Below are positions 1 to 64,000 of a stretch of 64,000 nucleotides of DNA, piece after piece. A program made the translations under genes and the position numbers. Location: positions 80,540,001-80,604,000 of the forward strand of contig NC_087436.1 in NCBI RefSeq assembly GCF_036321535.1, given 5' to 3'. The stretch comes from Camelus dromedarius (taxonomy: Eukaryota). Every line of letters starts with the position of its first letter. Positions within the stretch are counted from its first letter, which is position 1. The notes under the pieces are model-generated. The model was not told the origin of the DNA. It was given only the letters and a program-made list of their open reading frames with translations, and ran no database searches.

Positions 1-1217
1 ACAATGAACATTAAGATATTCCTCAAGATAAGACAATTTTTTAAATGTTCTATTTGTTATTAAACAACAGTTCAATAGATTGCTGAGCTGATCAAATGAG
101 ATAATACACATGAAAATCAACTTTGAAAAAGATCAAGACAGTAAAATTACTAATGGTATCTTTAACAATTAAGCCAACTTAATAATTACAACTGTTGTTT
201 TTGAGAAGGTGGAGAAGACCTAAGTTACATGAGCAATAGTGTATAATTACGTTATCTGACTCTGAATTGCAAGTTCATACAGATAAAGAGGTCTGGACAG
301 AAGCTGTAGTTAAATGATATATATGGGAGAGACTGAAAAGTCTCACTGACAAAATAAATCATCTCTGCGTAACAAATTAAAAACGTAGTTCAGAAGAACT
401 GTTTTACTGTCACCTGCTAATTTCAGTATGTTGCCATTGAAACACCTTAATCGGATCTCCCACTTAACTTTAAATGAGTCAAGGAGCTCATGGTAAAAGG
501 ATACAAATTTAGTGCTATCTTTAAAAAATTATATGGACTAAAAAGTAATTTTTAACTTTTATGAATCACAGAATTTCTTAAAACTTTGAAAGAAAAACAT
601 TCCTAGTCAAAGAATGTTGTATTAGTCTTTTAATTTCACTAATACTTAACAAATACATATTTAAATGATGATTTTACTTAAGGTTATGAGAATTAATAAA
701 AGAAATGATCAATATTAGCCCATCTTGAGAGTTGCCAATCATTTGATTTAAGCTTCAGCTTTCATGCTGCATTTCAGTACATACAGTTAGATGCAAAAAC
801 ACAGAAGGGGAGTTAGGAGAGCTCATTATCAGATTAAATAAGAATAGAACACAGACAATTTTAAAAGAAATGTATGTTCCCAGCCTACACTGAATAAATT
901 AAATTAGACAGCATTCAGAACAAGCAGAACACAAAACCTGTTAATTCTAAGTGTAGTACAACAGTTTTCTTTTGCAAAGTCCATTTAAAGCATAGTCATT
1001 TTCAAACTTATGCTTCAGGCTGATTATGTGAGACACATTAATAGTATTACACTTATTTCATTAATGAAAAAATCAAGCCCTAAACACCCCTTCCCACCTC
1101 CCTCCCCCCCAAAAAAAACACTTCCACAAGTTAGTCAGTAAAATAGTATTAGGACTCAGAGCTTCCATGCTTCTTTCTGTTTGATAATACATAACCACAC
1201 CTTGGGAATGAGATTAC

Positions 1218-1271
1218 CTGAAGGTGTTGTGCCTTTGAAATCCTTGGCAGACAGCGGGGCACACTGTTTTT
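1218..1271 (-). CDS. WDFY3: Candidate 54-nt alternative (cassette) WDFY3 exon adding 18 aa (EKQCAPLSAKDFKGTTPS)
   Basis: Acceptor cctttttttttaaacag| and donor CAG|gtaatc. The length is a multiple of 3, phase 1-1 matches the upstream exon, and there is no stop in the required frame. The flanks are repeat-free and motif-rich. Confidence 0.75.
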
Positions 1272-2119
1272 CTGTTTAAAAAAAAAGGCCAGGTTGTCTA
1301 ATTGGGGATTCACTACATTATACTAATCTCGCCACAAGATGCCAACTGTGGTCAGCATCACCTGGCTTCTACGGCACTGGGCCTCCGCCCAGTGGGGAAT
1401 GCACCACTGGGCACTACAGTGGCACCCAGCATGCAGAAAAGTCATTAATAATAAACTGAAGATACTATTTTTACACAGGTAGAATTTTCTGCTTCAATGA
1501 TGTAAATCAATCATGTGCCTTTAGAATTAAGAAGACTGAATGGCTGAACACAGCAAATAAACAGAAAAGACGAAGAAGAGTCTTAAGCCATACCTTGTAC
1601 ACAATATGGCCACAAAATTATTTTCTCAAATTAGTTGAGAGAGTCACTACATATACTGAACAAAATCACAGGGAGGCAATAACCAAGAGAGAATTAAGGG
1701 AGAGAAAACAGAACAGTGACGTTGCCCTAATGTATTACACATCAGTCCACATACTCATTTTGCATGTTGATATACCCAAAACATTCCATTTTTACTAATT
1801 TCTGACAGATAGATTTAAATAACAGAATTTCAGGTAAGTATGGTTCCTACTGAGACATCTACAATCCCTGTTAGAAGTGACCTGGTAAAAAGACTTGATG
1901 TGTGAATGGGGATCAGGTAAACAGAATAACAAGTATTTCACATCAAATTCAGAGAAGTCCTGGAAAAATAATCTTGCTCTAAAGTGCAACACATAGAGCC
2001 AATTTTTAAAAGAATAATAGAGGGTTCATTTCATCTGCTTTTTTTTCTTGGAGAACATTATATGCATGTAAATTATAACAAAATTACTTTCAGTGAGAAC
2101 TTCCTGTGAAATAAATAGT

Positions 2120-2360
2120 TATGTGAGGTATTGAAAGCAGCCCAATTCACAGAAGCAGAAAGTAGAATGGTGGCTGCCAAGGGCCGGGAGGAGAAAGAAA
2201 TGAGTTGCTGATAAGTGTGTATAAAGTTACAGTTATGTAACGTGAAAAAGTCCTGGAGATCTGCTGTCCAATACTGTACTTTTACAATTACCTGTACTGT
2301 ACATTAAAACATTTGTTCACAGGGCAGTTCTCATGTGATGTGTTTTTACCACAATAAAAA
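2120..2360 (+). mobile_element. Old L1 (L1MA/MB-type) 3' end fragment
   Basis: acagaagcagaaagtagaatggtggctgcc...gttctcatgtgatgtgtttttaccacaataaaa resembles an L1 3' UTR. Confidence 0.7.
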
Positions 2361-3241
2361 CCAATTGATCAATCAGAAAATCAGAATGGGATATGCAAGA
2401 GGAAAGACGATTCAAGATGTACCTAGATCAAAATCTAGAATTTTTTACCAAAAAAATCAAAAGATCAAAAAACCTCCAAAAAAGTACTTTTTGGTCACAA
2501 CACTGATCAAAAGAAATTTCCAATGTTCAAGGCTTAAAATGAAAGAAGAGGAACAAGGATTCCAACAGCCAGAGTTCTTCAAGGCTGCCTGGGAAGATAC
2601 TTCAAAACTATTTTCTCTCTTAAACACCAGGAAGCTGGCTTTTCTAACATTCCCAAAACATTAAGCGGAGGGAAGGGAGGGCACAGAGAAATCCCATCAA
2701 AATCAGTAAAAATTTGTTGAGCACCTAATCTGTGACAATCATTCTTTCAGGTGAACAGAGATGAACACCACAGACAATAAAACTAAATAAGTAAATAAAC
2801 AAGATACTTTCAGATGATGACAAAGCTCTGAAGGAAGTATTTAATGTGACTGAATAAATTACTAACTGGTGTGGATAAAAGTGATTAGGAAAGGTTTCTC
2901 TTGTGGAGGTAAAACTTACACAAACTGAATTGAATCTCACTGGATTCTAAAGTTAATGAATTTCAAAAGTTTAAAACTGAAAATTACTTGGAATTACATG
3001 ATGTGAAAAATATATCTTCAAATACCTGGCAAACAAGATGTCATCAATAGAGGAAGGCAGATGAAGGAAGGCCACAAGGGGTTTCAGGTACTACGTCTCC
3101 AACTTCCTGTGAGTCCATAATTATTTCAAAATAGGAAGTTTAAAAAAAACACAAAAAACTTGTGTAACTCTTACTGTAATTAACAATGAAACATATCCTC
3201 CATTTAAGACACTGTCCATTATTTCTAAAAAACTGCCTTAT

Positions 3242-3355
3242 AAAGATGTATGAAAATGAATGTATGTATGTATATGCATGACTGGGACATTGTGCTGTAC
3301 ACCAGAAATTGACACATTGTAACTGACTGTACTTCAATAAAAAATAAATTAATTT
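3242..3355 (+). mobile_element. Young, severely 5'-truncated L1 3' end (camelid-type)
   Basis: gtatatgcatgactgggacattgtgctgtacaccagaaattgacac...cttcaataaaa. Flanked by a near-identical target duplication aaaaa(c/t)tgccttat. The same sequence recurs at about 26320 and 60500. Confidence 0.85.
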
Positions 3356-3947
3356 TAAAAATTGCCTTATGCAAATAAAATTGTAAAGGATTGAGGAAAA
3401 CAAATCTCCAATGTAGAAAAATGTTTTTCTATAAACATGCAGATTAGGTATTTTTAAAGACAGCAACAGAAAGGAGAGTATAAATAAATTCTGGAACTTT
3501 GAAAAAAATCTATGGATGTCACTCAAGAAAGAAAATGCAATGAGAGGAGCCAACATATGAGAAAGAAATTTCCCTTCATACTATCTACTTGAAATAGCTA
3601 AAAAGGCACAAAACACACAACTCTAAAATTTAAGACCAACTTCCCATTTCAACAGGAGGATGCAATCCCACTTTGGGTGGAGCAGGGAGAAGACGGGCAG
3701 GAAGATTACCTTAAACTATCTTAATCACCTCTCCTGGGACTTGATTCAAGGACTGCAAATATAATTAAAATTGTCTCACTTTAAAATCCATATATCAGTT
3801 CATATAATGTCCTGTTTCTGATTAAGAGATTTTTGTCCTCAATCTAAAAATACTTTAATGGCTGTTTCTCCAAAGACTCCATATGGGCCCCAGATAAAGA
3901 CAGAAGTTTGAGCACATGCGTTTATCTCCTCTCTCCTGAAACCCCAC

Positions 3948-4300
3948 TGCCATGCACTGAACTGTGCTCCCAGCCCCAGATTCATATTTGAAGCCTAAAC
4001 CCCTAATGCGATGGTATTTGGAGGTGGAGCCTTTGGGAAGTAATTGGGTTTGGATGAGGTCACGAGGGTGGGGCCCTTGTGACGGGATTAATGCCCTTAT
4101 AAGAACAGACACCAGAGATCTCTCCCCTCCAGGCGAGACCACCCTGAGAAGGTGCATCTGCAAGCCAGGAGAGATCTCACGAGAAACCAGTCATGCAACA
4201 CCTTGATTCTGGGCTTTCAGCATCCAGAACCGTGAACAGAAATTTCTGTCGTTTATGCCACTGGTCTATGATATCTTGTGGCAGCCCAAGTAGACTAACA
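3948..4300 (+). mobile_element. MaLR solo LTR (MLT1A-like)
   Basis: TG...CA ends. ggtatttggaggtggagcctttgggaagtaatt...gatgaggtcacgagggtgggg...gggattaatgcccttataagaa...gcagcccaagtagactaaca. Confidence 0.85.
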
Positions 4301-4309
4301 TGCCAGTAA

Positions 4310-7270
4310 AACTATTGTTTAAAAGGATTTTTTAAAAAGTATAAACCCATAAGAACAAAGAAAACAGAAAAGGTAAAAGCAACAAAACTTTGGATTCTAA
4401 AACAGCAGAGAAGTCAGTGGTAACTGATTTAGCAAATTCTAGAATCTTAACTTAAAGCAAGTGAAAGGAAAATAGAAAAGCAAATTACTATAAGAGAACC
4501 TCCAAGAGGCTCAGAATTGGTACCTTCAGAAGCAGAAGTAAATGTGGGACTGTACGCAGAAGGACTGCTGAAGAATGTCTAAGAGCAGCTAGACCCAGAT
4601 CCCCATTACTATGTGGGTACTAGACTGGAGATTAATTCATTGAATAGAAAAAGAGAGGGTGTTTGGATTGAGATGGAGGAGGGACAGACAACGACATCAC
4701 GTCAGGCACAGTTGTGGTCTCATCATGAAGATAAAATAGATGCTTATGTACTAAATGTTAAGTAAGGGTCCTCAGACCTTTCTCCAACTTGGCTTCTGAA
4801 CTGTTCAGAGTCAGCTATATACTAAGTAAAGATTGGATATTCTTCTGTAGGGACTCTGCCTAGCTCAAGGGAAAGATGGTCAACAGAATGGCCCAGCAAG
4901 ATGACCCTGGGCTGAGGCCCACATCTGCAAGCTCCACCCACAATTACAAAGCTACCCTACAGCTTTCCAAGGATGACACACGTGAGGGCATTCTCTAATA
5001 TAAAAGACAGAGACAAAAACAAATTAACAAAAAAGTCAACCTGAAAGAAAGAGACTATTTAGGAAGATAAAAATCTGAAAAGAAAAGAAACGGAAAAAAA
5101 ATTAAAAAGAAAAAGAAATCTCAGAGAATTAAGAGAATCCATGAAAAAAACATACCAACAAAAAAGAAAAAAACTCCTAGAAATTAAAATTATAATGTCA
5201 CAAATGAAAAAGAAACTTATAGAAGGGAAAACTGAAGAGCTCTTTTAGCAACTAGATTTAAAAAAAATAAATAGAAAATAAGACAGGAAAGATAAAAAAA
5301 CGATAGTGACAATCTTAAGGATACATGTGATGAGAAAGAGAAAACAGAGGGGAGGATATTATTACATAAATAATTCATAAACTTTCTCAAAATTAAAGGA
5401 TATGAATTCCCAGACTAAACTAGTCCAATTGAGTACTCAGTATAATGTATAAAACAGGTCCACTCCAAGGCATGTTATCATGACATTTTAGAACAGGAGG
5501 GCCAACAAGAGGATTCTAAATTTTCCCATTTTTTAAAAAAAATGAAAAGAATAGAAAAGAAACAGGCCACAGACAGAGAATCAAGAATCTGGGTAGCTTT
5601 AGATTTTTCAATACCAATGTAAGAATCTAGAATATGATGGAAAAGTAATTTTTAAACTCTGAGATAAAATGACTTCCAACCTTGAATCTGATACCCATTG
5701 AAAGGAGGATAAATGCAATGGAAGCTGCGAGATTTTCCAAAATAACCCCGAGAGGTCACCCTGGGCTGCCCAGAGAAGGACCCACTGACCATGTACCCAG
5801 AGGTACTGCACCTAAGCTCAATTTCCCATGACACTGGTAGCTTCCATTCTCTGTAGGAGGGCCTGCAACTCCCCCTGTGCCCACAAATCTCCTGAGGCTT
5901 AACAGCTAGATTTCTCAAATAACTTCTGTAAACATCCAGTAAGTACTCAAATCCAGTACTCAAACAGCCTCCATCATGAACAGTCTGCGTTTCTTCACCG
6001 ATGAGATGGCAGTCATGCTTGGATTTTAGGATGGGGTATGCCAAGCACAATTCTCTGTGAGAAAATGAGGGTGAAGGACTTGTGACTTCTTTTCCCTTGC
6101 TGAAGCTTGGTTTTCTAAGTTTCCCTTTTCTGCAATAAAGTCGTCCCATATGACGTGCTGGAGTTTGTTCTGAGCCCTGCTACCTGAAAACTTGTCAACT
6201 TGAACGTTATCACTTTCCTTGGTGAAGGGAAAGGAACTCATTTTAATATAGCAAGAGTCAAAGAAATCTTCACTCACGACATTTCTAAAAACAAAATCCA
6301 AAAACCAAAAATGGTAACTCCCCTGCATCCTTTCTCAGGAAGCTGTTGAACAAGACACTTTACCAAAACTGAGGAAGTTAATTTGAGAAAATAGATGACA
6401 TGAGATTCAGGAAACAGAGGCTCTATCACAAAGAAGCGGAAAGGCATCCCAGGATGACATGAGAGAAGATGCAAACATGACAGCTATCCAGCTGGCTTAG
6501 GGCGCAGCTACTACAGATTAAGGCAGGCCAGAAAGTTCTGTAAGAGTTACTTGCAAGAAGATGAAACTGATACAGTATCTGATGTCTTCAGTCATATTGA
6601 GGGGAGGTTCGAGAAAACAGAGGAGTAGGGGAAGATTTTATGAAGAAAATATTGAAAACTAGTTTTTTTTAAGGCAATTATTAACTCTGATAGAGGTGAA
6701 AACGTTTTCAAGAAAGGAAAAGTAAACACAGCATACCATATTGCTCATCTTTGTCTAGTATTTTAACTCACAATAATATAATGAGGGGGAGGATATAGCT
6801 CAAGTGCTTAGAGCACATGCTTAGTATGCATGAGGTCCTGGGTTCAATCCCCAGTACCTCCTCCAAAAATAAATACATCAACCTAACTACCTGCCTCCCC
6901 AAAATAAATTTTAAAAATAATGATTACTAATCTAGTCAAACTATGAGAGGATGATATGGGGGTAAGAAGTGTGCATCTGTGGGGTAGCGATGGTTAGCTT
7001 AAGAGTAAAAGTCTCATTTTCTCCTGTGGGAAGTCAGAAGATAGTGTCTAAGTATGAAAAATCAAGAGCACACACTGTAAGCATGTGACATAGAGATACA
7101 CACCAAAAACAGGTTAAGAGAGGTTAAAAAGTGCATCTCAGGAGTAGAAACTAGGGATGAAGCAGGATAGTGAAAAGGAGATGCTGTTTTTAATAATAAG
7201 CCTTTTAACTATTTGACCATAAAACCATCTGCCCATATACTTTTAAAACTGAAAATAAAAAATAAAAAAG
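4310..7270 (+). mobile_element. Degraded HAL1/old L1 ORF1-type element, interrupted by insertions
   Basis: A-rich ORF1-like sequence. Contains cctttctcaggaagct...gacatgagattcaggaaacagagg and a 3' end ataagccttttaactatttgac typical of HAL1. Confidence 0.6.
6785..6920 (+). mobile_element. tRNA-Ala(AGC)-derived SINE (camelid vic-1 type)
   Basis: ggggaggatatagctcaagtg...tgcttag...gaggtcctgggttcaatccccagtacctcc carries A and B boxes, followed by an A-rich tail. Short duplication ataatga on both sides. Confidence 0.88.
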
Positions 7271-8310
7271 TAAGATTAAATAAGATTACATAACAAGGCA
7301 TTACTGTTATTATTAGAAAAATAATAATTTGATGGGTGGAAAAGATAAGTGATTTTTGAAAAAGATAATAGAAACAAAATTTAAATTATTGATTTCTCAA
7401 ATGCTTCAGTAAGAAAGCTATCACTCAACCATTACAAAACCAAAACAGCAAGTTACAAATTAAGATAAAAATCACTCATACATGTTGCTAATTTAGAAAA
7501 TGACTAATGGTAATTACAATCCAAAAAGCTTATTTTAATCTTGATTAAAAGGGATGCTACTCTATGAAGTTCAAAATTATCTAATTATGAGAAAAAATAT
7601 TCAGGCAGCATTTATGAAAGGCCTACTATGTAAAGCACTGTGGTAACGACTGTACTTACATAAAGACTCCTAAATAGTTCATGGTCTAATTGGAAGATAG
7701 AGAAACATACACAAATACCACTCGTGAAGCTGAGTAGTTAAGAAGAGAAAATTTTTTCCTTGATGAAGGGAATCAAGAAACATTCTGTCTAGGAAGTATG
7801 ACTTAATTCAAGCTGAGAAGATTTAGATATATTAAGATGGGGTGAGATTCTCCTCCTTGGGTGAAGCATCACAAGCAAAGGACAGAAGGAGGCATCGACA
7901 TGTTTGGGAGCGCAAGCTACACAGTTTGCTTGAAATACACAAAAAAGAAACAGGAAACCAAAAAGGGTAGATGCACACACACAAAATACATACACATATA
8001 CATCTCTCCAGCCCCTGGGTTTGCCTTGAATGTCATGCTAGGAATTTGGACTTTGTTCAGAAGGAAACAGAGCCTTGTTAAAAGGGTTGGGTGGGGGTGG
8101 TAGTGGTCCAAGGAAAGCAGCTCTGTGTAGAAATATTCGAGAGTAGGTGTTGAGACTAACAGAAGGCTGTGACCATAAGAATGGGAATGGGGCCTTGTAC
8201 TGAAATCCACCTGCTTAGAATCCAGTCAATTTTCTGTTTAATTTCAACAGTACTTTTACTGAACTGTCCATTCAAATAAATCAGTTCTTACTGGTTTCTG
8301 TAAAAAATAC

Positions 8311-8434
8311 CTGTGGATTTGTTTGATGCTCTCCTTCGAATTTCTGTCACCATCAGTCGTGAGACTTGTGTTGTGAACTGCAGAAGATCAGAAAATTTTT
8401 CTGTCATTGTATTTGGCGGAGCATTTCCAAAAAC
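8311..8434 (-). CDS. WDFY3: WDFY3 second coding exon (124 nt, aa 61-101 plus 1 nt)
   Basis: Translates to VFGNAPPNTMTEKFSDLLQFTTQVSRLMVTEIRRRASNKST and continues the previous exon in frame. T-rich tract with ccacag| acceptor, donor CAG|gtattt, ends in phase 1. Confidence 0.96.
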
Positions 8435-10499
8435 CTGTGGATGAGAAAAAAAAATTAATAAAAGCACTGTCAGCTTTTTTCTTTTATTTGTGCTTTTCAA
8501 AGTGTGGTTTGACTGAAAATCAAGTAAAAAACAAGTATGCTTGCACAGCTGCTCCAGATCTGAATGATGTATTTAAAACACAAGTCTTTCAACAAACCAC
8601 ATCCAGCCACATGTCCTTAAACACATAAAACAATCTGTTGAATGAATACTTAAATAAAATCTAAAAGCCAAAAACTAGTTATCTGTAAAATTTAAATCAA
8701 TCTTACCAGTAAATTTTAGAAATAGGATGTTTCTCTGAAGAAATCTAAATTAAGAATTTAGAGAAAAGTGGTTTCCTTGATGGTGAAAAGCTTCATCAGA
8801 TGGCAAAAAGCAGGGACTTATCTATTGCTAAGTCCTAGGATGAATACAGAATTCACTAAACTCATTTTATATCTCAGAATTTCTGAATGCTAACCACAGT
8901 AATTCCCAAATAAGACTGTTAGAAAAAATACTAGAATAAAGAAAATGAATGAGTGGATCACGAAATACACTTGTGTTTACAAAAATCCAAGACAAATGAA
9001 TTTTAGAATAAATTATTCTTGAAGATATGCTGGTATGGGTTCAGCAAAGAGAATAAGAAAATAAAACCTGGACAGACTATCATAGGAAAAGAAATGGTAT
9101 TATAACAGATATATAACTGAGAGTATCCTGGAATATTTTTTTAAATATTATAGCTAAAAGGAAATTCTGTGTCTCCTAAAATTATTATGAGAGTTCTTGA
9201 CCATAACACTAATTAAATAATATTTTGTATTCTTATTATCTGTTCAAATGTTACTACAAAGGTAGGAAACATATCTTACTCACCATGGTATTCCTTGCCA
9301 AACTTGCAACCTGTCTTTTATGGGGATGTTCCCTAAATATGGTTGTTCGTTTATACTGCCTGCCCCCAAAACCAAATTCTATAAAATGTTTAGATAGCAT
9401 AAATTATAACATAGAATATAAACTAAAAGTAAGAAAGAAAACAAAATCAAGCAAATAAAAACACTAAGGTTAGGGAGATGGACTGGGAAAAGAGCTCTAT
9501 ATTACCACATTTTAGTCATGAATTTTGGCTTATATATACACGAGAGAAGATCTAGTCAATTACATGGTTCATAATGTTATGAGGTAAGAAAAACATAATT
9601 TAAAAAGTATCTCTTTCTTCAAACTATAATATACAATTTTTTCCAAAAAGCCTAATAAAAGGATAATTTATAATATAATATCCTTGTAAAAGAAATGTTT
9701 CTAACATACTTAAATACTGTGTTTCTTACAACCACCCTCAAACTGAGCTTAAACTACCAAACACAATAAATCAGTTCTTCAGTGTATACTTTTTTCCATG
9801 TAGATAAGTCTATTCATTAACTTGACACAGGAATAATTTATCTCAAGAACAAATGAACTGTTCTTTTCAGGAACTCCTTAATAAATCATTTTTTCTGCTG
9901 AGATTTTGATAAATGTTATGTGCTTACAGTTAACCTGTGTTGCCTGTTAAATAAGACCCATATTATCTAACAAACAAACTGAAGACGGATCAGAAATTGA
10001 GAAGTCTAACAGTGACATGCTTGAATAGCTATTCCTCGTCCACTCAGTATGTGACTGCCTAATGAAGGTGTTTATAAAACAACTACATATTTTGCTCAAT
10101 TATTAAGTCTTTTATCAAATTGATTTAGATTTAAAGTAGATAAATATTCCTATTATTCAGACTATATTGATATATAATTTGCTCCTAAGAATTATTAAGC
10201 ACTATTTATTCCTTAGAGTATGACAACTTCGTAAGACAGGCTGCTCATTTCTTAGATAGTATAGCATATGGTTTATTCAAGCAGTTTTCATGCTGGGTGA
10301 ATAATACACTGCTAAAAATGCAGCTAACTTTTCAGGCAAATCCTGATGTATACGGGTTTATTGCCATAGGGAAATTTTTTCAAAAGGGAAGTCCTGCTTG
10401 AATTGACCAATCCAAAGTTAATGTTATGTCTGATTTGCTAATCTGAAATCAACAACTATTGCTTCTTTGACATAAATAATCTTCAGTGATCCAACAATG

Positions 10500-11000
10500 C
10501 TGATTCTTTCATTTATTCACTCATAAATATTTACTGGTCTCCTATAAATGACTCCAGGCGTATATATTTGAAGTCATGAACACAAAGGTAAATAAAGAAT
10601 TGTGAATACAAAGGCAAATAAAGCAAATATGATTCCAGTGCTCATGGAGTTTACATTTTAGTACAGGAGGCAAATGTTAAGTTAATTAAAAAATGAAAAT
10701 TATGTTGGATAGTGACACGTTACAAAGGAAATAAACACGGTAACTGAAAGGGAATGCCTGAAGTGGGAAAAGACTGTCAGAAAAGGTTTCTCTGAGACAA
10801 CACTGATGCTGAAGGATCATTCTGAATAAAGAAAAAAGGTCACAATAAGGAAAGACGGTGCCAGGCAGTGAGATCTGTACTAAGATCTCAGCATGGGCAA
10901 GAGACTGGACGGCTGAGGAGTCAAAACTGGGTGAAGCCGGAGTGTTTCAAATGAGAGGTGAAACGGTACAAGATGAAGCTGGAGAAGTACAAGGGCTAAA
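10500..11000 (-). mobile_element. L2 3' fragment
   Basis: Starts ttcatttattcactcataaatatttact (reverse complement of the L2 3' terminus) and continues ctcatggagtttacattttagt. Confidence 0.65.
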
Positions 11001-11562
11001 GCATGAACCTGACATTTTAGATAACACCGAATATATAAGGCAGCAAAGAAAAGACTAGATTTTTTGTAATTGACTTTAACAACTAAATTTTAAAATATCA
11101 GGTATGTATTCACTACCCTCCACAAACAGTAGGAAACAGACAATGCTTCAATCACACATTTAAATGTGCTCCACAGAGGCTGGAGCATGAAGTTGAGAGC
11201 CAGGAGGCTTGGATTCTCCTTCTCACCCTCAGGGACTGACTACTGATCAAAATTTTCTGGTTCTTAGTTCCCTCATGTGTCAAAGGAGAGAGCTGAGCAA
11301 GAGAAGTGGTAATACATTCAACTCAGAGGGTTGAGTCTATAATAGACATGTGACATTCATAACCCAGATGAAAAAATAGTACCGAGGAAAAAACGCACAA
11401 CAATCATTATCATATAATGAGCACCGACAAATACTTGACATGTAATGTCATTCAAATTTCATTAAATCCTATACAGTATCCCCATTTTAGAGACAAGGAA
11501 ATTAAGAGTTAGAGAAGGTAAACAATAAGAGGTGGTGGAGAGAGAATTCAAAATTAGGTCTG

Positions 11563-11988
11563 TCTCCTAAACAGACATTTCTCCAATGAAGACACACAAA
11601 TGGTCAATAGGCACATGAGAAAATGCTCAGTACCACTATGAGAAAAATGCAAATCAAAACTACAATGAGTTATCATCACACACTGGTCAGAGTGGCCATC
11701 GTTAAAAAGTCCACAAAAAGTAAATGCTGGAGAGGGTGTGGAGAAAAGGGAACACCCCTACATGTTAGTGGAAAGGTAATTTGGTGCACCATTATGGAAA
11801 ATAGTATGGCGATTCCTTAAAAAACTAAAGTTGCCATATGATTCAACAATCCCACTCCTGTGCAAATATCTGGAGAAAACTTTAATTAAAAAAGATAGCC
11901 CAGTGTTCACAGGAGCACTAGTTACAACAGCTAAGACATGGAAGCAACCTAAATGTCCACTGACAGATGACTAGAAAAAGAAGCTGTG

Positions 11989-12035
<47 letters not shown>

Positions 12036-12590
12036 GGAATACTACTCAGCCATAAAAATAATGAAATAATGCCATTTGCAGGAACATGGATGGACCTAGA
12101 GATGATCATACTAAGTGAAGTAAGTCAGACAGAGAACGACAAATTCCATATGATATCACTTACATGTGGAATCTAAAAAAAATCACACAAATGAACTTAT
12201 TTACAAAACAGAGATAGATTCACACACATAGAAAACAAACTTATGGTTACCAAAGAGGAACTAGGAGTTTGGGACTTGTAGATGTGGACTGCTATATATA
12301 AAACAGCTAAACAACAAGGTCCTACTGTATAGCACAGGAAACTATATTCAATTTTCTTGCAATAACCAAAAATATGAAAAAGAATATAAATGTGTAACTG
12401 AATCACTATGCTATACACCAGAAGCTAACACAACATTGTAGATCAACAATACTTCAATTTTTTAAAAATCCTGTAAATAAACCATAATGGAAAGAATATG
12501 AAAAAGAATATATATATACATATATATCTGAATCACTTTGCTACATACCAAAAGCTAACACAACATTGATTATATTTTAATTTAAAAAAA
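11563..12590 (+). mobile_element. 5'-truncated cetartiodactyl L1 (ORF2 end plus 3' UTR) inserted in a MIR
   Basis: ORF2 C-terminal remnants (MQIKTTMSYH...[22 protein letters not shown]), poly-A tail, and a perfect 13-bp TSD aaaattaggtctg at 11550-11562 and 12591-12603. Confidence 0.93.
11991..12033. repeat. (AC)21 microsatellite
   Basis: Perfect dinucleotide run inside the L1. Confidence 0.98.
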
Positions 12591-14505
12591 AAAATTAGGT
12601 CTGATTCCAAGCTGTGCTCTTTGTCACTCAGTACTGTATTTCTCAATTAAACTACACATGAACCCTATCACTAAAACTTTGTACAGTATTCACCTTAAGA
12701 GGTAATTAGTATAGTTTGACTTGTTTTTAGAAGGGTCATTTTTAATATCCATCTAAATAAATTTCAGAAAATTTCCTAGCTGCTCTTCAACTAAGTATTT
12801 TTGGTATACTCAGGGAGAATAAAGGAATGGTGTTACCTAACAGCATGCAGAAAGCAGAGACTCAATATATATATTACCTTATGAAGCTGTTCAATAAAAT
12901 TTTATTAAATATTAATAACAGAGAGGCTGGAATTTTCACAAAGTTTTCTAAAATGGTGTCTTTTTCCCTTAAATATACATAATATCTAAAATTAAGTTAG
13001 AGAGTACTGACCATCATTAGTTTAATAATTAGTTTAAATAATGTGCTATATACGTAACAGATTTTAAAAATTGAGAACGAAGTTGTACTTTCATTATCTC
13101 ATACTGTGAGTTAAGATTTCTTATCAATTAATATAAATCATTAGGTAAACACTTATGCTCTTCTTGTTTCTAAGAAGGACCACCAACTTCTGGGAGAGTA
13201 CACTGAGAACGTGTATCTCAGTCCTTCTCTCTCCTTCTAGGGTATGCCTGCCTCCTAAGAACATGCACTCTCATCTGCTCTGGGTGTGGCTTATCTAGTT
13301 TTGCCAATGACTGGGTAAGTAAACTTAACTCTTGCAGGGGTGAAATTAGCAAGTCCTTGGTTGCACAGACCTAACTTCAATCCTCCAACATCAACTGCAC
13401 TGGTATCATGTAATAAGTAACAAAGCTGTATATCTGTAAATATAAGCTGCATATATGTAAATAGTTCATCTGTCTGACCCTTGATCTCTCTCTCATTTGG
13501 TTCTAAATTTGAGTATCCTTCTTTTAGAGCCAACAATTTGAAAAATAAAGGTTACCTGTAAGGAGTAAAAAAGAGACACTAGGTCCAACTTAGATGTTTC
13601 TTGAACATTAATTAGAAATAAATTCAAAAATTAGAGGAGTTTTTAAAAGAACTCTAGTTAGTAAAGATTATATTTTAACATACACAATGAAGTGTGATAA
13701 CATATACCAAGGTAATTAACAACGGCAGTTAATTTTTTGATGACTAAACGTTATTCCTTTTTGAATAAGTTTAAAGCAAGTATTTCTTCTGTAAGCTTTT
13801 GTTCTTGGGACTAAAGGTTAATTTTTTTTAAGAATGCTGTTTAAATGTTATCAAGCTATTCTCAGAATCCACCATAATCTTTCCATTTGAGAGAATCAGT
13901 GAGAAGGAAGGTACCAGCAGGGTCGTTGCAGGACTGTGAGGAAGACCACAGGAGGCAGCTGAACAACCCAGCATGAGACCTGGCTCAGAAAAGGACTCAA
14001 CACATGTCATTTCTCAACCTGTGTCTCTTAAAGGCAGAAACCACGCACTGGAATAACACTGCTGAGCACACTTTAAAAACGATTCTGTAGATGGATGCCC
14101 ATGTCTAACAGTAATATGGTTTATTTGCCATTTAGTATGAATCAAGCAAACTCTCAAACACTGACGGTACAGTTCATTTTGGGCAATCATGGCAGGAAGT
14201 CTGGAGCCATACTGAGCTATTCACTCACCCAAGTTACTTCTTACTAGCGGAGAATGTTCATGTATAAATTGTTAACATTAAATAAATATGGTTATCTATT
14301 TAAAAATTTAATAGATTTGATGCCTTATCTAAGGACAATTTTACTTTGTTAATAAGCCAATGAACAGAATTTATATATATTATAAAATTAGTCACAATGG
14401 TACAGAAATAACTTTATCTTTTCATTAGTTAAGAGATGAATGAATCTTTATGATACTTAAATCGCTCATTGTGAGGTCTACGGCAATGTATACACATGTG
14501 CTTTT

Positions 14506-14911
14506 TTTTTTTTTACATATATATTCCTTTTCAGATTCTTTTCCATTACAGGTTATTACAAGATATTGAATATAGTTCCCTGTGCTCTATAGTAGGTCCT
14601 TGTTGTTTATCTTTTTTATATATAGTAGTGTCTATATGCCAATCCCAAATTCCTAATTTATTCCACCTCCCCACCCCTTTCCCCTTTGGTAACCACAGTT
14701 TGTTTTCTATGATTGTGAGTCTATTTCTGGTTTGTTAAATAAGTTCATTTGTAATTTTTTTAAGATTCCACATAGAAGTGATATCATATGATATTTGTCT
14801 TTCTCTGACCTTACTTCACTTAACATGATAAGTCTCCAGGTCCATCCATGTTCCTGCAAATGGCATTATTTCATTCTTTTTTATGGCTAAGAGAGAAATA
14901 TTCCACTGTTT
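14506..14911 (-). mobile_element. Cetartiodactyl L1 3' fragment
   Basis: Reverse-complement homolog of about 12050-12400, with a poly-T head and TSD atgt(g/a)ctttt at 14496 and 14912. Confidence 0.88.
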
Positions 14912-15399
14912 ATGTACTTTTAATGGGCCAACTAAAAACTTCTGACTTGAAAGAATAGTTAGAGACTTAATGGCAACACAGAACACAAGAGAACTAAGTC
15001 AAACAGTCTAAGTAACAAAGAATAATCACTAGAACATCTCAAGTCTACTTAAATCAACAAACAAGTATTTGCATGATTCTTTGAACTGATTCGTTGAACT
15101 GACTGGGAAAGCCTGATGACGTGCGATGGGACACATATGCAACATATTATTAATTTATGTTAACAGCTGAAAATAACAATCGCCCTAACTATTGTTAACA
15201 TTATCGTCACCTTGTCAATGTTTGTGAGTCTGAGAGAAGGGAATTACTCCAAACTACTCAGTAGCCAATAGGACACTGTGATACTGAAGTAAAACAAAAA
15301 CAAAGCCAAACTTCCTGAAACTGTTTCCAAAAAATTAATGACTGTCACCTCAACAGGGCTTGAAAAAATGGTTTGTCTGTAATCAATTCTCTCATCCAT

Positions 15400-17295
15400 T
15401 GTCAAAATAGCTATTTTAAACCTTTCCCCACCTCTCCTCATTCTCCTACTCTATCATCTCCCTCCTCCATCATTCTCAGCTTCTTATTTCATACATTAAA
15501 AAATGAGCACCCCCCCCCCAAATACACTGATATCTCCATCCTCTGCTCCTATTCTACCCAATCCAACCCCATGGGTGATATGTGAACTAGTCTCTCTTAC
15601 TATGTCCATCCTTCTACTCCTGCCCTTCTGCTTTACCAGCCTAGCAAAACTTAAATCCCAATAAATAATGTATCCGTCTTCCTTCTCTACTTCTATACAC
15701 ACTCTGCTTTGTGCCTGCAAGAGAAAATTCACACACCTGCATGGATAAGATCCAGTACAAATTTACTTTCTCTAATCTTCATTGGGTCCTCAATACTTTT
15801 TAATTATTTTGTTGTCCCTTTTTGATTCTTTCTCTCATTCCTTTTCAGTAATATTCCAAACCATCACAATGCCCTGAGGTCCCCTACTCAACCTACTTCC
15901 TCAGACTTTTAACAGACCTCATCTGCTGTTGATAACTACAGGAAACTGAGGTCATCAAGCAAGATCTCACTCAACGTCCCACTACCTTCATATAAATCTG
16001 TGTCGCACCCAACAAAACATGCTCTCCTGCAGGATGCTGTGTCTCTCTCTTGTTCAAAGCTCACCTACCCATCTGTAATTTGAACCCATGCTCTCCTCTC
16101 AATTTCACTCTCTTAAAAATTTCCAAATTCCCCCTTCTGCTGCTTTCTTCCCTTCTCTTCATGAGCATGCCTGGATCTTCCCCACTTTTAAAAACAAAGT
16201 AAAATACTAGAAACATAAATACAAATGTTCTTATTGCCAGATTCACCTCCATCAATCTCTTTTGTTCTCTCATCTTCCACGGTTCTACAAGCCGAGTACA
16301 TAACGTCTCATCTCGTCTCCCAACCACAACTCAATTCATTGCTTTCTGGCTCCACCATCTAGTGACTTTCCAACCGGCAAACCTCATGCACACTTTTCAG
16401 TCCTTATCTTATCGGGTCTCTCTATTGTACATGACAGTGCTGACTGCTCTCCTCCTTCCTGCAACTTCTGTCTCTTGAGTTACATAATCACCCTCTCCTG
16501 ATTCTTTCTGTACTGCTACTGACCAGCTTCTGTTCTGTAATCTTTATGTGTTCCCCTCTTTCATTACTTAGTCATATTCTCCAGGCTTCATCCTTGGCTA
16601 CTGCTCTTCTCATGTGGAGCGTGAGCCATGAGTCATCTCCTGTCCCGTCCCCTTCCAGGGTTCCAACTACCACATCTCTACGGTAGTCCCCAAAATACAT
16701 ATCCAGCCACAACTCCTCACCTGAGCTTCTAATTGATGACTGAATATCTCCACCTGGGAAGCTCACAAATAGTGCCCCAAAAAGAATCTATCCTCTACAC
16801 CTTCTTTCTTAGCTGCTGGGAAAAACATCCACCCAAATTAGAAACCGAGGAGACATTCTTGCTTTGGCTCCTTCTCCTCTCTTATTTTATTGCTTAGAAT
16901 ATACTTCACTGGCTCTGCACGCCTCCAGGAAAAAGTACAGCTCTTAATATGACATAAAACCTGTCATGATGTGCCTCCTGTCAGTCTTGACAGTCTTACT
17001 TTTTGCCTCTCCTTGACGTAAAACCAACTTCTTGGACCGTTAATAGACGCTAGCACGTATCAAAACGCTTGGCCTTTTACTTTGACTCATGCTTGAACTT
17101 CATGTCTCTGATACTACATTTCTTTGTTACTCCATTATTGGTTTATGCACCTACCTCTTCTCCAACAGAATTATATGTTTTTCTTCTTCATTGTACTTCA
17201 GATTCACAAGACTGGACTGTATCTTTTCTCAGAAACTCCAATATTCAGTAAAGTGGCACAATGTCTAACTGATATAAATTTCATCAAATGAATCA
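15400..17295 (+). mobile_element. Long degraded L2 segment
   Basis: C/T-rich L2 ORF2-like texture ending in cacaatgtctaac...aaatgaat. Boundaries are approximate. Confidence 0.6.
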
Positions 17296-17639
17296 GCAGT
17301 TCACAACAACAGTACAAATGAAGGGACAAGCAAACAAATAAGCATGGAATACGTAGGGCCTACCGCTCTTTGGTGTCAAATTAGCTTTTGGCTTGGTGTA
17401 ACACAAAACCTGAATGTATTTCAGCATAAATGGTTTATAATCTTTGCTTTCTCCTGCAATGTCTTTATTTTTAATGCAGTACCAACAATAACAATAACAG
17501 ACAAAAGTTCTCGAGGACAAACATTTGTTAAGTGCTTTAAGTACATTATCTACTTAGTTCTCATACCAACTCCAGAAGGTAGATATTCTTATTCTTATTT
17601 TAAAGCCCAGAAATTGAAGCCCCTCTCACGTGCAGCAGA

Positions 17640-19160
17640 CATCTGGAGGTCTAAGCCCCAGAGAAGAACAACAGTAACAGCAGCACAACCAAGAACACTG
17701 ACAGGTACAAACTGGAGATTAATTGAATGTCTGTCTACTGAACATGAAACACTAGCCTTGTTCAACTTCTCTTTAAGAAAACATTAGCTGATGTACATGT
17801 TCCAGGCAGGAGACTGGAAAATACTTGCTCCTGAAATGTCAACACATCCTAGGTTGAAGGATCTCCGCATTTTATCCAGCCAGATTATGTTACCATTGGA
17901 AAAGTCTCACCCCTACATAATTTCCAATCAGTGTTTCAACATCTCATTCTTAAATATTTATCAATGTATAAACAGTTATCACCAGATATCTGAATATTAC
18001 TCTAATATTAAAGAAAATAATGTAAACCAAGAAAAACAGCAATTTGGAGCAAATAACAATGAAAGAAGCATAAGAAAATTTGACAAAGCTTTAAAACTTT
18101 CTGAGATAGGGAGACACTATATAATTTTAAGAGAATAAAAAGAGAAAGAATTTAAGGAAATTAAAAAGATGACAGCAGAAGGTCAGCCCAGAAGAGTTAG
18201 TATCTGATTGACAGAGTTGTGGAAAAGGGGAACATGTAAAACACAAAGGGGACAATATTCACCAAAAGAATTTCAAAATATTTTCCCAGAATTGAAAAGA
18301 ACAAGTTTGCAGATTAACGTTAATCAGGAAGCCTCAGTAAAATTTCAAAATAATGAGAAAAAGAAGAACCTAGAAATTTTCAGACAAACTAGCAGACCCA
18401 GAGAACAAACAATAAAGAGACCAAGTGAGACTTTTCAGGGAGACAAGGAGTCACAGATGCAGGGGAAAGAGAAGGACATGGGAGAGGAAGAAATAAGGGA
18501 AGAGGAAGGAGGGAGAGAGACAGTGAGAGAGACATGGGGAGGGAAGGGGCAGGGAGGGGAGGAGAGAGAGAAAGGGCACCAGAGTTGGGGAGAAAGAGAG
18601 AGAAACAGGAAGGGAAGGAGCAAGACCTAGAAGAAGGGCAGAGACAGAGCAGGGCAGAGAAGGACAGGGGAAGGGAGAGGAAAAGACGAGAGAGAAAAGG
18701 AGACACGAAGAAAGGCAGAAATTGAGATAGATATTTTATAAAGTCTCGGGAAAACAAGTTCTATAAAGATGGAAAAATAATAGTGATCTACTTTAAAGTT
18801 TATCTATGAATAATATTTACACCAGGGTCAGCAGAGTATAAACACTGAATCTTGTTTCAACAAATGGTATAATTGTGTGGAAAGGTAAGGAGGAGGGCAG
18901 CACGTATGAAGGAATATATGTATGCATGGTGAGGAGGTAAAAAAGCTAATTCTCACATTCCTCAGTAAGAAGTCAATTAGAACTGAACAATCAAGCAGCA
19001 GCAGTTATTTGGTATATTAACGTACGTTATGTAAAAGCTGGAAGACTCAAACGCGGCACTGCAATCAGCAGTGGAGAGCAGCAGGGCACCTATAAGCCTG
19101 TGGAACTACTTGACTTTTTAAAACTATGTGCATATAAATCTGTGATAAAAAATTTAAAGA
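17640..19160 (+). mobile_element. Degraded HAL1/old L1 fragments surrounding a purine tract
   Basis: ORF1-like aaaatattttcccagaattgaaa and a 3' end ataagcctgtggaactacttgactttttaaaactatgtgca similar to about 7200. Confidence 0.5.
18410..18730. repeat. GA-rich low-complexity polypurine tract
   Basis: About 320 nt composed almost entirely of G and A on the + strand. It generates several spurious ORFs. Confidence 0.9.
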
Positions 19161-19660
19161 ATATTTTTTAAATCCCCACTAAGACTGCTACATGTAATCA
19201 ACTCAACAGAAGGCAATAAAACGTTAACTCTATTTTGACTCTCTAGAGCCTATAACTCTATAACTAAATCTCTATAGAAAACCTGCCGCAGAATAAAGCA
19301 AACTAAAATGATTCTTCGAAGTGTAAAAAGCCCTTGGGCAACTGTACTATTTGATGTCATAAACCATCACTTCAAAAGATAATGGAAATAACTAAGTGGT
19401 AATTTACAACCTACCTTCCTACCAAATATCAGCCATTAGGGGAACATTTCACAAAATACTCATAATCTTCCTTTTATCTGTTAGAACTAAGGGGAGTTCA
19501 TTCTGACCAGGTCTCACGTCACATTATAGCAAATTGAAAGGAAGGAATGAAAACATCAAGCGTCTTAAAAATTAACTCATTCTATCATTTTTTTTCTATC
19601 TCAAGATTCCTGAAGTACCACCCCATCCTAGAAGGCATGTGCCTGGCGACCTGGACTCAC

Positions 19661-19840
19661 CCTGTTAAACACTGGCAGCATCATGTACAGCTTCTCTTCT
19701 TGTTCCTTCTGAGTCATGTGCCGGGGAGGATGGCACAACTCAGTGAAGAGACGGCGGAGGTGCATCAGTCCTAAGGCATTGTCTTGTGGGCTGCACTCCT
19801 CCTGCCTCGGCCGCCCCATGATCCTCTTCACCATGTTCAT
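19661..19840 (-). CDS. WDFY3: WDFY3/ALFY first coding exon, CDS part (aa 1-60). The full exon is 19661-19871, including 31 nt of 5' UTR.
   Basis: Translates to MNMVKRIMGRPRQEECSPQDNALGLMHLRRLFTELCHPPRHMTQKEQEEKLYMMLPVFNR, which I recognise as the WDFY3 N-terminus. Acceptor tccctgcag|AATTAG at 19872/19871, donor AGG|gtgagt at 19661/19660, phase 0. Confidence 0.97.
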
Positions 19841-19871
19841 CTTGGCTGGTTGGTGATAAACACTTCTAATT
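19841..19871 (-). other. WDFY3: 5' UTR part of the WDFY3 start-codon exon
   Basis: Lies between the AG acceptor and the ATG (context gccaagATGa). It implies upstream non-coding exons further to the right. Confidence 0.85.
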
Positions 19872-20479
19872 CTGCAGGGAGATGTTCATACACAGTCAAA
19901 ATGTCATTGCCTTGACTGGGTCAAACATGCATGGAAGAACTTATTAAAAATCTAAAAAATAAAAAATTCTATCTAAAATATTTTTTTCTACCTCTTTAAA
20001 CAGAAAAGGTAGAGGTAAAGCTAATTTTGAGAAATCTCTCTAAATGGCAAATTATGAATCATGGCACTCAACGTTCCTGCTGGCTTTGCCACAATTTGGA
20101 TAAAATGTAAAACATTAAATGTAAAAAATTAACTGGACAAGCAACAAGCATTTCCAATTAAGTTAGTCACAGCAAGTTCAACAAATAAAGGGATTACAAA
20201 TCTTACAATTAGTATGCTGTTTAATAGATGAGCATATGTATGAAGAATAAGAGAATAGAAAGTTAAACCTCACCTCAAAACATCTAACACAACCAAAAAA
20301 AAAAAAAAAACCCACCAAGTTTTCTATTTTTAATTATTTAATTTTTTTCTATATAAAGGATTATACTTGGGGTACCTGCTGAAGAGTTTACATTATAGTT
20401 TGAAATATACAAATTAAATGATAACCTCAAATATATTATAAATCATAAGAAAAAAGTGAATATTATCATACAACTGAAG

Positions 20480-20710
20480 ACCACTTCGGCAGGTCATGTT
20501 AACTCATTTCGTGGATCATGACAAGCAATTTTTTAAAAAGTGGAATAGAATATAATACTGTAAATCAACTATATTCCAATGGAAAAATGAGTGAAATAGA
20601 AGATATTGGAATACACGTAGGAAGGGTAATTATTATTTCATGAAACTTATTTTAGGTAGGGGTGTATTTGTATATACTGAATCACAGTGTAAAATGCATC
20701 CCTGGCTAGA
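20480..20710. mobile_element. hAT-Charlie-like DNA transposon fossil
   Basis: gaatagaat...cacgtaggaagggtaattattatttcatgaaactt resembles MER119/Charlie-type consensus. Subfamily uncertain. Confidence 0.45.
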
Positions 20711-23700
20711 GCTGCAGTTAAGAAATAAAGAGCCCAACCACTGGGTCAGAACACACACCAGAATCAGTAACACTCAGCTTTCAGAAAGCATCATCAGTCC
20801 TTTTCAACCACCACTAACCGTGCCAGCAATTAGCTAATTTCAGACACATAAAGAGGGTATCTTACAAAAGGAACAAGGAAGGTTGGGAGGACATTACAGA
20901 TACATAGAACTTGAGAAAAGGGCAGTTTGTTTTTTAATCTGTAGAAAAGCAGGAATAACCTGAAGATTAATTTTTAATTTTGCTACATAAGCCAGTATGC
21001 CATTTCTTAAGAAATGAGAGACTACTGCAAGGCTAGAGCTTTATTTATTAAACATCTGTCTATTGATTTTTTTTTAAAACCATGAAAAATAGCATCTTAA
21101 ACATGCTGGTCCTTGAGAATTTTGAGTGGATTCCATGTGTGGCTGCAGGCATATGGCTATGCATCCTAGCTCGACTCCAACAGGAGGCCACGATGTGACT
21201 CATCACAGGTGAGGAGCAGGAAGACACACTCCGCCTGGGGCTCTGCCAATGGCCGTCTATGCTGAAGGACCACTGTGCCAAGAGCACTCAATACTGCCAG
21301 GTGTCCAGGCGCAGGGAAGAGTGTTTAGACCACAGGTGCAGGCCGAGGAGAACACCTGAACTACAAAATGACAGTCGGTCCAGTTCAAAGTTGTTCAACA
21401 TATTTCATTCTCAGAAATATGTGTCTAAGTTCTCCAAGTGTAAATATAAAGATTTCAACAAATACATTCAAACAGCCTACTACGTGTTGGTATTTATCAT
21501 CCTGGAAAACACTCAGACCAAAAATAACATTTGAAATGAATTATAAAACTTGTGCAAATTAGCTAACATTTTAGATTGTACATAGATCTGCTCTGTGTCT
21601 TAGCCTACAATTCAGTTCATAATCTAGAGTGTGTGGGTAGGAGTTAGGGGATTCATGATCCTCTAAAACTTTAAAATAATTTTTTTAAGGGATCTCCAGT
21701 TTTCAAAGAGGGCTATGACATTAAAAAGTCAAGCCTCAATCTTTATTTATAGAGTTTCAAAGCATTTTCAGACCATTTCCTTTGCTCCTCATTCCAACTT
21801 AAGCAAGTGGGCCAAAGAGAAAATTAATTCTACCTTTCTGTGAGGCCCCAAGACAAGAACAACTTGCTCAAAATCTCCCAGGGAAAAAGAACTGAATGGG
21901 AATCCAGGACTCCCACCTCCTGGTCCAGCCCTTCTCGCTTACTCATATTCACGTGCCCATTTTAAATTACAGAATTCTTGGCAACTTGATTCTAGAATAT
22001 TAATTTTTTTTTAGCAACAAGTAGCAACTCGAATGGAAAAATTTTTTAATTTTTCTGAAGATGCACTAAATTAATCAACATTTATTTCAGTAAACTCACA
22101 AACACAATGACAAACATTAACCAGATGTAATCAAGCTATTGTGCCATCGTTATATAATATTTATCAGATACAAAGGGGTGTATATATATCAGTCAGCTAA
22201 ATGGGTTTACTGGTATTCTCAATTACTCAGATAATCTCAGTGATGGAAAAAAATCAGATTTCTCTTTTTCTCCTAATTTACCAAGGAATACTTAAGTATA
22301 TCAAATTGCTGACTCATTGTTTTGTTTATACTTCAATGTTTATAATGTAGAGTATAATTTAGAACAAGAACTACCATGTTTAAAGTACTCTTCAGCAGTG
22401 AAAGGGAAGAAAAGAACAGGCACTTTTCGGTCCATCCTGTACAAATATGCCCGTATAAGATAGGTAACTTCAGGTGAAAGGCTCTTAATTCCCTTGAGTC
22501 TTGGGTTTCTCACAACAGTAAAATCTTTCCTCACAGCCTTTGTGTACCATGTACGTAAAATCACATCCTTTTTGTGAAATGCCAAGGACATTAGTTACAT
22601 TCAGTAATTTAAAAATTTCTTATCTTTCCTCAACTTGATCATGTAACATTTAATTCCTTTTCATTTACATTTTAGTTATTTAAGCAAGTAAGGGAAAGGA
22701 AACAGCATAGGCTCTTACAGTGTTTCAGAGACTTACAAAATGATAAAAAATTAAGGGAACATTTATTTCTTAGATGCTCAATAAGAGGTTTATAAACCAA
22801 TATAGAAGAGACAGGCAAAATTTAATAATAGTGGGGACAAATCATAGAATGATTATTTGGGGGGTAATGTTATTAGGGGTTTTCAAAATATTTACAAAGA
22901 TTATTGTGTATAAGAACTAGTTTTCCAATATAAACTCTATTTTGTTTCACAAGAGAAAAGTGTTTGCACTGCCAACAGGGGGTTATTTAAATAGCAAGGA
23001 GATAATTATTGCAATGAGCTCAGACAGTATTTCTTATTCTAATCTCTTGTGTTAATGCTTGAAAATCCTCTGGAAATGCTTGAAAAATTATTTAAATCCT
23101 TTAAACAGTTTGTCATCATTTAAATTACAGAAGGGTATAGAAGAAGAAAGTAGTCTAAATTTGTAAAAAGTATGTGTCAAGTAATTAATGGCCTTTGAGT
23201 AGCTTGGCTAAAAACTTAACGTATCTTTTCTAAGTAACTCCTTAATTCCACAAGAGAAGAAATAAGTAGCTCACATTACTTCAGAAAATCTTACAGTTTC
23301 ATTAAAGAATTGTAAGTAATTCCTCAGGCTTTTATTTTTTTCTTAAACTTTCTGGGGGAAAATCCCACTTTTTCTTATACCATGGAGAGCAAAGGCAAAA
23401 CTTCTTACACTTGTGAAGTATGTAGGCGAAGCTCTGAGAGGCTCCCAACATACTGTGAACGTAACCCAGCGATCAAATCTATACACTGAAAAAGAACTAT
23501 AAGTACTATAAACCCTGAATTAGAATTAAAATTTCTATCTGCTGAAACATTAAGCTTTTTGCCTTCAAGGACAGTCATGATCAGGTTTTAGTCCCACCTA
23601 CGAGATATTACAAGATCGGCCATCTCATTTATATGGCAAAATATAATTACTTCAGATCTGTTTCCAAAATCCCCCATCCTCCCCACCTCATCAGTAAACT

Positions 23701-24679
23701 CATCATCCTATACATACACTGCACTAGACAATTTCTCAAAGCATCTTTTCAGTGTGCTTAATTTTCTCTCTTCATAGACAAAAGCGTATTCCAAAGCAAA
23801 AGCACTGCCTTCATTTAAGAAGGCTTCCCTTAGATATGACTTCCAATTACGAGTAGCCACTGTTGACCTCTCTCTGACACCTTTCTTGAACTCTTCCTTC
23901 TAGGGCCCCCACTGCTGTTTTGGGAGCCCTCAAGACACATTTACCCTAATAATTAAATGACAGTTAGATTATTTGATATGATTAATATAGTATAATTAAA
24001 TTATATTATGGAATAAACTTTTGCAGGCTGACCCGAGATTCCCCAGCATTCTCTGAAAGTTTATAAGAATATGTGTTCAAAATTTTGGATAAAAGACCTG
24101 TAAAAGAATTTCTGTAGCACAATGCTTCTGTAATCTATGACTGCTTAATACTGACATATTTTGCATTATACACATCTCCACTAATCTCTAGTTCAAGTCA
24201 TTCAGCTCTGTGATCACATATTCAGTATCCTCAGAGGAGGGATGGCACACTGCATAGTAGGCCAAAGGCATTCAGGGCCATATCCCTGACCTATCACTAC
24301 TAAGAATTTCTCTATTTCTGAAATTTCAAGTTCCAAAATCTTACTCTGAGATTATAACTTTCAATCCACCCACTTTCTCGCTCCCTAAATCTCTGGTCCT
24401 CAATGGTATCCCTTATTCTTGACTTTTCCCAATCTTCCTATTCCTCAGCAGAGATTAGACTATGTTTAACCTCTTCAGTGACATTCAGATTCATTTCTTC
24501 ATTTCTCTTGCACTCCTAAGCTATACACATTTCCAACTAGTACCCATGTCTGGATGAATTCAACCACACAATTTGTCCATTTCTAATTGTGGGCTGTTGG
24601 ATACTGTGGAGAAAATTCTACAGTTCTGCAGACTGGTTACAACATAAATTTATGATTCTCTAAAACTATCATTTTCATA

Positions 24680-25400
24680 AATAAAAACTAGTAATTCCAA
24701 ATGGATTAAAGACTGAAATGTAAACAAACAATAAAATACTGGAAGAAAATATAAAAGGAAATACTTATAGTTTAAGATAAATTCTAAAAAAGGAAAAAAG
24801 AGAGACAGATATATAGCTAAAAATACCACAAAGTTAAAAGACAAATGACAGAAAGGCAAAAATAATAATGACCCTTATAACAAAGTATTAATAACTAGAC
24901 TATTCATGGGACTCTTAAAAATCAACAACCTAATACCAACATAAGGATGGAATAGAAATAGACTGTCTCCAGGAAATATTCTTCACATGAAATGCAACAA
25001 AACACACACGTGAAAAGGTACTTAAAATCACTAATAATTAGAGAAATGCAAATAAAAACAAGTACAACTGTTTGCTCAGCTTTGCAAAAATTAATAGGAT
25101 TTATAAAACATATTACATAGTAAGAATAGAAAAAAATGGAACTGTATACAACTTGCTGATTAGAATTATAAACTAGTAGTCTTTTTCAGAGCAATCTCAT
25201 AGTATCCACATACCTACTGTTTCATCTAGTAATGCCTCTTCCAGGAAGCTGACCTAGAGTAATACTCACAGTACAAGGCGGTTTGCCGCACTGTACGTTT
25301 TTATAATTGTTTATAATAACGAAAAGTCAGAAACAGCCAAGTCCTTTAATGGAGGCATAGGTAACCCATGGTGCATCCATATTAAGGAATGAAGTTAGGA
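24680..25400 (+). mobile_element. Ancient L1 (L1ME-like) ORF2 3' fragment
   Basis: aattccaaatggattaaagactgaaatgtaa...cactaataattagagaaatgcaaataaaaac. Confidence 0.65.
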
Positions 25401-26165
25401 GAAAAAAAGAAGTTAAATTTTAAAAAGTCAGGATTTCAGCACCAAAATGTAAGGAGCCTAGAAGTCATCACTCCTGTGCTTACGTAAGAAACAGCTGAAT
25501 AAACTGGAAACGAAGGACTTTCCTCAAACCCTCAGGGAACTGAGGCTGCAAGGCAAAGTAATCCCTGAAATCTGGAGAGACAGGCAAGTCCAGAAAGTTA
25601 CAGCTGAAATATGCTTATCTAGAATAGAAAGCCCTGGAGCCATAAACTGGTGCGGACACTTAAATGTAAGTATAAAGAGCTGCTACGGGCTCAAGAGTGG
25701 ACACGCATGAGAGGGTGAAGCTCCTGGGGGCCATAGTCTCCAGGCTCTCAGCACAACTTTCCTAGGCTGGGCTTCCAGGAACCCCACCAGATTCTCACAG
25801 AGAAGATCTGGGAAAGATCCCCTCTTGGCTCTGGCAGAGGGAGGGGAAGAGTAATTACTGTGAAATGTTCCCAGAGCAAACTCCACAATAAAGGCCTGTT
25901 CTCCAGGGTGGAAAAATGTATCTTAGTTCATCTCACCTGAGGGAAGGGCATCCTTCCCACTCCAACCCCCTACCCACTCCCAGCGTTCCAGTCTCACCTA
26001 AGGGGTGGGGGGTGCTGTTGGCTGAGAGAAGAAACAGCCCAAGGGAAACACTTGGGAAGGTCACAGCCCAGAGTCACAGGCCCACTAAAACACTGACTTT
26101 TAATCATAAGATTATAAAACAGTTCCCCTCTTCCACACTTAACAACCACACCAACCATGCTCTAA

Positions 26166-26305
26166 GGAAAGGATATAGCTCAAGGGGTAGAGCGTATGCT
26201 TAGCAAGCATGAGGTCCTGGGTTCAATCTGCAGTATCTCCTCTAAAAATAAATAAGTAAATCTAACTACCTACCCCTCTAAAAAATTGTTTTTTAAAAAG
26301 AAAAA
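26166..26305 (+). mobile_element. tRNA-Ala-derived SINE (camelid type)
   Basis: ggatatagctcaaggggtagagcgtatgcttagcaagcatgaggtcctgggttcaatc, with the same tail as the copy at 6785. Confidence 0.88.
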
Positions 26306-26309
26306 TTTA

Positions 26310-26437
26310 TGTTCATGTATGATATATATGTATGTTCATGTATTACTGAAGCATTATGCTGTACACCAGAAATTAACACAACGTTGTAAACTGACTAAAC
26401 TTCAATAAAAATACATTTATACAAAAAAAAAAAAGAA
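26310..26437 (+). mobile_element. Young L1 3' end with poly-A
   Basis: cattatgctgtacaccagaaattaacacaac...cttcaataaaa followed by an A run. Confidence 0.8.
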
Positions 26438-27062
26438 ATGATAAAAATCAAAAGCACTGTAACAGATATGAAGAATGCTTTGATGAGCTCAACTGCAGAC
26501 TGGTTATGGCCAAGGAAAGGATTAGTGAGCCTGGAGATAAATCAACAGAAGCTTCCAGGAGAAGAGAGACTAGACCAGTGGTATATTTGAAGTAACAATG
26601 TTTAAGAACTTTAAATTTAATGACAGACATTAAACCACAGATACCAAAAGCTCAGAGACTATCAAACAAGATTAAATACCTAAAAGACTACATTTAGGCA
26701 TTTCATATTCAAACTATAGAAAGTCAAAAATAAAGAGAGAATCTGGAAAGGGAGTGAGTTAAGAAGGGTGAGGGAAGGAGAAACACTTTACCTATGAAAG
26801 ATCAGGAACGAACATTACAGTGGACTTCTCATCCAAAGCATGCAGACATGAAGAGAATGGAGGGAAATATTTGAAGTGTTGAAAGAAAAACCTACCAGCC
26901 TAGAATTCTATATTTAATAAAATTATCCTTCAAAAGTGAAAGAAGAATAAAGAATTTCTCAGAAAATCAAAAAATGTGGAAATTTATTGTGAGGCGACCT
27001 GCCATGAGAGAAATATTAAAAGTTGTTCAGGGAGAGAAAAATGACATAGGTCAGAAATTGTA

Positions 27063-27362
27063 CAGGCATAATGTGTTTTACTGCACTTCACTGATTGTGT
27101 TTTTCCTAACTGAAGGTCTGTGGCAACCCTATGTTGTTGGTTATGGTTAGCATCTTTTAGCAATAAAGTATTTTTTAATTAAGGTATGTACATTGTTTTT
27201 CTTGATATAATGCTATTGCATGCTTAACAGGCTATACTACAGTGTAAAAATAACTTTCACATGTGCTGGGGAACCAAAACCTTCATGTGACTTGCTCTAT
27301 TGCAATACTCACTTCATTAAGGTGGTTTGGACCAAATTGGCAGTACCTCCAGGGTAAGCCTG
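27063..27362 (-). mobile_element. Internally deleted Tigger1 (Tc-Mariner) element
   Basis: Termini ta|caggcata ... taagcctg. Internal tgaaggtctgtggcaaccct and gaaccaaaac...tgtgacttgctctattgcaata match the two Tigger1 ends. Confidence 0.8.
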
Positions 27363-28918
27363 TTATGTAACTAAGAGAAGGCTGTCAGAGAAGGAATAAA
27401 TGAAGTTAAAATAAAAATTGTTATTATCCTTAACTGATTTAAAAGATTGTTTTTAAAGTAAGAGTAGCAATAATGTATTGGGTGATTATAGTTTATGAAT
27501 CAGTGAGATGAATAACAGCAATCTCACAAGGAGTTGGGATTACTTTTAAAAGATACACATATTCTACTCGAGTTATTTGAAGGCAGACCAAAATTTGTAG
27601 GAAATGTACACTCTAGGGCAACCACTAAAAAGTTTAATTGATACACAAAGAGAGGAGACAGAAGGAAATCATGTAAAATGCTCAGTTAAAGCCAGAGAAG
27701 ACAGAAGGACAGTGGGGGAAAAGAATAACAAATGCAACAAATAGGGAAGTTATAAACATGACAGATTTTAATCTCACTGTATCAACAATCACTTTAAATG
27801 TGAATAGTCTAAATGCACCAATTAAAAGACACAATGTCAGAATGGATTAAAAAAACACATCTCAATAGTGTTTACAAGAAAGCCACTTTAAATAATCAGG
27901 CTGAAAGTAAAGAAACGGAGAAAGGTGCATCATGCTGAAGCCAATGAAGTAAAGCTGGAGTGGCTACATTAACTTTAGACAACACGACTTTTCCTTATAA
28001 CAAGGGAAGCCATCAGGGATAGGGAGGAGCATTACATACGGACAGAAAGTTCAATTCTCTAAGACTTAGCAATCCTTAACATATGTAAGCCTAATGTGAG
28101 TATTCACCTATATGAGGCAAAAACTGATAGGACTGAAGGAAGAAAAAGACAAACCCACTATTGGAGTTGGAGACAGCAACAGCTCTCATGCCATAACTGA
28201 CAGATCAAGTGTGCAGGAAATCAATACAGACACAGTTTGCTGAACAGTACTATCAATCAACCAGAACTACAGCTGACATTTATGGAACACTCCATCCAGC
28301 CACAGCAGAACACACATTCTTCTCAAACTCACGTGGAACACTCACCAAGACAGGTAACACACTGGGCCATAAACACACCTTAACAAATTCAAAAGAACGG
28401 AAATCATACAAAATGTGCTCTCCGATCACAATGGAGTTAAACAGGAAATCAGTAACAAAAGACAGCTGGAAAAGCCCCAAACATTTGGAAATTAAACATG
28501 TATCTAAAAAACAAGTCAAAGAAGTGTCAAGAGATTTTAAAATATTTTAAACTAAATGAAAATATAACTTATCAAAATGTGTAAAATGCAGTGAAAAACG
28601 TTCTTTCTTAGAGGGACATCTGTAGCACCAACTGCATATATCACAAAAGAATAAAGATTTTTAAATAGCCTGACTTTCTACCTTAGGAAACAAGGGGAAA
28701 AAAAAGAGCAATTTAAGCCTAAAGAAGGCAAAAGGAAAGAAATAACAAATTAGGGCAACAAATCAATGAAACTAAAAACATGAGAACAGAGAAAATCAAG
28801 AAAACCAAAACCTGGTTCTATGAAACGATGGATAAAATTATTCTCAATCTCACTACCATCACTGGTAGCGCTGTCTTGAGTGCATCTTCCCTACAGCTCC
28901 TCAGTTTTTTTCTGAAAA

Positions 28919-29010
28919 CCAAAGTAGATACCATATCACTTTTCTGATTTAAAACCTCTGCTGACCAAAGTAGATACCATATCACTTTTCTGATTTAAAA
29001 CCTCTGCTGA
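28919..29010. repeat. Perfect 46-bp tandem duplication
   Basis: ccaaagtagataccatatcacttttctgatttaaaacctctgctga occurs at 28919-28964 and again at 28965-29010. Confidence 0.97.
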
Positions 29011-29374
29011 TTCCCTATTGCCTAAGAATAAACCAAAGTACCTTAATCTACTATCTAAACTCTTAGACCCTCTGGCCCCATTTATGATTACAGACTCTTC
29101 TCTCACTAGGCCACCTGTTTCACTCTAAATTCTGCTGCACTGAAAGTATCTCCCAGCCTTCTTGGGTTCTTGAGCACTTTGTGTATTTGTGTCGTGTACT
29201 TTCTGCCAAGGACGCCCCCCCCTCTTCTACTTCTCCTTAGGGCTTAGAGCTAAGCTCTAAGGTCACTTTCTCAGAGAAGTCTTTCCCAAACCTCCAGGCG
29301 GAATTTGTTGCTGTATCTTACACCATGGTACTTCAGTTATAGTCTGGTATAAAATATTCATCACTGAGAGAGAC

Positions 29375-29600
29375 CATATAGCACTGTGGTTACACAGGCT
29401 TTGCAACTAGTTACCTGGATTCAAATCTTAGCTGCACCATTTACCAGCTGTTGTACCTTCAGCAGGTCAGTCACCGTCTTTGTGCATCAGATTTCTCATG
29501 TGTGAGAAGAGAGTAACTTCCAAAACCAACCTCAGAGTGGTCTTCTGGTGTAATTCAAAAACGAGGCACTACTCAGCACTTGTGCACAGTAACCGACAGC
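29375..29600 (+). mobile_element. MIR
   Basis: cctggattcaaatcttagctgcaccatttaccagctg...tgtgcatcagatttctcat matches the MIR core. Confidence 0.7.
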
Positions 29601-30129
29601 TATTACTACTGCTATTCTGCTGTAACACAGACCAATTAGTGGTTATTTATTCCCATTAACTTGTAATTTCTTCAATGGTGGGAACCAAATCTTACTTAAC
29701 TTTGTATCCTTAGTTCATAGTAAGTGATGGGTGAATAAATGTCATACACCTACTATATAGTAGTAGTAGATTTTATGTGCAGACATTCTGAATTCTGGAT
29801 GTGTAGGTTTACTATTCCTGATAAAAAATTACATGTTACATGTAAAATTTTGTAAAACTTACAATTTACGCATCCTAGTTCTCATCCTATAGAAAGTCTT
29901 CATAGTTTGTAAACATTGAAGTTCTTAAACATCTCCAGAAAAGAAATTATACTGACAACCATTTATTCTTAATTGAAAAGTCACCTAGGTGCTTAAAGAT
30001 TATTTCTTTCTGCTTAATTATCAGTATCCCTTATTAAATTATGAATTCCCTGAAAGCAGGCTATGCTTTCCAAGTTCTTAACACCTAGCCAAGGATTTAG
30101 TACAGAACTAAAAGAAACAAATGAATGTG

Positions 30130-30530
30130 GCAGTGATTCCCACCACTTTCAGGGAAAGTCGAACCATGGCTCTTCATTATCTGGCCCCTAGATCTAACCC
30201 TATTCACCTCCCACCTTTCCTCTTTATTCCACACATACTTTGTCTCCTGCAGGTCTCCCTGCTAAGCCTTCACAGTTCTGTGCCTTCATATACCCCCATA
30301 TAATCCTGTGCATATCTTTATCATAGCATTTCTCCCCATGTTATGTAACTTATTTTATTTGTCTTTTTTCCAACACTGGACAAGTAATATAAGATTATGG
30401 AAGGCAGAGATCATGCCTTTATGCAACTCCTTCCCTCAATGTCTAACACAGTGCCTGGTAAATAAGGCACAGGCAATACATGATTAACAAATGAGTAAAA
30501 AGTGATCAATGAAAGTTGAGAAGATGAATG
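30130..30530 (+). mobile_element. L2 3' end
   Basis: gaaggcagagatcatg...gtctaacacagtgcctggta...gaatgaat. Confidence 0.65.
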
Positions 30531-33500
30531 AATTAGAGGCAGCTCAAGCCAAAGATAAGTTAAGATAAGGAATTTAGAGAAAATTTTAAATTATCTGTTT
30601 ATTTAAAAAGGCTTAGAAGGCAACTTTGATCTTTATGATTTGTTTGAATTCAATTTTATTACTTGAAAAAACAATAAACCATTACCATATGACCATTTTT
30701 TTGTTGGGAGGTGTTAAGTACCCCATAGTGTTTTCTGTTTGTTTTTAATTCAGGAAAAACTGGTACAAATTTAGAAAGAACTATCAACATAGAGGCAGGG
30801 GCAGAAGCAAGAAAAAAAAAAAATCACTACTAATAGTTAGGTTTGGTTGGTAAGCTGATGATGGCAAAACAAAAAGCAATAAGCCAGAATCCTCCACAGG
30901 GAATTGGTGCATCAACAGCAAACTGAGGACGAGGAACATCCAAAAGGAGTCAGCCTCCCAGTATCGACAACAAACCATCACAGAATGAGCTGGAATATAT
31001 GCTGTGGTCTGAAAGCAATGAAAGGAAAACAACAAATGCAAAAGACTGGGCAGAATTATATTAGTAAATCCTCACAAATGAAAAAATATATAAAATAATG
31101 ATACCAACAAAAATAATAAAGGAAAGGTAAATGTTGGCTTCTTCAAGACTGATTATACAGTAATGAAGGTTTAAACTGTGAATTCCTATACTTTTATTTT
31201 TCAGAAAACATTTAAACATCTAAAAATCAGTGTCATCATATATCACGTTGTACTAACTGGAATTACCCAGCTTGCTCATTTGCCATAGTTTCCAAACTTC
31301 CTCCAAAATAACTCCTACCAACTACTAAATATCAAATCCTTTCAAAAAGACTGAAAATTCACCACTAATAATCAAAAGAATGCACTGTGTACTCTGCAGC
31401 TGATTACGGGGAAACAATTCTAAAAAGATCTGAGCAACAGCATTGTTGAAATTTAATTTCTTAAGTGCCTGCCTACTCTATGCAAGTCATTGTGGGATTA
31501 CCAACTCCAGTTTTTCCCCTCTAGGGTGTGGTTATTTTTCCCTAAAATTCCAAACAGATCAGTATATAACGTTCCTTAAAAGTGACACGATTGCCTGTAA
31601 TGAGAGAGTCAAAACTCTTTGCAAGGTATAAAAGGCTCTTCAAAATTTGTTGTGCATCTAATTTTGAAGCTCTGTCTTCTGCAATATTCCTCCTCTCAGT
31701 CTCTGCTCACACCACATCACCTAACTGCTCTTCCCTGAACAGGCCATGCAATTTCAAACTCTTGATGCTTTTCCCACATGGTCTTTCCTCTCCCTGAAAT
31801 GGCCTCCTCAGTTTTTTTTTTTTTTTTTTTTTTTTTACTGCCTGGCAGCCTATAATGGATAGTTCTTGACCTTACTTAATCCCCAAACAATTTAAACCCA
31901 GCTCCACGTTAGCAACTTGATCATTGATTCAAAGAAATATTTATATTTATCAAGGCCCTCCCCGCCCCACCTGAATCTGTTCCAGCCACCTGGCTCTGCT
32001 TTCAGTAGCTTATATTCACCATGTCCTTAACCACCAAAGCAATTAAGACATTAATTTGAAAAACAAAACTTCTTAAATATTTAGAAGAATATGTTGGAAG
32101 GTATCTTTATAACCCCAGAGAAAGGAAGAATGTCCAAAAAAAAAAAACCCCAAAACAAAAAACTACACACTCACACAATTGACCTCATCTTAATTAAAAA
32201 CTTCTGTACACAAAGTCAACAGAAAGTAAACACAAGCCACAAATAGGGAACAAAATATCTGCAACACCTAAAATGAACAACAAAGCATAAAATATGTAAA
32301 GAATGGCTACAAATCAATGAAAGAGCAACAAACCACCCAATAGAAAAATGGACAAAAGACAATCATTTCACAAAAAAGAAAAACGACCACACTATGTCAA
32401 AGGCTGCGTGGCCTCATCAGTAATAAAGGGAATGGAAATTAATATGCAATTTTCCTGTCTGCTGTTTGTTCCCTTTTCTAAGAACGTCTGTTCACTTACC
32501 CTGTGTGTACGTCTGTACCATTCCTATCATCCATTCACCCCAAATCCACAAATACTCATTCTCATCACCTAGAAAAGCATGCACTTGGTATCCACATCAA
32601 GCCTCTCCACGACTGTTGTACTGACAGTCAACACTCAGCAACCTAGTCTGATCCCAACTGAGGCTATTTGTCAACCCAGGCCAGGTACAGTAAAGACATT
32701 CAGAATTTACGGAGGAGGGTATCTCCAGTGAACAGGCAGCTCCACCTCCATTCCTTGAAAATGAATCTAATGTGAGGTCAGTGACCTGTGTTTTTCATAC
32801 TCAACTTTTTAGTGTTTGCCAAAGCACCTGACACGCTGAAGGTAATTAATAAATGTATTATGGATGGCTGGATGGATGAAACGAGGTAGGAAATCTTCCT
32901 GCTGATAACTTATTTGTTAAGTTTTCCATAAACTCCTCTATAAAAATTATTTTAAATACTCTTTATAAATTTTAAATAGAGGTATATGAATGAAAACAAT
33001 TAGGAGATTTATGAAAGGAAATCCTTTTAAAGAAACATACCTTAAAATATCAAAGATGGTACTGATACAAACTTGAAGGGAAAAAAATTACTAGTTACTG
33101 GACATAACTGTTTGCTAAGCAGAATATTACTCTCATATTTTTGGCATTAGATCTTTTATAAATGAAACACAACAATGGGTTTACAGTCTCGTGGCTGGGG
33201 GGTACAGGTACATTCTCACTGAAAGGGATAAGAAGCCTACATTTCTCTATTTTTCCACCACAGCAAAACATAAGAATGACTACCACAAATAGCCATGTCC
33301 TAATTACATCATTTCACTGTTGATCACATGTAGCCTATTTTAAAAAATGCCTTTGGGGAAGAATGAGAGGAGAAATGCTATTCTTACCAGCTAGCTACTT
33401 AATACATTTTGTAAGTCCACCCGAAATAGTAACAGTAATGTTTAAGATATACTGCCCTTTATTCTTGTGAAGTAAGTTACTACAGTGAATAATTTTGCAT

Positions 33501-34283
33501 AATACAGCCCAGTTTACCATATTTGTCTCACAGTACCCTCATGCTCCTCTTAGAAGGAATGTCAGGTAATAAAACACATGAGATACTCCCTTGATAAACT
33601 GGCACAGACCCCCTGATGCTGATGAGACGATGATTTCCTTATTTACTTTTTTAGCATTTCATAATAAAGCCTAACATTACTATGGGGAACAACCTAAAAA
33701 AGTACTGATTTTTACTTCAGGACCAGAGGATCAAGCACACCCAGCTATTATTCTCAATTCTGCTCCTCTTATATTTTACAATTACTATCTCAACTAGAGC
33801 TGAGAGATAAGGGTAAGAAAGGCTGTACCAGTAAAATCTCCTAGTTCAGATTTTTGCTAGCAGGTTTAGCATTTGGAGGTTAAAAAAAATATAACCTAGT
33901 TATCTTACTTTACATGTCTAGGCTTTTGAATATAATTGCTTAAACAAAAAATATAAGCTATAAGAAATAAATTTTTCTGTAAGTGAAGAGTATAAAGTTT
34001 CATTTTGTTAACCAAATTTCCCCTATAAAGTACATATAACATTCTAAAATTTACAATTTGTATTAAGCAAAATTTTCTAGGTTGAGAACAGCAGCATGCA
34101 GACTTGGTATTCAAGAAAAGAGATTATTTTTCAGCTTTAATTTTCCTTTTGAAATTACTTTAAGGAAAGCTATTCTATGGTCAAAACTGAGTCATTCCAA
34201 GACATGTAGTTGATTTTGGTTTATGCATAAATTTATGTTCCTAGTAGAACACATATTAATTCATTAAAAAATATGGAGAGCTA

Positions 34284-34390
34284 GTGGGGAGGGTACAGCT
34301 CAGTGGTATAGCACATGCTTAGCTGCAAGAGGTCCTAGGTTCAATCCCCAGCACCTCCACTAAAAATAAATAAATAAGTAGACCTAATTA

Positions 34391-34438
<48 letters not shown>
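34284..34438 (+). mobile_element. tRNA-Ala-derived SINE (camelid type) with a (CA)n tail
   Basis: ggggagggtacagctcagtggta...ggttcaatcccca. Perfect 14-bp TSD aatatggagagcta at 34270-34283 and 34439-34452. About (CA)24 at 34392-34439. Confidence 0.93.
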
Positions 34439-34441
<3 letters not shown>

Positions 34442-34949
34442 ATGGAGAGCTATACCAATTTTGATTACTTGAAATATTTGGCCTGGTTTTTCAAAGTAAT
34501 GATTACTAAAATGAAACTGACTATTACTATTCCAGGCTTAAAAAAATCTTCACTTACCTTTAATTTCTGAATTATTAAATTTTATACCATTTAATATACA
34601 CTCAAACTTCAGACAAGATAACAACTCATTTAATTTCAAATCCAGATTTCCCCTAAGAAGCAAAATTTAACACTTTAAACAAAATGGGACAAAAAAAGAG
34701 ACCTGTGAACAATTATATCTAATTACATTTTTTAAAATAGATTTCAAATTCTAATACAATAATATTTAAAGAAACTGATCAAGAATTTTTAATACTTATG
34801 TTTTAAGGACCATAATGATTACTAGTTTAAGTGTTAAACATAACATAAATGTCTTTAAGGAATATAAGAGGTAACAATGAAACTTTTTGAAAAGTCATGA
34901 CACTTGAAAATTAACTTCTATATTTTAAAATTTTAAAGATAACCCTCCA

Positions 34950-36050
34950 CAAAATCATTGTAATAAAACCAGGGGCTGATAAACATAAGATCAAACAAAC
35001 CAGGGCACAGATGAGAGCTCAGAAACAGACCCTTAAATGTAGTAGGAACCTAACACTTGATTAAAGGTCACAAAAAGGGTGTGATTGTTATAAGATGATA
35101 TTGGAAAGTGACTCACTCTTATTATAAAATAGCCTCCTACCTTCAGCCACATAAAGGTGGGTAAAACTATAAAGTTAAGAGAGGAAAATCTATGAAGATA
35201 CCTTTAGGAATCAGGTAAGAATTTCTTAAGCATATATTCAGAGCTGCACACCATACGCAAAAATAAAATGAATGTGATTACATCAAAGTTAAATATTTTG
35301 GCTCAGCAAAGAACATTGTGAATCAAGCAAAAACTGAGGTAACACAATGGGAGAAGATACCTGAAATGTCTAAAACTAAAAGGTTTATAATTTAGAATTT
35401 ACAAGAAATTTCCAAATCAGCAAGAAAAACACAGCAATCCCGATTTTAAAAGATATGAGCAACAAAACTAGAAGGCCATCAAACATATATCAAGAGATAT
35501 TTTAATTTACTCAGTAATCAAAGAAATGTAGACTAAAATATGGAAATGCCACTTTACCCCTATTAGATTAGCAACAAGCAGAAAGCTGGAAAATGCCCCG
35601 TGTTCTTGGAGATGTGGACACGACCCACACACGTGACTGATGGGAAAACAGCCAGGTAGAAGATCTAAAGGACAGTGTGCATTATTATTCAGCCTTGCGT
35701 TCTGCTCCTCAGCAGATAAGCCAAAGAAATTCGTAGGGGTGAGGACTTGTAAATGGATGTTTTCTGAATTGTTTTTTTGTGGTGACTGGGGTCTTGAAGG
35801 TTATTTAGAGGTTCTATCACTAAGAAAGTGAATTAGTAAAACAGGGTTGATACACATTCACATTCATTTAAAAGTATATATTTCATATAGATGCATCTTA
35901 AAAACACAGTGATGAGTGAAAGGAACCAAGAAATAGGATGAAATAAACAGACAATACCAGTTCTTGAAAATTAGAAATACATGCACACAAAACAAATATT
36001 ATGCAAGAACACACACTAAAGAACAACAACACTAAATGCTTCAGAAGGGT
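34950..36050 (+). mobile_element. Ancient L1 (L1ME-like) ORF2 3' end and UTR
   Basis: gagagctcagaaacagaccc...ctcagtaatcaaagaaatgtagactaaa...ccactttacccctattagattagcaa. Confidence 0.65.
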
Positions 36051-37519
36051 TGTGCCGGTCCCTCATTAACTGTACAGTTCTTTAAAGGAAATAATTACTT
36101 TGCAATACTTTTAAATTTAGTTAAACTAGGCCCAACAAATCACTGTTTTATAAGAATTATGTATTACATTAGACAATTAAAATTACTTAAATAACCACTA
36201 TTTCATCTTTTAAAGCACTCTCAATTAAACCATATTTAAATCAGATACAAGTAGGTATTTTTTTCTAAAGTGATTCCTAGCTATTCCTCAATTTGACCTT
36301 TTTATTCCTCTGACATTAAAAAATTCCCTTAAAGTTAAACTTTATCTGCTCTGCAAGTAACAAGAAAAAAACTTGTATCTGTAGGAATATTTGGCTGAAA
36401 GTTTTTTTTTTTTTTAAACATTTGTGACTATTAGAATAGCACAAACAAAATAAAGTCCAGATAGATTTCTCCCTTCTCTTGGGGAGAAGGGAATAACTCT
36501 CTTGGCCAGTAATGGTAACTTGCCATGTATAATAAACTATAAGAAAATGAGACCTGGCTCAGAGAGGGAAGAGCCAAACCAGTCAACGTCCCTCAGATCC
36601 AGAGATTTTCAGTACCAGAGGGGAATAAAAAGGAAATAAAACTGGGTTATTATATCAAAATAAATCATGCAGCTTTTAATAATAAAATAAATCTGAGCTT
36701 CTTCCAATCCTCAGACAAGCCTACCTATGGTCTCCATCAAAAGAAAATCACACTGGGAACACCACAATGGTTCTGTAGTATTATAACCTAGACTTGGCTT
36801 AATAAAAGAGAGCAACTTTCAATTAGCATTCTGTAGTTATTAGAATTTGGCCATAATCTGCCACCATTTCTAAGAAATTATGGCTCGGGATAATGACTTT
36901 CGTACTATAATATTCTGAATCAAGAGTAAATTATAAATGTAAGCCACGGTTGTTCTAGGGAGACCCCTGGGATATAGTGGTAAATATCAACAACTAGCAC
37001 ATGTGACACTTACCATTTTACCATTTGTTATGAAATAACAACTCTTTTAAGGTATCTGGTTTCATGGAGCTTAGAGTCTGGGTGTGATATAAGTGTTACA
37101 TACTATACCAGGGAAGCACAAGACCCTGGGGGAAACCTAATCTAGCTGCAGAGTGGCAGGGCTGTGGGAAGGAAGAGTGTCGAAGAAGATTATGTACATT
37201 AAAAATACATTCAACAACAGACCCAAAAAAAAAAAAAAAAAAAAAAAACCCGAATGGACTTCACTGGCCCATCCACAGGCTGTTCTAGTCAATCAGGCTT
37301 TTGCAGCTTTGTTCTCTGCATGTTAATTCTTCACATGCAAACTTTTCTACACATGATTTGTAATCAGTTTTTCCAAGTGAAAAATACCAGCCATTCTGCC
37401 CTTGAATCACTTTAAGAGTCTAAAGGGAAAGCGTGAGCAATTAGCAGCCAGGGCTGGAGTTAATCCCTAAGGAACTCTTGTTTCCAGCCTCTGTGTCAGG
37501 TTTTGTCTAGGAAATAGTC

Positions 37520-37720
37520 AGGATCCACGGCCACATACAATGCTAGGTATTTTCACAGAAATGTATTCGTTCATTTCCTACCATAAGTGGTACAATGCCT
37601 ACTTTACAGATGAAACTGAAGTTCAGAGAGGTTAAAGCAACTTGCCAAGAAGACCCTTAACATTAGCATTAGCTGAAATTTGAACTCAAGACACATAACT
37701 CCAAGACCAGTGCTATTTTT
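37520..37720 (-). mobile_element. MIR
   Basis: tttacagatgaaactgaagttcagagaggttaaagcaacttgcc...tttgaactcaag. Confidence 0.7.
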
Positions 37721-38537
37721 ATTAAATGGAAATTGTCTCTTTGTCTTTATGAAATAATTTTGTTTATGAAAGCAACTGTGTTTTTATTTTCTAGCTATTT
37801 CTAGCAATGACAGTACTATTTGTTCTTCTCTAAAAACATTTGGACAAAATTATCCCAAGTATTTTTGTTCCTAAGAAGTTAAAAAAAAAAAAAAAGAACA
37901 TAAAACTCATGTTTACTCTGTGTATATTCCACCAAGGGTGTAACCAGACTGGCAGCAAGAAATACAATTCATGTGTGTAATATCTAGGCTGAGAATTCTT
38001 AGTACCTTAAGACACGTCCGATAGATAAGGGAAATGTTAGATACACCAAACTATACTTTCTTTATCTTTGAGTTTCCTGTTCTCTTTAGCTCAAGTCTTT
38101 CCCAATCCTCACACCATACACTCAACCACATAACCCCAAGTAAGGAATAATATTCAGAATGCTAAGGAAATAATTTCCTGGCAGAATTTATCAAAGTAAA
38201 TTACAAATAAAAGTATTACTAGCAATTAAAGACAATAATGTATTATGCAATTTAACATGTTCCAAGCAAATTTTCCATTAAAGAAAAATAATGAGATAAT
38301 CATCTTAGGAAAAACTGACTACAACATCAACAGAAACTATTCATCTTATTACTCTGTGAATAAAATATAAATTAAATAAAATGTACTTTTATATTATTTT
38401 TATGAAGTGATCACTTTTGACTTAAAGGGAAGTTCGGATTTCATGGAGTCTTTTCCTGCATATTCACTGTAAACGGAAACGCCCACTCTTCCTGCCTCGT
38501 CTAGGGTTCCTTACCTTGTTCTCAGGCTCAGCTAAGG

Positions 38538-38746
38538 AGTGGGGTGGATCCAGTCCACACCAGCACAGTGGCTCAATTTTCAGAACTTGCAGAAAGCCAG
38601 ATGTCAGACCATTAACAGCCTGAAACCAGCCATGGTGAGACCATTTATACCAAAGAAATCAACAAATACCAAAAATAGGGGGCCCTTGGTTTTGGTCCCC
38701 CAGCCCCCGAATAGTCGGCTGTTAAACATTCATCAGCACACCACCA
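38538..38746. mobile_element. hAT fossil (MER63-like)
   Basis: tgaaaccagccatggtgagaccatttatac...gttaaacattcatcagcacaccac resembles the recalled consensus. Confidence 0.5.
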
Positions 38747-39588
38747 TGCTCAGGCCTCACTAGCACTTCAGAAGCTTACGTTTTATTTAGTTCATATGCC
38801 TCTTCTTTTTCTCTTTATACTCTTGTGCTTTTATTTATCTTTTTCCCAAGGCCTAGGCTTGAGAATATTTAGATTTAACCTCAAAGAGCTAGAATACTAT
38901 GACTAAGAATATGAATTAAAAATATTCTTTCACCAGAATATCCTCACAGGAAATGCTTCCCTGAATCCTTATCTGATTGGCCTGATTTAGCTACTTTAAA
39001 GGCAAAGTCTATTACTTGTGAGGTTGCTAAGAGTAATTTTTCATTACCTGATATGAATATTTTGCTTAAAGCTTATACATGTGTTCCTCATAAAATATAA
39101 ATGTATATAATATCAATACTAAAATTTCTACAGTCCTGTGTCTAAGAAAGCAATAAATTATAGACAGTGTTGAACATCACAGACCTTCTGCATTAAGTAT
39201 GGCTCAGTATTACATACACAGACAAATAGAGGATGAAATCTATTAGTCTGCTTTTACTGAAGAAGAATTGAAGCTAAGAGGTAACTTCTGCAAAGGCAGT
39301 AAGAACTGAATTAGGCAGAGTGTTTACAGTATAGAGGCTGTAAAGCAAAGAGCAGGGTTTCCAGACTCCTATGCAATAGGTTCTTGCTACATTTAGGTTC
39401 AGCCAATCAAACCAACTTGTCCAAGATCTGAAAGGCAGAAGTGAAGCAGAAACCACACTCTCGCTGACATTTACATTTTTAAGCTACAGTGTTAGCAGAG
39501 ATTTCAGTATCCAGTAATTACCCTCCTGGCTGCTGGGAGGCAGAGCATGACGCATACATTTGGCTGGCCACAATACTGTATTCTAGAG

Positions 39589-40699
39589 CAAGGGTGGGCA
39601 AACTTTCTCTTTAAGGGCCAGATAGTAAATATTTTACCATATGGTTTCTGTTACCATTGTAGTGTGAAAGCAACAACAAACAACAGGTAAATTAAAAAGC
39701 ATGGCTGTATTCTAATAAAACTTTATGTATGGATACTGAAATTTAAATTTCATAAAATTTTTAGGTGCCACAAAACATAACTCAATCCTTGTGCGCTGTT
39801 GGTGGGACTGTAAATGATGTAGCCCCTATGGAAAACACTATGGAGGGTCCTCCAAAAATTAAAAATAGAACTACCATATGGTCCGGCAATTCCATTCCTG
39901 TGTATTTATCTGAAGAAAATGAAAACACTAACTCAAAAAGATATATGCATCCACACGTTCACTGCAGCATTATGTACAATTATCAAGATATGGAAACAAT
40001 TTAAGTATCCACTGACAAATGAATGGGTGAAAAAACTGTGTGTATATATATACCGTGGAATATTACTCAGCCATAAAAAAGAAAGAAACCTTGCCATTTG
40101 TGACATGAGTGAGCCTTTAGGGCATATGCTAAGTGAAATAAGTCAGACAGAAAGATAAATATCATATAATCTCACTTACATGTAGAATCTGAAAAAAAAA
40201 TCAAGCTCATAGGTACAGAAAACAGACTGGTGGTTGCCAGAGGTGGGGGCTGGGGAGTGGGCAAATGGGTGAAGGGGGTCAAAAGGTATAAACTTCCAGT
40301 TATAAAATGAGCAAGTCCTGGGGAAGTAATGTACAGCATGTCGAGTACAGTTAATACTACTGTATTACATATTTGAAAGTGCTGAGAGAGTAAATCTTTA
40401 AAGTTCTTATCACAAGGATAAAAAACCATAACTATGTATGGTGACAGATGTTAACCAGACTTACTGTGATGATCATTTTGTAATACACACAAATATTGAA
40501 TCATTATGCTGTACACCTGAAACTAATATAATGTTAAATGTCAATTACACCTCAATACTTTTTTAAAAATCTCATTACTCTTCTTTTGGTTTTTTCAACC
40601 ATTTAAAAAATGCAAAAATCTTCTTAACTGGAGGGATACACAAATCATTTCAGCCAGATTTTGCCTGTTGGCCACAGCTTGCTATACAACTATACCCTG
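39589..40699 (+). mobile_element. MER58B (hAT-Charlie), split by an L1
   Basis: caagggtgggcaaactttctctttaagggccagatagtaaatatttt ... ccctg. 8-bp targets ttctagag and atccagag. Confidence 0.8.
39785..40568 (+). mobile_element. L1 (L1MA9-like) 3' fragment
   Basis: gttggtgggactgtaaatg...tcattatgctgtacacctgaaactaatataatgtt. ORFs at 39765 and 39919 are ORF2 remnants. Confidence 0.88.
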
Positions 40700-41089
40700 A
40701 TCCAGAGAAAGCGGCAGCTTCCTTGGTGGCCCAGCTCTGTGGGACAGCACTGGGAGATGTTTGTAAAAGGTCAACCATGAGCCTAAAATCTGTTTCTTCA
40801 GTCATTTCTATCCCTCCATGAGCCATTACTCTGTGGTAAGTGTCTTCCTGCTTAAACTGGCTAGAAAGGATTCTGTTCGCTGCAACTAACTTCTGACTGA
40901 TGCACAGTGCTGCTATCTATTCTTTAATATCAAATTTCAGTGTTCAAAAGTTCAGTTATTTTATGTTGTTATTTTTCTGGTTATTTTATACGAATCAGGA
41001 TCAAAATAAGGACTAATTATTGCTATTGGCTGATAATGCCCCTTAAGCCTCTCAGCATGGATCCCCCAGTCTGTGCACTGTTGCCTACT

Positions 41090-41520
41090 GGAAGACCTGT
41101 GTGTTCATTTATTAAGCAACCACTATGTGCCAGGCAGTGCTTCTGGTGTTTGGAACATAGAGGGGGAATATAAGTCTACTAATAAGTATGTGTCTTTTGG
41201 GAGTTCAAACTCTGGCGGAGAGAAAAAAATTAAGTCAATATATAAGTCTCGTGGTGATGGCTATGAAGAAAAATTAAGTAAGCTTTGAAAACAGAACTTT
41301 CCCAGGGTTGCTGTTTCAGTCTGCACAGTCAAGGAATGCTTTTCTAAGGAGTTAACACCAGAACAGAAACTTGAATGAATGGGGGAGTAATCTGTAAGAA
41401 TTTCTCGGGGAAGAATTTTCCAGGCTGAGGGACAAGCAAAATCAAAGGCTGGAGGTAAGAACGTGCTTAGCATGGTTGGAGAATTGTAAGGGTGCCAGCG
41501 AGGCTGAAGCAGAGAGAGAG
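41090..41520 (-). mobile_element. L2 3' fragment
   Basis: ttcatttattaagcaaccactatgtgccaggcagtg. Confidence 0.7.
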
Positions 41521-44214
41521 GGGGAAGTGCTAAGCTGCTGATTGTCTGCATTGTGCTTCAGTGTTTACTTCTCTTCAGTTGCTTTGAATCAACTGATACC
41601 AAGGCGACAGCTCTGTACACTACCTCCTCCACTCTGCTGGTCTTCCCATTGCTGTCCACCTAGAAAGCCTCACCTGGCCTACCCCTCTGTCGTCCCTATG
41701 TGACTTACTTTGGGAGAGCTCTGTGCCATGTTTAACATTTCTGCACACTTGCTAAAGTTTACAGCACTTCTTGCAGTCTGTGACTTGGGGTTGTGGCTTT
41801 CTTCTCATTTCACTAATGTGAAAAGATTTCTTCCCTATTCTTTATTCTTTCAGTTATGTTCCGTTAGCATTAGGAAGGAGAACAGTATACAAATGCTTTT
41901 ACTCAATTATCTTTAAATGGAAATCCTTTACCTTATCTACTGTAGATAAATTTAGACATCTATACATGGGTAGATCTTAAACTTCTCAATCCCTACGTTT
42001 TCTGTTTCAATCAATAGATTTTCCTATTTGAAAATCTGAGAAATTGTAAACCATGGAGATCTATAAACTGGTAACTCTTGTTCAAGAAAAAGCACAGAAT
42101 CAATTTTAAATGTAAATTAAAGTAGCTAAAAGGAATATAAAACGGGAAATTACAGCAAATTTCTACTATAATACTTATATTCAAGCTAAGAAATGACAAA
42201 AGGCAAATAAATAGGTATCAATACCCAAATGACTATGCAGTGAAAAGAGTAAGTAAATGTCAAAACAACAGAATATGTTAAGTAAATACAGCATTATTAC
42301 TTTCAGGACCACAAGCCCTAGTTATAAAGGCTTACCTTGGCTTCTTCTTTAAATAACAGTCAAAACGTCTTATACCTACCATAAAATGATTAGCATAAAA
42401 AGTATTCTGAATCATATAAAGATACTTTAAAAGTGTCAGCTTTTTTAAACAAGTAAACATTTTCCTCAATCTCAATTATACAACTTAGTAAATAAAATCC
42501 TCTCTTCATAAATGTAAAGTTTAGTTTAGCTCTTACTAAATTATCAAAAACACTGAATTAGTGAGTTCAAGTGGTTATAAACTGTACAAAATTTTGTATG
42601 CATTAACTTTTATTTCCTTGGTCATTTCTATACTCCTTATATCCACGGGCTCTGCTAGGTGTTATAATAGAAAGATAAATAGATCATGTTCTACCCTCCA
42701 GGTCCTCACAGTTAAGCTAAAACATATTATAGAAATAATGTGATAAGTGCTATAATAAACAATAAATAAACAAGCTGCTATGAGAACACAAAAGATTTAA
42801 CAATCAGTAGAGAAGATGACATCTGAGCTCAGTCTTAGAAACTGAGTAGTTCATTCAGCTGACAAATAGGTCCAACCTTATTTCTAGCAAACAGATCATA
42901 TGTTTATTGAAGAGAAGGCACAAACATGCTGCTGTATCTTAAGAGTTTAGCAGAGCCACAGTACAGGGTGAACGTGGGGAAAAGCTGGAGATGAGGATTG
43001 GATAGAATAGGCAGCCACGGGCAGATCATAAAAGGCTTTCCATACTAGGAAAATAATAAATGCCTATTAAGCAGGAGAGCAATGTATGTTGAGAAAATAT
43101 TTCTAAACATAGGGTGAAGTGTGAAATAGGTATTTTAATGATCCCTCAGTATTAAAGGCAGTGCCAATGGAGGTAGGGGTGCAGAGCAATGGTGTGGGAA
43201 AATGTCACCAATAAGTATTAACAATTTGGAATGAGATATCTTTCAGGATCAATGGGGACAGATGAAAAAGACTAAGATTTCTACCCTGAGGGACTGGAAG
43301 AATAGTAGTGTCATCAACTAAGTTAGGAAATAGAGTAAACAAATAAGAATTAATAGGAAAGAGGAAAAGAAAAAAATTTGGCAATGGTGAAATAAAAAGA
43401 GCAGTAAGAAAACATAAAGCAAAATAAAAACCCAGGACTGGGGCTCAGGAGAAGAAAAAGCAGATATACATGCCTAAGTAACACATTCAAAACAAAACTA
43501 ATTACCAATTAATAAGCGGAAATATGATTGTGATGTCATTTTCTATTTTCCAAATAGAAAAAATTATAAGCATATTTGCAAACTTTTTTTAAAAAAGCAT
43601 TTTTAGCTATTGAAAAAGTTTTTGAAATGTAATATATGTGTGGAGTTAAAAAAAATACTGCAAAAAAGAATATACAGTAAAAGTAAATCTCTCATCACTG
43701 GGCTCCAGTTAGCCTCCCCAGATCAGTCATTATTACTAATCTCTGGAATATCTTTACAAGGCTGTTATATGTGTATAAGCACAAAGATGTACATATAATA
43801 TGCATGCTCCCTTAAACAGCCTACTAAAATAAGTAATATGAGGAACTACATTTGTATTTCCTAAATATGGTATTATATGCACCAAATTTACAATGGCAGC
43901 ACTAAAAATTTAGTCAATTAAAAAAAGCACTTCTATTTACAAGTAATTTGCAATCTTAATTTACCAATCAACTTAATGGTACAAAAGATTAAAAACAAAA
44001 CCCCACTAATTTCTCTGCCCATACACTGACCTTGAGGGGACTCCTTGGCTAACAGGCTCTGAATGTGTGAGCACAATAGGGCCCATTCCTCTGATGGTAT
44101 TTTACTCAAGACTTGAAACCTAGGCTCCAACTACAAGTGGGTGGGGCTGTTGTGAATTAGTCTCTAATTCAGAATCTTTTACTCAACATGGCTAGCCCAC
44201 TAATTATCCCACAT

Positions 44215-44390
44215 ATGAGGGATTTTCAACCCCGCCTGGGCATCAGAATCAACTAGGGGCCCTGAAAAAAGATTCTGATGCCCAGGACCCTCCCCATTCA
44301 AATCAAAATCTCTGGGGCTGGAGCCCAGGCATTACTTTCACAGGTTCCCCCATTACTCTAACATGCACACAAGGTTGAGAACCATTGCCA
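44215..44390. mobile_element. MER5A-like hAT MITE
   Basis: ttttcaaccc...catcagaatca...aaatcaaaatctctgggg...aaggttgagaaccattg. Confidence 0.75.
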
Positions 44391-45899
44391 TAGAAACGTA
44401 AGATCAGATTTTATGGAAGGAACCCTTAACCTTTTAATCTAGTTACTAAAATAATGTTCAATTGTGGAAAACGTACTTTTAAAATTCTCTGGCAAAGGTG
44501 GCTCTAAATCATCAGGGTGTTCCTAACACAGGACAAAGTGACACAGACGTCTCACAAAGCAGCACGTGGTGCAGCTTCACCTCACGTTCTCTGGACCAGC
44601 CTAACAGCCCAGGACAAACCTGCTCTAGCAGCTGCATTATGGAAGAAACAGGATCAACTGATGGAAATGCTTTAAATCTCCCTGATTTACAAAGAAGTTA
44701 CATACTTAGAGACAGCCAAAGTTGTATTAAAATTTAATAAGTGAACAGCCAGATACACTGACAACTGCTTAACTACAAAAAATCAGAAGCAAAGTGAACA
44801 AATTAAACTCCCAAGAAGTGACATATGCAAGACCTCTTTTATAGGGATTCTAACCTATACGTGGAAAAGCTTAAGCCTGTGATATCCAATATGGCAGCCA
44901 CTAGCCGTATTTTATAATAGTTAGTATGTAATATATACATTTCCACTCACAGATACAACCTTTCAACTACTGCATCAAGACAAATGAGACTACAATTAGT
45001 ACAAAATGTTCTTCCACCTCCTTGATGTTGCCGTGGTCCTGGGGCTTCACTGCTTTTTTCAGAAGAACATAACTAATCATAAACCATAACCAGAAAGATA
45101 TACTTCCTTTACTTTATTCACCATCTCCAATTCATTAACTAGTGGTATTACTAAGATTCTTTGCCTTCCTTTTAACCCCAAACCCCTGCTTCTGTAGCAA
45201 TGGAAATCACAACAAAATACTAGTACATGGAAAGCTAATTCTGCACCCCACAGACAAAACAAACAGAAACAATAGCTTTCCAACAGCAACTGTAGAATGC
45301 TAATTCTCAGAAGAATTCCAAAGCCGTGAGCATAAACCTAAGATTTAATACCTAATTTGTGTTCAGGAACTTACACAAAATAAAGTCAACAATCTCCCAG
45401 ATGACATCCCATTATGGATAGACAGTCTGGGTCTGATATTGAGAAAATGAACAAACACACACTTCTGAGGAGACTATATGTCATGGTGTGAAAGCTGCCT
45501 ATCCAGTCACACTCAATTTTATAGGATAAAATTAACTGTTCGACTAAAAACTCTAGCAGCTCTCATTGTGATTCTTTGCTCTTAATACACCCCTGAAAAA
45601 GACAAAATCCCTAAAATGTCCCATCAAATCTTAAGTAAGTCAAGTAAAAATTAATGAATTAGGGTATGTCCTTTATCTGGTAAGAAAAGATCCATCCAAG
45701 CACAAGACCTCACATGAGTATGAATAGAAGCAGAAAAATATGAATACAAGTAAAACAGACCCTCAAGGTAAGAAGACTAGAGCAAAGCCTATATTACCAT
45801 CAATTATGCAGGCCTAATGTGTGAACTGTAAGGTCTGAGTTCATTAACATTCCATAATTCAAGTATTATTAAACTATTCAAAAATCAATAAACTGGAAG

Positions 45900-46660
45900 T
45901 TTCTTATCAAGTTAAATGTATTTATCATGAACCTGGCAATCCCATTCTTAGACATTTACCATAGAACTGGGGCTGGAAAATGATGGCTCTGTGCCATACC
46001 TGTTTCATAAGTAAGTCTTTTTGAAATACAGCCACATCCATTCATTTATGTATTGTGTACAGCTGTTTTCATCCTACAGGATGAAGAGTAGCTGCAACCG
46101 AGACCATAAGGCCTAAAATAAAGCCTATCTAGAGCTTTGCAAAAAAAAGTCTGCTGATCTGTGCATTAGGAAAATGGTAACTTACGATCACATAAAACCT
46201 ATACACAGAAGTTTACAGTGGCTCTGTTAATCATGGCCAAAAAATGGAAACAACCCAAATGTCCTATAACGAGTTGATGGATATACAAACTATAGCACCC
46301 ACAAGTAACAGTACAAGTAAATAAATGCTCGATACGTACAGTAACTTGAATGTTTCTCAAAGGCATTATCCTGAATGAAAGAACAGTCTCAAAAAGGTTA
46401 TACACTGTATGATTCCATTTATGTGACATTCTTAAAAAGAGAAAACTATTGATGAAGACAGATCAGTGGTTGCCAGGGGCTAGAGGTGAAGAGAAAGTGT
46501 ATAAAAGAATAGGACAAGGAAGTTTTAGGGGTGATGAAACGGTTCTCTGTCCATACTGTGGTAGTGGTTACACCAATCTGTATATCTATCAAAGTTCATA
46601 GAGCTGTACACCAAAGAAAAATAAATGTTATTGTGTAACAATTAAAAAATAAAAATTTTA
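45900..46660 (+). mobile_element. Old L1 3' fragment with a MER58A inserted at about 45967-46163
   Basis: L1: ggaaacaacccaaatgtcc...tgtatgattccatttatgtgacattct. MER58A: tgaaatacagccacatccattcatttatgtattgt. Confidence 0.75.
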
Positions 46661-48074
46661 TAAAACAGTATGGCAGGTTAAAGAAAAACAGTAAACTAAT
46701 AAGGAAACTCTAAAAATTCAGGCCCAAGAATGAGAGTTTGCCAAAGAAGATCAGATCAGAAAGTGTGGTCTAGGTCACTACACTCTTTGAGTTTTATTCC
46801 TGGTTTTTATCATTGATTCACTATAAGGCATTAAATCACAGAGAGTATTTCTCTGTGATTTTTGTGCACATAGTTTCACAGATGATATCTGAAGGTGAAC
46901 ATAAAACCCTCAATGGAGTATTTCCCCTGTCAAATATGACATACCACATGAAGAAATACTGCAATTCAAGTTATCTCAGAATATCCCCATTCTGCTCTTC
47001 AGATTAGCCATAAATATAAAGGTCAGGTTTATATCATAGCTGTCAGCCCTTTTTCCACACTCAAGTTCTCTCTCTCTGCTGTCAAAGCTCTATAACATCT
47101 CCAGTCTAGAAAATCTGGCATCTTATTCCACACACACCCCAAAAGATTCCACCACATACGCTGTAGATCTGTACAAGGTCTCTGATTTCCTTTCAGGCAG
47201 CCAGAACTGCAGACTGCCCAGGAGCAGTGTCTAAACGAACTGCCACCCAGATTTAATCAAAAGATAAATCTGGGGAACACAAAATAATTTTTAGGGAAAA
47301 CAAGAGGTATAGTAATTAGTTCCTTCACAAGCTCAACTATAAAAACAATCTACAAATTAGTTATATATTTTTTAAGTCCAATAAAATAGTTTAAAAAAAC
47401 CAAACGCAAAAAACTGGAAGATTAAGATCCCTGTACCAGTAAGAACATTCAGACTAATTGATTCCATTGTGTATAACTAGTCAACCATGTCTCAAGTTAA
47501 AATCTAGAAGACAAAGAACTCAGGAACAACACTAAGCAATCATAAATCACTTACATAGACATCAAAGGGAAGAAAACTTTTTAAAGGGCAAAATAAATCT
47601 TTAATCATGACAGAAAACACACCCAAAAGTCTCTAGCTTTTTGTGATGACTTTAAAATGTCAATGAATTCTTAGATATCTTCCAAAAGAGGAGTGTATCT
47701 CCCTTCCTCCTGAATGGGACGCACTTCTAAAAAATAGGATGTTGGGAGTAACATCATGTAACTTCCAAGATTAAGTCATTGGAAAGAATTCAAATCCTGG
47801 CTCTGCCATTTATATTAATTCCTCTTCCAGGCCTCTTGTTAGGATCAGAGATAACACATGTAAAGCTTTTTTCGTGGTGCCAGATCATTAGAAGTTTAAC
47901 AAAGAGCTTCTAACCAATCACCTATAGGTCTCAAAGGCCCCTGAAGGTGTGTATTATTGGCATTCAAAGATGAAAAAGTTTATTATGTAATACTGAATGA
48001 AAGTCACAAATTGCTGAAATCAAGTAAAACCACAAAGTGTGTCAGACTTTTAGGAAAAAAAATCTTGCTTTCTA

Positions 48075-48154
48075 TTAGGTTGAGTCAAATGAAATGTCAT
48101 TTTTGTTAGGTCAGAAAGGGGAGAGTATCAGCAATTTTATAAGGTTAAACCTAA
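48075..48154. mobile_element. MADE2-like 80-bp Mariner MITE
   Basis: Inverted termini ttaggttga...ttaaacctaa, with TA on the left and an 80-bp length. Confidence 0.7.
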
Positions 48155-48859
48155 CGGTAGTTATAAAAAGAAAATACAAGTGAGTATAGAAATATTACAG
48201 GAGAGGTATTTTCTCTTATCAGTAAAAACTGAAAAATTTGTATCTCACAAGTTATGGCTTACTCAGAAAACCTGAAGCCAAGATGGCTATACGATGAACT
48301 AGTCAAGTTTTTTCATAGCCAATTTAATATGTCAGTTACTAACCCAGCCTATTCTGAGATTGAACAAAAGTTAAATATTTATATCCAGTTGAGCATTCTC
48401 TATCAGAAATACCATTAAGAGGCATCGAAAATTAGGGAAATGATGGTTTACAAAAAGGCTTTAAGAACAGATTATTTTAGTTTACAGTGAAATATAATAT
48501 GTTCTTCAACAAGCAGCAGACCACTTTCTCTAAATCAGACAAAAGATGGGTTTTACAAAATTTAGGAAGATAATTGGACAATTAGCACCTTGAAACAAAA
48601 ATACAAATTCCCATTCATTTAACATTCACTGAGAACCAGATACTGAATGTTGCCATGGAGGTAGACACAGAGAAAACACTGGTAGTTTAAATAGAGCCAT
48701 AGTAAAAAGGAGAAAATACTACTCATTATAAGCGTTTTATGTATCATTTTAAGTGGCAAATATTCTGACTTGATTAAATAGTAATGGAATTATTTCTAAA
48801 TATCACATACCTTATGCTTGAAATCATATTTTTATTTATGACACTTAAGACAAGTTCTG

Positions 48860-49040
48860 GGTACTCATTCATTTAATATTCAAAATAGCCCTATGAGATA
48901 AGTATTATTATTATCCACATTTTACAGAAGAGGAAATTGAGGCATAAAGAAGTTAAGCAACTAGCCCCAGTTCACAAGCCTAGTAAGTGGCAGAGCCCAG
49001 ATTTAGTCAGGCTGTCTGGCTCGAGAGTTAGTACTCTTGA
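48860..49040 (-). mobile_element. MIR
   Basis: attattatccacattttacagaagaggaaattgaggcata...ctagtaagtggcagagcc. Confidence 0.8.
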
Positions 49041-49316
49041 TGACTTCATTGTGCTACCTCTCAGATTCAACTTTATTAGCATATCCCAATATAGCTGACT
49101 TTCTGGTACTAATTCTGACAATCGAGACAGAGGATTGCATTAAAAAAACAAACTATTCTTCTCAAGCACAATATGAAACAATCTGACTCATTAATCAGTT
49201 AATAGTTTTTCATTGATCTTAGCTTATCTACAGAGTAACAAACAAACCACAAACAGACAAGTCATTTGTTAAAGTGGGTAACAAATCTGAACCAAAGAGC
49301 ATTCACACAGAGACAG

Positions 49317-49373
49317 ATGAACTATCTTCTGGTTCATGAACTATCTTCTGGTTCGTTAACTATCTTCTGGATG
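49317..49373. repeat. 19-bp tandem repeat, 3 copies
   Basis: atgaactatcttctggttc twice, followed by gttaactatcttctggatg. Confidence 0.92.
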
Positions 49374-49534
49374 TCCTTGATCTAGGTAAGCGTAACAGAC
49401 GCAATAGATCAGGCAATTGACAGGAACAAGAAGAACACTTTAGGCACACAATACGTGGGCAAAGGCCCACAGATAACCCAGAAGTATTTTGGGGAGTGAA
49501 TTGAGAAGTGATTTTGACCATTAAAATGTTCCAC

Positions 49535-49745
49535 TGTGGATTGGCAAACTACATCTCATGGGCCAAATTTGGCCTGCAGCCTGTTCTTGTAAATAAAGTT
49601 TTATTGGACCATAACTATGCTCATTTGTATTGTCTAAGGTGGCTTTTGTGCAGAGCTGAATAGCTGCAACAGAGATTCTGTGGCCCTCAAAGCCTAATAT
49701 ATTTACTTTGTGGCCCTTTGCAGAGAAAGTTTGCTGACCTCTATG
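49535..49745 (-). mobile_element. MER58A
   Basis: ttggcaaactac...gggccaaatttggcctgcagcctgtt...gtaaataaagttttattgga...aaagtttgctgacc. Confidence 0.8.
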
Positions 49746-49876
49746 TTATACTTAACATCAAGTAGAAAATAAATGTAATAGACATGCTCTGACCTTAAAA
49801 AAATAGATTCTTACTTTACATAAGCATTAATTAATATCAAATGTATTCTATAGCTAGAGACTTACAACTGAAGGGC

Positions 49877-50063
49877 TACCAAATTTCATCAAATCCAAGT
49901 TACCATCAGTAGTAAGACTTGTTATTTTACGTACCATCAAGAAAAACACTGCAAATTAAAAAAATAACACAATAACTTACTATTGTATCTACTGCAAGAT
50001 GATTCTAGTTTCAAACTTCGGCAAATGAGAAAAAAGTGTATCTTAGAATTGATGAAATATAGT
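49877..50063. mobile_element. MER104/Kanga-like Tc2 MITE
   Basis: Inverted termini taccaaatttcatcaaatccaag and cttagaattgatgaaatatagta, about 185 bp apart. Confidence 0.6.
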
Positions 50064-51449
50064 ATATCATTCTACAATGATACAAATTCATAAATGAAAG
50101 CTAACAGGGGTGTGACAAATCTACCAAGTGGGATTTTCCACTTTATCACAGAGTACTTGAAAGGACAAGGGGTTTCTTTGTAACACTTTGCCAATACCTA
50201 TAAAAACCAAGAAATATTAGTAGAGAACAAAGGACTAAGGTTTGCAGGCTGTCCCACATGTAAGGCAGTAGATAAGGAGGTCCGCCATAAGCCCTAATGT
50301 ACAATGCATATTGGTCTTTCCAAAACATTGGTAGCTGTGCTGGGGACATTCAGGTAACAGAAAAAAAAAAAAAACAAAAAAAACAAAACAAAAAAAAAAC
50401 ACAGTAATATTACATGTAGAATGAATGTTTTCCCTTTGATATTAAACACATGACCATATATTTCAAAGTAATGGAACACCTTTAGAGTATTTTCCACAGC
50501 AGGGCATATATGAAGAGAGTTTGTTTGAGTCACTGCTTTTAACTGGAGGGAGAGGGGGAGGGAGGGGAAGAGACAGAGAGACTGAAGGAGGGAGGGAGGG
50601 AAAGGACGAATTAGAAGCAGACTTTATAGCTTCAAATTTAACACTTTATCTTTGTCCTCAAAGTATTAGATTATCCAATTTAGTATCTGACAATAAACAA
50701 TATAATATGTAATTGAGAATTCTGTATTAATAATTACAAACCTTTAATACATAAGAGTAGAAATTTTTACAATACTGTTTTTTAATTTCATTCTTCTGCT
50801 TATTAGATTTCAAACATATTTCAAAACAAATCTTTATCTTAGTGTTTCATTACTTAAGAGATAACCTTTTTGAAGGCAGCAGAGTTACGACAGTATGAGA
50901 AAAGCAGGACAAAAAATGAGCATGTTGTAAGTCTATGTCTGTCTCTCTCTCTAACACCATATGAGAATGAGGGGAATAGCACTGAATATAACAATCGTTT
51001 CAGAATGGCTCCCCTGCTCACAGCCACACATATAACCAAATTAAGAGAAAGGAAAAGGAAAATAAAATATTAAGTATTTACTATGTACTAGACACTGTTC
51101 TAGGCATTTTAGATAAATTAATTCATTTAATCTTCAAAACAACTCTCCTCTTACTCCCCTTAGCAGATAAGGAAACTGAGGCTCAGAGAGGTAAAATTCC
51201 AGTCACACAGCTGGTAAGTGGTTTAGTTATTCATTCAACAAGTGGCTGGATGGAGACAACTTCTTTCTCATGTACCACACTACTGTCAAACTGAAAAAAA
51301 AAAAAGCATACGTGCCTTTAATATATATTAGATAGAAATAAACCAAACTTACTGTGTTGCAGTTTTGTCTTCTTTTTTTCTTTTAAACAAAGTAAAGCAA
51401 GAATGCTACCCACATACGCAAATTCTGAAAGCTGGAGTTCCTAGGGCAT

Positions 51450-52360
51450 TCCCTCCTTAGAAAGGATCACATCGCACAACTTTACCATCAGTATATCTCC
51501 TCTCAAATCTCTGAGCTCCAGGACTGCATAACTGTCTGCCATCAGACACGTCCACTCAATGACTTGCAGACATCACAAAATTAACATTATCAAAAATAAA
51601 CCTGATCTCCATTCTCACTGAGCTCCAACCTCGTTTAAGGATATTAGCATTCACCAGTCTGCTTAAGCCAAAACCCTGAGTATTGTCTCACTGGGTCTAC
51701 CTACAAACTACATCTCAAATCTGTCCTCTTCTCTCCCAACGTTCTAGAACAGGCTGCCATTGTTGTTCACGTGGACTGCTGTAATAGCCTCCTTACCATT
51801 TACTCACTTCCTTGATTTCTTTGTCTCTTTTGCAGGCAAAAAGCTTTTTTTTTTTTTTTAATTTGTGTGTGTGTGTTTGTGGCTAGCACAAATTGCAACT
51901 TAAAGCCTACAATGGTTTCCAATATGCCGAATAAAATCCATACTCTTTATCATGGCCTCTTAAACTCTAGATAATATGGTCTTTTTCTACCTCTCAAACT
52001 TAATTCCATTCTCCTCCTGGACATCTCCAGGCATCATTTCAACTCCTCATACACCAACTGTTCACACTGCAGGGCATTCCCTTTTCCTGTAAGCTCCTGG
52101 CAGGGAAAACTCCTTCAGTTTTCAGCTTCAAGGTCATTTCCCCTGACAAGCTTTTTCTAACAATGTGGAAGTATTTCTGTCTTCCTATAGTCCTCTGTCA
52201 CTTCACTTTCTTCATTTCCTCCACAGGTATCTATTTACCTGTTTATTATCTGCTCTCTATCAGATGAACTCCCAGTGGACAAAAATATGCCTATTCTATT
52301 CATTAATACATACCCAGTACCTAGGAAAATATCTGGCACACATTAGGAACTCCAATTTTT
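51450..52360 (+). mobile_element. L2 3' region
   Basis: ctgtctgccatcagacacgtccact...cttaagccaaaaccctg...cagtacctaggaaaatatctggcacacattagg...gaatga. Confidence 0.7.
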
Positions 52361-52827
52361 CTTGAATGAGCAACCTACATATATTAGGCTAAAAGACTCA
52401 TTTTTATATAATTAACTTGAACTGTTTTAAGCTATTAGGTTTAAGAGATTATCATTTTCTCTCTTAAAAGTGTGAAAATATAGCTCACAGATTTTTGAAG
52501 ACCTGCAATAAACATTAAAGCCATGAATTCTGTTGTCTCATTCATTTTACAGACATACAGACAATATAAAACTTAGATGACTTTCTTATTTCCAGAATCT
52601 AAGTGAAAAAGCTGCAATAAAATTTGAAATATTTAGATAATTAGCTCATTTAAATAATTGTATTTATGTGCAATCTAGTTATTCTGTATCATCAAGAATA
52701 AGTAAAATATTTTAATAAAATCATAATTTTTAAATTTGTTTTCACCTGGACAAATGTATTTCATAAAAAGGAAAAATGACCTATTTTGGTTGGATCCAAG
52801 GAAGAATCATAAATTACTGTTCCATTC

Positions 52828-53305
52828 TGTGGTAGTTATAAAACATATCCACAAATTCTTTGATACTCTTCACTTCAAAGTTAAGTCTCTACTTAACTGA
52901 GTTAAGTTTAGTGGCATAACAGAATATAGTGGCAGTGACCATGTCATAAAGGCACTGTGGCTTCTCCTTGTTCTCTTGGATCACTTGCTCTGAAAGACGT
53001 TGACTTCCATGTCATGAGGATATTCAAGTAGCCCCAGGGTCCACATCAGTAGGAACTGATGCTTCCTGTTGGCAGGACTTCCATTAACAGCCATGTGAGG
53101 GAGCTACCTGGAAGGATGCTTGAGCCCCAGGCAAGCCTTCAATAGCCCTGACCAAATCTTCATGCCTACAACCTCATGAGAGATTCCAGAACCACTCAGC
53201 TCAACCACTCCTGAGTGCCTGACCCACAGAAACTCTAAGATAATAAATGTTTGTTTTTTAAAAGCTGTAGGGTAAGTTATATCACAGCAATAGGTAACTA
53301 ACACA
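52828..53305 (+). mobile_element. MaLR solo LTR (MLT1F/G-like)
   Basis: tgtggtag...ccacaaattctttgatactc...gacccacagaaactctaagataataaatg...cagcaataggtaactaacaca. Confidence 0.8.
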
Positions 53306-53309
53306 CATT

Positions 53310-53930
53310 CATTCACTCAATAAATACCAGTCTGTGCCTATTATGTCCTAGTCACCAGCCCCATAAACACAGAGGACAAATAAGATACTACATCTATCAT
53401 AGAGGAGATAACATTAAATAGCTTGGTAATACAATAAAAGTGCTTTAAGAAGGTAAATACAAGACCCTACCTGTATAGCACACAGTATCAGATTTCAAAA
53501 GAAGGAAGGGGAAGATGAGAAGCTGTTGCAGGAGGCAAGAGTGGATGTGAGTATAAATATCTACACGTAAGGAGTGAGGAAAGTATGAGAGATGACATAG
53601 GAAGGGGCTGGGGATACGAACACCAGTTGGGTAAAGAATGTGTTATACGCCATACTCTGAGCTTTATCTATAAAAGTCAGTGGGAGACACTGAGAATTTC
53701 AAAAAGCAGAGTTAGGAAAATCAGATTGCGTTCTACAAAGAGGATTCTTGCTGCAGTGTGGAAAAGGGCTCCAAAGGAGCTTTCTTTAATCCAGACAGTT
53801 AAGAGAAAATTGCAGCCTTTTAGTTTAGGTAGAATGATGGCCTGAAAAATGTTAGCAACAAGGACAAAAAGGAGTAGATGAAATCCATAGATATTAAGAT
53901 GGTATAAGAACAGAACCCTGTGACTGTACT
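53310..53930 (-). mobile_element. L2 fragment
   Basis: Starts cattcattcactcaataaata...gtgcctattatgtc. Confidence 0.65.
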
Positions 53931-55699
53931 TGAAATTAAATGTCATCAATATCTCAAACCCCTAAAAAAGGAAAATTACACTAATATAAAAATATTTCAA
54001 ACAAATAAAAGAAAAATCTTACTTGGTATATAATACCTATCTTCTAAATTTAAAAAAAAAAAAAAAACCACCAGCACATTCTGAAAATGAGAATGAATTT
54101 TAAAGTTACAACTGTCCTTAAGAAAAAGGGGCAGCTGTAAAGTCAATGTGATGAAGGCGTAAGTGGTTTTCCATAATTCTAATTCACCTAATCTAAAATC
54201 TTAAGTCATTCACAACTGATAAGCTCAACTCTTTGTATATTTCTAACATTTTTTATTGCTGATATCAAGTACAGTTCTATTTTTTCTCTTTTAAGATAAA
54301 AAGGCTAAAAGGATATTGTATTACCTCTCCTTGAGTACATGAGTCAGGTATGTCAGAATACAACACACTGTTCTTATTTGGCTCAAGAGTTCTATTTTGT
54401 TTTTCTAAGACTGCATTCAAATTCTTCAGGACTTTAGTCCCCATAAATTTTCAACCTAAGAACTGGCTCTAAGCTATAAAGTAAGCTCCTTCAGGACAGA
54501 GATCATGCCTTAAACATTCTTCTATTCCTCCCACTGAGCCCACTGCACCCAGGCTGTAGCAGAAATTCAAAACTTGTTTATTGAATGGATTTGCCCTAAA
54601 CTATATGCTAGCAGTTTCTGTTCCTACACATACCCACACATACAACTACTAAAATATTTACTGATGCGGTGATGTCTGCGATTTGTTTCAAAATAATGCA
54701 AGGGTAAGATAAGTGTGTGAAGATACAGATAAAACAAGACTGGCCATTATATAATGTTTTAAAAACCTATGAGCTCTATTAGAAAAAAGTGAAAGTAAAA
54801 TTTGAGTTATTGGGGAGGGACTATCTTTTTTATGTATTGTTTCACGGGACAGAACTGATTAATATATAACAAACTTTTAAAAATTTAAACTTAGTTTCTT
54901 AGAGGCTTTTGCCTTTAATTTATAACCCACTATTCTTGTTACAAAATATTTTTACATCATAGTTCTAAATCCCAAATAATTTATTTAAGGACTATAGTTA
55001 AAATACTCGGGGAAATAATCTTTTAAGGAGAGGGAATACAAACCTACTGGGGAAGAAAGTAACAAAAATAAAATCTGCATATCAACAGAGAAAGAAAAAT
55101 AACAGCTGATGTTCTAATTTTCTAATCTTTGTTGCAGTCTGAAAAGACGTAACATTACGTTAGATATCTGTAACATCAAAAAAGCCCAATAAACAGTCAT
55201 TCAGATCTGGTTTAATAATTAAGAGTCTGCCATTACTAGCTCCTTATTAAAAATGTTTCTCGCAAAATATCAGTATTTTCTTTTATGAAATTCCTGAAGA
55301 GTTTCATTAAATAGATTACTTCCAGAACTAAAATAAAAGTGACACTTAACATGAAATTAAAAGATCACTTAACAGACTTTGTGAATAATTGGTCTTTCTC
55401 ATTCTTTTTATTCTTTCTGTGAGCAAGTACAATTAACGTTTTTGTGTGTGTGTGTTCATGCTTTTCCCTCTAATTTCCAAAGAAAGTGCAATTTAATTAA
55501 ATAACCCCAAATTTGCTTGCTTTAATACTAATTTTCCTGGTATCCTAACTCCAAAAGAACTCATTATAAAGTTGATACTTGCAGTTCTTTCTGGAGTACT
55601 GTCAATTAAATGAAAATATTAAATGCAAAATTTGAAGATATATATTAGAAACATTTTTAAAGGCACACATTAAGAATGATAAAATAGTTAAAACATTTA

Positions 55700-57065
55700 A
55701 TATAGTAATCAAAACAACATTGTTCTGGCATAAGTATGGACATGTAGACTAAATAAACAGAATAGAGAGCACAAAAATAAACCCTCACATATATGCCCAG
55801 TTGATTTTCAACAAGGAGTTCAAGACTATTAAATGGGGAAAGGAATTAAAAAAAAAAAAAAAAGGTGATGGGAAACTGGAAACCCCACATGCAAAAAAAT
55901 GAAGTTGGACCCTTACCTTACACCACATACAAAAATAAACTTAAAATGGATCACAGACCTAATTTGAAAGCTAAAACTATGAAATTCTTACAAGAAACCC
56001 TAAGAGCAATTCTTCATGACCTTGGATTTGAAAATGATTTCTTAAAGATGACACCAAAACCACAGATATCAAAAGGAAAAAAAGATAAATTGCACTTCAT
56101 AAAAATTAAATACTTTTGTGCATCAAAGGGCACTATCAAGGGAGTGCAAAGACAACCCACAGAAAGGGGAAAATATCCACAAATCATATCTCTGAGTAGG
56201 GTTTAACATCCAGAATATATAAAGAACATCAAAAAGACAACACAATTTAAAAAACAGGCAAAGGATCTGAATAGACATTTCACCAAAGAAGATATACAGT
56301 CAATAAGCACATGAAAAAGAACGCTCAATACCATTAGTCATCAAGAAAATGCACACCAAAACCACAAATGAGAAACTGCTTCACATCCACTAGGATGGCT
56401 ATTATCAAAAAATAACACTGGCAAAGATGCGGAACCATTAGAATCCTTGTGTAGTGTTGATGATAATTTGAAATGGTACAGCTACTGTGGAAAACAGTAT
56501 GGCAGTTCCTCAAAGTTAACCATAGAGTTAACTTTATGACTCAGCAATTCCACTCCTAGGTGTATATATATGTGTACATCCAGCAGAACTGAAAGCAGAC
56601 TCTTACAGGTACTTGTACACCAATGTTCATAGCAGCAGTTTTCACAAGAGCAGAAGTTAGAAATAACCAGAGTGGTCATCAATTGATTAATGAATCAACA
56701 AAATGTATATATACGAAGTGGAATATTATTCAGCCATAAAAAGGAACAGAGTTCTGATACATGCTGCAACATAGAGCGAACCCTGAAAACATACTAAGTG
56801 AAATAAGTCAGATCGAAATATCTAGATTATGGACATTCTGTAGAGACATAAATAGAGGTTACCAAGGGCCAGGAGAAAGGAGAATGGGAAATTATTGCCT
56901 AGTGGGTAGAGTTTCTGTTTTGGGACAATAAAAAGTTCTAGAAATAGATAGTGGTTATGGTTACACAACATTTGGAATATATATAATGTCATGAAATTAT
57001 ACACTTAAAATGGTTAAAATGGTAAATTTTAGGTAATGTACTTTACCACAATTTTAAAAAATTAA
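55700..57065 (+). mobile_element. L1 (L1MB-like) ORF2 3' part and 3' UTR
   Basis: ORF 55865-56206 ([17 protein letters not shown] segment, LHDLGFENDFL, KLHFIKIKYFCASK) is an L1 ORF2 remnant. Ends acttaaaatggttaaaatggtaaatttt...taccacaatt. Confidence 0.9.
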
Positions 57066-59289
57066 AGCATTTAAGATTGAATATTATTCCTGAAACAGAA
57101 TTTAATTAGACCTAAAGCCTCTCACAACAAAAATTTCAGATCAATAGAAGCTGATACAGTACTACCTTCAAGGTATATAGCCAACATTAAAATCAAGCAT
57201 CCAATTCCACTGGCATAACTGAAAAAAAAAAAAAAAAGCTTGTAAACTAACCTAGATGAAGGGATTTTTGTTTTTATAGAAAGAACTTGGCATTAAAGAC
57301 AAGCTCAACTCAGAAACACTGCAAGGAAATAAAAGGCAAGTTCATTGCAGGCATGAAGGTTTTAGTTGTCTATTTTTACTTTGTTTCTATTTCCACATAT
57401 AGAACTCTCTCTTTAAACTTGTTTAAAAATGAGATTCCTAAGAAAAAATATGTGCATTTAAACTTAATAATCAAAACTGTAGAACTTCTTGGTAGTAGAA
57501 ACTTTAAGTGTACAGACCTCAATTAACAGGAACTGGGAGAAAATGTCTTACGTGCTTTTTGGCAAACAGCACAAAACCAGTTGCTCACTATGCTGTTTTC
57601 TAAAATCAATCAAGAATGCTGCTACTTTCAAAAACTAATAAAGAATCTCTGTTTAATAATAAACTCAATCTTGAAATCACATTTGATGTTCCCAATCCAC
57701 AATAGTAGAGCCATGTCATATATTTAGGGGTAAGATATTAATCACAAGAATATGTTTTATCGTCACGCTGGATAGCTACGAGAAAAGCATCTCTTTTGTG
57801 GACAAGCTCTAATTTTAGAAAAGGGGTGAACATTATGATAAAGTAAAGCAAAATAAACGCAAAAATGACAAGTCAGGAATTGCAAAATACATGAAAAAGG
57901 TAACATTTAGTCCATCCAGAAAAGTGCACAGAAATGGGCACAGGAAAAAGTGACTACTGACCTACGCAGCAACATTCCCCTGTGGTCATACCAGTCCTCT
58001 CCATCCACTTCTTGCCAGCAAGCTTTCTGTCTTGACATGATCACTACCACTGCTATCCTCAGTGAGAAAACGAAATCAAATGTGGACTTATGCAAATTAT
58101 TTACACTCATTAGATGAAGAAGTCACTGATTTTCCTTCCTGCCTCTGTTAAAGTTATTTTCAAAAGAATACTGATATTCTCAGCATATAGCTATTGGCAA
58201 ACGCCTGGCTGGCATCTACTTAGGGAGGAAGGAAAGCTACCTAAAACTCTAATGTACTTCAGGTAGATTTCAATGTATCAAGAATGCTGTTCCAAATAGA
58301 ATACAGGCCTTAAAAACAAAACGAAACGAAGAAATCCCAGAGCTCTTGTGATCTCTAGTCATTCTTTCAAACTAATCATGGACTCTTGATAAACTGAAAA
58401 TGAATACACTGAATTAATAAAACAATTTCCATGGAGGCCATCAAATGAAAGCAGTATAATTTCAGTTTAAAATAACTGCAGTACAAAGAAAATCCTATTA
58501 AGCAAATTAGAATTTTTCAGTGTTTTCTGTGTTATGTTCAGATTCTGGCTAGCACATGTCTGTAAGTTATGTTCTGAGATTCACTGATAAAAGATGTTTG
58601 CTGGTTCTATTCTAATAACGTTGAACCATGGAAAACATACATACAACATACAATTACATATGTATACACTAAAGAGTGTTTACTTTGACCTGACATAAAA
58701 GATGTAACTTTTAGTGTATTAGTCTACTGGACCTCTTTTGAGTTATTTCACTGATCCATGGCAACATTGTTAAGTCTCTGATCTATTATCTGTCTCACCT
58801 TTTTTCTAATCACTTCATATTTGTGGAGCTGGTGAAGTTACAGAAGCCTGAAAGGGGTCAGGGCTGGTGTCAAAATCATTGAAAAGAGGTCAGAGAGCTT
58901 GGGAGGCCGGTTGGCCAAAGCCTACAAGTCTAGTCCAAAGTTTCCTCTTTACAAAGATGATTCACAGTAACTGAAAACCTATAAATCTAGGTCATTTGGC
59001 ACAGTAGCTTTAAAAGCTACACTAAAGCTATATGATAGGTAATATAACTGTTAATCTTATGGATATTTGAAATTTTCTGCAATAAAGAGTTAAAAGTAAA
59101 ATAAACAATTGGTATATTCTACATATGAAATAGATTATTATGGTTCAGGCTCTAAAATGTAAAATTGTGGGTCAGTGAGAAATAGAGCAGAGAATTATCT
59201 CCATTTCTCTGGTATAGATGCCTACCTCATTCCTTCACTGCTAAATACGGCAAATTCATTTCAAATTCATTATGTCTTCTAACTATAAC

Positions 59290-60290
59290 TCAAAATGCCA
59301 GGGCAAAAATAGAAATTATTAATAAATTTGACTACATAATAAACTTTTAAAAAATTTTTGAATGGTGAAATGATACCATAAGCAAAATCAAAGACAAATG
59401 AAAACACTGGGAGAATATATTTCTAAATATATATTACAGATGAAGAGCTAATACTCTTAATATACAAAGATCTTAAAAACTGAAGGAAAAAAGACCAAAA
59501 ATCATAGAGAAAAATGGAAGAAGACACATAATAGATAGGCTCACCTATATATATTTGGCTTTTATAGATGAGAAAGATATAAACTCAACTCATAAGAAAA
59601 ATACATATTAAAACTACATTGCAATACTAATTCATTGCACTTTAGATCAGCAAAATTCCAAAAGCTTGACCATATACTCTCTTGATAAGGCTGTGGAAAA
59701 AGAGGCACTCTCATACATTGTTGGTGGGAAGGCAAGACAGTACAACCCCAGAGAAAGGGAATTTGGTAACATCGAGCAAAACTACATATCCATTTACCCT
59801 CTGACACAGTAAACTCACTTCCTAAATTAATCCTGAAGATATACCTCCAACAGCAGAAAAAAACATATGCACAAGCTTATTCACTGCAGCACTCTAAAAC
59901 TGCAAAATATTACCTGGATAGCCAAACACAGAAGACAGGATGAATAAACTGGTATACATACACACAGAAGAATGATGGTGATCTCATTGATATGGAATGA
60001 GAAATCAGTGTGAACTCATATTCTAAAATATACATCTGGATTCAAACATATCCATGTTACAGGAGCATAAGCCTACAAATGTGTATATGCATACATATGT
60101 GTGTATGTATAAAGATACATATTATTTTCTAGCTTTGTCCCCTCACAGGGCCCAGAAGTAAAAACACCAAGTAGCAATGTACCAACAGAGTCTCCAGGTC
60201 TTGGTTCTGACCATCATTCTGCATTCCCCACTAAAAGGACCAGGGCTCCTAGGAGAATTGACGGACTCTAAATCAAGAAGGAAGGGAAAA
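59290..60290 (+). mobile_element. Old L1 (L1MC-like) fragment
   Basis: aataaatttgactacataa...ggcactctcatacattgttggtgggaa...aaaaggaccagggctcct. Confidence 0.7.
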
Positions 60291-60431
60291 AAAACTAAAA
60301 AGAAGTACTGAAGATTAAATAAGTCTCAGCATAGTCTCCTTGTCCCACAAAAAGTTCTGTTTTAATCACCACATTGTCTTTTTACAAGTAACATTTGTCC
60401 TTTAAACTTGAATTTAAAAATCTTAAAGTTT

Positions 60432-60583
60432 CTGCTGTATAGCACAGGGAACTATGTTCAGTATCTTGTAGTAAACTTTAATGAAAAAGAATATGAAAAC
60501 AAACATATGTATGTATATGCATGCCTGGGATATTGTGCTGTACACCAGAAATTGACACACTGTGACTGTACTTTAGTAAATAA

Positions 60584-60623
<40 letters not shown>

Positions 60624-60636
60624 ATAGATAAATAGA

Positions 60637-60675
<39 letters not shown>
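60432..60675 (+). mobile_element. Young camelid-type L1 3' end with a compound (GATA)n(AAAT)n tail
   Basis: ctgctgtatagcacagggaactatgttcag...gtacaccagaaattgacacac. The tetranucleotide microsatellite spans about 60577-60675. Confidence 0.88.
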
Positions 60676-60677
<2 letters not shown>

Positions 60678-62699
60678 CTTGAGTCTGTGCTGGGGGGAGG
60701 GGGAAGAGAATGACAGAGAGGGACTATCAAAGATCAATTCAGTTTATAGATGGGTTCTTTTCTTGGATTCCTATAGGTCTAATCTAAGCATGTAAATACA
60801 AAGCTAATAGAACAGCAAGAACTTTTATATGCAACAAAGTTATTTAAGCAGTATGTAAGGAGAGTAAATTAAAGAATTAAATGATAGCCAAACATGGAAG
60901 TGTTTGACCTATCTTATATTACACTGGGAAACATGCTTAGAGATCTTTGAGCTTACATAGCTGTGTACCTCTTTAGATTTTGTAAATAATGGGAGAAGGG
61001 AAAATCATCTTAGTCTTTTGGTGAAAAGATAATCAGATTCTTAATGAAGTTCTTACCAATACATAGTGCTAATGATAGATTCTCTTGGTTGATTCCATAC
61101 ACCATTTCCCAATTCATCAAAAATTAAAATTCCAATTGGATAACATATTAATAGTCCTTAACTCTCTAAGTTAGATATTGTTTCTTACTGTCAAACTGCA
61201 AAACTTTATAAAAGAACAAAGATAAACTGATTAAAGAATTTTTAAAATAAAACAAATTCCTACATCAAAAAGCAAAAGCATCCAGGCTATAACTACTCAC
61301 CTAGCCCTGCTGATTTTAGTTCACAGCCCTGAGAGATCAATAAATCATTTTACAATACACAAAAGCATAAGTAATTACAAAATGTTTTCACTTATTCTAT
61401 TTCCTTAAGAAGCAGACTCCTTCAATGTTATTTTACAGCATTTGCAAAATATTTCTTAGGAAACTGTCACTGCAGAGATTTCTTCAATGTAAAATAAATG
61501 GGAATAACTAAATGCTATATTCATATTCTATTTCCTAGGCATTAGCTAGGTTTCCTGTACAGGACTTAATTCTGCACAAAGGGATTTCTCATTTATATGA
61601 CCATTTAACAGGATCCTCCCAATAATCCTGTGGGAAGAAAACCAATGTATGTCAAGTACCTACAATATTTCAGGCTCCACATTCAGCACTGTACATAAAC
61701 TATCTCTTTAGTTCTAATAATAATCATATGAAGTTGATATTATTAATCCTAAAGAGAACACAAAGAATAAGAGCAGCAGCCAAGGTCACATGCTAGTAAC
61801 GAGATGAACCAGCATGCTTTAGCAACAGGTTTGCCTACTCCAAAGCCTCCACTCTTTCCCTTACACCACACTGCTTCATCACCACAGAGGAGGAAACAGT
61901 CAGATGCTAAGGTGCTCAAGCAAGACACTTAGCTAACACATGGTAAAACAAGATTTCAGCCTTAGATTTCTAACTCTGAAACTCTTCTCACTACAGTATG
62001 TAGGCACTCCCCACTTCAGTACCTACACAGTCATTCTAATACATAGGGATATAGCCAGAGTATAGAATTATGGCTCCTTAATTTTCCCACGAAAATTTGC
62101 AAGAAGCAATACACAATATACTAATGACATCTCTACTTCCGTAGGAAACCTCAGAACATACAAAAGGACTAAGGCACACAACCTTTGTAGCTTTTCCAAT
62201 AGCAGTTAAGCTGACCTGGGCTCACTGCGTCTCCAGTCAGTGAAGAAAATTCAAAGATTTCTTCATCTGTTCAACTGCTCAACCCGAAATTGAACACCTA
62301 ACCCTCTAGGTGCTGTGGACTGTGACCTTCCAATCCTCTCCTGTCTTTATCAAGTAACTACCTGACACCACCCCTCAGTGCCTAATGCAGTCCCTTTAAC
62401 ATCTTTCTTTCCTGTTCTTTCCCCATTGCAGCTCAATTAACCTGAGAGAAACCTTTCTTTACTCTCATCTGTTAACCTCAACCCAAGTAATAACTACTTC
62501 CAGTCACTATTCAACTTACCTAGAAATTTTTTTTATATACCTCATGGAGCTTCCCGCTCCTGGACAGAAGTATTTCCCAGCTTCACTGGACAGATACAAG
62601 GAAGAAACACATGCGGGATTTGGATTTCAACAAAAAGATTGTTCTGAACGCTCCTCAAAAGGTTACTATCATTAAAAAAGAAAAGAAGGAAAAAAAAAC

Positions 62700-63160
62700 A
62701 AAAATGATGGGGAAATTAATCTTGTTTTTAAAATAATAAAAAGACATAAGAAATGTAATGTATAGACTTTAAACAGATTTGTTTGAAAAAAGCTATAAAA
62801 GAGATCTCGGAGACAACTGGAGCATTTGGATACGAACTAGACTTAAAATGACAGTATGGAAGTTCTGTTATCTTCTAATATATGATAATGATACGGTGGT
62901 CATGGAGAAGAAGGTCCTTATTTCTAGGAGGTACGAGTTGAAGTATTTACAAGCGAAGTGTCATGATGGTTCAAATTACCTTCTAGCGGTTCAGCGATGT
63001 CACACCTCCTCCTTGAAATGTATATAAACACAATGAGACTGCATGTGGTGAAATACTGGTGACTGTTGACTCAGGATTAAAGGGATGTGGATGTACACTG
63101 TATTATTCATTAAGCTTTTCTATATGTTTTGAATTTTCAAAACGCAAAGTCTGGTTTAAA
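62700..63160 (+). mobile_element. Ancient L1 3' UTR fragment
   Basis: gaagaaggtccttatttctaggag...tgaagtattta...gatgtacactgtattatt...cttttctatatgttttgaattttc. Confidence 0.6.
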
Positions 63161-64000
63161 AAAAGAGGGATGAAACTATTGGGCAGTCTCCACTTGTTTT
63201 TAGATTCCTAGTATTTTCGTTAGAGCAGAAATAAGAAACTTTCCACTCGTCTACAAAAGGCTAACTGCTAAATCGCAGAATGGGTTACTACTCTAGCCAG
63301 GTTGTGAAGAGGAAAAGATATACAAAACTATAACTCCTTCTTTTTCCTCTAAAAACAAATGTATTTTACATCGCCAATATTTTAAACATAAAACCTATAA
63401 TTTTCTCATGTTATCAAGGATGAAAATTTGTGGTTATACTGCACAAATCTTTCCTTAACCCACGGAGTTTACAGTCTCCATTAGAACATCTTATATCAAG
63501 GTAAATTAATGGTAAAGGAGCAAAGTATAAATTTTTAAATAAAATCTGTGAATTATCTGCATATATCTTACATAATCTTAAAGATCTTCTACTTTCTGTT
63601 AATTCTGTGTATAGATACTTTTTAATTCTTAAACAGTCCAATTATTCTCAGAGACCCAGCTCTTTGGCAAGTAAGGCAGAAAGGAGTGTAATGAACCAAA
63701 AGATAATGTAAAAAGGATGGATAACGCCACCACATTTTTTGCTGGAATACATGTCAAAGACTTTAAAATTTGTAAGGACGTATGCTTCTTCAAAATTCAG
63801 CTATAAGGGATGACTGAAAAATTCATTAATTTAATCAACGGGCAATTTTCCACTATTAAATTAGACTTAAAATTTCCCATTCCAGATTTGTAAACTGTGA
63901 GTTGTGGAAAATTAGTTTGCCACAAAAATCTCTATACTCACAAAGGTAAGAAAAAGCAAAGAGCTAACTTAAATCAATAACCCTGAAATGTATCAAAACT

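What the first reader, a model, noticed from the sequence alone, without database searches (positions are those of the whole stretch)
1218..1271. Hidden 54-nt in-frame cassette exon in WDFY3 adding an 18-aa insert after Thr101
Seen: on the minus strand, cctttttttttaaacag|AAAAACAGTGTGCCCCGCTGTCTGCCAAGGATTTCAAAGGCACAACACCTTCAG|gtaatc. Spliced to the phase-1 end of 8311-8434, it reads ...NKST-EKQCAPLSAKDFKGTTPS-E... with no stop. Known: the canonical protein as I recall it reads NKSTEAASRAIV without this segment, and short symmetric exons are typical of tissue-regulated (often neural or muscle) splicing. Inference: this is a regulated ALFY isoform with an S/T/P/K-rich insert containing a TP site. 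It may already appear in predicted transcript models; I know of no function for it.
Basis: partly seen in the sequence, partly recalled or inferred. Interest (0 to 1): 0.75.

Follow-up and report, generated by a model that had tools for sequence, protein, structure and literature searches.

The report
Known optional exon in WDFY3
This is a real but optional 54-base piece of the autophagy scaffold gene WDFY3 that adds 18 amino acids; it was confirmed in human RNA in 2007 and is annotated in several other mammals, but what it does is still untested.

Summary
The exon is there as described. Window 1218-1271 (minus strand) is 54 nt with AG/GT ends and phase 1 at both ends, open in frame between exon 8311-8434 and the next exon 2.6 kb outside the window. 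It is the best-scoring candidate in the 10.9-kb intron.

It is not new. Leparc and Mitra 2007 (PMC1904267) predicted the human orthologue and sequenced RT-PCR products across both junctions. Public protein records carry the insert after Thr101 in 8 named species from 5 placental orders. No muroid-rodent, marsupial, bird, reptile or fish record I saw carries it.

The insert falls in a short turn between two helices of the N-terminal solenoid (low-confidence models). It evolves much faster than its invariant flanks (85% vs 100% pairwise identity). Its T-P site is invariant; the S-P ERK site proposed in 2007 occurs only in the primate sequences.

Neural or muscle regulation is unsupported: it is too long for a microexon and I obtained no tissue or read data. 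Most likely it is a minor, tolerated loop insert that may tune partner binding. I found no functional study. Already known; low interest.

The parts
1218..1271 (-). 54-nt phase-1/phase-1 cassette exon of WDFY3 (18-codon insert after Thr101)
   Evidence: Sequence and frame; human orthologue validated; insert in 16 protein records of 8 named species
1272..1290 (-). 3' splice site: T-rich polypyrimidine tract and AG
   Evidence: pyrimidine fraction 0.92, same as the upstream constitutive exon
1212..1217 (-). 5' splice site (GT donor), 7 of 9 consensus positions
8311..8434 (-). Upstream constitutive coding exon (124 nt, residues 61-101, ends in phase 1)
   Evidence: 98-100% identical to the best WDFY3 hits
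19661..19840 (-). Coding part of the first coding exon of WDFY3 (residues 1-60)
   Evidence: start located; end read from the translation
1130..1170 (-). Downstream intronic GCATG (1170) and ACTAAC (1135): candidate RBFOX and QKI sites, function not shown
   Evidence: chance rates 0.24 and 0.14 per 300 nt, so weak
1310..1445 (-). GC-rich upstream intron segment folding into three hairpins, with a TGCATG at 1435; relation to the exon not shown

Best explanation
A cassette exon of WDFY3, at least as old as the ancestor of primates, rodents, carnivores and ungulates, that is usually skipped and sometimes included. When included it keeps the frame and puts an 18-residue flexible loop into the short turn between two helices (about residues 75-96 and 101-112) near the start of the alpha-solenoid. 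The full-length scaffold is still made, with its PH-BEACH, WD40 and FYVE end untouched. The loop most likely acts as a small surface add-on (conserved Cys, K-D-F and T-T-P-S, a candidate proline-directed kinase site) that tunes N-terminal partner binding or localisation. SHOWN: sequence, frame, human splicing at both junctions (2007), annotation in 8 species. INFERRED: splicing in this species (about 0.9), minor inclusion in most species, loop position (low-confidence models), any effect on the protein (about 0.5).
For: Human exon predicted and confirmed by cloning and sequencing of 5' and 3' junction products (PMC1904267 Table 3, supplementary files 4 and 10). Same 18-residue insert at the same junction in chimpanzee, sooty mangabey, grey seal, two whales, white rhinoceros, marmot and beaver. 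No length change in any of the 16 records; 10 of 17 positions invariant over 8 rows. Window and human exon agree at 50 of 54 nt (my comparison by eye). Similarity to a read-through protein with the primate-type insert extends about 170 nt upstream and about 40 nt downstream (P0069). Best splice sites of 86 frame-compatible candidates. Models: no-insert H75-96, turn, H101-112; with insert H75-98, coil 99-117, H118-133. Minor status: absent from ESTs in 2005 and found by semi-nested PCR on pooled RNA; 0 of 61 junction-spanning Logan-only proteins carry it (biased set, species unknown).
Against: No reads from this species were laid (one search gave no alignment), so inclusion here is inferred from orthologues. 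The peptide is far less constrained than its flanks (mean pairwise identity 0.85, minimum 0.59, vs 1.00). Three of the 4 window-human differences change the amino acid, whereas both differences in 114 nt of the upstream exon are silent (by eye). Complete isoform series of several muroid rodents lack it, so it looks dispensable. Both models are poor (mean pLDDT 46.8 and 54.4, shallow alignments), and confidence over residues 63-200 drops below 50 with the insert, so destabilisation is not excluded. 'Minor' may not hold everywhere: 9 of 13 junction-spanning beaver records include it. No peptide-level or phosphosite evidence was found.
Confidence: 0.55

Rival explanations
1. A real but nearly neutral minor exon. 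It is included at low level and tolerated because it keeps the frame and lands in a turn; its conservation reflects RNA-level constraint (splice sites, an overlapping regulatory element) more than a peptide function.
For: Three amino-acid-changing differences vs one silent against human (by eye); insert identity 0.85 vs 1.00 for the flanks; conserved flanking intron; not seen in muroid, chinchilla X1 or Fukomys X1 records; an unrelated 22-residue insert at the same junction in opossum shows the turn tolerates insertions (P0254); the 2007 S-P motif is confined to the primate sequences.
Against: Length, frame and 10 of 17 residues kept across five orders; included in most beaver models (9 of 13); four substitutions are too few to estimate a rate ratio.
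Confidence: 0.33
2. A strongly tissue-regulated (neural or muscle) exon driven by RBFOX or QKI.
For: GCATG 48 nt and ACTAAC 83 nt downstream of the donor; WDFY3 is a recurrent QKI splicing target (PMC5548867 passage; exon not named); short symmetric exons are associated with tissue regulation (PMC1201369, title and abstract start only).
Against: The motifs occur at 0.24 and 0.14 per 300 nt by chance; the upstream TGCATG falls where the primate-type read-through has Tyr for Cys, so it seems not conserved; no UGC within 85 nt upstream of the acceptor. The regulated WDFY3 exons with coordinates in the papers I read are other exons (51-nt exon 46/45, an 84-nt exon). The QKI signature includes mouse, where this exon is not seen in the records I had.
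Confidence: 0.2
3. In this species the exon is a silent relic: intact in sequence but never spliced in.
For: No read evidence for this genome was obtained; apparent loss in muroids shows the exon can be dropped.
Against: Both splice sites and the frame are intact and strong; 50 of 54 nt match the validated human exon; laurasiatherian relatives (seal, whales, rhinoceros) have it in their models.
Confidence: 0.07

Closest known systems
Human WDFY3 intron-2 cassette exon of Leparc and Mitra 2007 (PMC1904267, Table 3; May 2004 assembly chr4:86122788-86122841)
   Same: Orthologue: 54 nt, same junctions and phase, 50 of 54 nt and 14 of 17 internal residues identical.
   Different: The S-P 'Erk1' motif for which it was picked is missing here (S-A); the T-P further on is shared. 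That paper gave no tissue pattern or function for this exon in the sections I read.
RefSeq/GenBank WDFY3 isoforms with the insert (e.g. XP_035951866.1 grey seal X1, XP_059778678.1 Rice's whale X1, XP_014643337.1 white rhinoceros X2, XP_011895603.1 sooty mangabey X1, PNI83107.1 chimpanzee isoform 12)
   Same: Same insert after Thr101, same length.
   Different: 2-6 residue differences from the window; these are models, not functional studies. I could not check whether this species' own annotation has it.
WDFY3 exon 46 (51 nt, 17 aa; exon 45 in mouse), MBNL/RBFOX2-regulated (PMC5453322, PMC4446417, PMC9977177)
   Same: Another short, frame-preserving S/T/P/K-rich cassette exon in the same gene.
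   Different: A different exon far downstream, with measured regulation and an autophagy effect on forced skipping; none of that is known for this exon.
Neural microexons (SRRM4-dependent)
   Same: Short, symmetric, inserted in a predicted surface loop of a trafficking/autophagy protein with autism links.
   Different: 54 nt is twice the 27-nt limit; no UGC enhancer near the acceptor; not seen outside placental mammals in my records.

Membership tests
Frame-preserving cassette exon | Canonical AG/GT sites with a pyrimidine tract inside an intron | tested here: met
Frame-preserving cassette exon | Length a multiple of 3, same phase at both ends, no stop | tested here: met
Frame-preserving cassette exon | Both inclusion and skipping forms exist in orthologues | tested here: met
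   16 insert and 256 skip records among 273 spanning the junction; both forms in beaver and chimpanzee (P0043, P0099); human RT-PCR
Frame-preserving cassette exon | Junction reads in this species | tested here: inconclusive
   Runs listed, but one search returned no alignment
Orthologue of the 2007 human WDFY3 exon | Same flanking exons, length and sequence | tested here: met
   50 of 54 nt (by eye)
Orthologue of the 2007 human WDFY3 exon | S-P Erk1-type motif | tested here: not met
   Present in chimpanzee, mangabey and human; absent in the window, seal, whales, rhinoceros, marmot and beaver. This lowers the ERK-site idea, not the orthology.
Neural microexon | Length 3-27 nt | tested here: not met
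   54 nt; limit as given in an abstract listed
Neural microexon | UGC enhancer close upstream of the acceptor (recalled feature) | tested here: not met
   Nearest upstream TGC is at 1357, 86 nt away
Neural microexon | Neuron-enriched inclusion | not testable with these tools
   No tissue-labelled read data obtained
Poison (NMD) exon | In-frame stop or frameshift on inclusion | tested here: not met
   A second AG 8 nt inside the exon would give a 46-nt frameshifting form; its use is untested.
Transposon-derived exon | Overlap with an interspersed repeat | tested here: inconclusive
   Single self-match for the exon region and both flanks in the own genome, but that search skips very common words; no copy in 114 kb on hand; no repeat library available

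The most novel reading that the evidence does not exclude
A placental-mammal invention, lost in mice and rats, that gives ALFY a tissue-switched N-terminal loop with a proline-directed phosphosite (the invariant T-P, not the S-P proposed in 2007) and changes its cargo or partner choice. Mouse Wdfy3 models would then lack an isoform of an autism and brain-size gene, and human variants in or near this exon, which is outside the canonical transcript, would be overlooked.
Probability: 0.12. Interest if true: 0.5.

Novelty: already known. Interest (0 to 1): 0.15.

Why it matters
As it stands, little: it confirms in another mammal an exon validated in human in 2007 and present in several annotations. 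The kinase motif proposed in 2007 is primate-only while a different T-P site is invariant, and the exon seems missing from muroid rodent annotations. If it proved tissue-regulated and functional, it would matter for interpreting WDFY3 variants and for the limits of mouse models; that is directly testable with public RNA-seq.

Tried and rejected
Reads: 24 runs were listed, but the one lay returned no alignment. The word shares are therefore no evidence, and splicing in this species and any tissue pattern stay open.

Profile-free search of the open frame around the exon against 1.84 billion representatives gave 3 hits: P0069 is a true intron read-through; P0230 and P0231 are unrelated repeat proteins scoring by summed weak matches, rejected.

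The 120 full-length proteins listed (best 120 of 255) all skip the exon, but they were ranked by a no-insert query, so I do not use this as an inclusion rate.

No solved structure (0 hits to E 1) and no Pfam family over the N-terminal 290-340 residues. No fold search was run because both models are low-confidence.

Upstream hairpin cluster: z -2.95, but picked after the fact and only second of 51 intron tiles, no Rfam match; not accepted as a regulatory structure.

Placing the species by tblastn of 11 proteins on neighbouring exons was uninformative; the organism is left unnamed.

Earlier scan findings: none.

Literature: peptide strings of the primate insert occur in 1 paper only. Searches showed no functional study of this exon; I read passages of only 8 papers. 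The library lacks most subscription papers, supplements are not searched, and splicing atlases were not available, so inclusion levels may well be on record there.

Full report
Observation. The window is G000:C1:80540001-80604000 of a 2.3-Gb genome and holds the 5' coding part of WDFY3 on the minus strand. The first coding exon starts at 19840 and the next is 8311-8434 (124 nt, phase-1 end). Window 1218-1271 is 54 nt between a T-rich acceptor and a GT donor and reads on from the upstream exon without a stop. The next canonical exon is outside the window at L002:7429, also phase 1. In the 10,881-nt intron there are 2320 YAG..GT pairs of 30-150 nt, 770 symmetric and 86 open in the right frame; 3 of 86 pass loose splice-site cut-offs and only this one passes the stricter cut-off, scoring like the constitutive upstream exon (a crude count, not a trained model).

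It is in print. A literature search listed Leparc and Mitra 2007 (PMC1904267). I read its abstract, Methods, algorithm overview, human validation section and Discussion, its WDFY3 rows in supplementary files 4 and 10 and part 1 of 2 of file 10. Table 3 lists this exon among 26 novel human exons confirmed by cloning and sequencing. File 4 gives it as 54 nt at chr4:86122788-86122841. File 10 has one sequenced product across the upstream junction and one across the downstream junction. The test was semi-nested RT-PCR with an exon-specific primer on RNA pooled from 18 tissues, for exons absent from ESTs, so it shows existence but neither level nor tissue. By eye the window's exon matches the human one at 50 of 54 nt.

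It is annotated elsewhere. Of 336 proteins fetched, 273 span the junction: 256 skip, 16 carry this insert, 1 carries another; 38 stop or run into the intron there and 25 lack the anchor. The 16 come from chimpanzee (P0043), sooty mangabey (P0301), grey seal (P0077), Rice's and gray whale (P0232, P0233), white rhinoceros (P0234), marmot (P0245) and beaver (9 records) (for names; 13, 20, 33, 67 for sequences). That is five orders on both sides of the primate-rodent / carnivore-ungulate split. The ratio is not an inclusion rate: 120 records are the best 120 of 255 for a no-insert query, and only 15 of the 2650 members of the main cluster were listed. In beaver 9 of 13 junction-spanning records include it. 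RefSeq series running unbroken from X1 lack it in Mastomys (X1-X6), Meriones (X1-X7), Psammomys (X1-X7), Onychomys (X1-X5) and Myodes (X1-X4), as do the rat and mouse records seen (mouse X1-X3 were not among them), chinchilla X1, Fukomys X1, golden mole X1, and the marsupial, bird, reptile and fish records. This suggests a placental origin and loss in muroids; that rests on annotation only, since I had no genome DNA of those species.

Constraint. Over 8 rows (window plus 7 species) the 17 internal residues have mean pairwise identity 0.85 (minimum 0.59) with 10 invariant positions, against 1.00 for 35 residues upstream and 24 downstream. Against human, 3 of 4 nucleotide differences change the residue, while both differences in 114 nt of the upstream exon are silent (by eye); four changes are too few for a rate. 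A read-through protein with the primate-type insert (P0069) follows the window's intron for about 170 nt upstream and 40 nt downstream. The S-P site that made the 2007 algorithm pick the exon is present only in the primate sequences; T-T-P-S is invariant.

Structure. No solved relative and no Pfam family cover this region. AlphaFold2 models on shallow alignments are weak (mean pLDDT 54.4 without, 46.8 with the insert). Both give a helical solenoid. The junction sits in a four-residue turn between helices 75-96 and 101-112, and the insert is modelled as coil 99-117 with both helices kept. An unrelated 22-residue insert at the same junction in an opossum model (P0254) also suggests the turn tolerates insertions. 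Cargo binding of ALFY maps to the distant PH-BEACH domain (PMC11554844, passages), so the insert should not remove that function.

Regulation. There is a TGCATG 164 nt upstream, and a GCATG 48 nt and an ACTAAC 83 nt downstream, against chance rates of 0.08, 0.24 and 0.14 per 300 nt. The upstream one appears not to be kept in the primate-type read-through. The exon is too long for a microexon and has no UGC near the acceptor. The regulated WDFY3 exons I could place in the literature are others: exon 46/45 and an 84-nt exon (PMC5453322 passages and supplement rows; PMC4446417 passages and supplement rows; PMC9977177 supplement passages; PMC9117662 passages). PMC5548867 names WDFY3 as a QKI target without naming the exon (passage). 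PMC12569832 concerns another phosphosite (passages). No reads of this species were laid, so inclusion here and any tissue pattern remain open.

How it most likely works. The spliceosome mostly joins 8311 to the next exon. Sometimes it includes the 54 nt, giving a full-length ALFY with an 18-residue flexible loop near the N-terminus that may tune partner binding or localisation, possibly through the T-P site. Existence is shown in human and modelled in 8 species; use in this species is inferred (about 0.9); a protein-level role is about even odds. The main rival is a tolerated, nearly neutral minor exon kept by RNA-level constraint. Strong neural or muscle regulation is possible but has no support here.

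Verdict. Observation confirmed, interpretation partly supported, already known. Peptide strings of the insert occur in one paper of the library, and searches showed no functional study, within the limits of that library. Interest 0.15. The boldest reading not excluded, a regulated phospho-loop isoform that mice lack, gets probability 0.12 and interest 0.5.

Noticed in passing
P0254 (Monodelphis domestica WDFY3 isoform X8), junction equivalent to window 8311: An unrelated 22-residue in-frame insert at exactly the same junction, suggesting an independent exon gain at a tolerant turn.
   Followed up: no
Protein records of muroid rodents: No muroid record seen carries the insert, including series complete from X1, while beaver and marmot do; possible loss in the mouse-rat lineage.
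   Followed up: partly
window 1310-1445, minus strand: GC-rich intron segment (54% GC) folding into three hairpins, z -2.95; second of 51 tiles, no Rfam match, no second copy found. It recalls the internal palindromes of old DNA-transposon fossils (from memory, untested).
   Followed up: partly
window 1218-1271, 8 nt inside the exon: A second AG that would give a 46-nt frameshifting version if used; also present in the human exon.
   Followed up: no
window 7076-7150 and 4113-4157, minus strand: Two other frame-compatible AG..GT segments (75 and 45 nt) pass the looser splice-site cut-off; no support from any protein record seen.
   Followed up: no
L002-L006: Eighteen further WDFY3 coding segments continue downstream of the window over 50 kb (tblastn).
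   Followed up: partly
Beaver records P0260-P0272: 9 of 13 junction-spanning records include the exon, among them all five full-length isoforms of the older annotation, so it may be a major form in that species.
   Followed up: no
window 8311-8330, minus strand: The residues just before the junction form a basic R-R-R-A-S stretch, a PKA-like consensus by recall, invariant in the 16 aligned vertebrate sequences; the insert lands four residues after its Ser.
   Followed up: no
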